A stretch of 64,000 nucleotides of DNA from Carcharhinus amblyrhynchos. Taxonomy: Eukaryota. This document shows, in pieces, positions 1 to 64,000 of this stretch (its first letter is position 1; each line of letters starts with the position of its first letter). The stretch is from positions 47,926,001-47,990,000 of the forward strand of contig OZ336874.1 in assembly GCA_965287045.1 (NCBI GenBank). The letters are read 5' to 3'. A model generated the notes under the pieces. That model was not told where the DNA came from. It saw nothing but the letters and a program-made list of their open reading frames with translations, and did no database searches. The translations under genes were made by a program, and so were the position numbers.

Positions 1-640
1 TCCCTGTGGCACTCCATGAATTGCAGCTTGCCAATCTGAAAAAGACCAATTTCTCCCTATTCTCTACCTTTTGTTAGCTAACCAGTTCCCTATCCATGTT
101 ACCCTCTACACCATGAGTTCTGATTTAATGTACTCTACTTCTGACACTTTATCGAATGCCCTTTAGAAATCCATTCATTTCACATTGTACAAGTGTCATG
201 TTATCCACTTTGCTTGTTGGTTCCTCAAAGAACTCTAATAAATTAGTCAAACAGGATTTCTCTTTCACAAAGCCATATTGACTTTGCCTGATCCCATTGT
301 GATTTTCTAAATGCCCTACTTTTGCTTCTTTAGTAATGGATTCTGGCATTTTCCCTAGAACAACCTTAGGCTAACTGGCCAATAGTTTCCTGCTTTCTGT
401 CTCCTTCCTTTCTTAAATAGAGTTGCTACTTCAGCGATTTTCCAATCTGCTGGGACTTTCCAGATTCCAGGAAATTTTGGAAAATGATAACCAATCCATC
501 CACTATCTCAGGAACTGCATCTTTTTGAAACCCAAGTATGAGAGCCATCAGTCCAGGGGACTTGTCAACTTTTAATTCTAGTAGTCTTCCCAATACCTTT
601 TCCCAGTGATTTGTTTTAAGTGCACCCCCTCCTTTACCGC
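1..640 (-). mobile_element. Degenerate CR1-type LINE ORF2 (RT) fragment
   Basis: ORF 149..349 contains QSQYGFVKEKSCLTNLLEFFE, matching QHGFIKGKSCLTNLLEFYE in the intact CR1 ORF at 37253-39232. Confidence 0.85.
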
Positions 641-664
641 TTGATTTTCAAATATCCTTGGGAT

Positions 665-892
665 AATCTCGTGATGTTCATGTCTTGAGCTGCCTTGGCC
701 CTAAACTTCAGAATTCCCTCCCCATCTCTCCCTGATCTCTCTGCCTCTCGAGCACATTTTCCTCCTTTAAATCACTTCTTAATACCGCCCTCTTTGACCC
801 CTTTGGTTATCTTCTTATCAGTTATCAGTGACATTAGTTGTTTTATTATGCCCATATGAAGAGCCTTGATATGTTTCAATACATGAAAGGTG
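665..892 (+). mobile_element. Old L2-like LINE 3' end
   Basis: ctgccttggccctaaact..aattccctccc..ctctttgacc..tgaagagccttg pattern; a similar copy lies at 21100-21400. Confidence 0.5.
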
Positions 893-1066
893 AATCATAG
901 GAACCCTACAATACAGAAAGAGGCCATTCAGCTCATCGAGTCTGCACCGACCACAATCCCACCTAGGCCCTACCCCCATTTTCCTACATATTTACGCACT
1001 AATCCCTCGGACACTAAGGGCAATTTTTAGCACGACCAATCAACCTAAACCCGCAGATCTTTGGAT
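893..1066 (-). mobile_element. HE1/V-SINE 3' fragment
   Basis: Reverse complement of the SINE tail (catag..ccctaca..agaggccattc..gacactaagggcaatttag) shared with full copies in this window. Confidence 0.8.
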
Positions 1067-1215
1067 GACCCTTTGTCAGAGTTCTGACGAAATGTCATCC
1101 AAACTCAAAACATTGGCTCTATTGTCTTTCCACAGATGCTGTCAGACCTGCTGAGTTTCTCCAGCATTTTCTGTTTCTGTTTCCGATTCCAGCATCTGCA
1201 GCATTTTGCTTTTAT
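1063..1215 (+). mobile_element. Penelope-like-derived short repeat with decayed hammerhead-type core
   Basis: tctgacgaaatgtcatcc..ctcaaaacattggctct..ccacagatgctgtcagacctgctgag. Related copies lie at about 9175-9300 (-), 26050-26150 (-) and 48560-48660 (+). Confidence 0.6.
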
Positions 1216-3042
1216 CTCAGAGTATGAACATAGCCAAGAAGTCATTTTAACAGAAAGACAACCTTCAAGCGTGTTAATTTATTATTATTGTATCACCTCC
1301 ACATATTGTTTTTGAAGTTAGACCCAGATATTTCAAACTGCTTAACTTTTCTGTTCAGTAATAAGAGAGGTTATGAGTCAACTGTTGTACAGATCTTTAT
1401 CTAGCAAAGTCTGCATTTCATGTTGTTTTTATTGCTTGCTGTTTCTTCCTGGTGTTACCAATACTCAGACGAACCTACTCTTGTCAGGAACCTCTCTTTA
1501 ATTGCATCCAGAAATTTGGATCAAATAAAAAAATGAAGCCAACAGCGTTCAGTGAGGAGACTCGACATTCTGTCATTATTTTCAGTAACATACAAATCTT
1601 TATTAATGCTGCATGGTTTTTGTTTCATGTAAGTCAGTAAAGCGAGGCTGTGATTGAAATGGATGTAATTAAATGTGTACAGGGCATTTGGAGAAGTTTA
1701 CATGGAGCACAGTACTTTAAAATCTGGAGCTGGCACAGGATGAAATGACTTCTTGCCTGCTTATAATCAGTAATTTGAAGCCTCCAGTCTGGAAATGCAA
1801 ACTTGCATTTTGTAAAGGTACAAATTTTACAATCAGACGGTGATGATCTCATGTATGTTTCAGCAGCCCAAGTATCAGCATGAGCTGTTGCAAGGATGTC
1901 CTGAATATCAAGTCAGGATCATTGGTTTGACAGAGTGAGCTGAATCAAATAGAAAATCTTTATCCAGAATGTCAGTCAATCATCTGGCAAAATCACAAAG
2001 ACCCTGTGTTTATTTTTCTGTTTATATAAACATTGTAAATGCATCCAGGTTTTTCCAATGTGTGCGTAAACTTGATGTCCCTGTACATTCAAATTATGGC
2101 AACAGGAGTCAAACACTCTCTCTTTATTTTGGACCTTACAAATCTGATTTTCCTTTAAAAGAAAACAACATTGTTGATCTGGAGACACTGGAAAGGGGGA
2201 ATGCACACGAAGATACCTTCCCAGGCTGGGGAAGCAGTTCCCTTGGAGTTGTATGACTCATTGACTGCCAAGTAAATAGACACCTCACAGGCATAGCCCC
2301 TCTTCACAAACTGTACAGGAAACTGAAACATGTGTAATAAACTGCAGCTGAAATCCAACAAATCCAGTGCACGTGAATTTAGAAGTATAACCTTTCCTTC
2401 ACAAAACTAAAAAAACTTTCACCGCAGCAAGTCAACAAGAAAAAAAGTGGCAAAGCTTTACCTTTTTCTTAAAGAAAGGGCCATTTGAATTCAACCTTGA
2501 AGAAAGTGTATTTCCTCAAAGCTAAATCTGGATCACCTTATTCTCCTTGATTCAAATTTGAAGGTCGATTGTCCTCATAATGCTGTTTAGCAGAATGCTG
2601 AAATGGTTTGGAGAGACATTTAGCTTGACTGTGTCTAATTTTATAATTTTAAAGGAGTCTTATCCATATTCATAAGTAGCAGTTAATGGACTGTCTTCTA
2701 ATTAGAAAAGCATTTAGTGGTCGATCTAAAATTTGTGTGACAATGTAAACTGAATCAGTGGTCCACTTAGCATCTACCCATTTAATTCCCCTTGACTTCA
2801 ATCTCAACCCATGGAGTATTTTCAGATCAAAAATGTAGTGAAGACAAGAATGAAAAATGTTCCTCATGCCCTTCCTATTAATGCAGCTGTCTGTATTATC
2901 ACAAATTACTTGCTTTCCCATTATTACCAAATCTGTACTTTGATGGTGATCAGGTAGTACCACATTTCAGTTATTCTTAGTCCTACTATGCCCTTGGCCG
3001 TTATTAAATATTTACCTTCTAAAGTGTGCATACCTCTTACAG

Positions 3043-3200
3043 CTCTCCGAGACGCCAGCAAGCATTCCATTAATAGTGACTGGAAGATTGAACATCCGGG
3101 AGCATTTAACATTGCTGGAACGACCGTGCATTATGTAAGGAGAGGATTCTGGGAAAAGATTTCTGCTAAAGGTCCAACCACATCTCCTCTACATCTACTG
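3043..3200 (+). CDS. ADAMTS19: ADAMTS19 internal exon (spacer domain)
   Basis: Acceptor cttacag|CT and donor CTG|gtaagg; 158 nt. Encodes (A)[52 protein letters not shown], which closely matches the ADAMTS19 spacer as I recall it. ADAMTS17 is the nearest paralogue. Confidence 0.93.
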
Positions 3201-4252
3201 GTAAGGCCTTGAGAAGTTTTATCTTTTTCTACTCCCATTTCTTGCAATGTCTTTGTGAGGTATTACATCGGGGAATGACTTGTTCTCTTCACAGCAATAA
3301 AGGTTCAAGGGCTGATTTTCCTCAATCATTAAAATTGGAATTGAGTGACACATTGGATGGTATCATAAGGATTGATTTCAAAGGGCTAGATTTTCAGTGT
3401 GGAGGTGGGAAGTGGAAATCAACCCACATGCAACGGGGGCGTGGGGAGGGGACAGAAATGGGCCTCGGGTTACTCCGGGACAACAATTCAATTGCCACGG
3501 AAACAAGTTGGCAGCTAAATAATGGCTGCAGGGGTGGCAACACAGGGTGGAGGCCTGTCAGCTGAAATGCAAGTTTGATTTGAACTCATCACGGCAGCCA
3601 TTACTGTGGCTCATGTTTCACTGCTGCAACTGCACAGTGAAGAATCACAGTGTAATCACCACACGCACAAAACCTCATTTTCACAATGTCTCAAGAGAGC
3701 CAGAGGCCTAGAATCCGGGCTATGGCAGCTCCTTGATTTTTAGATGCATATCAACGACCCCTGGAGAATGTGGCAAACCTCATGAAGAGCCATTTGCAGG
3801 ATTCATTATGTAGCCTAGACCAGCCTCTGGCCATGGTGGCGCAGAGATGTTTGGGGAGGGTGCCAGTTTCACCCAGTTGATGGTTCTTTCCAACCATCTG
3901 TACCTTCAACCAAGGGCTGCGGATGTCACCAAGGAACATGATAGTGGCACCCATTGGGAGCATCACCCTCAGGCACCTTGGCTCCTTTGACAATGGAAGC
4001 CTCTGTGCAGCAGGATGAAATGATGGAGACTGTTCACACACATGCTGCAGCCTTTGAGGCGCATAGGCACCTCCATGATGAGGAACACCATCACAAGCAT
4101 CTCAGCTGCAAGCTCAAACCAGTGAGAAGGCTGACTCCACCTCATCTGAGTCCACAAAGGGATGACAGAGTGTGGAGACCACCTTCTTGCATGGCGAATT
4201 GAATGGGTCATTGGAGTATTTTCTGCCTGCAACTTTGCACTATTTTTCTTTC

Positions 4253-4530
4253 TTAGAATCGTAGAATCCTACAGTGCAGAAGGAGGCCATTCGGCCCACT
4301 GAGTCTGCACCAGCCACAGTCCCACCCAGGCCATATCCCCATAACCCCATATGTTTACTCTAGCTCGTTCCCCTGATTCTAAAGGGCAATTTAGCATGGC
4401 CAATCCACCTAACCTGCACATTTTTGAACTGTAGAAGGAAACCCAGGCAGACACAGGGAGAATGTGCAAATTCCACAAAGATGGTGACCCAAGCCGGGAA
4501 TCAAACCCGGGTCCCTGGCGCTGTGAGGTG
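4253..4530 (-). mobile_element. HE1/V-SINE (tRNA-derived)
   Basis: B-box-like gggaatcaaacccggg on the reverse strand, V-domain (gcagacacagggagaatgtgcaaa) and a CR1-like tail. Confidence 0.85.
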
Positions 4531-4687
4531 AGCTATAAGTATCAGTGTAACCAAAAGGTACTGCCAGTGGCCAATGGTGCGTCACCGCCCCCCCCACCTC
4601 CTCTGCTGGAAAACATGCTGAAGTGGGATCGGAAAATCCCGCCCATTATAGTTTGTTGGTTTGCATAATTTAAATTTGGGAGAACCA

Positions 4688-4965
4688 TAGGAGCATAAGA
4701 TGTAGGAATGGAAGTGGGTCATTCAGCCCATTGAGTCTGCTCCACCATGCAATGAGATCATGATTGATCTGTTGTGACAATCCTTTATTCCAATTTCCCA
4801 CCTTATCCCCATAATTCTCGATTCCCTTACTGATTAAAGATGTCTGTCTCAGCCTTGAATATATTTAATGACCCAGCCCTCTGCGGTAAAGAATTCCACT
4901 GATTCAATACCCCCTGCACAGAGAAATTCCTCCTAATATCTATTGTCAATCGGTGATCCCATACA
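4688..4965 (-). mobile_element. CR1 LINE 3' end fragment
   Basis: cataagatgtaggaa..gtcattcagccc..gagatcatg tail, resembling the tails at 8174 and 37153. Confidence 0.75.
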
Positions 4966-5814
4966 CAAAAAAATGTGGAGCCTTCCTCTTAGCTAGTTAA
5001 ATGGTTTGGTAGAGTCCATATAGTAATGAGTTGCATATAGTATGTGGAAGGACAGGCTTGATGTTTAAAGTGTCTCTTTCTGTTCAACCCTTTCTTTTGA
5101 CTTCATGATAAAAATGTGAATAAAACTGCAGTCAGTACATTTGAACATGAGTAGAATTTGTTGGAAATAAACCTAGTATGTGTTGTCCAAGTCATTTTAT
5201 TATATTGAAAATGCTATTACATCTTTATTCCATTTGAAAACAAGGTCGGCCAACAAAAAAAAAGTATTGAAATAAATTAAAGCTGACTACAAAAATTCTT
5301 AGAGCTATGATTTTGCAAATGGAAAGTTTGTTGTCAAAGCAGGTACATCGAGTAAATGATTAAACAGGAGCATTAGTTTTGGAGGATGTCACATTCCTAT
5401 CCAAATAATCAACGGAACATTAAATGGTTTAAATTAAACCAAATTGTAAAACTAATTCAAATATAAGAGCTGAAAGATTTGGCTCCATTGCTTAGCTGGG
5501 GTTGGCACTACAGAAGCTGGAGGCCCTGTGTATGGGGTGCACAGTGCAGGTGGTGCCCCGGACTGGGATTGGGCACTGGCGTGGGCATGCCACCTGTGTG
5601 CCAGAAGATTTCCAGCTGGCCAGATCAGAATGTCAAGCAGCCTTTCTAGATCATTTGACACATGTATTCAACACTATGACCTGACAGATCCATGGAACAA
5701 ATTTGCTTGTCATTCAACAAAGAGTGCATATTTTGTTACAAGAAGGACTGCCCACAAACCACCCTACCAGCTTTAAAGTGATCAGTTCAGCAAACTGATC
5801 ACTGGCAGACTGAG

Positions 5815-6785
5815 CTCATAGAGTTATAGAGGTTTACGGCATGGAAACAGGCCCTTCTGCCCAATTTGTCAATGCCGCCCTTCTTTTTAAACCCCTAAGT
5901 TAGTCCCAATTGCCTGCATTTGGCCCATATCCCTCTATACCCATCATACCCATGTAACTGTATAAATGCTTTTTAAAAACAAAATCGTACCCGCCTCGAC
6001 TACTACCTCTGGCAGCGTGTTCCAGACACTCGTCACGTCTGTGTGAAAAAATGGTCCCACTGGACCCTTTTGTCGCTCTCCCCTCTCACCTTAAACCTAT
6101 GCCCTCTAGTTCTGCACTCCCCTACCTTTGGGAAAAGATATTGACGATCTACCTTGTCTATGCCCTTCATTATTTTATAGACCTCTATAAGATCAGCCCT
6201 CAGCCTCCTAAGGGGCAATTTAGCATGGCCAATCCACCTAACCTGCACATCTTTGGACTGTGGAAGGAAACCCAGGCAGACACAGGGAGAATGTGCAAAT
6301 TCCACAAAGACAGTGACCCAAGCCGGGAATCAAACCCGGGTCCCCGGCGCTGTGAGGTGAGCCATAAATATCAATGTAACCAAAAGGTACTGCCAGTGGT
6401 CAATGATGCGTTACCCCCCACCTCCTCTGCTGGAAAACATGCTGAAATGGGACTGGAAAATCCCGCCCATTATAGTTTGTCGGTTTGCATAATTTAAATT
6501 TGGGAGAACCATAGGAGGATAAGATGTAGGAACAGAAGTAGGCCATTCAGCCCATCGAGTCTGCAGAGGAAAAAGTCGCAGTCTATCCAGCCCCTCCTTG
6601 TAATTCAAACCATCAAGTCCCAGTAGCATCCTAGTAAATATTTTCTCATTTAATAATATCCTTTCTATAATAAGGTGAGCAGAACTGTACATAGTATTCC
6701 AAGTGTGGCCTTACCAATGTCTTGTACAAGTTCAACAAGACATCCCAACTCCTGTATTCAATGTTCTGACCAATGAAACCAAGCA
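5815..6785 (-). mobile_element. CR1 LINE 3' fragment interrupted by a copied segment (6209-6563)
   Basis: Encodes LRADLIEVYKIMKGIDKVDRQYLFPKVGECRTRGHRFKV; colinear with the sibling at 19155-20090 on both sides of the insertion. Confidence 0.85.
6209..6563 (+). repeat. Direct copy of 4381-4740
   Basis: Same order of SINE piece, MITE end, unique spacer and LINE tail, with the same junctions. Confidence 0.9.
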
Positions 6786-7269
6786 ATTTCATGCTCCCCC
6801 ACTTCACCCCTTTCCCACTTTTACATCTGCCGGGGTGAGAGCGTAAGCTTCAGACCCAGCTCGTTATAAGTTACTTGTCTGCAAGTTTATGGATTTTCCA
6901 ATATCAAAACATTGTTCTCCAGCTGAGAATTTATATTTGAGACTATAGTAATGTCAGTTCCAATGTTCAGTCATAGAAAATTCAGCTCTATTGTGTCTGT
7001 GCAAGTGCTAACATCTTGTTGAGGTCTCCTACTTCTCATTTGTCTATGCATTGTAAAATTTCTGTCTGTTGTGCTTTTATTAGCTGCAATTAACCTACCT
7101 TAAATAGCCATTTTATGGCCTTGCAGTAATGCATTCCATATTTTAAATAAATGTTTGCATGAGCCTCTTCTAAACCCCCTTTTATGATTTCAAAACTACT
7201 CCTAAGTATCTGCGTCCTTATTATAAATGCAGCAACTGTAGATATATTTACACTACTTCATGGATTTTG

Positions 7270-7640
7270 GCACTAGTATCATTCCCTTCTCCCTCATATA
7301 TTTATCTAGCCCCCTATTAAATGCACCTATACAATTAACTTCAAATGTTGGTACGAATTCCATATTTTCACCACTCTTTGGGTCAAGAATTTTGTTTCTG
7401 GATGTGGTAGGGGATTTTTGGATTTTCTTGGTGACTATATATCTTATACTGATAGCCTTTAGTTTTGGTCCTCCTCACAAGTGGAAGTCTATCCATGTCT
7501 AGTACATTAAAAACTTTCATAATTTTAAAGACCCCCCTTAAGTCACTTTTAAGCCTTCTCCTTTCAAGATAAAAGGCGATCTGCCCCGTGTTCCTTTCCA
7601 TTGACTTCCATGTATATAGCAAGTGGTTTATCTCCTGCCT
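7270..7640 (-). mobile_element. Old CR1 LINE 3' fragment
   Basis: ORF 7383..7622 contains LERRRLKSDLRGVFKIMK..TKG, like the CR1 ORF2 C-terminus. Confidence 0.7.
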
Positions 7641-7951
7641 CCTGAATAGTTGTCCTACTGATATTGGATTTCAGTGTCTACCGTAATACCCTTTCTTATG
7701 ATGCAATAATTACCGTCAAAGCTTAATTGTTCCATCTTCCCATTCCCCCATCCCTTATTTTGCTTTCACAATCCCTTCTGAATATGTTATTTATCTCCCA
7801 ATTCTGCCTCATCTGAAGCCAAGTTTCTTTTGAAGTTGCAGCATCACACTACCCCATCGCTATAAATGTTTGTAGTTCTGCAATTTAATTCAGAATACTA
7901 GATGCATTTCTATTTAGACATTTCAACCTTATCCCATCATTACTCTCTGCT

Positions 7952-8162
7952 ATCGGCACAGTGGCTTTGTGCCAAATATCAGATTCAAAATGTTAACTCA
8001 CCACTAGGCAGCCTGGAGCCAATCCAATTTTTCCTACCAGAAAGACAAGACCTTAATGTGTTGAGAATTTTACTAGAAATACTTCCTCCAGTAGTGTACC
8101 CATTTTAAAATTAAAAGTGTGTTTGAAATAAATAATAAACCTGCTAACCAACAAGACAGGTT
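7952..8162. repeat. Left arm of ~210-bp inverted repeat (partner 10951-11160)
   Basis: ggcacagtgg..agattcaaaatgttaactcaccactaggcag..ccattttaaaa is the reverse complement of 10951-11160. Confidence 0.9.
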
Positions 8163-8173
8163 CTCCCTTATAT

Positions 8174-8852
8174 ACATAAGAACATAAGAACATAAGAAAT
8201 AGGAGCAGGAGTAGGCCATCTGGCCCTTCGAGCCTGCCCCGCCATTCAATAAGATCATGGCTGATCTGTCGTGGCTCAGTTCCACTTTCCCGCCCTCTCC
8301 CCATAACCCTTAATCCCCTCTCTTATCAAAAACCCATCAACCCGCTTCTTAAAAATATTTAGCGAGGCAGCCTCCACCACTTCAACGGGCAGAGAATTCC
8401 AGAGATTCACCACCCTTTGAGTGAAGAAGTTCCTCCTCAACTCCGTTCTGAACCGCCCCCCCTCTATCTTGAGGCTGTGCCCCCTAGTCCTACTGTCTTT
8501 TTTGAGCGGGAAGAGTCTTTCCACCTCTATCCTATCCATCCCATTCATCATCTTATACGTCTCAATGAGATCTCCCCTCATTCTTCTAAACTCTAACGAG
8601 TACAAGCCTACTTTATTCAGCCTCTCCTCATAGCTCAACCCCCTCAACTCCGGTATCAGCCTAGTAAACCTCCTCTGCACTCCCTCCAAGGCCAAAATAT
8701 CCTTGCGCAGGTGCGGCGCCCAAAACTGCACACAGTACTCCAGCTGCGGCCTCACCAATGCCCTATACAGCTGCAGCAAGACCTCCCTACTTTTATATTC
8801 AATCCCCCTCGCTATGAAGGCCAGCATCCCATTCGCCTTCCTGACCACCTGC
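8174..8852 (-). mobile_element. Young 5'-truncated CR1 LINE
   Basis: Open 194-aa ORF2 C-terminus and a (ttcttatg)n tail; differs from 37153-37830 by only about a dozen substitutions. Confidence 0.95.
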
Positions 8853-10207
8853 ATCAACATTTTTTTCCTTAACTCTATGTATTCTTAATTTCTCCCCATC
8901 TCCTCTTGGGTAAATCTCTCCCTCCCTATCCAGGAGTTTAGTAGCTAAAACTTGCACCCATGCCTCTAATTATTCTCTGGTGTAAGGAGATTTCTGTTCA
9001 TATGGGTAACAAGGCAACCAATCTTCATTTTTTCCCCAGTTGCTCTAAAATTGAACCAAGTGCCCAACACAATGTGAAACTATCTCTCCCACAGCACTCT
9101 TCCAACTACACGTTAAATTGTCTAAACTAAAACTTGGCAAAGGAAAAAGGGCAATCTGGTACCAACAATTTTCTAACAGCAAAATACTCTGAATGCCAGA
9201 AATCTAAAATAAAAACAGAAAATACCAGACATATCCACCAGGTCATGCAGCTTTTGTGGAGAAAGAAACGGAATTGGTCAATTACCTGACATCAGGACTC
9301 ATCAATTCTGTACCTTTCCCAAGTTGGAAATTGCCTTCTGAATGTGTAGCTTAAATGCACAAAGGTATTTGAAGAACTCAGTGCAGTTCCACTTGAACAA
9401 GTAGGCCTGTTGTCGCCAATGTTTAAGTGGAAGGAATTGTACAAACAGTTAACCATCTCAATAGGTTCAAGATGTGGACAATCACATTTGGGAAGTTGAC
9501 TTCTTATTAATTTCAAGGCTGTTATATGAAGGAATGACATACCTTGATATTTATGAGACTCCACCATTTCTGTATGTTGTTTTGGTTTGTAATTTCAGAC
9601 ACAGGTTCTGAGTAGAACCCATTTGTAAATGTTGAAATGATAATTACATAATTACAGTGCTGATGGACAGATATACTTTTATTTCCTCTTTCTTCCTGGC
9701 CACTTATGTATAACATAATCCGCACAAAAGTTTGACTATGCAGCTATTTGAATATTTCCATGTGCTGTGCAATAAATGAAAACGAAAACACAAATTCAAA
9801 GTTTATTTTGTTGCAAAGTTAACCATGTCGTATCCAATTGTAACAATGGAGACTAATATTGGACTAAAGCATTCAAAATGCATTCATTAAGGAAGTTACT
9901 TTTCATTCTGCACAACAACTAGATGAAAAGTGATGAAGAAGGTATTCAAAAGTTATTGCTTGTAATAAAAGACATAGATTCTGTAGCTGGCCAGTATTGG
10001 AATCATTTTTTCCAATTTTTTAAAATACCTGTGGAGCGTTGATCACAACCACGATACATCTAAGGCAACAGTTTTACTTTGTCGCTTTCATAGATCTTGG
10101 TCCTGAGCAAGGATGGAGTGGGATAGTTGTTCCCCTGCTGGTAGTATGCTTTCCACACTTTCAGTGGCATCGCTGCAGGGCAAATCTGTTTCCGTGGATG
10201 GCCAATA

Positions 10208-10840
10208 GTGGGGGTGACTCTCCCACCCCCACTGCACTAATTTTCTAGCGCAGTGGGATGGGAGAATCTCACAACCAGGCATGCATGGGATTCGCGCATG
10301 TGTTCCCGCCACGAATGCATCCCCCGGCGCAGGATTTCTGGCAATGTCAGAGCTGCACAGGAAACAGGCGGGAAGACCAGGTAAATAATTTTAATATTTC
10401 AGATCTGTTTTTAATGTGATTAGTGGGCCGGGACTGAAGTCTCCGGGCCCGCTAACATCTCCTACCCCCACCCCCCACAGAATGTTTCATGACAGCGGGG
10501 ATTGCACTAGCTTCCCACATTCAGGGAACTCTTGGGACGACCCCACTGGAGTGAAGGGAGGGGCAATCAGGGCCTCCTGGGGTGTCGGGTGGTGGAGGGG
10601 GTGCCCCCTTGGCATGGGCAGCCTGGGCCCCCTGACACTGCCCCGCAAACAGGCAGCTGACAGTTTGGGGCCACCGCACGCGCAGAGGTTTCACCCTCCC
10701 AGGTGGGAATGGGCCCCGTCCCTTGAAATCTAATGATATTCACATTGGTGGCCTCTCCAGTGCCCAGAGTGTGGGAGATTCTAGTCTAGTGTGAATTACT
10801 CCAGTTTTCCTGCAGAATTTTTTTGGGAGAATTCCGACCA
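10208..10840. mobile_element. Non-autonomous GC-rich DNA element (Harbinger-type MITE-like)
   Basis: GC/CpG-rich island with imperfect inverted ends (ggtgactctccca ... tgggagaattccgacc). Confidence 0.5.
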
Positions 10841-10950
10841 GTGTCTACCATTTACCGTGGAAAGTGACTTTAGCATAACTATCATCAATTCAAAGCCGCA
10901 TTTATTCCAGTAAAAGTCGACGTTTTTTCAGAGTTTGTAAATATTAAAGC

Positions 10951-11160
10951 AATCTGTCATATTGGTTAATAGGTTTATTATTTATTTCAAATATTCTTTC
11001 AGTTTTAAAATGGACGCAGTACTGGAGGAAATACTTATAGTAAAATCTCAACACATTAGGGTCTTGTCTTTCTGTTAGGAAAATTTGGATTGGCTTCAAA
11101 CTGCCTAGTGGTGAGTTAACATTTTGAATCTAATATTTGGAACAATGCCACTGTGCCAAT
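10951..11160. repeat. Right arm of ~210-bp inverted repeat (partner 7952-8162)
   Basis: Reverse complement of 7952-8162, roughly 85% identical by eye. Confidence 0.9.
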
Positions 11161-11509
11161 GCCAGCGATGGTTCCTTCGGGGATTAGCTCCGTATAGACA
11201 GTACGCAACAGCATGAAGCCTGTTTCCAAACTGAGCACATTACTGTTAAATTTAGCATCTTCAGCTTGATACTGTGTACTCTATGTCAAATTATTTATGA
11301 CTGCAAACCATATCAGCCAGTTACTCAGTTATGATCACCTTTTAACGTCTGCCAGACTTGAGATGCTCAATTTCCACAGTTCTGTGGCAGGTCTGTCATG
11401 AGCATAAGATCTTAAAACCTTTTGATATTTTAGCCAAATTGTGGGAAATATTTTCTATTGAGCGGTTCTCACTCTCAATTTTTTTTAAAAATAGGGCCAA
11501 ATAGTTTCA

Positions 11510-11755
11510 AGTTTTTTTAAAAGTTTTATTTATTCATGTCACAAGTAAGCTTACATTAACACTGCAATGAGGTTACTGTGAAAATCCTAGTCGCCACACA
11601 CTCTAGTGTCTGTTTGGATACACTGAGGGAGAATTTAGCATGGCCAATGCACCTAACCAGTATGTACTTTGGCTGTGGGAGGAAACCAGAGCACCCGGGG
11701 AGAACATAAAGACTGCACAGACAGTGACCCAAGCCAGCAATCACTGTGCCACTGT
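11510..11755 (-). mobile_element. V-SINE, alternative-tail subfamily
   Basis: V-domain followed (on -) by a cagtaacctcattgcagtgttaatgtaagcttacttgtgac..aataaa tail. Confidence 0.8.
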
Positions 11756-12364
11756 CAAATATCTATGGTTCTGGATGGGCAGTATTACAGATGGGAGATA
11801 AAGGAGAACATCGATTCATTAATGTTAGGACTGAACTTTTAAACTTACCATATGGTAACTATGCCCTAAAAAGGGGCATGTTCTCCTAGTTCCGCTCCAC
11901 TCCAATGGAATTCCCCAGGGCTATGCTGTATATTTCTATGAAAAGTCAGCAGTGTTAGGTTGGAGGAGTTTTCAACTCCAGAGCAATTGGACAAACACGA
12001 CTGCTGCTCGGAAGATCTGGGAATTTGATTTTCATGCACGACCTGGCTCCAACTATGCCACCCACTACACTGGGACAGTAGGTTGACTAACAGAGTGCAA
12101 AATGGCAACATTTGTTGTTCATTGTTGTTTCACTTCTTGCACCCAATAGTGAAAAAAGCTGACTTTCATCTGCTCCCTTAATGAATGTTAACTGAAACAG
12201 GTCACTGGATTGTCGCCAGAGGCTTATAGCTTGAAGGGGTTGAGGGGCACCACTCTGCATTAAGCATGGCTGACCAGGAGGAAGCTTCCACTCCATTGGC
12301 TTATTGGAAGGATTTTGCAGGTTGATACTCGACATGTTTGGCCGCGTTATGAACACACCTTCCT

Positions 12365-12448
12365 TGGCTATCAAGACCTGAGGTGGGACTTGAACCTGGA
12401 ACTTCTGACTCAGAAACAGGGATGTTATCTACTGCACCACAATACCTT
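12365..12448 (-). mobile_element. tRNA-derived SINE head
   Basis: gggacttgaacc is a B box (GGTTCAAGTCCC) on the minus strand, with an A-box-like segment upstream. Confidence 0.55.
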
Positions 12449-13807
12449 GGATGACATTAAGAATGATTTATATAGAGTCCAGTGCTTCTTACAAGTCCCG
12501 TGGTAAACATTTGATCATTTCAGCACATCACGCACAGCCACATGGTGCTAACCAGCAGGAAAGACTCTATGTTCATCTGAATGTGGGAAAGTCCCCCTCT
12601 CAATCTCACATTAGAGAACAGGGCTGTTCCTTCCCCTTGTGTCCTGACTATCTCATCCTCGGACCTGGCTACTGACTTCCCTGTCCATCTGTGAGTGCCC
12701 CTGGCCAGAGACCCAATCGTTCAACCCCGGCCATCACTAGCTCTTCCCGCAACCAATGTTACGTTCCTCCCACGGACAATACCATGACCCTCCCAGCCAT
12801 TGATACCTGAGGTCCACCTCCAGTCACTGAATCCCAATCACCTGCCCTTCTTCACTGAACTGAGGTCCACTGTGATGTCAGCAGCAGCTATGGTATCCAT
12901 TGACGATTCACCAGCAGCTCTGTACCACTCGCCAAATCCATTGAAATCAGCCTTGAGACCCAACATCTGTGGTGCATCAATTCTCACCATTCAGGCCGGG
13001 GTTGGATCCTGCACCTCCGCTTGCCCATACGTTTGTACCCCATAAAATCCCCCCAAAAAATCTTTGTTATAGATTACCATGCAGTTGTTGTAATAGAAAA
13101 AATATGCAACTGACTTGCAATTTGTGTTGTGCTTATTAGATTATTTACGCTTTTTACAAATACACAAAGTTCAATACTGTGTCTAAGAGCTGGTTCTAAC
13201 TGGTTTTGTACTAATAAAGCATATGGCTGGCTCATTTAGCAGCTAGACAGAACGTAACAAATCTGCGAACATAATGAACTTTATTCTGTATAAATTACAA
13301 ATATTGTTACAGCCTCACGGGACCAAAACAGCAAAAAAGTACACAGTGGAGCACTGAATGACTGGCACTGGAAAGCACTTCAAATCTAGCTAAATATTGA
13401 ATACAACTTCCAGCCAAAATATTATGGCGAGATATTTGCCCATTCATAGTCAGTGAGTGGAAAATTTAGCTAATTCCTTAATGCACTGACTTCTTCCTCC
13501 TTCCAAGTCAGTGAAAATGGTAGAGGAAGTAGAGAACATGTAATGAATAATTTTAGCCTTCAATTCCAGTGCAGGGACTTGCCAGGTGGGAGTACAGATT
13601 GGCAGAATCAAATCAGTAGAGTTATATCACTGTTCATGATCTCTCATCTAATGTGATTCTACACTGGGAACACAGCCTCAATAAATTATTTCCACACTAT
13701 CTTGTTATATCATAGCTTGCCTGGGAATTAATGTGAAACTAGATATATGTAACTGGCTGCAGGAGAGATAATCCATTCATTACTTATGAGATACATGTTT
13801 AAAATTT

Positions 13808-14008
13808 TAAAGTTTATCTATTAGTGTCACATTAACCCTGCAAAGAAGTTACTGTGAAAATCCCAGCACTGCTTTCAGAAGGTGGAAGGAAACCCACACA
13901 GACATGGGAGAACATGCAGACTTCACACAGTGACCCAAGCTGGGAATTGAATCCAGGTCCCTGGTGCTGTGGGGCAGCAGTGCCATCCACTGTGCCATCT
14001 TGCCACCC
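13808..14008 (-). mobile_element. V-SINE, alternative-tail subfamily (internally deleted)
   Basis: tRNA head, V-domain remnant and gtgacactaat tail on the minus strand. Confidence 0.8.
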
Positions 14009-14090
14009 CAGAAAAATGCAAATATTAGAATCAAAATTACTGATAAAACCGTTAACTTTTTGAAGAAGTTATATTAATATGCGATTAGAA

Positions 14091-14380
14091 CATGGTGGCA
14101 CAGTGGTTAGCATTGCTGCCTCACAGCACCAAGCACCCCGGTTCAATTCCTGGCTTGGGTCACTGTCTGTGTGGAGTTTGCACATTCTCCCTGTGTCTGC
14201 ATGGGTTTTTTCCAGGTGCTCTGGTTTCCTTCCACAATCTGAAAGACATGCTGGTTAGGTGCATTCACCATGCTAAATTCGGCCTCAGTCGCCAGAATGT
14301 GGCGACTAGCGGATTTTCATAGTAACCTCATTGTAGTGTTAATGTAAGCCTACTTGTGACACTAATAAATTAACTTTAAC
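14091..14380 (+). mobile_element. V-SINE, alternative-tail subfamily
   Basis: A box tggcacagtgg, B box ggttcaattcc, V-domain tgtgtggagtttgcacattctccc, tail gtgacactaataaattaacttt. Confidence 0.88.
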
Positions 14381-16167
14381 TGCCACAAGCCCTTTTGAGG
14401 AGGTGTCTGCAGAGCTAGGATGCCGAAATTATCCGAATGATTAATAGTCATGGAGTAGCACATTACAGCCACCTGTCTGCTGGGTGGTGGAAATATAGTT
14501 CACAATTTGTCTTAGTGCAAATTCACACAGAAAGCTGATGACAAGGCTGGGATACAATACTTTTTTACAGTTCATTTGAAAAATGAGTGACTGAAGAACA
14601 TTGTGGCACAATTGTTTAAAACTTTGAGAGTTGATTTTGAGGGTTTTTGAAAGATTGCAGTGTGCGTGCACATTGTATCGGTACACAGGGAGTCAACACG
14701 GTACATTTTTAAAAAGCACTGAAAACATACACGGGGACAATGGGAGAATTTGACACCAACAAAGGACTGGTATAATTATGATAAAGGTTACAGGTTTGGC
14801 AGAAAGCAATTAAAATAGATGTGGATAAAATAAGTGTTTTCCTCATCGTGGTGGGGCCAGATACTTTTGAGGGTGGTGTCAAATCAACAATGTTGTCAGT
14901 GGTTCCCAGTGCAATGGACTATTCTGAAATTTAGAGATTCTGAACTCATAGTATGGCATGATTAAGAATGAGATTGTACCAAGAGTTACATTCAGTGAAA
15001 GGAAGTAGTTTCCAAATGACCCTGTTGCAGATTATGTTCACAGGTTCATGTTCAGAGGTTCATGTTCCAGGTTGTGGTAAATTGTTAGGTCACAGCCATG
15101 CACCAGGTGAATGTTGTGGTAGAGCTAAATCTGGTTAAGGGATTTTACAGCCTCCTGCTGGGTGTATTTTCAGACAACCCACTCACCAGTGGGTCAATTG
15201 AGGCCTTTAAATGGGATTTAACCAGCGGTCCCATGTCAACCACCCTGCCTGGCAGACTTCCCTCTATGGGCAGGCGATTGGCTGGGGATTATCGCTCCTT
15301 ATTAAGCCCTACTGGGCCAACTGGAGGACACCATCCAGGGTTTAGTCCCTCCCTCAGATTGCCCTACTACCCTTGTTAGTTGGGCCATGCCAGCTTGGCA
15401 CCGTGAGATTCAGCGCAGCACGACTCCTCTCAACGTCACTGCAGTACTATCAGTCACCCCAGTGGTGCTGACCGTAATAAAGAGTTAGCAGCACCACAAA
15501 CCGCACCTCCCCCCAAAAGTACCAATGAATGTAAAAACCTGAAATCATCCTCCAGTTTAATCATGATGACTCACACACGCTATGGATGCTAATCAGATGT
15601 CCCAACACAGTTGGGACCTAGCCAAATTAGATGGCACTTCCATGGCCCCCACAGTCAGATTAGGAGGGAGCAAGTATGAGGTTGCTTCTTCAAACATCAA
15701 ATGGAATTCAATGTTTGGTGGTCTTTTTGGGCAGTCTGCAGCTGTCCCTGTAAGGTTAGGTTAATGTATACACCAATTCCAGTTCAACTTTGCATTACAA
15801 ATTGACAGAAGTAGTTTGGGAATGGACACAGGAACTGTGTTTCAGTTTTGAAATGAGACCTGTGTTAATTTCAGGTGGCCAATGTTTGAATGCCCAATGC
15901 GGATCAGGAATAGAGCTCTGCACTGTTAGATATTGTCCTGTCACATGTAAAGTCCATTAATTAATTGCAACTAATTTAAATTTATTACCTGAAAACATCA
16001 CCTCCTAAACCTGGATTGAAATGTTTGGACAGAAAGGATGAAAGTCTACCTCACTAGCTTTTCTCTTTCTCACCTCCTGCTGCCCTTAAGGTTTCCCTGT
16101 TGTTAGTTCTTTTTAATTTTATAATCATTGCACATTCATGATGCCTCCTGTGCTCCAGTGGCTGATG

Positions 16168-16512
16168 TGTCATAGAATCCCAACAGTACAGAAAGAGGCC
16201 ATTCGGCCTATCGAGCCCACACCACAACAATCCCACCCTGCCCCCATCCCCATAACCCCACATATTTACCCTGCTAATTTCCTTGACAATTGAGCATGTT
16301 GTTGGACATGGCCAATCCACCTAACCGGCACATCTTTGGACTTTGGAGGTAACCAAAGCACCTGGAGGAAACCCACGCAGACACAGGGAGAATGTGCAAA
16401 CTCCACACAGTCACCCAAGGCCAGAATTGAACCCGGGACCCTGGCACTGAGGCAGCAGTGTTAACTACTGCACACGGGCAGTAGCGGCAGCACAGTGCTG
16501 CTGTGCTGCCCC
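16168..16512 (-). mobile_element. HE1/V-SINE, near full length
   Basis: tRNA head, V-domain and CR1-type tail ending gattctatga on the minus strand. Confidence 0.88.
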
Positions 16513-16789
16513 TGTCCTGAAGAATGGTCACATGGGTGAGCTATTGAAAAGTTGCCAGTTCCAATATTAAGCATGAATTGTTGCTTTCAAAAAGAGAAAA
16601 TGGGAGAAAATTGGAAAATACAAAGCACCATCTTTCAATCCAGACATTGCTCTTTACATTAAACGTGTTTATTTAATTTATTAGCTGTATTGCCTGAAGC
16701 TTCATTGTGCAAAGGCAATTCACTTAACTGCAAGAGTACATTTGATCCCTTGGCATTGATTTGACTTTGCTGTTGTTTTTAATCTGCAG

Positions 16790-16943
16790 GTGCTCCTCTT
16801 TAATGACCAGAATTACGGCATTCACTATGAATACACAATTCCGATTGAGCCAGGTCCAGGAAACCACAGTACAAGGGCCAATGTACCTCTTTTCATGTGG
16901 ACTCACTCTGGTTGGGAAGATTGCGACGCCATGTGTGGTGGAG
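16790..16943 (+). CDS. ADAMTS19: ADAMTS19 internal exon (end of spacer, start of TSR)
   Basis: Acceptor tctgcag|GTG and donor GAG|gttggg; 154 nt, phase 0 in, phase 1 out. Encodes VLLFNDQNYGIHYEYTIPIEPGPGNHSTRANVPLFMWTHSGWEDCDAMCGG and continues the previous exon's frame. Confidence 0.93.
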
Positions 16944-17021
16944 GTTGGGAACTTAACTTTTTAAAAACATTTTATTGTGGAAGTGACACATGCAGGATAA
17001 TATCAAAACCATGCTTTATGA

Positions 17022-17360
17022 CATATAGAATCCCTACAATGTGGAAGGAGGCCATTTAGCCCATCCAGTCTGTACCCAGTCTCCAACAGAGCATCATACC
17101 GAGGCCCAACTCCCCCCTTTCCTATATCCCACATATTTATCCTGCTGATCTCCTAATCTACACATCTTGGGACACTAAGGGACAATTTAGCATGGCCAAT
17201 CCACCTAACCTGTACACGTTTTGGGCTGTGGGAGGAAATTGGAGCACCTGGAGGAAACCCATGCAGAAATGGGGAGAGCATGCAGACTGCACACAGACAG
17301 TCACCCAAGGCTGGAGTTGAACTCGGGTTCCTGGCACTGTGAGGCGGCAGTGCTAAACAC
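17022..17360 (-). mobile_element. HE1/V-SINE, near full length
   Basis: Same structure as 16168-16512; lies about 80 bp after the exon donor at 16944. Confidence 0.88.
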
Positions 17361-19154
17361 ATAATTTTAAAAAACTAAATTGGAGACGCCTTATAATTAA
17401 CAATATAAAAGTTGGATTAAAAAGTCACATACAGAGACTTACATACAATAGAAATGAGAAAAAGACAATCTAACCGGATCCAAATTTGGAAAACACAAAT
17501 ACAATTTAACCTGTTCTAGTTGCACACTTCTCTTCTGTCTTATCTATTGCTTAATTTTAGTAGACTATATACTTTAAGTAAATTTATAACTAGAGCACAG
17601 ACTTAAATTGTTTTTAAATATTATTTAAGAAAAACTGAGTAGAGTAATAATTTCAGAGCGGAGACAAATACAGTTGTGAAGCTTGACTTTACTTTTTACC
17701 CTTTCAAAATGTTGTCATGTTATCAATTGTGCAATTGCAAAATCAACAGCTTCAACAGTAACAAATACATGCCTGGCTCCTTCAAGTCCTGGTCAGATCT
17801 GTCACAGCTAGTTTGGCTTACTGATTATAGCAGCCCTGAGATAATAGTCTTTTGAACTAGCCTAGAGTTACAAATATTTGGATTAAGTTGGGCCCTCAGC
17901 ATCTGGGCATGAATGTAGGGGAAAGGAATCACTTGCTTGTTATAGAAATTAATAGGATGAAGATCAGATAGGGACTACAATAACCACACCATCCAGTCTA
18001 TCAGGTGACCACCCAGGCAGAGAAGACTGAAATGTATCCCTTTTAAGTATTTAGTTTGGCACAGAAACACCTCAAGGCTGTTAACTCAACTAACATCAGA
18101 AACACAGGCCAAAACAATCTGAAAGATTGTTTCCTTGTGACATATTGGGACAGAATTAATGATGATTCCCTTTGAAGATAAAAGCAAAAGATTTGTGTAT
18201 TGTAGAATTAGAAACAAAATTAAACCTCAGTGTTAAATTAGAGAATCCATCATTTTGTTTTGATTCCTTTAACATTTTCAGAACTGCAGAAGTGTTTCCG
18301 TACCAAAATAAAGAGGGTTCTCTTTTCCCTGAATGTGTTGCGACTCTAAATATTGTTATGCCTCCATATTCTTCTCTATAATTTAGAATGTTTAACATTA
18401 GAAATTTACAGGAAACAAGATATATTCTATCTATACTGAACTATGGTTGTCTTCTATCAGACAAGTCAAATAATGCTTGGAACTCTGGTTCACTTGTAAA
18501 ACATACACATTTAATTTCGGACAGATAAAAATGGGTGAGGAAATATTGGGAGTGAATTTTCTCAGTGATGTGCCATTCTGCGGCTGTAACTTCACAAATT
18601 TAGCAGGCACTTTACTTATTTATGTGCATAAGCAGGGTTTCTCTATATTTAGGATAGAAATTGAGTAGTCCTGAGGAAGCTCGCTGCCAATGGCTCTGGT
18701 TGGAAGACCAGCTAAAAGGAGTATATCAGCACTATGATGAGATAGACTAAATCCCCTGATTTTAACTCTGGGCAGGAGCGTGACTCACCCAAGGCCTTGG
18801 CTGTTGTAACACATGCTCGTCAAGGCCTACAGGGAAGTCATTTGAGCAAAGATTACTTATTGGTTTACATCTGATGAACCTTGCAGGGTACAGGCCTGCT
18901 GAGGGTTAATGTATAGCGGGGGTCTGAGTCGCATCACCATTCCTTAAATGTGATTTGCAATTATGCCGTGAGCTGCATGAGGCCTGACACTCCTGACCAG
19001 GACATGCCTGATGAAATGGAGTGCAAGCAAGACCAAAGAGACCAATTGAGCCATTACTCCAATTATTTTAAAGACCATTCTTTTGCGCTCAAGAGGTGAA
19101 ATTGAAATTACGGTTTTGATTAATTAACAATGACCATAAAATAAAAATATAGGA

Positions 19155-20090
19155 ATTAGAGTCATAGAGGTTTGCATGGAAACAGGCCCTACGGCCCAAC
19201 TTGTTCATACTGCCTTTTTTTTTAAAACCTCTAAGCTAATCCCAATTGCCCACGTTTGGCCCATATCCCTCTATACCCATTTTACTCATGTAACTGTGCT
19301 TTTTAAAAGACAAAATTGTACCCGCCTCTACTACTATCTCTGGCAGCTTGTTTCAGACACTCACTACCCTCTATGTGAAAGAATTGCCCCTCTGGGCACT
19401 TTTATATTTCTGCCCTCTTACCCTATGCCCTCCAGTTTTAGACTCCCCTACTTTTGGGAAAAGATATTGACTATCTAGCTGATCTGTATCCCTCATTATT
19501 TTATAGACTTCTATAAGATCACCCCTCAGCTTTCTACACTCCAGAGAAAAGAGTCCCTGTCTATCCAGTCTCTCCATAACTCAAACCATCAAGTCCTGAT
19601 AGCATCCTAGGAAATCTTTTCTGCACTCTCTCTAGTTTAGTAATATCCATTCTATAACAGGGTGACCAGAACTGTACACAGTATTCCAAGTGTGGCCATA
19701 CCAATGTCTTGTACAACTTTAACAGGACATCCCAACTCCTGTACTCAATGTTCTGACCAATGAAACCAAGCATGCGGAACGCCTTCTTCACCACTTTGTC
19801 CACCTGTGATTCCACTTTCAAGGAGTATGAATATGTATCCCTAGATCTCTTTGTTCTGTAACTCTCTGAGGGTTAAAATGGGCGGTGCGGGCTTGTAGGG
19901 CCGAGGGGCCTGTTTCCTGTACTGTGCTGTTCTTTGTTCTCCCCAATGCCCTACCATTAATTGAGTAAGTCCTGCTCTGGTTCAATCTACCAAAATGCTT
20001 CACCTCGCTTTTATCTAAATGAAACTCTATCTGGCATTTGTCAGCCCACTGGCCCAATTGATCAAGATCCTGTTGCAATCAGGTATAACT
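19155..20090 (-). mobile_element. CR1 LINE 3' fragment with a nested short + strand retroelement tail (19868-19940)
   Basis: ORFs 19371..19577, 19561..19821 and 19818..20078 are frameshifted CR1 ORF2 pieces (LYKTLVWPHLEYCVQFWSP). The nested piece ends in ctgttctttgttct. Confidence 0.88.
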
Positions 20091-20959
20091 TATTGCCTGA
20101 GTTTATACTACAAATGGCAAAGGATTCTGGCAGGTGGCACAGACTTGTAAAATTACACAGGAAATTTAGAATAATAGTCAGTATTTGCTCACTTAAATGC
20201 AGGGGCTGGGAGTTTTAACTAATCTCCAGAAGGGTATTTTTACCCTAGTTTAGAATCAAATTCATTCACATATTTCTGAAAGTAAAATCTTCCAGTGCTT
20301 TAGATGTTATTTTAGTTAATATTTTGTATTCAAAAATATTCCTTGACCTATTTAAGTGATAACCTAGTGCAATTGCCTAATATAATCGAAAATTAACTGA
20401 TCGCAAGATATTAGCTTGGTCTACCACCTAATTTCAAATAATTGAAGATGACTTAAAACTATACAGAATAAGTTACTGTTTATATTGATGTACCAGTGTC
20501 TTAGTAAATTGAAAGAAAATGCTTAACATATTTTAGAAGGTGCCCATGTGTCCTTGCACCTAAACATTGTTTAATTTCAAGTACCTTCATGAAGGCCCAC
20601 AAACATTTGCAATGAGCAGAAACTCACAATGGTGATTAATTCAATCTGAGGGTTCCGTGGACAAGGCCAGTTTCTAGTATGATGTTGTTTTAAGCTAATG
20701 AAAAGTCTGTTTACGCTGGATGTGATTTGCACCAAAAATTCTTCAATCTTTTGAAGTGGTTTGGACAACATTGGGCAAGTTGTGCTGGAGGTGGCAGTGT
20801 ATCCTGGTGGAAAATCCAGGCTAGAATGTTTAGGTTGGAACTTTGCTCCTCAAGAATCATTGTCCCTTTCCCCGTTTCTCCTCAGAATATTAATTTATTT
20901 GCGAACAAGGCTGTTGCCACCCATTATCTTATTATGCATGATTAAGAGGACTGAACCAT

Positions 20960-22880
20960 TGTCTTGAGTCGAAGCCTCAAACTCCACCCCATACCACTGA
21001 TTAAACCTTTTTCTTCAAACAGTTTCTCCAAATCAATCATACTGTTAGTTTTTTTTATGTTCCTTATATTTAAATATTTAATTCTTCTATCCCTCTAAGC
21101 TGCTCTGACCTTGCGGCTCAGCTCACGTTTTCAGTTATTTAAACTTTCTCCTCTCGTGTATCTACCATTCCTTTGCTCCATCATTGGAAACTGTCCCTTG
21201 TTGGCTCGACACTGTCAAAGTCCATTCCACCACCTCCACCACTTTCTCCTTCTGAAACAACCTGCTGAAAATACACTTTGACCATTTCTTTTATCAGTTC
21301 TCTTAATAATCCCTCGCTTTATATTTGGTGACACTTCTATGAAATGCTTTAGCAGTTTATCTATTTTAAATATGCTATACAAATGCAAGTTGTTGGTTGT
21401 ATTAATATCCCAGCTTTGACTGAAAATTAACAAAGTACCACCATTACCTTATTGAGCTGTTCCTCCGTGCTATGTTTCCACTCAAACTGTTGGAGTGGCG
21501 CTTTGGCCCTTATCACCAAATCACCCTTGGTTGCTCCCCTTGTTCCCTTATTGTCATTGCTTTTGCACATCTCATGGTCTTTCATTCCTTCTGGATGAGC
21601 TTTACAATCCATGATGCCAGTCACCATGCAGCCTCACTCAAGTTCCTTCAGTTATTTCAAACACGCTGTCAGCGTGGGCTGACCTGGGCTGTCAGGTGAC
21701 TGCCCCAATGTCCACTCTCTCTGAATTAATGGTCCAATGTTTCCTAAACATCTTCCTCCATGTAAATGTTCCCACAGCCTCTCTACCCCATTGTTCTCAC
21801 TGACAAGGCCTTCTTCCGGATTTCTTCCGCCTCATCACCCACATTTCCTTACAGCATTCCAAACACTTCCTACTGCATCCACACCGAAAAAACACATACT
21901 CCAATGAACTTACAAACTCCCAACTGCCAATCCTCATGCAGCCATTGATTCGCTGAACTATTCTCTGGCTTCCATCTTTGGTGTCCTAACCCCTAACCCC
22001 CCCACTCCCCAACAAACTTTTTCACTACCAATTAATCCCCATTTTGCTGCTTCCTGCACCTGCCACCTCAGAAGTGTAAGCATCTGATGGACTTCCTTAT
22101 TAAATAGAACTGAACCAGTCACTCAGCTTCCTTTATTGCTTCATTCCTTTCCAATGCCCACTAGATCTCCGAACAAAACTACACCCCTCCACCCAAATTT
22201 TTACCAAAGGCGTGAATTATATTCTGTGTGATTGTGCCTTAACTTCTACCACCAGCCCTGTTGTCTTCCATCCTCCCTGCATACTTTTGCACAATCAACT
22301 GCTTTGAGCTCCTCCAGCAGCTTTCCTTGGGTGTCTGACTCAGTAGAACTGACTTGCTTCATTTCTCTCTTTGTAGTCATAGTGAACAAATCTGTACCAA
22401 TGGCTTCTCTCTGCTCCCTCTTGCAATCACTTCAGGAGCCCGCTAGGAATTCTCCACCTACATTCTACTCCTTAGCAATATCATTGATAGGGATGGAGTT
22501 GGTTTCCACATGGACACCAGAAGTTCAGTCCTACCTCTCCAACAACTCTTTGGACTACCATGCTGTTTCTGGGCTGTCAGGTGACTGCCCCAATGTCCAC
22601 CCTTTGTTAAGTTGTAATGTACTCCAGCTGAATATTGAAGGCCACTCCTTTCAGTCTCCCTCAGTAACTTCATATCCTTGAGACCTACGCATCCCTCTCA
22701 TTGGCCCGTGAACTAGGATGATGCAGACTGATCACAGACTCTATCCCCTGTTCAACTTCAAGCTGAGTTTCTGATCCCATAGTAAAGACATACTTTTCTC
22801 AACTCCAAATGTGCTATGACACAGATTCATGCCTGTCTTTTCCTATCTTGTAAATTCCTAATTTCAAATTTTTCCAGCAG
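20960..22880 (+). mobile_element. Highly decayed L2-like LINE fragments
   Basis: C/T-rich sequence with an L2-like tail at 21100-21400 (..tgctatacaaatgcaagttgtt); no intact motifs remain. Confidence 0.4.
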
Positions 22881-24237
22881 AAAGCGATGTCAAGGAGACA
22901 GCGGTAAGTGGTGTCACATCACCTCAACCTGCCCATCTACTCACTTACAGTTCAGCAGACGGAATGTGTTTCACTCACTATACCAACACAACATGCTTTT
23001 TTTCAAATTACGAGTATTAACTTGGTAAGCGATTCTTTTTAATAGAGATCAAACTTCGAGTAACTGTACAGTGGTGGAAGTGGTTGCCCACAACACAAAA
23101 CCACAGCTGAAACATTCTAATAAAAAAAGATAGAAAGTAAAAGCTACAGTAACCGAAAGCTGTATGCAAACAGAGCCAATCTATACTCGTGCCAAATTGA
23201 TGAAGAAATGACCAATGCGCAGCAGAGTCAAATTGTCAGTCAGCCAACGTATGACAAATCTGTGAGTCAATACTGGTGAATCATATTTGCCTTCAGACCT
23301 TCTGTAGACCTCAGGCTTATAATTCGTACAACCATCAGCTAAATATCTTAATTTGTTTCTATTTAAACTACGTAAAAATCTCAGCCAACTATAAAAGGAT
23401 AGTTCCCTTGCACAATGCACCGTGCATCCCCTCATTTTTATCTTCACTTCTGTAATGATTGTTTCGCCCACCTGATGACAGCCCGCAGGAGAGAACTTGC
23501 AAACCATGAACAATGGTGGAAAAGTTGAACCTGAATGTGGCACATTTCACTGTTCACTAAATCGGAGTGATTTATCATTAGATTTTTTTTTAACTTTCCC
23601 TAACCATGAGATGCACAGAGGGAAGATAAAATTGGACTCCATATCACTGCACCCCACCCCCGCCACCCTCCCCATATACACATCCCTCCACTTCCATTTA
23701 TTAGACGCTGTCTGACCATCTAATGCTCAAAGCTGAGATTTGAGGTGTGCCTGGATACTTCCAGGGAAATGTGTGCAGAACACGGTCTAGGGTAAAGCAG
23801 TTTGCGGCATGAGCACCAATCAACCCCAGGCACTATGCAGAGTTGATGCAAATCAGTGTACAATGCTGTTTTGGCACACATCACACTGCCATTTTTCAAA
23901 TGTACACTCCAGCCAACACCCTATCTTAACTGAACGGTTGAACACGGGTTCAATGGAGTGAAGGACCCCTTTGCTCTCCCTCGCCAATCAGTATCATTTA
24001 AAGGGATCAAGAGTTATTTGCACATTAGTTGCTGGATCGTTCTTTCTGTCTGCTTGTGCAATTGTACATGTTTTTGGAACTTTCCTATATTTGGCTGAAG
24101 TTTGAATAATCTGTACTGAGTGTTCTGGCTGGTGCTGAAATACTTTTCTGTTCAGTTAAAATCTTACACTGAAACAAGTGGCTTCTGTATATAGGTGAGT
24201 GGTGGGGCTTCCTCTGGGGATTGAACATGACCTGGAG

Positions 24238-24777
24238 CAGTTTTGGCCCCCTTACTTAAGGAGGGATGTAGTTGCATTGGAGGCAGTTCAGAGGTGGTCC
24301 ATTAGATCCAGAGATAAGGGGTTTGTCTTCTGAAGGGAGTTTGAACTGATCAGGCCTACACTCTCGAAACTTAAGAAGAATGAGGGAGATTTAATTGAGA
24401 CATATATGATGATAAAGAGGATTGAAAGGGTAGACGTAGAGAAGATGCTTCCTCATGTGGGACAATCTAGAATGAAAGATCATGGTTTCAGGATAAGAGC
24501 AGCAGATTTCAAACAGGAAAGAGGAAAAACTACACTGAAAGGGTCGTGAATCTGTGGAATTCATTATCCCGGAGTGCGGTGGATGCTGAGACGTTGAGTA
24601 AATTTAAGGAAGAAATAGATTTTTAATTAGTAACGGGTTGAAGGTTTGTGGAGAATGAGCAAGAAAGTGGAGTTGAGGACCAGATTAAATCAGCCATTAT
24701 CATACTGAATGGCAGAGCAGACTTGAGGGGCTGAATTGCCTACTCCTGCTCCCATTTTCTAAATTAAGTTCTTATGT
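24238..24777 (+). mobile_element. CR1 LINE 3' fragment inserted in Harbinger A
   Basis: QFWPPYLRRDVVALEAVQR..LRRMRGDLIETY-type coding remnant plus tail; flanked by gacctggag/gatttggag. Confidence 0.85.
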
Positions 24778-24909
24778 GATTTGGAGAATGAAGCAGGGAA
24801 GGGCTAGAAGGGTGAGGAGGGGCAGAAGGGCTATCAGTCCTTGGTAGAGATAGTGGTATAGTCTCAATGTCAGTGGACTAGAGGCCCAGGTTAATGCCCT
24901 AGACAATAT

Positions 24910-25175
24910 TATTAAAAATAAGAGCGCTCGCTTTTAAGACGGAGATAAGGAAAAATGTTTTCTCCGAAAGGGTCATTGGTGTGTGAAATTCTCTTCCCCA
25001 GAAAGTAGTGGAGGCTTGGTCTTTCAATTCATTTAAGGCAGAATAAGACATTTTTATAAGGCAAGGGGTTCAGTGATTATGGGGAGCAGACAGAAAAGTC
25101 GACAGATCAGTCATAATCTTCTTGAGTGGTGGGGCAGTCTCAAAGGGCCAAATAGCTGACCTCTGTTCCTGTGTC
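24910..25175 (+). mobile_element. CR1 LINE 3' end fragment
   Basis: FKTEIRKNVFSERVIGV*NSLPQKVVEA followed by the tail. Confidence 0.75.
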
Positions 25176-25176
25176 C

Positions 25177-26030
25177 CTGAGCCCTAGTGAAGGTGAACCC
25201 ATGAGATGTCTTCACTTCACAAAAGAGTTTATGACTGAAATCTGCCAACTCCTGCAAGGACAGCATTGTGGCTGCCAAAGCTCTTAACTTTTATACTTCC
25301 GGCTTCTTCCAGATTGTTAGCAGAGATATCAGCAACACTTCCAGTGTGCAGCTGAGTGAAGGATCTCATTGAGACTGTCTCTGCACAGAGGAACAATTTA
25401 ATCTAATTTCTTTTTGGCTAGTGGAGTAAGCCTGGGGTTTGCAGAATTGCAGGCTTTCCTAAGGGTGGGCATTGACTGCAGCCATGTTTAACCTTGCATG
25501 TGTCCTCATGTGAGCTTGAAGGAATTTCAGTCCCTCAATGTTCAGTTGATGTGCAGCCACAGGGAGTGCATTATACAGCTCAATGCCCTAAATCTAAAAA
25601 GGATCTTTTTTTTAATTCTTTGGCAATTCTCTATGTCACCTGTGTTTGACCACCATGGCAAGTCAGACACCAGCTGTTGAGTGACAAGGTTTATCTGTTC
25701 ATGAAATGGCCCATGATTCTGATCTAGAACCCATGCACACTTGCACAGCAGGCCTATAATGGGAGCCATGTGGTTATAAAGAACGTTATAGAGCGTATCC
25801 AAAGCGTCCTTACTCAACTGTAATACACGGCTGAGAGGGTACCAGCATTTGTGATAGTATGCTGCATGCTGTACAACCTCACCATTGTGAAACAACAGCC
25901 CTTGGCAGCACCTCAGGTGAGAAGCTGAGAAGTAGGAGCATGAGGAAGAAGGAGAAAGTGCAATGGGAATTGGAGGAACAGGGAGAGGAAGGGAGGTTAC
26001 AATGGTGATAGTTCCTTTTTACCCAGATGT
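25177..26030 (+). pseudogene. Harbinger (HARBI1-like DDE) transposase remnant
   Basis: Frameshifted motifs in the expected order: CLHFTKEFMTEICQLLQ, LNFYTSGFFQ, IAGFPK..IDCSHV, FQSLNVQLMC, YTAERVPAFVIVCCMLYNL, then an acidic tail. Confidence 0.8.
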
Positions 26031-26919
26031 ACGTATCAAGTAATTTGTCAACAACAAAAACACAAAATGCTAGAAAATCTCAGCAGGTCTGGTAGCATCT
26101 GTGGAGAGAGAATAGAGCCAATTCAAGCCTCCATGACCCTTCATCAGCAGTGAAACAGTACTAATATTCACCAAAAGTTCAGCATTCCTTACTAAACTGA
26201 TCACCCTTGTGCAATCCCTTAGTCTGCACCTTCAATGTGCCTTTACCTTCCCTAGTCCAGCCATGGGAGTGTTTTCCTAGTGGTTGCAGGATGGATAGTT
26301 TCTGTGATGGAAGGTTCCTAACTTTTAATTGAGGAGTGCCATTCTCAGTAAAAGGCATGGCATTTTCATAACTGTAAACATGGACTCTGCTCATATGGAA
26401 GCTTCTAGAACTATTTGTTTAAAAACCAACACTGATGAATTGTTAAGTTGACTGCCAAGGGGATCAAGTGACGTTAGCAACCTTGATCCAGACTATCAAG
26501 CTTCAAGACTTTTCCAAATTGAATCACACTGGGTGGGGGCCTCCCCCTTGAATGGACATGCCTAGACAATACTCCTTTGTGGACTTCATGCCTGCCATTG
26601 TTTGAAGCTCCAAAACATGGAGTCAATGGAGTTCTAGATTCTATGGTCTGGATCTTCACAACAGAAGACAGCATCTCCATCCTGGAAATAGCTTTAAATT
26701 CCAAGTCATACCCCTGAGCGCTGCATTTCCTGTCTCGATGGGGGTGGGATTGGAGTTGGACCAGGGGGTCACACAACCGCAATCCTTGGAGGTAGCTGGC
26801 TATTTACTGAATGCTTGGAGGTAGCTGCCTTCACTGAAGTGGGATCTTGATAGAACAGGCGTGCAGAATCCAGACTGTGAGTATTAGGCCTGGAGTTGGT
26901 GGGTGCATTTGAATAGTCA

Positions 26920-27240
26920 GGCTACCCCTTTGGAGAGGTAAGATACCCCTTTGGATAGGATTCAGAAATACCTTTGGGCGAGGTAAGGTATCCTTTGGGA
27001 TTGTTAAAAGTGAACGTGCTTTTTAACGTGCAAACTCATTGAAACTATCGAACTGTTGAAGAACTGTCAAAGAATTGTCTAGCTGTCAAGGAAGTGTTAA
27101 AAAGTTGTCCAGCTGTCAAGGAAATGTAAAAGCTGTTCAGAAAGTGTCAAACCCATCCAGGATGTGTGAGACATGTTCAAGCTGTCAAAGATGTCCAGAT
27201 GTTCAGCTTGTCAAAAAGCTTTCAAACCCATCAAGGAATT
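26920..27240. repeat. Degenerate minisatellites: ~22-bp unit x4, then a 10/30-bp tgtcaa array
   Basis: tacccctttggagaggtaaga repeats at 26920-27000; gaactgtcaa/agctgtcaag units at 27050-27240. Confidence 0.7.
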
Positions 27241-27779
27241 ATCCAAGAATACCTGCTGAATTGACGTGGAGGGGTTAAGAGCAAAAGTTGGGAGGCAGGG
27301 GGTCTTGGTCTGGCATAATTAGCATTAGGTTGGCATAGGGACGTAAGGAGCAATGGAACTGAGTAAAAGGGCACCAAGTTGGTGCAGGAGGTTTGGAGGC
27401 AATGGTGTGGGTAGAGGGGAACTAAGTTGGCATATGAGTGTGAAGGGCCATGGAGGATAGTTGGGGGTACATGGGTTGGCATAGTTGAGTATGGATGGGG
27501 ATTAGGGAGTTTGTGGGGGAAGGGAGCGATGGCCCAAATTCCACTATCTGTCGTGGCGGGATTTGAATCTGGGGGTCCAGAACATTAGCTGAGTTTCCGG
27601 ATTAACAGTCTAGCGATAATATCACTAGGCCACACACAAAGAGGCTTATAATCACACGCCTCTATCCTTTCAAAAAGAAGCACGCTGATTAAGGACAAAA
27701 AAGAAGTCATTGGGGGATTTAGTTTAACTCTCACTTCAGACTGCACCATTTCAGCCTGGACTAGCTGGCTGCCGGGCAA

Positions 27780-28560
27780 CAGCAGGGATATTGGCAGAGT
27801 GGAAGGGATGGGAGCTGGAACACTACCCTCCAGAGAGGAAAGCAGGTTTATATTTCATGCAGCCACTACCATTATTGAGGGGCAAGGTCCTACTAGCCTG
27901 TTAGAGAAGGTATGGCTTCTCTACTGTGATGCTGTGGAAGCCCTTTATGAACAGTGGATCTAATATGGCAGCAATGTGAGCTTCAATATTACACTCAGAC
28001 CTTTAGCAGCTGTTTGTACCGCAGTGGAAGGCATTGTACTAAGATGTTGGAACAAGCCCTGTGTCAAGTTGGAACTTGGCTCCTCCATTCTCCTTGAGAT
28101 TATGTGCAAGCTTCCTGACAGATTCTCTAATACAGCAAACATTTGTTTATGGATACACATCAGTATTCTTGGGTAATCTTGCTCACCAAAGTCCTCATCT
28201 GCAATGGTAATCGTGTTCAAACTCATCTTTCATTCTGCTCTTTTCTAGTCTCTGAAATACATGCAATCCGTAACTGAGATGCTCGCTGTAGTGTAAGATT
28301 GATTGACAATTTCTTCATGCTCACTGTCATCTTTCGTTTCCTTACCTGACTGGAATAATTCCTGTTCTTGGGTATCTGAAATGAAAAGAAGACAAGGTTT
28401 AGGTTGTGGTGCAGGGAGGAGAGAATGTAAGAAGTGGATGCTTACATTACCTGCAGCTTTTCACACAGAATAGATTGTGGGATGGGAGGGATGTGTGAAA
28501 GGAGAAAGAGGATTTGGTATTCCATCGCCCTCATCATTGATCCCTGAAATAAGTTGTTTT
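27780..28560 (-). pseudogene. Putative Harbinger partner-gene (Myb/SANT-type) C-terminal remnant
   Basis: ORF 27960..28226 (DEDFGEQDYPRILMCIHKQMFAVLENLSGSLHIISRRMEEPSS) is convergent with the transposase, with splice-site-like sequences nearby. The Myb domain itself is not seen. Confidence 0.4.
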
Positions 28561-28830
28561 TTCTTTATTTCATCATAGCGTATGGGTATTGCTCACCCAG
28601 ATCCTTAATCGCCCTTGAACTGAGTGGCTTGCTACGTCATTTCAGAGAGCAGTTAAGAGCCAAGCACATTGCTGGAGTCTGGAGCTGTATGTAGGCCAGA
28701 CCAGGTAAGGGCATTAGTGAACCACATGGGTTTTTGCCACCAGCTACTATGGTGGAATTTGAGCTCATATCCCTCAACATTAGCCTGAGCCTCTGAATTA
28801 CTAGTCCAGTGACATTACCACTGTGCCACT
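28555..28830 (-). mobile_element. tRNA-derived SINE family 2
   Basis: Reverse complement of the ctggactagtaat..ggttcactaatg..cctggtctggcctaca..gccactcagttcaagggc element also seen at 49985 and 59995. Confidence 0.8.
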
Positions 28831-30699
28831 GTGACCAGGTGATAGGCAGGAAAGTGGAGCTAAAGCCAAAATTAGATTGCAGTGATTTTATTGCAAGGTT
28901 TTGGAAGACTAGAAGGGGCAAATGACCCATTTCTTACACTTTGAGCACTAGCCACTCACAATATTGAGTTTTCTTCTGATGCAAGTAGTCAATGAATAGT
29001 GCAGAAAGTGCTGACTGCACTCTGCAATCATCTTAAAAAAGCAGGCAGCACTATTTTAGCATGCTGCTTGCCTGGAATGTAAGGCAGAGGCTAATTGTAC
29101 TGGGATCTCTAAGCCTGCTTTGAAGGGGTTAGCCCATTTAATCCCATAACATTTGAGTATTACAGAAAGGTGGAAAGAAACTGTTAAGGGCAGTCAACTT
29201 CAGAACAATTGAATTTCATTGGCAGAGTATTTGAATTTGTACAATGGAAATCAAAAGGGGCAATATTAAAACAACTAATTATACCTATATATCTATGAGC
29301 ACGGCCATTTGAAATGCAACGTGGCACAATGCACACTGAAGCTTCTGGGAACGGAAACATTTTCTTTCTGTGACTGAATTTTTTTTTAAAAACTAATTTG
29401 ATTTCGAGGAGACACATTGAACATTGTATTCATGTACTCATTGTTAATGTATTCGTGGAAAAACAGAAGTTCAGTTCACACAGACTCGCTGTGCTGGAGG
29501 CAGCAGAGGTCTGAGCAGTAGACTGGCAGTGGAGGCTGCAAAGCTGTGCCAGTCATCTGTAGTTGTTTGGATAATGATCTCCAAATATTGTGACAAATGA
29601 CTTTGCTTCTGAATCGCTTTTAATGTAGAGCCAAAACGGGTGCCAGTCTAGTGCTGTGACTGTTCTCGCATAATAAATACCATTGCTCATTGCTGAGGCC
29701 AGGGATATCCATCAACTTAGCATCCAAAAGGGAATCAGTCTTATAATGAGGGGTTGAGGAAGGTGCAACTGTGAGTGAAGTAACTCCTTTGTTGTCCTAC
29801 GATCATTGCAATAGCAGATAAATGTGCGGACAGGCAAGATACTTGACTACTGCTGTTGATACAGCTGGCTATTAATTCCCTCTGCACATTCGAAAGGGAA
29901 AGGGAACAGCCAAGTAGCCTCATCTTCATTTAGCAGAGAAATGGCCATTTTTCCAGGTGTAATTTCTTCTTTGGGAGAATACAACGTGTTATTGCTCAGC
30001 TATTCCCGGATGACAAAATCATTAGCTACTTGTATTCCTTCCAAAACTCCTTCATTAGTATCTGTAAAGCTGGTGGAATGCTGCTAACAAAATTTAACTG
30101 CTGTTCATCATTCCCTGATCCCATGACCATTGCCTAAGGATTAAGTGGTTTTGCATTTGCCACATCCCCATGAATAGTTTGCTCCTCAGGTAATCCAATG
30201 TAGCTTAAAGACGCTGTTTCGAGAAATTAGTAGTGTTGATAAAATTCCGACTTGTCCTATTCTATATGCCACACTGTCTAAAGTGCCATATCTCTCTGCT
30301 GTCGGGGATGCATGAATGTCCTGGCTTTTCTCGACATCTTGTCAGTTTTTCCTTTGTGTATATCGTAGAGTTTCCAAGAACTGTATGTTCTCATCAAGTC
30401 ACGTTAAACACTGCAAAGTAAGCAGAGGTCAATCTAGATGTAGCCATCACAACAGATTTTTCATGTCATTACTATCATGCATGTGCATATTGAAGGAAGA
30501 ATAATATAATGCCATTGCTTCCAGTCATTAAAGTTAAAATATGTGACTGAGGGAACAAGGGAATGATGAAAACACATTTTTAATTGCCAATCTTAATACC
30601 AGGATGACAGTTTCCGATGAAGACAGCAACAGACTGAACATTCTAGCCATAACATTTAAATCTTAATGAATCACCTACATTTACAGAAAGGAAAACATT

Positions 30700-30955
30700 T
30701 CTTAAATCAGATTTTGGAAGTGATAGATGAGGGATAATTGTTGGCAGAACACTGGGAGAACTCTTCTTTAAATAGTGTCATGGAATCATTTAAATCCACC
30801 TGAAAAAACAGACAGGGCCCCAGTAAACATCTCAAACTTGCAATAATGCAAGGCTTCTTTCACTGCAGTGTCAGTGTAGATTATGCCGTCAAGCTGAGCT
30901 GAGACTTCAACTCACAACCATCTGCCATAGAGGCAACTGAGCCAAACTGACACTA
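30700..30955 (-). mobile_element. Old Deu-domain-type SINE fragment
   Basis: Reverse strand reads caggtggatttaaatgattccatgacactatttaaagaagagttctcccagtgttctgccaacaattatccctca, similar to the AmnSINE1/SacSINE1 core as I recall it. A related tail lies at 57633-57745. Confidence 0.6.
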
Positions 30956-31070
30956 TCTAACCTCCAATCTACAAGAATCTTGCAAAAGTCATATTACCCA
31001 GATAAGCATGCATTAATGTTTGCAGTGATTCATTCAATTGTATCTTCCACGGACTGCTTCAGCAACATAA

Positions 31071-31362
31071 CCGGGGCAACATGGTGGCACAGTGGTTCGC
31101 ACTGCTACTTCACAGTGCCAGGGACCCGGGTTCAATTCCTGGCTTAGATCACTGTCTGTGCGGAGTTTTCCCACCATGTCTGTATGTGTTTCCTCCATGT
31201 GCTCCGGTTTCTTCCCACAGTCCGAAAGACATGCTGACATGCTGGCCATGCTAATTTGTCTCTCATCCAAAAAGGCGCCCGAGTCTGGCGACTAGGAGAT
31301 TTTCACAGTAACTTCATTACAGTGTTAATATAAGCTTACATGTGACACTAATGAATAAATAA
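31071..31362 (+). mobile_element. V-SINE, alternative-tail subfamily
   Basis: A and B boxes, a partial V-domain and the tail gtaacttcattacagtgttaatataagcttacatgtgacactaatgaataaa. Confidence 0.85.
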
Positions 31363-32117
31363 CTGACAGCACTGCATTATCCATTTTAATACTGGAATAA
31401 CTTTTAACTGACTAAGGCACCCATTGAATTATTCAACACTGATGATAGAGGATAAATTGGTCATTCCTTCCACTTATTCGAAGATATTAATGGGATCAGA
31501 ACTGAGGGCAGAAATATAATTAAACTCTGTGTCAAGACTCTTTCCATTCAATCAGCTTACTAAAGTTATGCAAAGGCATAGTTCAACATTTTAACCTGAT
31601 ACCTTAATGGCAGTTGCATAAGCCTTCGGGGGGGGGATATTCCCTATGTGTCTCGGACTTTTGCAATTGGATTTTACTGTAGATTCCAGTTTAGTGGTCA
31701 ACCCTGTTCCATAATGGATTATGATGCCATTAAACCTCCTGCACAACTGTGCAAATTCCTCAGGTTAGAACTCCGCAGTTCAGAAAATACTTTGGACAGC
31801 CCTGAATTATTCTAGTGTTTATGTTTGGCTTTTTTTGAAGGGACTCCAGGTCTGGAAATTGAAAGACCCTCCTTCGATGCACTTCTGTACCCTCCTATTC
31901 TGTGTCGCATTGTCTTGCAAGTGGAAAAGTAGTGAATGCTAAGACAAAATAGGTAGACATAAGGAAGTAAGTTTTGCAAAAGGAATTAATTATGCATCAG
32001 CAAGACCTCAGCTCCACTGTTCCCTCATCACGTCAAAGGCCCTGGCACCATATTTAAACAGATCCCAGGCAGATATTCATTCAGTACAAGCTAACTGTTG
32101 TGGTGAAGAACAAAACT

Positions 32118-34020
32118 GTGGCACCCAAGTGAAGCAAACTCTCTGCACCACTGTTCAGCAAAGTTGTTTTCCTCGGGACTTTCCTCCAGGCTGCCTAGGG
32201 AAGGCTGGAGCTCCTCTTTCCAAGAGATGGGAGCAGGATATCCTCACACCTGACCACACCAACCTGGGAGGTGTTCGCTGGGGTGGTTAACTCCTGGAGA
32301 ACACAGAGAAGGATTACCCTGCAGTTTTGGAAATGGATGAATTATCTGCTGCACTCCACCTGGGTAAGTGAAGCTTCCACTCGCACACACATGTGGGCAT
32401 CAGGCAGCCTAAGAGTTAGAGTCCACAGGAGCATCACATATAACAAGCATGTGGGACATCAGCATTGAATGTGTCAGCCACTTTAAGCTCAACTTCACAT
32501 GCAAGTTCTTGCATAAAAGGCATCTTAATCTCTTGCTGGGGCCCTGGGCGTCAACAGAGGAAACGGCAACGCATGCTTCTGAACTGCTCTTTCATCCATA
32601 CGGTTTACAGTTAATCCATCTGTCTTCATGCAGGACAAGATTACACCACAAAACAGAGAATCATGACCAGCAGGGGAACCCTTAAACTTTGACAGGGTCT
32701 GTAACTTGAGGAACAGGCTGCAAAGCTTACTTCTGCATGGAAGATGAGATAGTCCTCCCCCAACCAGCCAGTGAGGGTGCATCCAATATACATCACAGCA
32801 CGCGAACAATGAATATGAGTGAATTTTAATGTTTAAACTTGCTTATTCAATCACTAATTCTCTTTTCTCTCTATTCCAGGTATCAGTAAGAAAAGGGGAA
32901 ACACTTCTTCCAAAACAAAACTCAGTCCCAGACCATTTGGTGATCCAAAAGTGCGCAACTTAGATGGATTGGCCATGCTAAATTGCCCTTTAGTCTCCCA
33001 AGATGTGCAGGTTAGGGGGATTAGTGGGATAAATGCATAGGCTACAGGGATAGAATGGGGGTATGGGTCTGGGTAAGTTGCCCTGTCAGAGAGTTGGTGC
33101 AGACTCCATGGGCCAAGTTACCACCTCCTGCACTGTAGGGATACTGTGATTTGTGAGGAGGGAGCAGGATTATCCTCAGGTGAAGAACTGTCACTACATT
33201 CACCAGTACCTTCCATCAGCGCAGTTGCATACGCTTCAGTGGGACCTAGTTCTTGAGTGGGTTCGGGATCATGACCTGGTGATCACCTCACAGATATGAG
33301 ACCACTACTGCAGCGACAGCCGAGGTCTCAGAAGCTCAGGACTACTGGAGACCAGGCCCTGCTTTGGCTGAGTTTATTGACATGCCTTTGAAATTGGAAT
33401 TATGAGACTCGTTGGAGTGCAAAGACAAACAAGGGAACGTCAAGCGGATTTGTCAAAGGCCGTCCGCAGATTGGTCCAGAGCATTCCACTCATGTTCTGT
33501 CTGATGTTGTACTCTGGCATTGGAGTGTATCGAAGTCTCCATTCGATTAGTGATAGCCACCTTGGAAACACACATCCAAGAAGGCTGGATTTTCACTCAG
33601 AGCTGCACACCATTGCCCTAGCCATGGGTGCATTCTAGCAGTGGCTAGGCGAGAGGGGGATAGGGCAACCTGACTCCCTCCAGTTGCCCCTTCTCCTCAA
33701 GGAGTCAGGGAGTTGCTATCGGGAATGCAGAGGAAGGACTGCTAGATAGGCAACCTGGAGACATTTACCCAGAACACTCTCAAGGTTGCACTGCTGCTCC
33801 AGATCTACTCTGCCAGTTACCGCATCGCTTCCAGCAGATAAGGCCTAGGAGGGTCCGTCTGCATCTGGGCACAAGCCCCTTGAGAGGCCCAGCATGTTAA
33901 GGTTTTAAACCAACAGAGAATGCTCACCAAAGTCATCTCTAACAACCGTGCATAGTAATCAGCAGGCTGCCTCCACCTCAGCTGTGGATATTGAGGCTGG
34001 GCCTCGACATAATGATGGGG
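32118..34020 (+). pseudogene. Harbinger Myb/SANT-like (NAIF1/MSANTD-type) spliced gene remnant
   Basis: 32118-32363 encodes APLFSKVVFLGTFLQAA*GRLELLFPRDGSRISSHLTTPTWEVFAGVVNSWRTQRRITLQFWKWMNYLLHSTW then gtaagt. Acceptors at 32633 (followed by DKIT..NRE..) and 32879. Contains stop codons. Confidence 0.7.
32935..33152 (+). mobile_element. HE1/V-SINE 3' fragment
   Basis: gattggccatgctaaattgccc..ctcctgcactgtaggga tail. Confidence 0.8.
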
Positions 34021-35829
34021 TTGGGAAGGTTTTGAAGTTTTAAATGTATACTGGTGGTAAGGGTATTGATTTTACACATTTGTAAATGTTGCATTAAAGT
34101 ATCCTTAAATCTGTGGATTCCATTTGTATTCAATTTGCTGCAATGTCCTGTAGTCATTTAAGGAGCCAGAATGTACGCCCAGTGAACTCCCATCTGGATA
34201 TGTAGTTGCAAAAATTCTCAGCCTATCTCACCGCAGTGAGTAGCCTTTATTTCCACATCTGTCACATCATGTGTGACACTGATGTCTGGTCAATACACCT
34301 TTCAGTCTTCAATCTCAGGTCCTGGGCTCTGCAGAAATGCTCATCAAGATTAGTGTTGAACCTGCAGCTGTTGCACTGATGTCTGTTGTTTGTGAATGGC
34401 ACGTGTAGTAGTTGTGACTAAAGTTATATCCATTTCTCCAGTGTGTAACTTGCAGTGGTGTTTACATAGTAATTAGAGGCCATTCAGCCCTTCAGGCTTT
34501 CTCCGCACTTCATTTTGATCATGGCTGATCATCAGAATCAATATCCTGGCGCCCCCCCCCTTCTCCCCACATCCCTTGATCACTTTAACCCCAAACTATA
34601 CCTAATTTCTAACTTCTTGAAATCTATTTCATGAAAAAAGCAGTATCAAACTTCAAAGCCCATAGGCTTTCATTCCTCTCTGTAGGCAGATGTTGTGTCC
34701 ACATTTAGAGCTGAATTCCATGCTGTGTTGTCATTCCCCCCATGGATGATACTGAACTGGGGAAGTAAAAATCAATCGGTAAACTTACAAATGTCTGTTT
34801 GAGAAGTATAAATGTTTGACATCCGAAGTGTCTTGATGAAACTGTCTCCTTACCTGTGACCATCTTACATTGGACCTGGATGGCAGCTTAGCACAATTTT
34901 ATACACTGTTTATGTAAAGGCACAGCACATAACTCAGTCTGGAATTCATTGCATGACAGTGCACCCCTTCACTTAGGGTATCCAGAAAGGAATAGTCTTT
35001 GCAAGCCAGACCGTGTTGAGCACTGTCATGCCTGGAAAGTGATGCATTTGTAAATCTCCTTAGGCCTCAGCAGGGAAGGTATAAAGGGAAGGTTTTGTCA
35101 TTGTTTGTTGTGTCAATGCTGACTCGCCAAGCTTCACCCAAATGCAAAGGTCATTCAGAACAGACTTGTAAGGCTTCTGACACTTGCAGGGTCCTGAGTG
35201 TTTGATACTGATCAGCCGTTGTCCTGGTGAGGTAATCTCTGTGAGGAGAATGCAAACAAGCCTCACAGTTTTACTGCATCACAGAGATATAAAGGTCACA
35301 GTGTCCTGATGTGTGAAAGGCAATTAAGAGGCAGTAACAAGATGCTGCCTCAGCATTTTGTATTGATGAGAAGTGGTGGTGGGACAAATGGAGCTCTCCG
35401 GTTGCCACTCCCTGTTCAGATATCCAGACGCAAAGCATTAAAAAGTGGAATATGTATCTTACTGTGCTGGTATCATAATGACATGAGGGCATCCCTGTGT
35501 AATTTGGAATTGCAGCTGCTTAGAAGTTACCATGGACACTGACTTGTTGAAGCCATGGGTGAAAGGACTGTATGATGTGGGGTTGCTTCAGGACATGTGA
35601 GAATTACTCACGTTTCCACAACATCCACATGTTGCCAAGGCTACTCTCCCTTCCATGGCTGATCCCACCATTGGGGCATACTGTGACCCATGATATTTCT
35701 ATGATCATTGTGATATATTTGATCTTTCATGAGATGTTTGAGCTGAGAATGAAGGTTTTGAGACTTCCTGTACAACAGGGCCTGAAAAATAATTTAATTA
35801 TGAGAATTTGTCATCACCTCACTCCTCCC

Positions 35830-36240
35830 TGAATCTTGTAGCTTTCAGGTTGTCATGGGTATGTCTGCCCACATTCAGTGGCATCTTTATATGGCTCATC
35901 TGAATCCTCACCTCTTCAGACCCATCAATGTCAACATCCTCCTAGTCCAAGGAGATATCTAGCTAATCATTGCCTCTTTCATGCAACACATTTTTGCAAT
36001 GCAAGGTTCAGCAGGGAGCCACAAACAATGATGTTGCAGGACACTCTCTCTGGCAAGTATTGAAGGTCCTGTGTAACCAGTCCAAACAATATAAACTCAT
36101 CATTCGCTCTAGTAAGGACCTTATGGTAAGTTGTACTGTAATGTATCTCTCCTCAGCTACTCAATGTGTATGACGAATGAATTTCATTAGCCAGGTCTTC
36201 TGGGACTAGCCTTTGTGCCTGAGGAGCCAATCCTCCCCCA
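35830..36240 (-). pseudogene. Harbinger transposase C-terminal remnant
   Basis: Minus strand reads DWLLRHKG*SQKTWLMK..AEERYI..RSLLERMM..CLD..LQYLPERVSCNIIVCGSLLNLALQK, matching the WLLGDKGYP..WLM..E.RYN..R..IE..LQY.P..C..LHNLA pattern. Confidence 0.78.
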
Positions 36241-36368
36241 ATAGCATGGCCACAGCCGCAGAATACGTAGTGAACTTTCCCCGATAGCATAGCCACAGCC
36301 CCAGGATATCCGCTGAACCTTCCCTCAATATCTTGGCCACAGCCCCAGGATAGTTGCTGAACCTTGCC
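36238..36368. repeat. ~43-bp tandem repeat x3
   Basis: Units of the form atagcatggccacagccccaggata..ctgaac(c/t)ttccc. Confidence 0.8.
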
Positions 36369-36811
36369 CATACTGAATGATGGAGTAGGCCATAGTATGG
36401 CACATAGCACAGAGCAGTGAATTACAGCAGTAGATTGTCTTGATTTAAAGGAGAAAATTTAAACATTTTGACTTCGAGAGGGAAGTATTTCTCTTCACAC
36501 GCTAGCACCATCCATGATAATTTGTGTCAATGCACACTTGTGGTTTTCCTCTTCTTGTTCTCCCCTTCACCCCCTCAAATAAAAGGGGGGAGGGTGCAGG
36601 GAGCAGGGGGCATTGACGTATTGTCACAAAAAGGCACAATGCTTGCTCTACATATGCATTTTATAAGGAAAAGACCAAGTTGAGCAGGCTAGACAAAGAT
36701 TGGGTGCAAATCCCATCTTACAATTTTCGACTTTGTCTCCCCTACCTCAACAATGCCAATTTTGATAGGCACAGCGGCTGTTGTGTGGATGGAAAATTCA
36801 GCCTTCTTCGA

Positions 36812-39800
36812 ACTTTTTTATTTCTTCATGGAATGTGAGCATCAGTGATAAAGCCAATATTTATTGCCCATGCCTAATTGTCTCTAAGAAGGTTGTGGTG
36901 AGCCACCTTCTTGAACCGCTGCTGTGCTCCTAGTGCTGATAGGAAGAGAATTCCAGGATTTTGACCCAGTGACATTGAAGGTACAACAGTATAGATCCAG
37001 TTAGGATGGTGAGTGGCTTGGAGGGGAACTTGCCAGAGGTGATGTTCTCATGCATCTGCAGTCCTTGTCCTTCTAGAATCTAGGTAATAGAGGTCATAGG
37101 TTTGGAAGGTGTTGTTGAAGGACTTTGGTGAATTGCGGCAGTGATCTCGAATATAAGAACATAAGAACATAAGAAATAGGAGCAGGAGTAGGCCATCTAG
37201 CCCTTCGAGCCTGCCCCGCCATTCAATAAGATCATGGCTGATCTGTTGTGGCTCAGTTCCACTTTCCCGCCCTCTCCCCATAACCCTTAATCCCCTCTCT
37301 TATCAAGAACCCATCAACCCGCTTCTTAAAAATATTTAGCGAGGCAGCCTCCACCACTTCAACGGGCAGAGAATTCCAGAGATTCACCACCCTTTGAGTG
37401 AAGAAGTTCCTCCTCAACTCCGTTCTAAACCGCCTCCCCTTTATCTTGAGGCTGTGCCCCCTAGTCCTACTGTCTTTTTTGAGCGGGAAGAGTCTCTCCA
37501 CCTCTATCCTATCCATCCCATTCATCATCTTATACGTCTCAATGAGATCTCCCCTCATTCTTCTAAACTCTAACGAGTACAAGCCTAGTTTATTCAGCCT
37601 CTCCTCATAGTTCAATCCCCTCAACTCCGGTATCAGCCTAGTAAACCTCCTCTGCACTCCTTCCAGGGCCAAAATATCCTTGCGTAGGTGCGGCGCCCAA
37701 AACTGCACACAGTACTCCAGCTGCGGCCTCACCAATGCCCTATACAGCTGCAGCAAGACCTCCCTACTTTTATATTCAATCCCCCTCGCTATGAAGGCCA
37801 GCATCCCATTCGCCTTCCTGACCACCTGCTGCACCTGCAAGCTGGGTTTTTGCGACTCATGCACAAGGACCCCGAGGTCCCTCTGCACCGTCGCCTGCTG
37901 CAGTTTTTCGCCACGTAAGTAATAGTCCTTCCTACCATTCTTCCTACCAAAGTGGACCACCTCACACTTGCCAACATTAAATTCCATTTGCCATTTCCTG
38001 GCCCATTCGCCCAGCCTATCTAGATCCTTCTGCAGACTCTCCACACCCTCCGCACAATTTGCCTTTCCCCCAGTCTTGGTGTCATCAGCAAATTTCGACA
38101 CCCTGCACTCGGTTCCCTCCTCCAGATCATCTATATAAATGGTAAATAGCTGAGGCCCCAGCACCGACCCCTGGGGCACCCCACTAGTCACCAACCGCCA
38201 ATCCGAATAGCACCCATTGACCCCCACTCTCTGCCTCCTATTTGACAACCAATCCTCTATCCACGCTAACACCCTACCCCCAACTCCATGTCCCCTGACC
38301 TTCTGCAATAACCTCTTGTGAGGTACCTTGTCAAACGCCTTCTGAAAATCCAGAAAGACCACATCCACCGGCTCTCCTCTATCCACTGCCCTAGACACAT
38401 CCTCATAGAACTCCAGTAAATTTGTCAGACACGACTTCCCTTTAATGAAACCGTGTTGCGTCTGCTCTATCAAGCAATTCCCTTCAAGATGCCTCGCAAT
38501 TTCCTGCTTAATGACGGATTCTAACATTTTACCTACCACAGACGTTAAACTAACCGGCCTATAATTCCCCGCCTTTTGCCTGGCACCCTTCTTAAACAAC
38601 GGCGTAACATTAGCCGTTTTCCAATCTTCCGGCACTTCCCCGGAATCCAGCGACGTCTGGAAAATAACCACCAAGGCATCCACTATCACCTCCGCCATTT
38701 CTTTCAGAACCCTCGGATGCATTCCATCCGGTCCTGGGGACTTGTCCACAATCAGCCCCTCCAGTCTGTCGAGCACCACCTCTCTAGTAACAGTAATGTC
38801 ATTAAGACCCTCCATTCCTACCACCTTTCCATCGCTAACACCCGGCAAATTATTCACGTCCTCCTCCGTGAAGACAGAAACAAAAAAGTTATTCAAGACC
38901 TTAGCCATATCCCCATCCCCTACCACTAGCTCCCCTTTCTCATCCTCTAAAGGACCAACGTTCACCCTAGCCAGCCTCTTCCTTTTTATATATTTATAAA
39001 AACTCTTGCTATCCTTTTTTATATTAAGTGCTAGCCCAGCCTCATAGCTTCTCCTACCCTCCTTTATCAACTTCTTTGTCAATCTTTGTTGACATTTAAA
39101 CCTTTCCCAATCCTCTTCTCGCCCACTACTCTTAGCTACTCTAAATTCCTCCGCTTTTAATTTAACACTTTCCTTCACCTCCTTCGTTATCCACGGCTTA
39201 TTACCTCTCTTCCTACTGTCCTTTTTAACCATCGGAATAAATTTCTGCTGAGCACCAAGAAAGATCTCCTTAAAGATCCTCCACTGTCACTGTGTGTCAG
39301 TGGTGGAGGGAGTTAAATGTTTGAAGTAGTGGATGAGGTGCCAATCAAGTGGCTGCTTTGTCCAGATGGTGTTGAGTTTCTTGAGTGTTATTGGAGCTGC
39401 ACTCGTCCAGGCATTTGGAGAGTATTTCATCCCACTCCTGACTTGTGCCTTGTAGATGATGGGCAGGCTTTGGTGAGTCAGGAAATTACTCATCTCTGAA
39501 TTCTCAGTGTCCAATCTCCTCTGGTAGCCATGTGGCTGGTCCAGTTCAGTTTCTGCTCAATGGTAATCCCTGTGATGTGGATAGTGGGAGATTCAGCCAA
39601 GTTAATGCCATTGAATGTCATGGAGTGATATTTAGTTTTTCTTGTTGACGATGATCATTGCCTGATATTTGTGTGGCTTGAATGTCACTTGCCACTTGGC
39701 AGTTGAAGTCTTGTTGCGTAAGGACATTGACTCCTTCAATATCTGAGGAGTTGGAAATGATGCTGACCATTGTGTAATCATAAGCAAATATCCACTTTCC

Positions 39801-40500
39801 TGACATTTTGAGGAGGAAAAGCAACTGATGAAGCAACTGAAAATGGTTGAGACAAGGACAATACACCGAATTCCTGCAGTGATGCCCTGGAACTGAGATG
39901 ATTGATTTCCAACAATTACAATCATCTTCCTTTATGCTAGGTATGATTCCTGTTAGTGGAGATTTTCCCCCTGATTTCCATTGACTTTGATTTGCCAGGT
40001 CCCTCTGATGCCACGTTTGGTCAAATGCATTGAAGTCAAAGGCAATCACTCTTACCTCACCTCTTGACTTCAACTCTTTCGTCTGTGTCTGGACCAAGGC
40101 TGTAAGAAGCACAGGAGCCAAGTACCCATGGCGGAACCCAAACCGAGTATCAGTGAGCAGGTTATTGCTGGGTAAGTGCCACTTGATAGTAGTGTCAGTG
40201 ACACCTTCCATCACTTTGCTGATGATCAAGAGTAGGCTGATGAGCCTAATGACATAAGCAAAGTGACAGAAGATGGATTGGATTTGTCCTGCTTTGTATG
40301 TACGAGACATACCTGGGCAATTTTCCACATTGTCCAGTTAATGCCAGTGTCGTAGCTGTACTAGAGCAGCTTGACCAGTGGTGCAGCTATTTCTGGAGCA
40401 CAAGATTTCAGCATGATTGTCGGAATATTGTCAGAACCCCTAGTCTCTTTTCTCCATCTTCCTCTACGCAGCAAGATTCTATATCTGGAATTCCATTGAG
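36812..40500 (-). mobile_element. Older non-LTR LINE (CR1/L2-group family B), split by a young CR1 insertion
   Basis: ORF 39618..40328 contains ISLLLIISKVMEGV..FGFRHGY..VIAFDFNAFDQTWHQ (RT motifs). The 3' part is at 36812-37150, colinear with the + copy at 46205-47125. Confidence 0.85.
37153..39287 (-). mobile_element. Young 5'-truncated CR1 LINE with uninterrupted ORF2 (RT)
   Basis: 659-aa ORF 37253..39232 with KSPGPDG, NYRPVSLTS, QHGF, LDFQKAFDKV, GVPQGSVLGP and KFADD. The frame stays open to the truncation point; CpG-rich; (ttcttatg)n tail. Confidence 0.97.
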
Positions 40501-41109
40501 TTTTTCCAATCATATGCCACCTGTTTGGTGGAAGAGATGGTGAAAATGGTTGTTTACCTTGATTCAATTCATTGTAGCTTCCTGAGATTTAGAAATACCC
40601 TCCTATTTTTGTGTTGTTGATTAGATTGTTTAATAACAATACATGATCAGAGCTAAGTTTTAGGGACAGGAATCTTACGGTCCTTTGCATACTGTGGCAA
40701 CTGTAATTCTTCAGATGATGGTTGAGTTGCCAAACCTTGTTCAATTTGATGCTTCAGTAGCACTGTGTGTTTCACTGGTGTATGGAAACTATTTAAAATG
40801 CATGTTGAGTAAAAATACTGCGAGGACTGTCATACGTTGAGTGAGGACAATAATATTTAGTATGTACAAAAACAAACATGCTTTTAGTTATCATCTAACA
40901 ATGCCTTCATTGTTTTCTTGTCATTCTGAGTTGGAATCATTTCCCCAGGTAACTGAGAAGGACTGACACAATCAATAAAGTATTGCTGGAAAAACTCGAG
41001 AATATTAGAGTGGCAGCTCATCTGCTGCAAAATATCTTTCAGGCTGATGAGCAGTAACTGTCTGCCAGAGAAATACAGACATCTCCAGAGAGGAGAGAGG
41101 GTATGGCAT

Positions 41110-41410
41110 TCCCCAAATAGTGCATTGAGAGTTAGTGAATACAATATTTAAAATTCTATACCGTCCCTAGTTAGGACACATAGCAAATTAAAGGAGAGCA
41201 TAATCCTCCCCTCTACAATGCATTGCTCACTCTAGTGCTTGTGAACTTTTGGAATTCCCGAGTCCAGAAAGTCGTGGATGCTCAGTCATTGATGCTAGAT
41301 AGAGGTTGATAGATTTTGGGTTCTTAAGAGTGAAGGGTTATAAGGATAATGCAGGAAAGCGGAATTGAGATAGGAGGTGAGCCATGATTTTGCTGAATGG
41401 TGGATCAAGA
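41110..41410 (+). mobile_element. Decayed CR1 LINE 3' end
   Basis: gtgaacttttggaattcc..ccagaaagtcgtggatgct..gccatgattttgctgaatgg. Confidence 0.6.
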
Positions 41411-44400
41411 TTTTACAATGGATGGGTGATCTACAATGCCAAGTTAACAGGCCAGTGGTGAAGGTGAATGATATTACCCCCCCCGTTTTTGTAAGAAACC
41501 TTACGATATCTCAGAAACACTTGTGCAGTGCATAACTTTGAAGTAATTGTTACTTGAGCAAAAATGTTTCATTGTCAAGTAAAACTGTTAACAACAATAG
41601 ATGAATGTTAATTATGAAGTTAATTTCCCCTCCAGGCTCTTTAATTTTCTGTAAAATTTGTCATCTTTAGCGACTATTTGTAATTGCCCTTTGTACAACT
41701 CAGCAAGTGTATCTAGTAACGGAACCATACAAGCCAAGGTTGACCCAGGTTTGATTCCCAGCCTGTGCTAAATTAGCAATCTGAACTAAGAGAACAGTGG
41801 GATTTGTAAAATTGCTCATCCATTCATATTTTCTATCAAAGAATTGACAATGGGTTTGATTTTCATGAGGAAATGTTTGAATCTTTACCCATAATATAGT
41901 GCAGTTGCAGCAAGTGTCAAATTAGCCTTTCAATACCCAAAAGCACTTTGCATCAGATTTTTATATCGGATTTGGTCCTATTCAGCCAGAATCTTAAAAA
42001 TTCGGACTCCATTCAATTTTAAACCAGTGGCTGGGATTAGGATAAAAAATAATAGTTAGTTCTGAATACTATGCTTATTTGAAAAAACAAGCTATGGGAA
42101 AAGATTTCCTCTGTCTAGAAGATGCAAAAAAATCGTAAACCTATTTTTTTTAAGTGAACCCATAGAGTGGGGAAGGAGACATTTTGTAAACAGCATGCAG
42201 TTCCCAGTGGCATAATTGGAAATGTGTGCCATTTCCACTCTCTCTTGTCACTTTCCTCATGGTCACAATTAAAAATTTAGGAGCAGGTAGCAGTCTTGGG
42301 GAACGCATGGAATTCAAGGGTGCGGGATACTTTTCAGTGTGAAATCTGTTGCCAGTGGACAATACTGCAGCTACGGGCAAGCTATAAAAGTGCCAGCTGG
42401 TCAAATAGGGAGGCTCTGCATTCAGGCAAAAATGTTCCTGCCCCATCCCATTGCCATTGACATAAGACTTGGGACACAAAGGTGGCATGGATATTGTTCA
42501 AATTTAACTTTCACTTGTAAATGTTTCACTTTATGCACATGCGCATCGTTGTTAATTGTGGAGATGTTGTGTTTTTTTTGGTTCACTCTTCATTTGAATG
42601 TTCATGTCAATGTCCAGTGTTAACCCTCCCCAAAGATGCACTGAGGAATCCCTCAGAATTCCCAACATACTGACTTGCTGGGAACAGTCAACGAGTTTGT
42701 ATTTCCAATGGGCAATCTCCCTATTCCCTAGGGCCCTTCAAAAAGTTTTCCAACTCTGATACCAGAGTTGGAGACCAGACAGTTCTGACTTACTTATCTG
42801 GATAGTTACACAGGAGACATTAGACAGATTAAGATCAGCCTAACTATGTGTAACTATACAACTGACCTCCCAGATCATCCACTATGCTTCCCCTACACAA
42901 CACTCCACCCCACTAGCACCCTATCCCTTTATTCAACCTACCCCTTTAGCCACTTACCACTCTACCTCCTTACCTGTTTATCCATCCTGCTACCTTACCC
43001 ACTCTACTGCCACACCCAACTTTTCCACCTCACCCACCCTATTCCCTCAATCAACCCCCTTACTCACTCACCACCTCGCCATAGCTTTTGGGATATTTAA
43101 ACTCTTTACTGAAGAGAATGTGGCAGCTAGTGCCATAAAAAGGATTGTAGCTTCTGCACAAATGCCCTTCACTGATGTCGCCAAGGTTTCCTGCGCTGAG
43201 TTAGTCAGGAAGGATCTTCCTTCGGAAACTTGCCCAATAGAGCAAGAGGAAGGTAAGTGCCTATTATTTTGTCTGATTAGGGTTGGAACCAGGAGTTCTG
43301 ATCCTGACAGGAAGTTTTGGGCCCATGAATAGTTAAACTGACTTAATGGGGTATGTGAAGAGCATTTTTGTTCTGTTGAGTAACATGGTATTGTAGATAG
43401 TTAAAAGAACTTGTTTCTATGGAAACTAAACCTCAGTACAAGGTCTGTTACTGCAGAAAAAATGGGTAATGTATATTGATTGATGGTAGATTGGCTGTGT
43501 AATTACTACCTCAGTCCAAAACTTTTGTGTTTCTTTAACAGTAATCAAATTCTGTCTAGACTTAAATAACAGCAGATTATTTTCAAATCATCTCCTCCTG
43601 GGAACAATAGCTTTTGAAGGACTGTGTAGGCATATTTCATTCTCTTTTTGGTATTGTACGTGACATTTCACTGAAATATTCATACTAGTTTTTTTTGCCA
43701 ATACTGATGTATTCTTATAACTGGCATTTCTCCACAGGAATGATGTTTGTGTAAGGTATTTTAAGTCTTCATATTCCGTATGACTGTAGGTTTGCTAAAC
43801 ACGTTAGTAGCTGGATCTTGGTAGCAATGCTACCAAGTTGTTTTCACCAATGGGTGTTACTTCAATTGAAAGACACAACCATATATTCTAAAAAGCTAAA
43901 TTGAATCCTTATTTATGATAACCACCTAACTAAGCAAGGAGTGAAAATCAAAGGCAAAGCTATCCCTGGGGCACTCATGCATCTTCCAGTAACTGCCACA
44001 TTGCACAGGTATAAAGGACCAAGTGACCTGCTCTTATCCTGTCGGATTGTGTGCACTGAATTGCCCAGGTGGATCGCAGTCCCAGCATCAGGATGAATTC
44101 CGGATTGGGAACCTGGAGGAGTCCATGGCAGAATGATGGACAGGATCTTCCTGGAGCTGGCCAAATAAGAAGCCACCTCCAGGAGCCCTGTCCAATTATG
44201 GATGGTGGTCGGGTATCAGCATCAGGAGATCCAGTCAGCGCCTCTCCCTGGAGAATGCTTCTGGCTGCCTTTGCACTGCGACCATCAGCCAGAGTGGCAA
44301 TGGCATCATGGAGGCACAGTCACTGGGAGGGGGTGGTTGTATTGAATCAGGGCAAGCGTTAGCAGAGACATCAGCCTCTGTAAAGTGGTAGCAAGAACAT

Positions 44401-46204
44401 GTCTGCCGCCTGGGGACAAACCTCCTTTGCGAATTACTGCTGGCAGATAAATTTAAACCCTCAAATGAGTCACAACTCAGACCTCTGGCTGCGAAGTTGG
44501 CCCCTTACACAACAGAAAAATCTTTGTGGCCTAGAAAATTGAAAGTAAGAGGCTCATTACCACCCTTAATTGGATTGCCATTACTGGTGGCAGTTATGCG
44601 CTAGTCTGCCTTCGAGAATAGTGCTAGATGGCAGCAGACTGTCAGGAAGCTGACCCGGGCATCTTCCCAAACTTCCTCAGGCCCCCATCTCCAAAATCGC
44701 TTCCCTGGGCCGAGATACATTCTGTTCAATAATTCTATTGCATCTGCAGTTGACCCCTGACTGCTCCTCTTTTATGAAGCAATTGTAGAGGTGATAAGCC
44801 CACCTCAGTTCAGATATTCAGCTTGGCTACTCAAACGCTGGCAAACCTTTTGAACTCTGAGCTAAATGAGGATATGTATAAATGCAATCTGAATCATCGG
44901 CACAAGTCAAAACTTGACTTGGCTCGCAAGCATTTTGCTGAGTTTTGCAGTTGCATTGGAATTCCCTGTCCAGTGTACAATTTCCCTTTTGTGAGACTAA
45001 AAGGAACAAAGCTTGGTTTTACCCATCAAAGTAACCCAAACTCTGGTGCACTCACATTTCTGGCTTGGGTACATGCTTCTCCTGAGGCTGTTGCATGTTT
45101 CTGTAAGACCGCGGTGTGTGTGGAAGTAGGAACAATGTAACTCTTGATCTTGTATTTTTTTTGAGAGAAAGTGCCATCTTCTAATCTGTCAATTCAGATT
45201 TTTATCTTATATGACAAGGATCTGGTAAACTGCCAACAGCAGTGTCCAATTTGAGTTAGTTTATTAAGTTGTTAATAGCCTCCAAGTTTCTAGCAGAACA
45301 GCTACATAGTCAGTTTTCTATCTTTCTTGAAGATGTTAGGGGGATATTTGTTCACACGATATTCAAACTTGGGTTGACCCCCCAATGTGTGCCATTGCCT
45401 TCTCCACACAGCGTTTTTCATTGATTTGCTAGAATCGGCGCTATGCAAATGAATTTCTACTTTACTGCACTGACTTGGTTTCCCAAGTGTCTGAATGGCA
45501 GCAGATACCCACAGAGGGATTTCAACTCACGTCTATTCTGTTATCATCCCACTGCAGAGACACAGGGCTGAAGTTTCACCAGGGAGGCGGGAAACAGGTT
45601 CCTGTCCAATTGAGGGTGGCAGGATAGAACAAGAGGGTGGCGGGCACTTCAATAAGTAGGCCCCCAGTAATCCTGCCTGGAGCACTGGCACGCCCGCCTG
45701 CCACTGGGTCCTCACCTTGAGGTGGTTGATCTGTTGGGAAACTGGATACCGCCGTGATCCCTGCTCAGCAAAATTCCCAACAAATCTAATTGCCTGTCCA
45801 CCTAATGGCTGCAATAGCCAAAATGGTCATCATTGAGAATGGGGTCAGGAAGCCAGGGTGCCAGCCAACCTTGTAATTTTCAGGCTCCATTCAATATTGG
45901 TAGGGTATGGAAATCCAGTCCCTGCAACCTTATATCAGATTGTAAATTTCCAGAGTAGTGGTCAGGACCAGAGACCCTGGCTGATCTTTTCCCCTGCATA
46001 CCCCAGGATGTTGTCGCAGTGCAACATCTTCTAAGAATTTTTCACGGGATAAATGTGATCTTTTAAAACCGGAGTATATTCCTGCCAATAAAAATTGTGT
46101 TTGAAATGCTATTTAGGGATGCTAATGCAGTAACTAGTTGTTTCCTCACACAAAAGTTTATGATCTGTTTAAATTAAAGGACAAAAACAATTATCCATAT
46201 ACTT

Positions 46205-47125
46205 CATGATCGGGACAACATTCAGGCTTGGGCTGATAAGTGGTGATTAACATTTATGCCAGGCACTGAGCATTGAGAAAGATTCTAACCAAGAATCTAA
46301 CATGCAGTGGCATTACCATCATTGAATCTCACTGTATCAACATCCTGAACATTGACCAAAAGCAATAGTAACAATGTGCAGATGTATAGGGAAAAGGGAT
46401 GAGAATTACACTAAGCTATAATGTCATCTGGAGATCCATGCAGACACAATGGACTAAATGACCTCCTCCTGTGCCATAACAACTCTGTGATACAGTGAAC
46501 TGAACTGGACCAGCCATATAAATATTATGGCTACAAGAGTAGGTAGGAGGCTGGGAATTCTGCAGTGGGTAATTCACCACCTGACTCCTCAAAGCCTGTC
46601 CACTGAGGCACAAATGTGATGGAATACTCTCCATTTGCTTGAATGATGCAGCCCTGACAAGTCTCAAGACGCTTGGTGCCACCCAGCTCAACACAGCCAG
46701 CTTGACTGGCACAGCATCCACTAACTTAAACAGTCACATCCTCCACTTCCGATGCACAATGCCAGCGGGGTGTATCATTTACACAATGCACTGCATGAAC
46801 TCACCAAGGCTGCTTCAACAGCACCTTCCAAACCTGTGACCTCTTCCCACCTAGAAGGACAAGGCAGCAGATGCATGGTAACACTGCTAATTGGAAGTTC
46901 CCCTCCAAGTCTCACACCACCCTGATCTAATCTTTATCAATGTTCCTTCACTGTTGTTGGGTCAGAATGCTGGAATTCCCTTCCAAACAGCACTGTGTGT
47001 GCACCTACACTATATGCACTGCAGCAGTTCAAAAAGGCAACTCACCACCATCTTCGCAGGGCAATCAAGGACAGGTAATAAATGCTGGTCTAGCCAGACT
47101 AATCCCACATAAGAATAAATAAAGA
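46205..47125 (+). mobile_element. LINE family B 3' fragment with a nested CR1 tail (~46365-46495)
   Basis: Colinear with the reverse complement of 36812-37150 plus 39288-39700; ends ctcaccaccatcttcgcagggcaatc..aataaatgctgg. Confidence 0.8.
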
Positions 47126-47740
47126 AACGTCCTCTTCAAATTTGCCTTTGTCCCAAACTTGAGCTTTAATACTTGGTGTTTACTGTTTGTCTCAGTTGTC
47201 ACATTTTGAGATGTGCTTTGCCATTTGAGAATTGCTATCAAAATGGAAATTTGCTCTTGTTGTTTATTAAGATGAAAAAGTCCACTGCTAGAACCAAAAT
47301 TATGGACATTTCAGAATTTTTATCCCAGATCATTGGTTTGCTTTTTATTCTCATTAAAAAACATCTTCCTGCTAAAATCTGGATTACTATAAGCTAAATG
47401 CAAAACTTGAGATTTCTGCAATAGATTTTATGTTGTGTCTGTAAATATACAATTAACTATACTGATGTTTACCTAAACCATTCATAATAAAAATGAACTT
47501 GTTGGGTGGCAGGTTTTGACATTTCCCTCCCAAGTGATAGTTTTCCAATGATTATGTTTAATATTGTCAGCTATTAACACATGGGTGGCATGATGCACAA
47601 GTCTTGTTTTTATTGAGATTTTACTTGCCCTCTTCCACTTATAGTTTCTTTCTCCAGAACCAAAGTGTTTCCCCACCTTTACAATCAAAACAAACATAGT
47701 GGGAGGCAGGTTAAATTTTTCTCAATATTTGTTTGCTCTA

Positions 47741-48129
47741 TTTAATCCCTACAGTGCCAAAAGAATCCATTCAACTCATCGAGCCTGTCCCACCCAGACC
47801 CTATCCCCGTAACTGCATGTATTTACCCTACTTATCTTTCTGACACTAAGGGCAATTTAGTATGGCCAATCAACGTAACCTGCACATCTTTGGACTCTGG
47901 GAGGAAACTGGAGCACCTGGAGGAAACCTACGCAGACATGGGGAGAATGTGTAACTCCTCACAGACTGTCACCGAGGCCAGAATTGAACCTGGGTTCGTG
48001 GTACTGTGAGGCAGCAATGCTAACCATTGTGCCATCGTGCCACCCAAGTCTACCCTCTGGTGTGGTGGAAATTTTGAAGCACTTATTTCATATTTAATTT
48101 CATTCCCTTTATCTTTTTCAAGCCTCTTG
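47741..48129 (-). mobile_element. HE1/V-SINE plus ~85 bp of copied 5' flank, bounded by a 16-bp TSD
   Basis: atatttgtttgctcta at 47725-47740 and 48130-48145; the insert matches 53332-53727. Confidence 0.9.
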
Positions 48130-48236
48130 ATATTTGTTTGCTCTAATTATTCACAGAAGTGAACAGCCATGACTTTGTGAATTTTCAACATTTTACAGAA
48201 CGAAAACTGTTTTAATTTTTAATTTTATTTCTGCAG

Positions 48237-48372
48237 GAGAAAGAAAAACCCTTGTGACTTGTACAAAAATCATGAGCAAAACTACAACTATTGTAGACAA
48301 TAGAAAATGCAAACAGCTGAAAAAACCTGAATCACTGGTACGCAAGTGCAATCAACAGCCGTGTCAGACCAG
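48237..48372 (+). CDS. ADAMTS19: ADAMTS19 internal exon (TSR)
   Basis: Not in the ORF track. Acceptor tttctgcag|GA and donor CAG|gtaata; 136 nt. Encodes (G)ERKTLVTCTKIMSKTTTIVDNRKCKQLKKPESLVRKCNQQPCQT(R); phases fit both neighbouring exons. Confidence 0.93.
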
Positions 48373-48427
48373 GTAATAAATATAATGCATATCAATCTGT
48401 AGAAGGGTTATGTGAACTTGAAACATT

Positions 48428-48560
48428 AAGGGGAGGAATTTTCCCGTACTATCCTTAACGAGAATCGTTGCAGGCAGGGAGTAGCCCATGCAAAGTTCCG
48501 CTTTGACCTCGAGTGGGATTTTTTGGTTTTGGAGTGAGCATGGCTGAAAAATCCCACCCT
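48428..48560. mobile_element. ~130-bp MITE
   Basis: Inverted ends gggaggaattttc / aaaaatcccaccc; sibling copy at 63417-63546. Confidence 0.6.
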
Positions 48561-49984
48561 AACTGTGTTTCTCTCTCCACAGAAGCTGCCAGACATGCTG
48601 AGTTTAACCAGCATTTTCTATTTTAGTTTCAGATTTCCAGCTGTCACAGTATTTTGCTTTTATATGCGTAGCAATCTATTTCAACTGAAAACATGCGGAG
48701 CATTGCATGTTCTAGTAGAGCAAATATTCACAGACCTTGTTAAACTCGTGAAATAATTATTTCAAATTATTATTATGATGTCAAATGTTTAAAAGCCTTT
48801 AAGTGCTTTACTCCTGATTGGTATCATTTATCATGTACAGTTCTGCTGGCTCTGTCTCACCAATAATAAATATTGGTGAATTCTGTATCTTGGGTGCCCC
48901 TTCAATTTGATGATGCATACAGAATATCTTGGCGTGATTACAAACCATTGACCTCATCAGTAATCAAATAGCTAATATCAAAGGCTACAACAGTAAAACT
49001 TGAGTAGTTATTAGCCTAAACCTGGGCTTAGAATGCAGCTTTCAAGTCACTCTCTGTTTTGTCCCCTGCTCTGTTTATGGGTAGTTCTCGTGCCTGGACA
49101 GTTGTCAGTGCTGTATGCTTCATGTCTCTGATATGTAGCAGTTTTCACCTAACAACTGACGCGTCAAGACTGCTGGTTTCGCGAATGACCTCCAGTTAAT
49201 TACCAATTATTTTTATGTCTGTGCATTAAGACATACTTCCTGCTGTGTTCATTTAGGGTGGGATTGGTGTTTTGAATCAGCCTGAAATTGTCCAAATGAG
49301 AAAGGGCACATTAAGTTCAAACTGCTGCATACTCAACCAGAACTAGCTCTTTGAAGTTTCTTCAGGATTTTTATTGCCTTACCCCAAAATATATATCACT
49401 GGTTAGAAAGCAAACAAAAGAGCTGAAGTAGCAGGTTCATGGCAAAGTACGCTGATGAAAGTAAAGTATCTCTAAATAATTTCCACTTCACTTGGTTTCT
49501 ATGGCACTTCATCCCATAGTTTCACAGATCTTGCTTCTCGTTTAACCACAGACTTGACTGTGTACCAAATGGCTAGTTAGCTTGCTCATTTCTTCTAACA
49601 TACCAACATGCTACAGTTTGGATTGTGGGTAAAAGCCACAAGATGCACTCATCATTTCTGATGTCAATGATCAAGAGACACCAGAGAACGTGTTTCCACA
49701 AGCTGCGAGAGAAAGTTGTTAACTTTATTTCTGGCTGTCCTTTTTTTAATGCTTGAAAAATGCTGGCTCCACAAAAGTACTGCAAGCCGCTGCCAGACAA
49801 GGCTCATATCTCTTTGCTTTGTCTCAGCCTGCATCCCAGGAGGGCCAGATCAGCACTGGAGACAGTCAGATCCCAGCCCCAGTCGCATTGAGACACCCTG
49901 CAGCTCACCATTACTGTCGAAATGAGGTGCAGTGCCAAATCTGTACTTTTGAATGGATCTACCTTATATTAAGTTGAAGTGAAG

Positions 49985-50340
49985 ATGATGGCCTAGTGGT
50001 ATTATCATGAGGCTATTAATCTGAAAACTAAGCTAAAGTTCTGGGGATCCGGGTTTGAATCCCACCATGGCAAATGGTGGAATTTGAATTCAACAAAAAA
50101 TATCTTGAATTAAGATGAAACATTGTTGACTGTTGGAAAAACCCATCTGGTTTCACTTAGGGAAAGAAATCTGCTGTCGTTACCTGATCTGGCCTACATG
50201 TGACTTCAGAACCACAGCAATATGGTTGAATCTCAGATGCCCTCTGAAATGACCCAATAAGCTACACAGTTCAAGGGTAACTTGGGATAGGCAATAAATG
50301 CTGGCCAGCTAGCAACACCCATGTCCTACAAATAAATAAG
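49985..50340 (+). mobile_element. tRNA-derived SINE family 2 (LINE-B-like tail)
   Basis: A box tggcctagtgg, B box gggtttgaatccc, tail ggcaataaatgctggcc shared with LINE family B. Confidence 0.85.
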
Positions 50341-50580
50341 GAGAAATTTCAGATGAGAAGGAATTTCTTTTGCCAGAGGGTGATGAATCTGTGGAAACTG
50401 AGGGCTGTGGAGGCCAGATCATTGAGTGTCTTTACGATGGAGATAGGTTCTCAATCAATAAGGGGATCAAGGATTATGGGGAGAAGGCAGGAGAATGGGG
50501 ATGAGAATCATATCAGCATGATTGAATGGTGGAGCAGACTCAATGGACCAAATGGCCTAATTATGCTCCTATATCATATA
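50341..50580 (+). mobile_element. CR1 LINE 3' end fragment
   Basis: MRRNFFCQRVMNLW..AVEA followed by the tail. Confidence 0.8.
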
Positions 50581-50585
50581 TCATG

Positions 50586-50720
50586 TGGTCAAATAAAAAA
50601 TCTGTATTCTGCACCCTCTCCTTTCCTTCTCCCCTATGTACTCTATGAATGTTTGTATAATGAACAAGAAACACTACTTTTCACTGTATCCCAATACATG
50701 TGACAATAATAAATCGAATC
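50586..50720 (+). mobile_element. LINE 3' tail, Rex1/Babar-like
   Basis: acttttcactgtatcccaatacatgtgacaataataaatcgaatc; the family assignment is from recall. Confidence 0.5.
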
Positions 50721-50934
50721 TGTATGCAAGAATCTGAACTCGAGCATCCTGAATTGACATGGACCATATGTTGAATACCTTTCTTACTTGCTATAACATT
50801 GATATTTTCTGCAGGGTGCAAAATGCGGAAAGAACCTTGATTTTACTGAAGAGCTCAAATCCTCAGAAAGCTAATGCAGCTTTGATTTTTAAATGTGTGT
50901 CCTTAGAACATAATCCATCCATGTAGATATTATT

Positions 50935-51114
50935 ATAGAATAGACTCTACAATACAGAAAGAGGCCATTCGGTCCATTGAACCTTCACGGACAACAATCC
51001 CAGTCAAGCTCTATCTCCATAATGCCACATATTTACCCGCTAATCCCTCTAACCTATGCATCCCAGGACACTAAGGGCAATCTAGCATAGCCAATGCACC
51101 TAGCCCTTTGGACT
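50935..51114 (-). mobile_element. HE1/V-SINE 3' fragment
   Basis: Same tail as the copy at 893-1066. Confidence 0.8.
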
Positions 51115-51129
51115 AACAAATATAAATAC

Positions 51130-51920
51130 AAATATATAAGATACTGAAGGGAATAGATAGAGTTAATAGTGAGAGACTGCTCCCTAGACTGGGTACGAAC
51201 ACAAGAGGTCATCATTTAAGGGTGAGGGGGGGAGGTATAATTTGGAGGTGAGAAGAAGGTTCTTTACGCAGAGAGTTGTGGGGGTCTGGAACGCGCTACC
51301 GAGTAGGGTGGTGGAGGCAGGAACGTTGGACTCGTTTAAGATGCAGTTAGATAGGCACATGAGTGAAACGAGAATGGAGGGATATGGTAGGGGCTATTAA
51401 ATAGGGTTAAACCTCGGGAGACACCGGAAGGGCAGGCTGTAAGATTAATATTTTTGTCTTTATTCCACAGGTGGAGGTCCACCTCGTGTCAAACGAGGGG
51501 CATGCACACGGCGGGTCATGTGTGGGCTGCTCTTGGAAGTCCAGGAGTGGCCTAGTACTTCATGTCGGTGTGTGTGCTTGATCCTGGACCGGTAGACGGG
51601 CGCCGCAACAGCTCAGTGACTAGCACTGCTGGCTGTGCAGACACATGGATTTGGGCCTGTGTCTGTGGGAGTTTGCGCATTCTCCCTGTGGTTGCGTGGG
51701 TTTCCTCCGGGCGCTCCGGTTTCCTCCCACACCCCAAAGATGTGCTCTTAGGCTAATCGGTTTTTACCAAATTGACACTATTTCTTCCCTGAATCTGACT
51801 GAGTAGGGTTCCATTCGTAGACATGCAGGGTAGAATAGGTGTAGGGTGATGCGGCGGCGCGGGCTCGTTGGGCCGAAGGGCCTGTTTCCCGTGCTGGGTT
51901 GTTCTTTGTTTTGTTCTTTG
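51130..51920 (+). mobile_element. Composite retroelement: CR1 ORF2 end + structured 3' UTR + V-SINE body + (gttcttt)n tail
   Basis: TSD taaatac at 51123-51129 and 51921-51927. ORF2 C-terminus IYKILKGIDRVNSERLLP..NTRGHHLRV..RRRFFTQRVVGVWNALP..GY* has a single frameshift in a G homopolymer. V-domain at about 51660-51770. Confidence 0.85.
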
Positions 51921-53321
51921 TAAATACCTCTTCCTAACACATTTCTTCTGCCTAAAATTTCAATTATTTTTATGTAATGGGACAAAATCCTATGATGAGG
52001 GACCAGATTTGGGGCATAAATCAGGTAAACCAGAGTTACATCAGTTTTAAAGTACACAGTTTATTCTGGTAAAATTAGTTGCAGCCAGAAGATGCACCCA
52101 AATGAAAATGGCACATGTATGATAATAAACAGGACAATATGGATTAAAGGGGCTCCCTAGGAATTCTAGCATAAATGCCAAATTAATCTTCAATTAAGTT
52201 TACCTTGTAAAGTAATGCAGTAGGTTACGTAAACACCTTGGCAACACAACAATTGATTGAGTTCACAGGCTTAGAATCCACAGAGGCTTTGGATGGAAAA
52301 TCCTTCAGCACTGACTCTGCCAATGTAACGTCACAGAGCAGGAAATGAGAATATCATGATAATCAAAGAAGAAAATGGCCAACCAATCATTCTGTCAGTA
52401 TCTACACGTGACCACAGTGCATCAGTGGCTGAGAATTCCATTGACATCAAAGTTTATGCCGGTTTCTACGTCAACTGGCCAATGAAAACTTACGTTCAGT
52501 TAAAAAGTATGGCAAAGACAAATAGGAAAGCTGAGTCCAGGACACCAGAAATTGGAGAGAAGCGAATGTCATATCTTTTGCCTTCAGTCTCAGAGCATCT
52601 TGTCTCGACTGCTCCCTTCAGCATTGTGGAGTGTGCCTTTGGAAAGACTATTTCAGCTACTTAGTCTTTATGAATGCATGGCAAACAAGCCAAAGAACTT
52701 AGGGCACACTGAGTCTAATATGCATACAGAGGTGGTTCTCCAGGGCCATTAGTCCCAGCCGGAACTCCCACTGGCCTGTTGAATCAGGCATGTGTGCCAA
52801 ATCAGGATTCTCGCCAGGCGTCATCCCATGAGTCTCCTGCCCTGCTGTGCCTGACTTGATCAGGTTCTCACCCAGAGTGGGCAAGAACCTGATGATTACT
52901 AACAAATGCATTTGACTGCAATTGTCAGGCTGGAAGCCCGATTCAACGGCCTCCTGGATTGCCCCCTCCTCCGCCTGCCCATCCCAGGTGGGAGATCATG
53001 CAAGTTCAGGTCTTGACGAACAGGAATCAGGCACCATGGTCACTGAGAGGGAGCAAGGAGGTGATTACCCACTCAAGACTCACCTCCAGGGTGCTGAAGA
53101 GTGGCTTCATGGCAGGTGCGGGTCGTGGGGAGGGTGGCTCAGGTTGGTGGTTTTTCCAAGGATGGGTTTTGTGTGGCACGCTGTCACTCTTTAGCTATTA
53201 AAATGACTAAATTCTCTTTCAGCATGTCAAGTTGTAGTTAAAAGTCTTCCATCTATAGCCTTGAAGCCCTTTGATGTGTCCCCTAGTATGTTAAGTTCAA
53301 AGGTCTGTCAGATGAATCAGA

Positions 53322-53646
53322 ATCATCATAGAATCCCTACAGTGCCAAAAGAGGCTATTCAACCCATTGAGCCTGCACTTCAACAATTCCACCTCGACCT
53401 TATCCCTGTAACTGCATGTATTTACCCTTCTTATCTCCCTGACACTAAGGGGCAATTTAGCATGGCCAATCAACCTAACCCCGCACATCTTTGGGCTGTG
53501 GGAAGAAACTGGAGCACCCGGAGGAAACCCACACAGACATGGGGAGAATGTGCAACTCCACATAGACAGTTCCCGAGGCTGGAATTGAACCCGGATTCAT
53601 GGCGTTGTGAGGCAGCAATGCTAACCATTGTGCCATCATGCCACCC
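53322..53646 (-). mobile_element. HE1/V-SINE, full length (probable donor of 47741-48129)
   Basis: tRNA head, V-domain and an intact gattctatgatgattc tail. Confidence 0.88.
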
Positions 53647-55007
53647 AATTCTACCCTCTGATGTGATGGAAATTTTGAAGTGCTTATTTCACGTTTAATT
53701 TCATTCCCTTTGTCTTTTTCAAGCCTCAATATAAACTGAGAAGCCCAAAATCCTTGAACTGGATGATTGGTGGGGGTAGGGAGTGGTGACCTGAACATTT
53801 CGTGCTGGGGGAGAGGAGATTTCTCCTCTGTGGTGAAGGGTTGGGGTGCTAACGTTGTCTGTGGGGGCGGCGGGGCCTGTCACTTAACTTGGAGATCTGG
53901 TGTCCCGATCTCTATGAAACTAGGCTTGCTGATGTCTTTCATGTGGAGACGATTTCCTGAACCAAACAGCAATTGAATTTCACCTGGTTACTGCTGCCAG
54001 TGCCTGTGGGAATTGTACCATTTTCCCACTGCTGGCAGCACTTTGATTTTTGTCAGGAGAATCACAGCCATAAATTAAGTTCCAGCAAGATAAAATTAAA
54101 AATTTGTTCCAGAGAAAATTGAACTCCAGAAATTTTAATTGATGGCTTCAACCTGTGCTGCACCTATACTTTTAGGCATAAATCATAATTATAGTCATAC
54201 GGGCAGGACCATGTAAATAAGTGGCAAGGAGTTATAGAAGGTATGACTTGAAAGTGGCAACAGGCAACATTCCCTTCAACTTCTGTTTACTGTGCGGGAT
54301 TAGCTTGTCCACAACGCAGTCCATTTCTACATCTTAAAGGGAACATTGTTTGCACATTCCCGATTACTGCAAGGCCATGCTCCCTCACAGCATAGAGGAA
54401 ACATTAGCCACAATAATTGAGAAAATTTCGTCCTACTGATATTTCAGCATAAAACCACCACTAAAGTTCTTAGTAAGTGAACAGCCCCTCATCACTCTCA
54501 CCATAATTGTTCCAAAATGTGGCTGGAATTTCCAAGCTGGAGAAGTGTGTTTAACATGCTAGAGTGCAGTGTGAGTCCCTACGTTGTCACCGACCCAAAA
54601 CTGACCTCCAAATACCTTCTGAAGACTGCAATTGTGAAAACAAGGAAACTAAATTTAAAGTACCGTACTGCATTGTCACAGAGTTCAGAGTGTTCTGCTT
54701 CACACAGCCAACATGCCCACTCCTGGTACCTCGCTATGATATCCTTTAATCAATTATTTGCTGCTAAGATTTAGGGCCACAAGTTATCAACAGCTTCTGG
54801 GGACCAAAGGTCCATTGTGCAGGAGGAGAGTAGGTGCATCCTGGTACTGTATCCTCAGACCTCTATGAAGGGGGCTGACTCGGAACATTGGGTGCTTTTT
54901 TTAGCCAGCGGGTTTTTCCACTGCAGTGTCAATGGACTTTTGAATAGCTCGCTGCAATTTCCAGCAACCCCCCACCTCCATGAAGGGGCCATAAAATTCA
55001 ACACATT

Positions 55008-55516
55008 GTGTGAGCTTTCACCAGAATGAAGGATAGCGTGCTACATGCTAATGGACAGTAAAGTCAGGTAATTGAAATTACTCAATATTAAGATTGGTAT
55101 TAGGGTGAGAATTAACAGCTTTAAAGATAGACACATGTAGTTATGAGAAACTTCTAAGCATGTTGGAAAATATAGCCAACACATCGGCATGATGGGTGCA
55201 GTACTGCGAGAAATCAAACTATCACAAGTCATAAAATCCTTTGCAGAATGGGTAACCAAATGTTAGGGTGATAAGTAAGCAGACTGGGTGGTGTTAGAAC
55301 AAGACATGCATGGCCTTCCAATGAGATAACAGAGACATCAGCAGTGTGTATAATTCTGCTCAATAAGTATGTACAGCACTGCTGTGAAATGTGACAACTG
55401 AAAGAGTTATTCAGCCTTTGTATCAGGGAGCCACCCTGTAGAATCGGGTTGTGTCTCCCCAGCATACGCTTGTGAATAAAAGTCCTTGATTACTGGAACT
55501 TGCATCTTTTACCACA
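55008..55516 (+). mobile_element. Possible solo LTR
   Basis: AATAAA at 55475-55480, then about 35 nt ending ..ttttaccaCA, as in an LTR R/U5. The 5' end and TSD were not established. Confidence 0.3.
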
Positions 55517-55666
55517 AGAGCAGATATGTGAATATCAGTTGGATCCTGCTGATCCTGAGTTTTCAGCAGAATTAGGTCTCATCTTAATATATTTGTTCTT
55601 TCTAAGTTGCTTTGTTGCTGACAATAGGCAATTGTAATTTACAGTACAAAATGCTTTCTTCAATAG

Positions 55667-55871
55667 ATGGATGATGACAGAATGGACAACATGTTCACGG
55701 ACTTGTGGTAAAGGAAGTCAAGGTAGACAAGTAGCCTGCACCCAGCAGCTCCAAAATGGCACATTCATTAGAGCTCGAGAAAGAGACTGTCCTGGGCCAA
55801 AGCCTGCCTCACTACAACGCTGTGAAGGTCAGGACTGTCTGACAGTGTGGGAAGCTGGAATATGGTCAGAG
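55667..55871 (+). CDS. ADAMTS19: ADAMTS19 internal exon (TSR)
   Basis: Acceptor cttcaatag|A and donor GAG|gtataa; 205 nt. Encodes WMMTEWTTCSRTCGKGSQGRQVACTQQLQNGTFIRARERDCPGPKPASLQRCEGQDCLTVWEAGIWSE, with the WxxxxWxxCSxTCG TSR motif. Confidence 0.94.
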
Positions 55872-58800
55872 GTATAAAACTTTCTTAGCCTTCTTCAAAT
55901 ACTATAACTTTTCTTAACTGCTAATTACTCTTCTGTACCCATTGCTCATGCACAAAATATTTTTAAATTGTATCTTTCCCTGTAGCAGCCCAGCTGACAG
56001 GAGTGGAGCAGCGCTTACCCTATCCCATTGCTTGGTTAAAACATGAAGGGGAAGAAATGGATGCTCCAATATGCACATATAAACCTGTCATTGAGAGAGT
56101 TGATATGACCTACAAGGAAAGTCTGGCCTTTCTCCTGCCAAGCATCCCCACTTCCCAACCCTAACACTCTGCAGAGCCATTCCCCAAACCTCAGCAACTC
56201 ACCTGGATGCTGCTAGCTGCCTCCGGTTGTCCTAATCTTGGCCTGCCAGTGTTTTGGTGAGGCACCTAACTGGCAGCATTTAAGTGAGACCGAGAAACTA
56301 AGGTAGCCCAAGCATTAAATTAATGCTATTGGGTATGATGGGGAGGGTTGACATTGTACTCATTCTCCCTGCCTGTCTGATATCTAATGACAGTAATGTC
56401 TGCTAGGTCCTTTTACCAAGAGTCTGCAGTGCACTGCCAATCCCAATGGAAAAACTACATTGAAAGTTGTCAATTCAAGCAGCTAAGTGATCCTTGCCGA
56501 CCTCAGTGATATATTGTAACGATGTGGAAGCCAGACAAATACTAATGCCAAACACTCTAATAACTGTTTCTATATTTGGTGACAATTACCAGAGATTTGT
56601 GACAATTTTCAAAATTGTGTGGGTGCATGCGCGTATGTGTATAAACCCTAATAGAGTCTCTGATCCTGCCCTGTCATAATAGTGTCCAGAGCACACTCAG
56701 CAGAATATATGGGATATAGAAATACAGCACTGATTAGCAAGACTCCTCCTTTCAGCAGGGTGGGCTGCGTGCCCTGAGCTAGAGGCTCTCTCTTAGAATA
56801 TGAAGTCTCCCCACGAAGCTCCTGATACCCCTGTGATTGCCCTTTCTATCCAACCCAGCCCCTACTAGGCCTGCTAGCCTGAACCCTCAATGATTACCAC
56901 TCTACCTACCTGCCACTTACCAGCTTGTAAATGACCAACAGCCCCTGGAGGAGCAAATTCCTACCTAGTTTGGGGGTGGAGGTGGAACAGGTGGTCTTGC
57001 CTCAAGGCAATTAACATCCCAACAAAAACTAAATTGCTACGGGGCCACCATAACGGAAAGATCAGAAGATACACCCAATTTTGCACCTTCCCACAACAGC
57101 TGTGCATCAAGTCCAGCCCTTTGAACTTCCTTGAGGAACTTGTCACCTTAGAATTAGTAACAGTGTTAGATTAATACTTGACTCATCGTTTGGGTTCATA
57201 CAGATCTTCGACATCAATTAATTGGTACCTAATAGCCAAAACAAGAACTCGGTGAATTAGAAAAAGAGTTCAAAATAAAGATGCAAAGTTTGACCGGTTC
57301 ACACTGTTGACAAGAGTAACGCACTTGTTTACAAGTATCTTTCTGTTCGGGCGCATCTGGGTAATCAGTCTACCTATTGAGCTACGGTTTTATATCATCT
57401 GAGGAAGCCCCAGCTCAAGCCAGTGCAAGTTATGTCTAGATATTCAGTCCCAAGCAATCCAGGGCATAGTTCCCTCACTATAAAATTGCTATGACCCTGG
57501 AATTCTCATCATTTTGATTTGCAGCTCTGCAAGCTGTGCCAAAAACCACATATAACAAATTTAAACTCCAAGACGTTTGGTTGACCCTGTTGTTTTACAA
57601 GGACAGTCTGGTTTAATAATGGCACAGCATTACAAAGAACTTGCATTTAAGTAGCACCTTTGACAACCTCGGGTCGTCAAAAAAGCACTTTCACAACCAT
57701 GATGTTCTTTTGAAGGGTAGTCGGTGATTTAATGTGGGACAGAATAGTAAGAACTATTTAATGTTTCCTCTTATGCAAGGACATTAACTGGTATCTGTGT
57801 AGCAATAACCTCATGAAAGTTATGACAGAGCCTAATAAATCCTTAGCTGGGTCACTTAAGCCAAGAGTTCTAAGTATACTGTTGCACGTTTCTGCACACT
57901 GCATGCCCAGATCCACGCTTTATATCTCTAACTGGTGGAGTTATGCCTTCCAACATTCTTTTGTAAAACAGCAGTCATCATGCAGATCATTTGGTATTGG
58001 TAAGTGCTCAAATAAAAGCAGTGCATCCAAGTTAATTGTTGATCCAGCTGTTCCTAAATGGTATTTCCAAAGGTTATTGGTATGTTAGGTACAATATGAA
58101 GTGCAGGGAGGCTGTTTTAGGTACTATGTGTTCTGACCCTTTGAAACCTTAATTGCACAAATATACTTAAAATTTTCCTGCAAATTCCAGTGAAAAAAAT
58201 CATTCCTTGAGACTGATGCAGAAGCCTGATATATGTTTAACGGACCTTTGGCAAGTTGTAATATAGAGCAAATTTCTTGATTTATCCTTTTATAAGGCCT
58301 TTTCATATTTATAATACTTAGAACAAAGAACGGATTTGTCTAGTGTCAACTAAGCGTAAATTTGGGGTATTTTAACTATTTAGGTTGCAGGAAAATATTG
58401 GAAAAGAGTTGCATTAAAAAGTTAGGCTTTTAAAGTAAAATGTATAGTTAAAAACAATGATGATAAAGATGGCATTAAAGCTTTCTTTCCCCTCCAAATC
58501 TGCATGCAACTGCCATTTATTCAGTATATCTCTCTATTTATTCAACACATCAAGCCTACACATGTTGAGAAACTGGTGCTGTTTGGCACCAGCCTTCCCC
58601 ATAGAGTGTGGACATGGGGGCTATAAATTTATTTGTGTAGAGTTGCTTTAATGAAGAAATCATCGAAGGCACTGTCTGCCCCCTGGGTATTGAGATGGGC
58701 TGAGCAGCACCACTGCAAACAGGCATTACACAAACATTCTTTTCACCTGTCAGGCCCATTATCAGAGCTTTGAGGCCCTCCCCATCATCTTGGCTACAGC

Positions 58801-59994
58801 TGCGGCTCAAGGCCATCCTATGAAGGAGTGTTCTGGCGTCTGAGGACATTTTTTTAAAAAATTAATACTTTTAAAATGTGCAGATTTGACACCAAAATAG
58901 AGGTGCCTGAACTGCTGGCTCATCTACTCCTGCACTGTAAGGACTCATTGGCCCTCCATCTTCAATACCCTACCTGCCATCCATAATTAGATGTGGGCCC
59001 ACCTACGGACACTGGCCGGTTTGAGGAAAATCATTGCCAGGTGAGTATTTCCCACATAGTGCAGGGTTATGACCCCCTACCCCCCACTTGCCCTGATATC
59101 AGGGTCTTGACCCAAAGGCAATCCTGCCCTTGGTCTCATAGGGAATCAAAGGCGGTGAAGTTGAAGCTGAAGATCAGCCATAATTATACTGGATGGCAGA
59201 GCAGGCTTCAAGTGATATAAGGTCTACTCATACTTTTCACATCCTTATGTTCTTCTGCATCGAACTCTAAAATGACTTGAAACCGGACAAGTTCACTTAT
59301 CTGAGAAGAAACCAAAAACTTAAATCTCAACAATTCAGTACATTTGAGGTCTCCATTTTCAGATCAGTTCAGTCCCCCTTCTATTGCCCACCAAACAGAT
59401 CAGCCAAGAACTTGCGTTCCCCAGAGTGGGGGTTATATCCAGAAATACCCCAGAAAATGCACAGGGGAAATTCCTCCTGTCCCCTCCCCGTTCAGGAAAT
59501 CCCCATGCAAGGGATTTTCTTGGGAAGTTTAAACTTTTGACGGGGCATTACCCTGCACCAGGAATCCCACCCTGGTGGACCCAGTGACAACTCCCAACCC
59601 CCAAGCAACACCCCACATCCTTAACTAGCCCCGAGCCTTGACTACTAACCACCTGATCAGCCAACTCTGCTGACCTTCTGACTACACCCGTACCATCCTG
59701 ACTGCCATCCAAAACCCCATTGCCCCCATTCCTTGACTACATTACCGAACACTGGACTAGTTGCCCTCAGCCCCACCTTTCTCCCCTCTGCCCACCACCC
59801 TAATTCCTATCCCCACCCTTTGACTATGCCTCCACACCTCATGTACCCACTCCTGACTTTCCAATTACCCACCCCTGACACTGCCCAACTACCCAGAACC
59901 ACCCATACTGCTAAACCCCACCCAACCAACTACCTGCCTGATCACCAACCCTTAACCCCCACCCTCCCACTGTGCATGGCCTCCTGACAGAGGG

Positions 59995-61262
59995 AGGCGG
60001 TAGGGAAGGTGGTGGAGTAGTTGTATTGTCACTGGACTATTATCTCAGAGACCAAGTGTAATGCTCCAGGGACCTGGGTGTGATCCCCACAATGGCAGAT
60101 GGTGAAATTTGAATTCAATATGAAAAAACTGGAATTTAAAAATTAAAGATGATCCTGAAACCATTGTTGATTGTCCTTAAAATGTATCTGGTTCACTAAT
60201 GTCCTTTAGGGAAGGAAATCTGCATCCTTACCTGGTCTGGCTGCTGGGAAATTTTAAAAGGTGGCCAATTGTGTCTTAAACTAAGACAATTCAAAACTCG
60301 CAGGGTATATATCTCTGCAAAGACAAAACAAAGTTTATTAAACATGAGACATAGAACAAGACAATACAAACGTATAGCCGACTGGAGTCTTATGAAGGAT
60401 TAAATAGCTCTGGAATAGAGCAATAGAATCTCTCTGAAACATCTGAAATGCAAAGTCAAAAACAGATCAATTATAGATTTTTCTAATCAAGAATTCTGAC
60501 TTTCATTGGCTTAAAATCAGTTTCATTTAACAGTGAGGCACCAATACAAATCTCTGTCAAGTACCTCAGCCAACCATATGATACTTCATAGCATGATGAT
60601 ATTTTATTTGTCCAGAAGTAATCTACCCTCTTGGCACTAACTCATCCCTGTCACCTGGTAACAGCAGACACTATCAGGTCAAAGTGGATGTTTCCACTGG
60701 CTCACTGCCAAATTGAATAGACATGTCTTCCTCCGTCCAGAGGTATATCTACACTTGTGTCTAGGCAGTGAATGTATCTGTTCATTAAGATTGCAATATC
60801 TGTTCCCTTATTGAATCCTCCTAATAAGATTGCTGCTGACTAACATCCCTAACCTTTGGCTTTAAACAAATGACTTTTACCACAATGCCTTTGAGTAACC
60901 CAGCTTAACCAAAGTGAACAATGCATTTGAAATGTGCTAAAATATATTAAGATATCAGCTTACATGTTTTGAAATCATAACTACTGTTTTGATTATCTTA
61001 CTGCATTCACATATGTGTAAAACTGTTTGTGTTAGCTGTCTAAAGAATTACTTAATTCCTTACTGATTTCTTGTCCTCTGAAAGGCTGCATTCTGCCTAT
61101 AAATCTTATTAGCTGGTTAGGAATCCCTTTCCACACTGACCCACATGTGACTCCCGACCCACAGCAAAAAGATGACTCTTAAATGTCCTCTGCAATGGCC
61201 TGGCGAGCCACTCAGTTCAACGGCAATTAGGGAGGCCTACATCCCATGAATGAATAAAAGAA
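59995..61262 (+). mobile_element. tRNA-derived SINE family 2, split by an LTR
   Basis: The 5' part ends at tacctggtctggc (60241) and resumes at ccacatgtgactcc (61141); colinear with 49985-50340. Confidence 0.85.
60242..61135 (-). mobile_element. Solo LTR (894 bp)
   Basis: TG...CA ends with a short inverted repeat (tgctgggaaa / tttccaca), a 5-bp TSD ctggc/ctgac (1 mismatch), and AATAAA on the minus strand near 60334. Confidence 0.7.
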
Positions 61263-61684
61263 AAGCAGTCACTCCGGACCACCCTAATTCCTTACACCTG
61301 GCTTCTCACAGTGGCTGGGACCTTTCAATTTTCCCTAATGTCATAAAAGGATGCATGACTTCGCTTCCCTTGACTCTGCCACCCTTCACCGGAAGGACTG
61401 CAGAGCTGCTGCATTGCACATTTCTCACCAGGCCTGGGATGAAACACTGGCCAAGAAACATACAGTTCCTGACTTCAGTAAATGAAGAGGAATACAGTGG
61501 CAATCCGACTGTTATTGCCACCCCACTCGAGTTCTGGACCATCTTAATATAAAGATAGAGTTGACTTCCAAAGGCCAATAGTATTTACCTTCTACCCAGA
61601 TAATAAGAAAAGCAGAACCACATCGTAAGAAAGAAATCAATGGCAGTTACATTGAATGGTTACACATCTTTCAAGTCCAGTTGT

Positions 61685-61928
61685 TTTAGGCAGGATTCTG
61701 ACTTTGAGGCATTCAGTCATAATCCCACAGATGGTAGCTTTGCACCTTTGGCTCCTCAGCCAAGCACATAGACCAAATGTCTGAACCTGCAGTTCCTCTC
61801 GTACTGAGCAGGAGTACTGTTACAGCAACACTTTGTAATCGTCAGTAGGGTAAAACTAATCTGTCTTACGACGGTCTAAGCCAACTCACCTCCCTATTAG
61901 TGGGTGAACAATCCAACACTTGGTAAAT
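61685..61928 (-). pseudogene. 28S rRNA 3'-region fragment (dispersed pseudogene)
   Basis: Reverse complement reads ccaagtgttggattgttcacccactaataggga..gttttaccctactga..cctgctcagtacgagaggaac..ggttcagacatttgg..gctaccatctgtgggattatgactgaa..gtcagaatcc. Includes the sarcin-ricin loop at 61792-61805; carries indels and CpG decay. Confidence 0.93.
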
Positions 61929-62926
61929 AACTGCGCATTATTCCTGCGAGTGATTCTTTACAAATGTCTGTTTGCAGATCTGCACAGATTCGCGAGTCAT
62001 CCCTATACAGTATTATGATAATCCAAAGCTCTGTTTGAATGACTTGTCCATGTTCAGCAAACTTTGTATTCCCAGTGGTATTTTGCGCACATTCATGATT
62101 GCTTACTCAATCTAACATATATTCTTCCAAATATACAGTTTCAACAAAATTGCAGTTTATGTACAAGTTAAAAGTACAAAATCCAACTGTTCCGTGCTTG
62201 CGAAGAATTTGTATGTGAAAACTAATGCTTTAAAGCTTCTTCATGAGTAGATGCAAATATGTGTGGATTACTATCAGTTACTTGCATTCTCTTTTCAGTT
62301 TGGATAACTCTATTCGAACAGGAATTAGTCTGATTGTTAAACTTTAATGTGGAAACTCCCTAACAAATGGCCCCATTTCCCAAAAGACATATCAGTATTG
62401 GAAATAAAATGGTGGTATTATATTGTCAGTGGCTACAATCCCAACATTAGTTTGCAACTTCTGGAGAGGAACAAGAAAAGAAAGTGTTTGGCACCGTATA
62501 ATGTTCTGCTGACCAAAGCACAGAGATCTGCAGTTTCTGAGGATGCAATAAATTGGCATGTCAAATTTTATAGGGAAAGATAAATTAAGACAAGATACCT
62601 ATGGCTAGAACTGACTGAAGTTTCATCTCGAGTAGTTAAGCTGTATGATTTAGTGTCAACTCCGTTTAGGAATGTAGACAACGTAATTCACCTGTGGATA
62701 TAAATGAACGCAGATTTCAGCAGAAACAGCTGTCACAAAGTCCTGACATTTGCTCGATGATTTATCACTTTCCTCTGATCGCTGTGTCGTGTGTTTTCAG
62801 AGTTTTAGTTTCCTTTAGGGATTTTTTAGGAACAGATGAGTTGAGTGCTGTGTCAACATCTGTAGCAGTGTTGGATAGGGTGTGATGTTATTGTAAATTA
62901 TATCCTTATGTTGATGTGCATTACAG

Positions 62927-63079
62927 TGTTCAGTGAAATGTGGCAAGGGGGCTCGGCATCGAACTATCAAGTGCACCAATCCACGCAAGAAATGCGATTT
63001 ATCAACACGCCCAAAGGAGGCAGAAGACTGTGAAGATTACTCAAAATGCTATGTCTGGAGGACAGGAGACTGGTCTAAG
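62927..63079 (+). CDS. ADAMTS19: ADAMTS19 internal exon (TSR)
   Basis: Acceptor cattacag|TGT and donor AAG|gtggta; 153 nt, phase 0/0. Encodes [51 protein letters not shown]. Confidence 0.94.
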
Positions 63080-63416
63080 GTGGTACATATTCAGTAAATC
63101 TGCCTTTTTGTTCAGTATTCCTGTCATTTTGTTAACTTTGTTCAGTGTTTTCTTATCTACAGGTGCATGAGATGGCACAAAGTATGTGAGTGCTTTAACA
63201 CAGTAATTTGTCTGGTAGTGATCAGCTCTTGGCTATGCTTCGACTTTGAGATAACTCAGAATTAATGTAGATTTCATGGAGAATGTATCGTCTTTAGAGA
63301 GGTAGAGTAACGTAACACTAAACTAACACTGGTTAATGTGTCTCTATTTGAGGATTGATGGAAACAAAATACTGATGTTGAATATTTTACTTTAAGAACA
63401 GAAATGAAGGACTGCC

Positions 63417-63546
63417 AGGCCAGAATGTTACTGCCCCGCCTGCCACAGGAATCGGAGTGGGTGAGGGGCAGAACATAGAAAGGTCCATTGACCTCAGGCA
63501 GGGTTTTACAGTTTTGTGATGAGCCAGGCCGTAAAATCCCACCCCC
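63417..63546. mobile_element. ~130-bp MITE
   Basis: ggccagaatgttac ... gtaaaatcccaccc; internal ttgacctc.g..ggg.ttttt shared with 48428-48560. Confidence 0.6.
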
Positions 63547-63547
63547 A

Positions 63548-63915
63548 GTGCCTCATCGTGATTGTTGTATGATAGTTCCTTGGCCTAGGGAGGTACAAGA
63601 CTTGATTCACAATCTACACTGATCCCAACTGGGGAAGCAATAAGGTTAATATAATTGTCCTTGTCTTAGGTTAGGGAAAATAAAATTAGAGAGGAGTGAT
63701 TACCAAGGGCCCCGTGCTAGTAGTGCACTGTTTAAACATTGGGTGAGAACCAGATCAGGCTCAATTTTGATGACCCCACAGTTGAATAACATAATCTACC
63801 AACATCTATTGCCTTGTCTCGAACATGAAGGCAAGTCAATCGAGGGAAGTTGAATTCCATGGAACCCCATCCTGGCACAAGTCAGCGCCTTCAGGAAGAA
63901 GGAGATAAAATTGAT
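63548..63915 (+). mobile_element. Old SINE-like repeat
   Basis: Resembles a decayed chondrichthyan SINE (..cattgggtgagaaccagatcaggctc..gtcagcgccttcagg); possible fragments at 41700-41820 and 45950-46020. Confidence 0.4.
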
Positions 63916-64000
63916 GGGAAAATAGACTTGAAATAAAAAATTCTTGATTGATCAACATTTGAAACAGAAGAGGAGCGATGTAAGCAGAGACTAAATGGGT

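Follow-up and report, generated by a model that had tools for sequence, protein, structure and literature searches.

CR1 LINEs of Carcharhinus amblyrhynchos carrying a promoter-less V-SINE head and V domain inside their 3′ UTR

Autonomous LINEs are said to propagate captured repeats: BovB lineages reportedly end in incorporated SINE or CR1 pieces (Walsh et al. 2013), in that respect resembling the elements described here, and we know of no evidence that a SINE core is preferentially conserved in those terminal pieces. Among the LINEs nearest to our locus, canonical CR1 elements of cartilaginous fishes (HER1 type), in the available parts of their descriptions (PMC13343379, PMC3747384), share with ours an ORF2 with endonuclease and reverse transcriptase, a microsatellite tail without poly(A), 5′ truncation and, in some copies, a repeated 5′ unit; their esterase-like ORF1 may have a counterpart here. 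Unlike these, the elements reported below have a 3′ UTR of 517–700 nt with a folded domain, a SINE head and a V domain, HER1 being compared here by description rather than by sequence. The V-SINEs (HE1 of sharks and rays, with HER1 as partner, names taken from a table in the accessible part of PMC3747384) have a head remnant, V and following body in the same order as our elements, but the piece described here has neither Pol III box, is part of a protein-coding autonomous element and terminates in the tail of the LINE, not that of free SINEs. Two further LINEs, Ingi-3_AC and R4-1_ADi, contain part of the Ceph domain in their 5′ UTR and, as described in the sections of PMC5786205 at hand, may likewise have gained a SINE body segment by recombination; there, however, the piece is RTE-derived, 5′ and confined to single families, whereas here it comprises head plus V, is 3′, runs through a whole clade and is preferentially conserved. 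In the same sections, a Repbase-wide comparison is said to have found nothing resembling conserved SINE bodies. The persistence of SINE central domains over hundreds of millions of years is presented as an open question in the available text of PMC4824008, and three models for it appear in that of PMC5499810.

We analyzed a window of 64,000 nucleotides (contig OZ336874.1, assembly GCA_965287045.1, positions 47,926,001 to 47,990,000; coordinates below count from its first letter). The unit at 51130–51920 (+) is a 791-bp, 5′-truncated copy of a young CR1 family, here family A. As originally predicted, it is bracketed by a 7-bp target-site duplication, TAAATAC, at 51123–51129 and 51921–51927, and opens with the C-terminus of a CR1 ORF2 (51130–51400), which ends in the stop TAA at 51398–51400 and has one frameshift near 51226–51232, judged by comparing the window copy with an open-ORF copy (L038). 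The proximal UTR (51401–51470) is family specific and leads to a pyrimidine run and CAG/G that resemble a splice acceptor. The UTR had been described as unassigned; it is not featureless, since 51476–51590 form a conserved folded domain, predicted as a three-way junction with a long stem. The SINE-derived part begins at 51598, where the prediction had placed it, and comprises a tRNA-like head remnant (51598–51659) with a degenerate A box and with an 18-nt gap after 51647, relative to free SINEs and family B, that removes the B box, the V domain (51660–51730; 64/70 columns identical to free SINEs), which contains a Vhc-type hairpin (51696–51730), and the SINE body 3′ of V (51731–51774, about 70% like free SINEs), likeness to free SINEs reaching about 51774. 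A spacer (51775–51853), poorly conserved between families, precedes the predicted CR1-type GTTCTTT-repeat ending, a 3′ stem-loop and (GTTCTTT)n tail at 51854–51920 that copies, family alignment, folding and a sister family (D, below) mark as the LINE's own. Rfam and ARAGORN gave no match inside the 791-bp unit. The observed/expected CpG ratio is 0.56–1.13 in ORF, UTR, SINE and tail, compared with 0.28 over the whole window, so the claim that all parts are CpG-rich holds for these but fails for the spacer (0.29 at 51771–51845). The copy is young, but the proposal that its parts are similarly young in origin is not supported: the capture is older than families that are identical at only 50–57% of their fourfold sites.

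A genome search with the UTR (51400–51600) returned 2130 candidates, and all 40 that were scored are 98–100% identical. Thirty loci were fetched, a set that includes the window itself and three copies of one duplicated insertion; 28 of them retain 763 or more of the 791 bases and the other two are 5′-truncated within the unit. Both junctions, ORF2 to UTR and UTR to SINE, recur in these dispersed copies with different flanks, which marks a true family and bears out the prediction that the CR1 and the promoter-less V-SINE moved as one unit. Family A copies have variable 5′ ends, differing flanks and (GTTCTTT)n tails, and their 3′ stem-loop, microsatellite tail and variable 5′ truncation are hallmarks of CR1. 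The full-length element is about 4.62 kb (3/10 extended copies are full length), and L038 has an ORF1 of 311 aa and an ORF2 of 962 aa, both open from stop to stop. Its ORF2 matches PF03372, PF14529 and PF00078 above cut-off (AP endonuclease and reverse transcriptase), while its ORF1 has a weak esterase-type match (Lipase_GDSL_2, E 7.9e-6, 26.9 bits, under the 32.9 cut-off) and an OSK domain just above cut-off. With such open-ORF copies in hand, the claim that an autonomous LINE lineage carries the SINE stands. The 5′ UTR (L038:5470–5810 (−)) contains internal motifs that we take to be TATA-like and ETS-like, and 4/30 loci (L075, L085, L090, L094) carry a tandem duplication of its first 175 nt.

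Fifty-one family A copies lie on average 0.87% from the family majority, a lower bound in copies picked as best matches. Clear target-site duplications are a minority: in a survey of 52 family A ends with imperfect tail trimming, 7-nt matches occur at 2 ends (about 0.4% in shuffled pairs) and matches of at least 6 nt at 6 (about 3% in shuffles), and 24 ends have no match of 4 nt or more. None of 30 loci fetched with another query, which began 8 nt upstream of the SINE head and favoured longer copies, starts at the head. Among 60 loci chosen by the upstream UTR alone, V is complete in 59, and the genome contains 20,639 exact matches to a 20-letter motif that marks the embedded head specifically (reversed control, 0). 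The window unit is a 5′-truncated copy of an autonomous CR1 family that carries a promoter-less V-SINE head and V in its 3′ UTR.

Other families have the same layout. The related GTTCTTT tail that had been noticed at 19868–19940 is real and belongs to an older family, B, as a tail-only copy at 19866–19940 (+); the 11 family B copies lie 5.5% from their majority, and the long ones show the same order of UTR parts. Family C was found in a flank, and its search yielded 2823 candidates, the best 40 at 99–100%; both frames are open in 1/16 extended copies (L218), and A and C share 737/962 ORF2 residues. Further variants were seen as single copies (L178, L040, L187/L188). In an ORF2 tree of this genome's elements (37 rows thinned by similarity from 153 distinct ends, midpoint root), the SINE carriers form one clade (FastTree 0.982), nested among short-UTR CR1 families of the same genome, with family D as sister (support 0.967; 0.909 on a smaller set). 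Where the carriers have 517–700 nt of 3′ UTR, family D has only about 75 nt between its stop and the same GTTCTTT tail, which places the insert after the stop and ahead of the LINE's own tail. Because the carriers form one clade whose short-UTR sister has the same tail, the arrangement points to a single old insertion ahead of that tail: as far as the tree reaches, an ancestral LINE likely received the SINE front half just once. The prediction that the SINE had become the LINE's 3′ end is therefore contradicted by family D's tail, and also by the embedded tail itself, which matches the free-SINE tail at only 37–39 of about 60 columns and was absent from all 24 B-box-bearing free SINEs sampled without selection. 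Two ORF2 trees disagree on how A, B and C branch and, given this instability, the state of the B-box region in family B may be either kept or regained.

Neither the A box nor the B box consensus occurs in the UTRs of families A, B and C, while free SINEs have both; the missing B box had been predicted correctly. Since it fails this promoter-box test, the embedded segment is, judging from its sequence, V-SINE-derived yet not a SINE. The carriers' V is identical to that of this genome's free SINEs at 62–66/70 columns. In a tree of 56 V regions, 16 embedded and 3 chimeric copies nevertheless group at 0.996 apart from 37 free ones, and three diagnostic characters within V are present in 55–58/61 embedded copies and 0/37 free copies (a fourth, biased by the search, was set aside). 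By these characters, simple recopying from free SINEs does not account for the embedded V. Exchange has left traces too. A search for an intact B box ahead of a LINE-type V start gave 18 matches, 15 of which look like ordinary free SINEs. One chimera (L180, G000 C7) joins an intact SINE head to LINE-type V, spacer and tail, and reads as a SINE re-formed from the LINE's 3′ UTR. L187 and L188 (G000 C31) have an additional intact SINE head, A and B boxes included, inside a duplicated V start of the LINE UTR, and this subfamily may have regained a Pol III promoter. L090 has an internal deletion that ends at V. The breakpoints of L180, L187/L188 and L090 identify V as a real template-switch point.

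Conservation of the UTR between families is patchy (identities are between family majority sequences, in the order A/B, A/C, B/C). Fourfold sites at the end of ORF2 are identical at 11/22, 27/52 and 16/28 positions (50–57%), and over the whole ORF2 at 158/282 between A and C, where 30% is expected by chance. The UTR before the acceptor-like motif is not alignable, the folded domain is identical at 105/132, 100/129 and 114/137 positions, V at 65/70, 67/70 and 66/70 (93–96%), the spacer at 41/75, 32/57 and 52/79 (55–66%, with large gaps) and the tail at 54/59, 60/61 and 55/59. Thus V is more conserved even than the adjoining folded domain (Fisher p 0.0005–0.03) and as conserved as the LINE tail, the part recognised by the enzyme in stringent LINEs according to the available text of PMC3747384. 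The head region hit by the deletion is as alike between A and C (27/28) as V itself, and high and low conservation alternate within 450 nt of UTR.

A, B and C share one predicted fold of head plus V. In it, three hairpins are enclosed by a stem formed between mid-V and the head's 5′ strand, and a separate hairpin comes after them. Ten of 44 pairs are changed on both sides among 11 copies, a count reached in 1/500 shuffles; such counts come from few related sequences, and the structure was derived from the same sequences, which inflates the controls. Letters that mark the embedded V are partly compensated in the head: in the modelled fold, one pair is G-C in free SINEs but A-U in the LINE, and it is the bulged base that varies. 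V alone, in the window copy, folds no better than shuffles (z −0.55). The separate hairpin matches the Vhc SINE of Strombus at 28/32 letters by eye. A Vhc-type hairpin is absent from the two free-SINE folds we made, and the Vhc stem-loop appears not to be preserved in fish V-SINEs in the available part of PMC4758252.

The folded domain scores z −4.9, −1.9 and −4.0 against shuffles in A, B and C, and its sense strand is 15–30 kcal/mol more stable than the antisense. In 15 natural copies 97.7% of cells are paired, changes occurring mostly via G-U, and only 1/40 pairs is changed on both sides. It belongs to no Rfam family, and its only miRNA match is at chance level (E 7.3). A superficial likeness to HDV-like ribozymes was dropped: a crude descriptor of this class gave 0 matches in A and C and 1 in B.

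What keeps the insert alike among diverged families is probably selection on the LINE itself, for a cis-acting RNA module with which the LINE transcript would more readily survive or be loaded with its reverse transcriptase. Counting against it are the single doubly changed pair in the folded domain, the failure of V alone to outscore shuffles and the equal likeness of V and the deletion-bearing head region between A and C. We give about even chances to the more specific proposal that the LINE clade has domesticated its parasite's V, losing the Pol III promoter while a tRNA-like head-V fold was retained as a cis element. Exchange of 3′ modules among LINE families at V could mimic conservation, which weighs against selection for an RNA module and leads to the doubtful, though still appreciable, possibility that the SINE piece is a useless passenger whose V stays alike as a template-switch hotspot shared among LINEs and free SINEs. 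A hotspot is one of the three models in the available text of PMC5499810, chimeras with breakpoints at V do exist (L180, L187, L188, and the deletion in L090), and the unstable order of A, B and C would fit as well; yet the embedded V forms a clade of its own with internal diagnostic letters absent from the 37 free copies, conservation rises and falls within 450 nt, and compensatory changes tie the 5′ strand of the head to mid-V. That V instead arose in a CR1 3′ UTR, from which SINEs took it, is very improbable. LINE UTRs have supplied the middle of other SINEs, and conserved bodies have been proposed to be LINE-derived (PMC5786205, in the part available), but the carriers branch within a set of short-UTR CR1 families from one genome, V is accompanied by a decayed tRNA-like head in SINE order, and V-type domains range from cnidarians to fish in the accessible text of PMC4824008 and PMC4758252. 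Coincidental nesting of insertions at the window locus only is refuted by the recurrence of the same junctions in dispersed copies with different flanks, and retains essentially no probability.

It is also improbable, if less so than a LINE origin of V, that retention of the module serves splicing or the host, its structured part being spliced as an exon or a short mobile RNA. A, B and C all retain the pyrimidine run and CAG/G despite unalignable sequence upstream, and a donor-like motif is present in the family A 5′ UTR (L038). Against this, 0/30 5′-UTR loci are joined to the acceptor-like motif as spliced retrocopies would be, and no donor-to-acceptor joint is present among the joints listed in four contig sets, 12 further joints lying outside those displayed. 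Six short copies starting at the acceptor-like site share no upstream exon, and conservation at the level of families would mirror selection on master elements rather than on host copies. A candidate splice from the 5′-UTR donor-like motif to the UTR acceptor-like motif gave 7 pattern matches without a shared upstream exon and was rejected. Four copies of a subfamily, A′, start exactly at the acceptor-like site (L166, L167, L169 and L172; G000 C2, C4, C8 and C16) and share 4 extra 5′ letters complementary to the adjacent hairpin; they likely arose by fold-back at a reverse-transcription stall. Such acceptor-start matches number only 5 genome-wide, one of them explained by its target duplication.

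Under the favoured reading, a cis-acting module retained by selection on the LINE, capture would have occurred by template switching between LINE and SINE RNAs or through integration into a master copy. Selection against an internal promoter may then have favoured the disappearance of the Pol III boxes, because an intact promoter would yield a SINE with the LINE's exact tail, competing for the enzyme. Cis recognition of the tail and 5′ truncation are established for CR1-type LINEs. In the proposed cycle, full-length LINE RNA would be made from the 5′ UTR, the ORF2 protein would bind the terminal stem-loop in cis and prime on the GTTCTTT repeats, and early stops of reverse transcription would leave 5′-truncated copies. 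The RNA upstream of the tail would consist of the three-way domain, a four-way junction formed through pairing between the head's 5′ strand and mid-V, and the separate Vhc hairpin.

Parts of the unit also occur in sequencing sets from elsewhere: 20 of the 24 runs listed contain some of it, from organisms coded A–F (codes unrelated to the family letters), with shares of 0.39–0.80. One contig from organism B spans the ORF2 stop into the UTR and one from organism E spans the folded domain and head; the RNA type of these contigs is a guess, and they do not show transcription. Contig depth was not used to rank parts of the unit, and a soil metatranscriptome run with a share of 0.13 was not counted as evidence.

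We found no description of this LINE layout in the literature, judged mostly by titles and the openings of abstracts, with Repbase and Dfam outside the comparison. The available text of PMC13343379 does not mention such a UTR; its supplement lists 114 CarCar_CR1 rows, which seem cut to about the first 400 letters, gave 0 matches to a control tail motif and leave the 3′ UTRs outside view. The carrier LINE would make the unexplained V segment testable. With V in an enzyme-encoding element, open-ORF copies in two diverged families and a V-less sister as a natural control, the system allows the LINE-interaction, recombination-hotspot and host-benefit models to be tested in one construct. If the RNA-module reading is right, conserved SINE cores would be kept for the retroposon's own RNA life cycle and not for the host, and the carriers would be the first self-mobilising system for dissecting a conserved SINE core. 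Annotation is affected too, since a LINE call and a separate SINE call would be made for each of more than 20,000 such UTRs.

The window contains further elements of related kinds. A decayed 3′ half of a free V-SINE lies just upstream of the insertion, outside its target-site duplication (50940–51115 (−)). Free V-SINEs have two tail types: one is shared by the elements at 14090–14370 (+), 31070–31360 (+) and 11500–11760 (−), the second by those at 53300–53645 (−), 16150–16480 (−) and 47750–48050 (−), one type being CR1-type and the other different. At 5850–6360 (−) the head and body of a free V-SINE run directly into a CR1 ORF2 C-terminus and tail, and a similar SINE at about 4250–4640 (−) has the same 5′ flank, which suggests, from the sequence of the two, a local duplication. 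A tRNA-headed element at 49985–50340 (+) has a start that resembles CarCar_Zenon-1 by eye, and 61448–62045 (−) is a fragment of eukaryotic large-subunit rRNA (Rfam E 1.8e-34).
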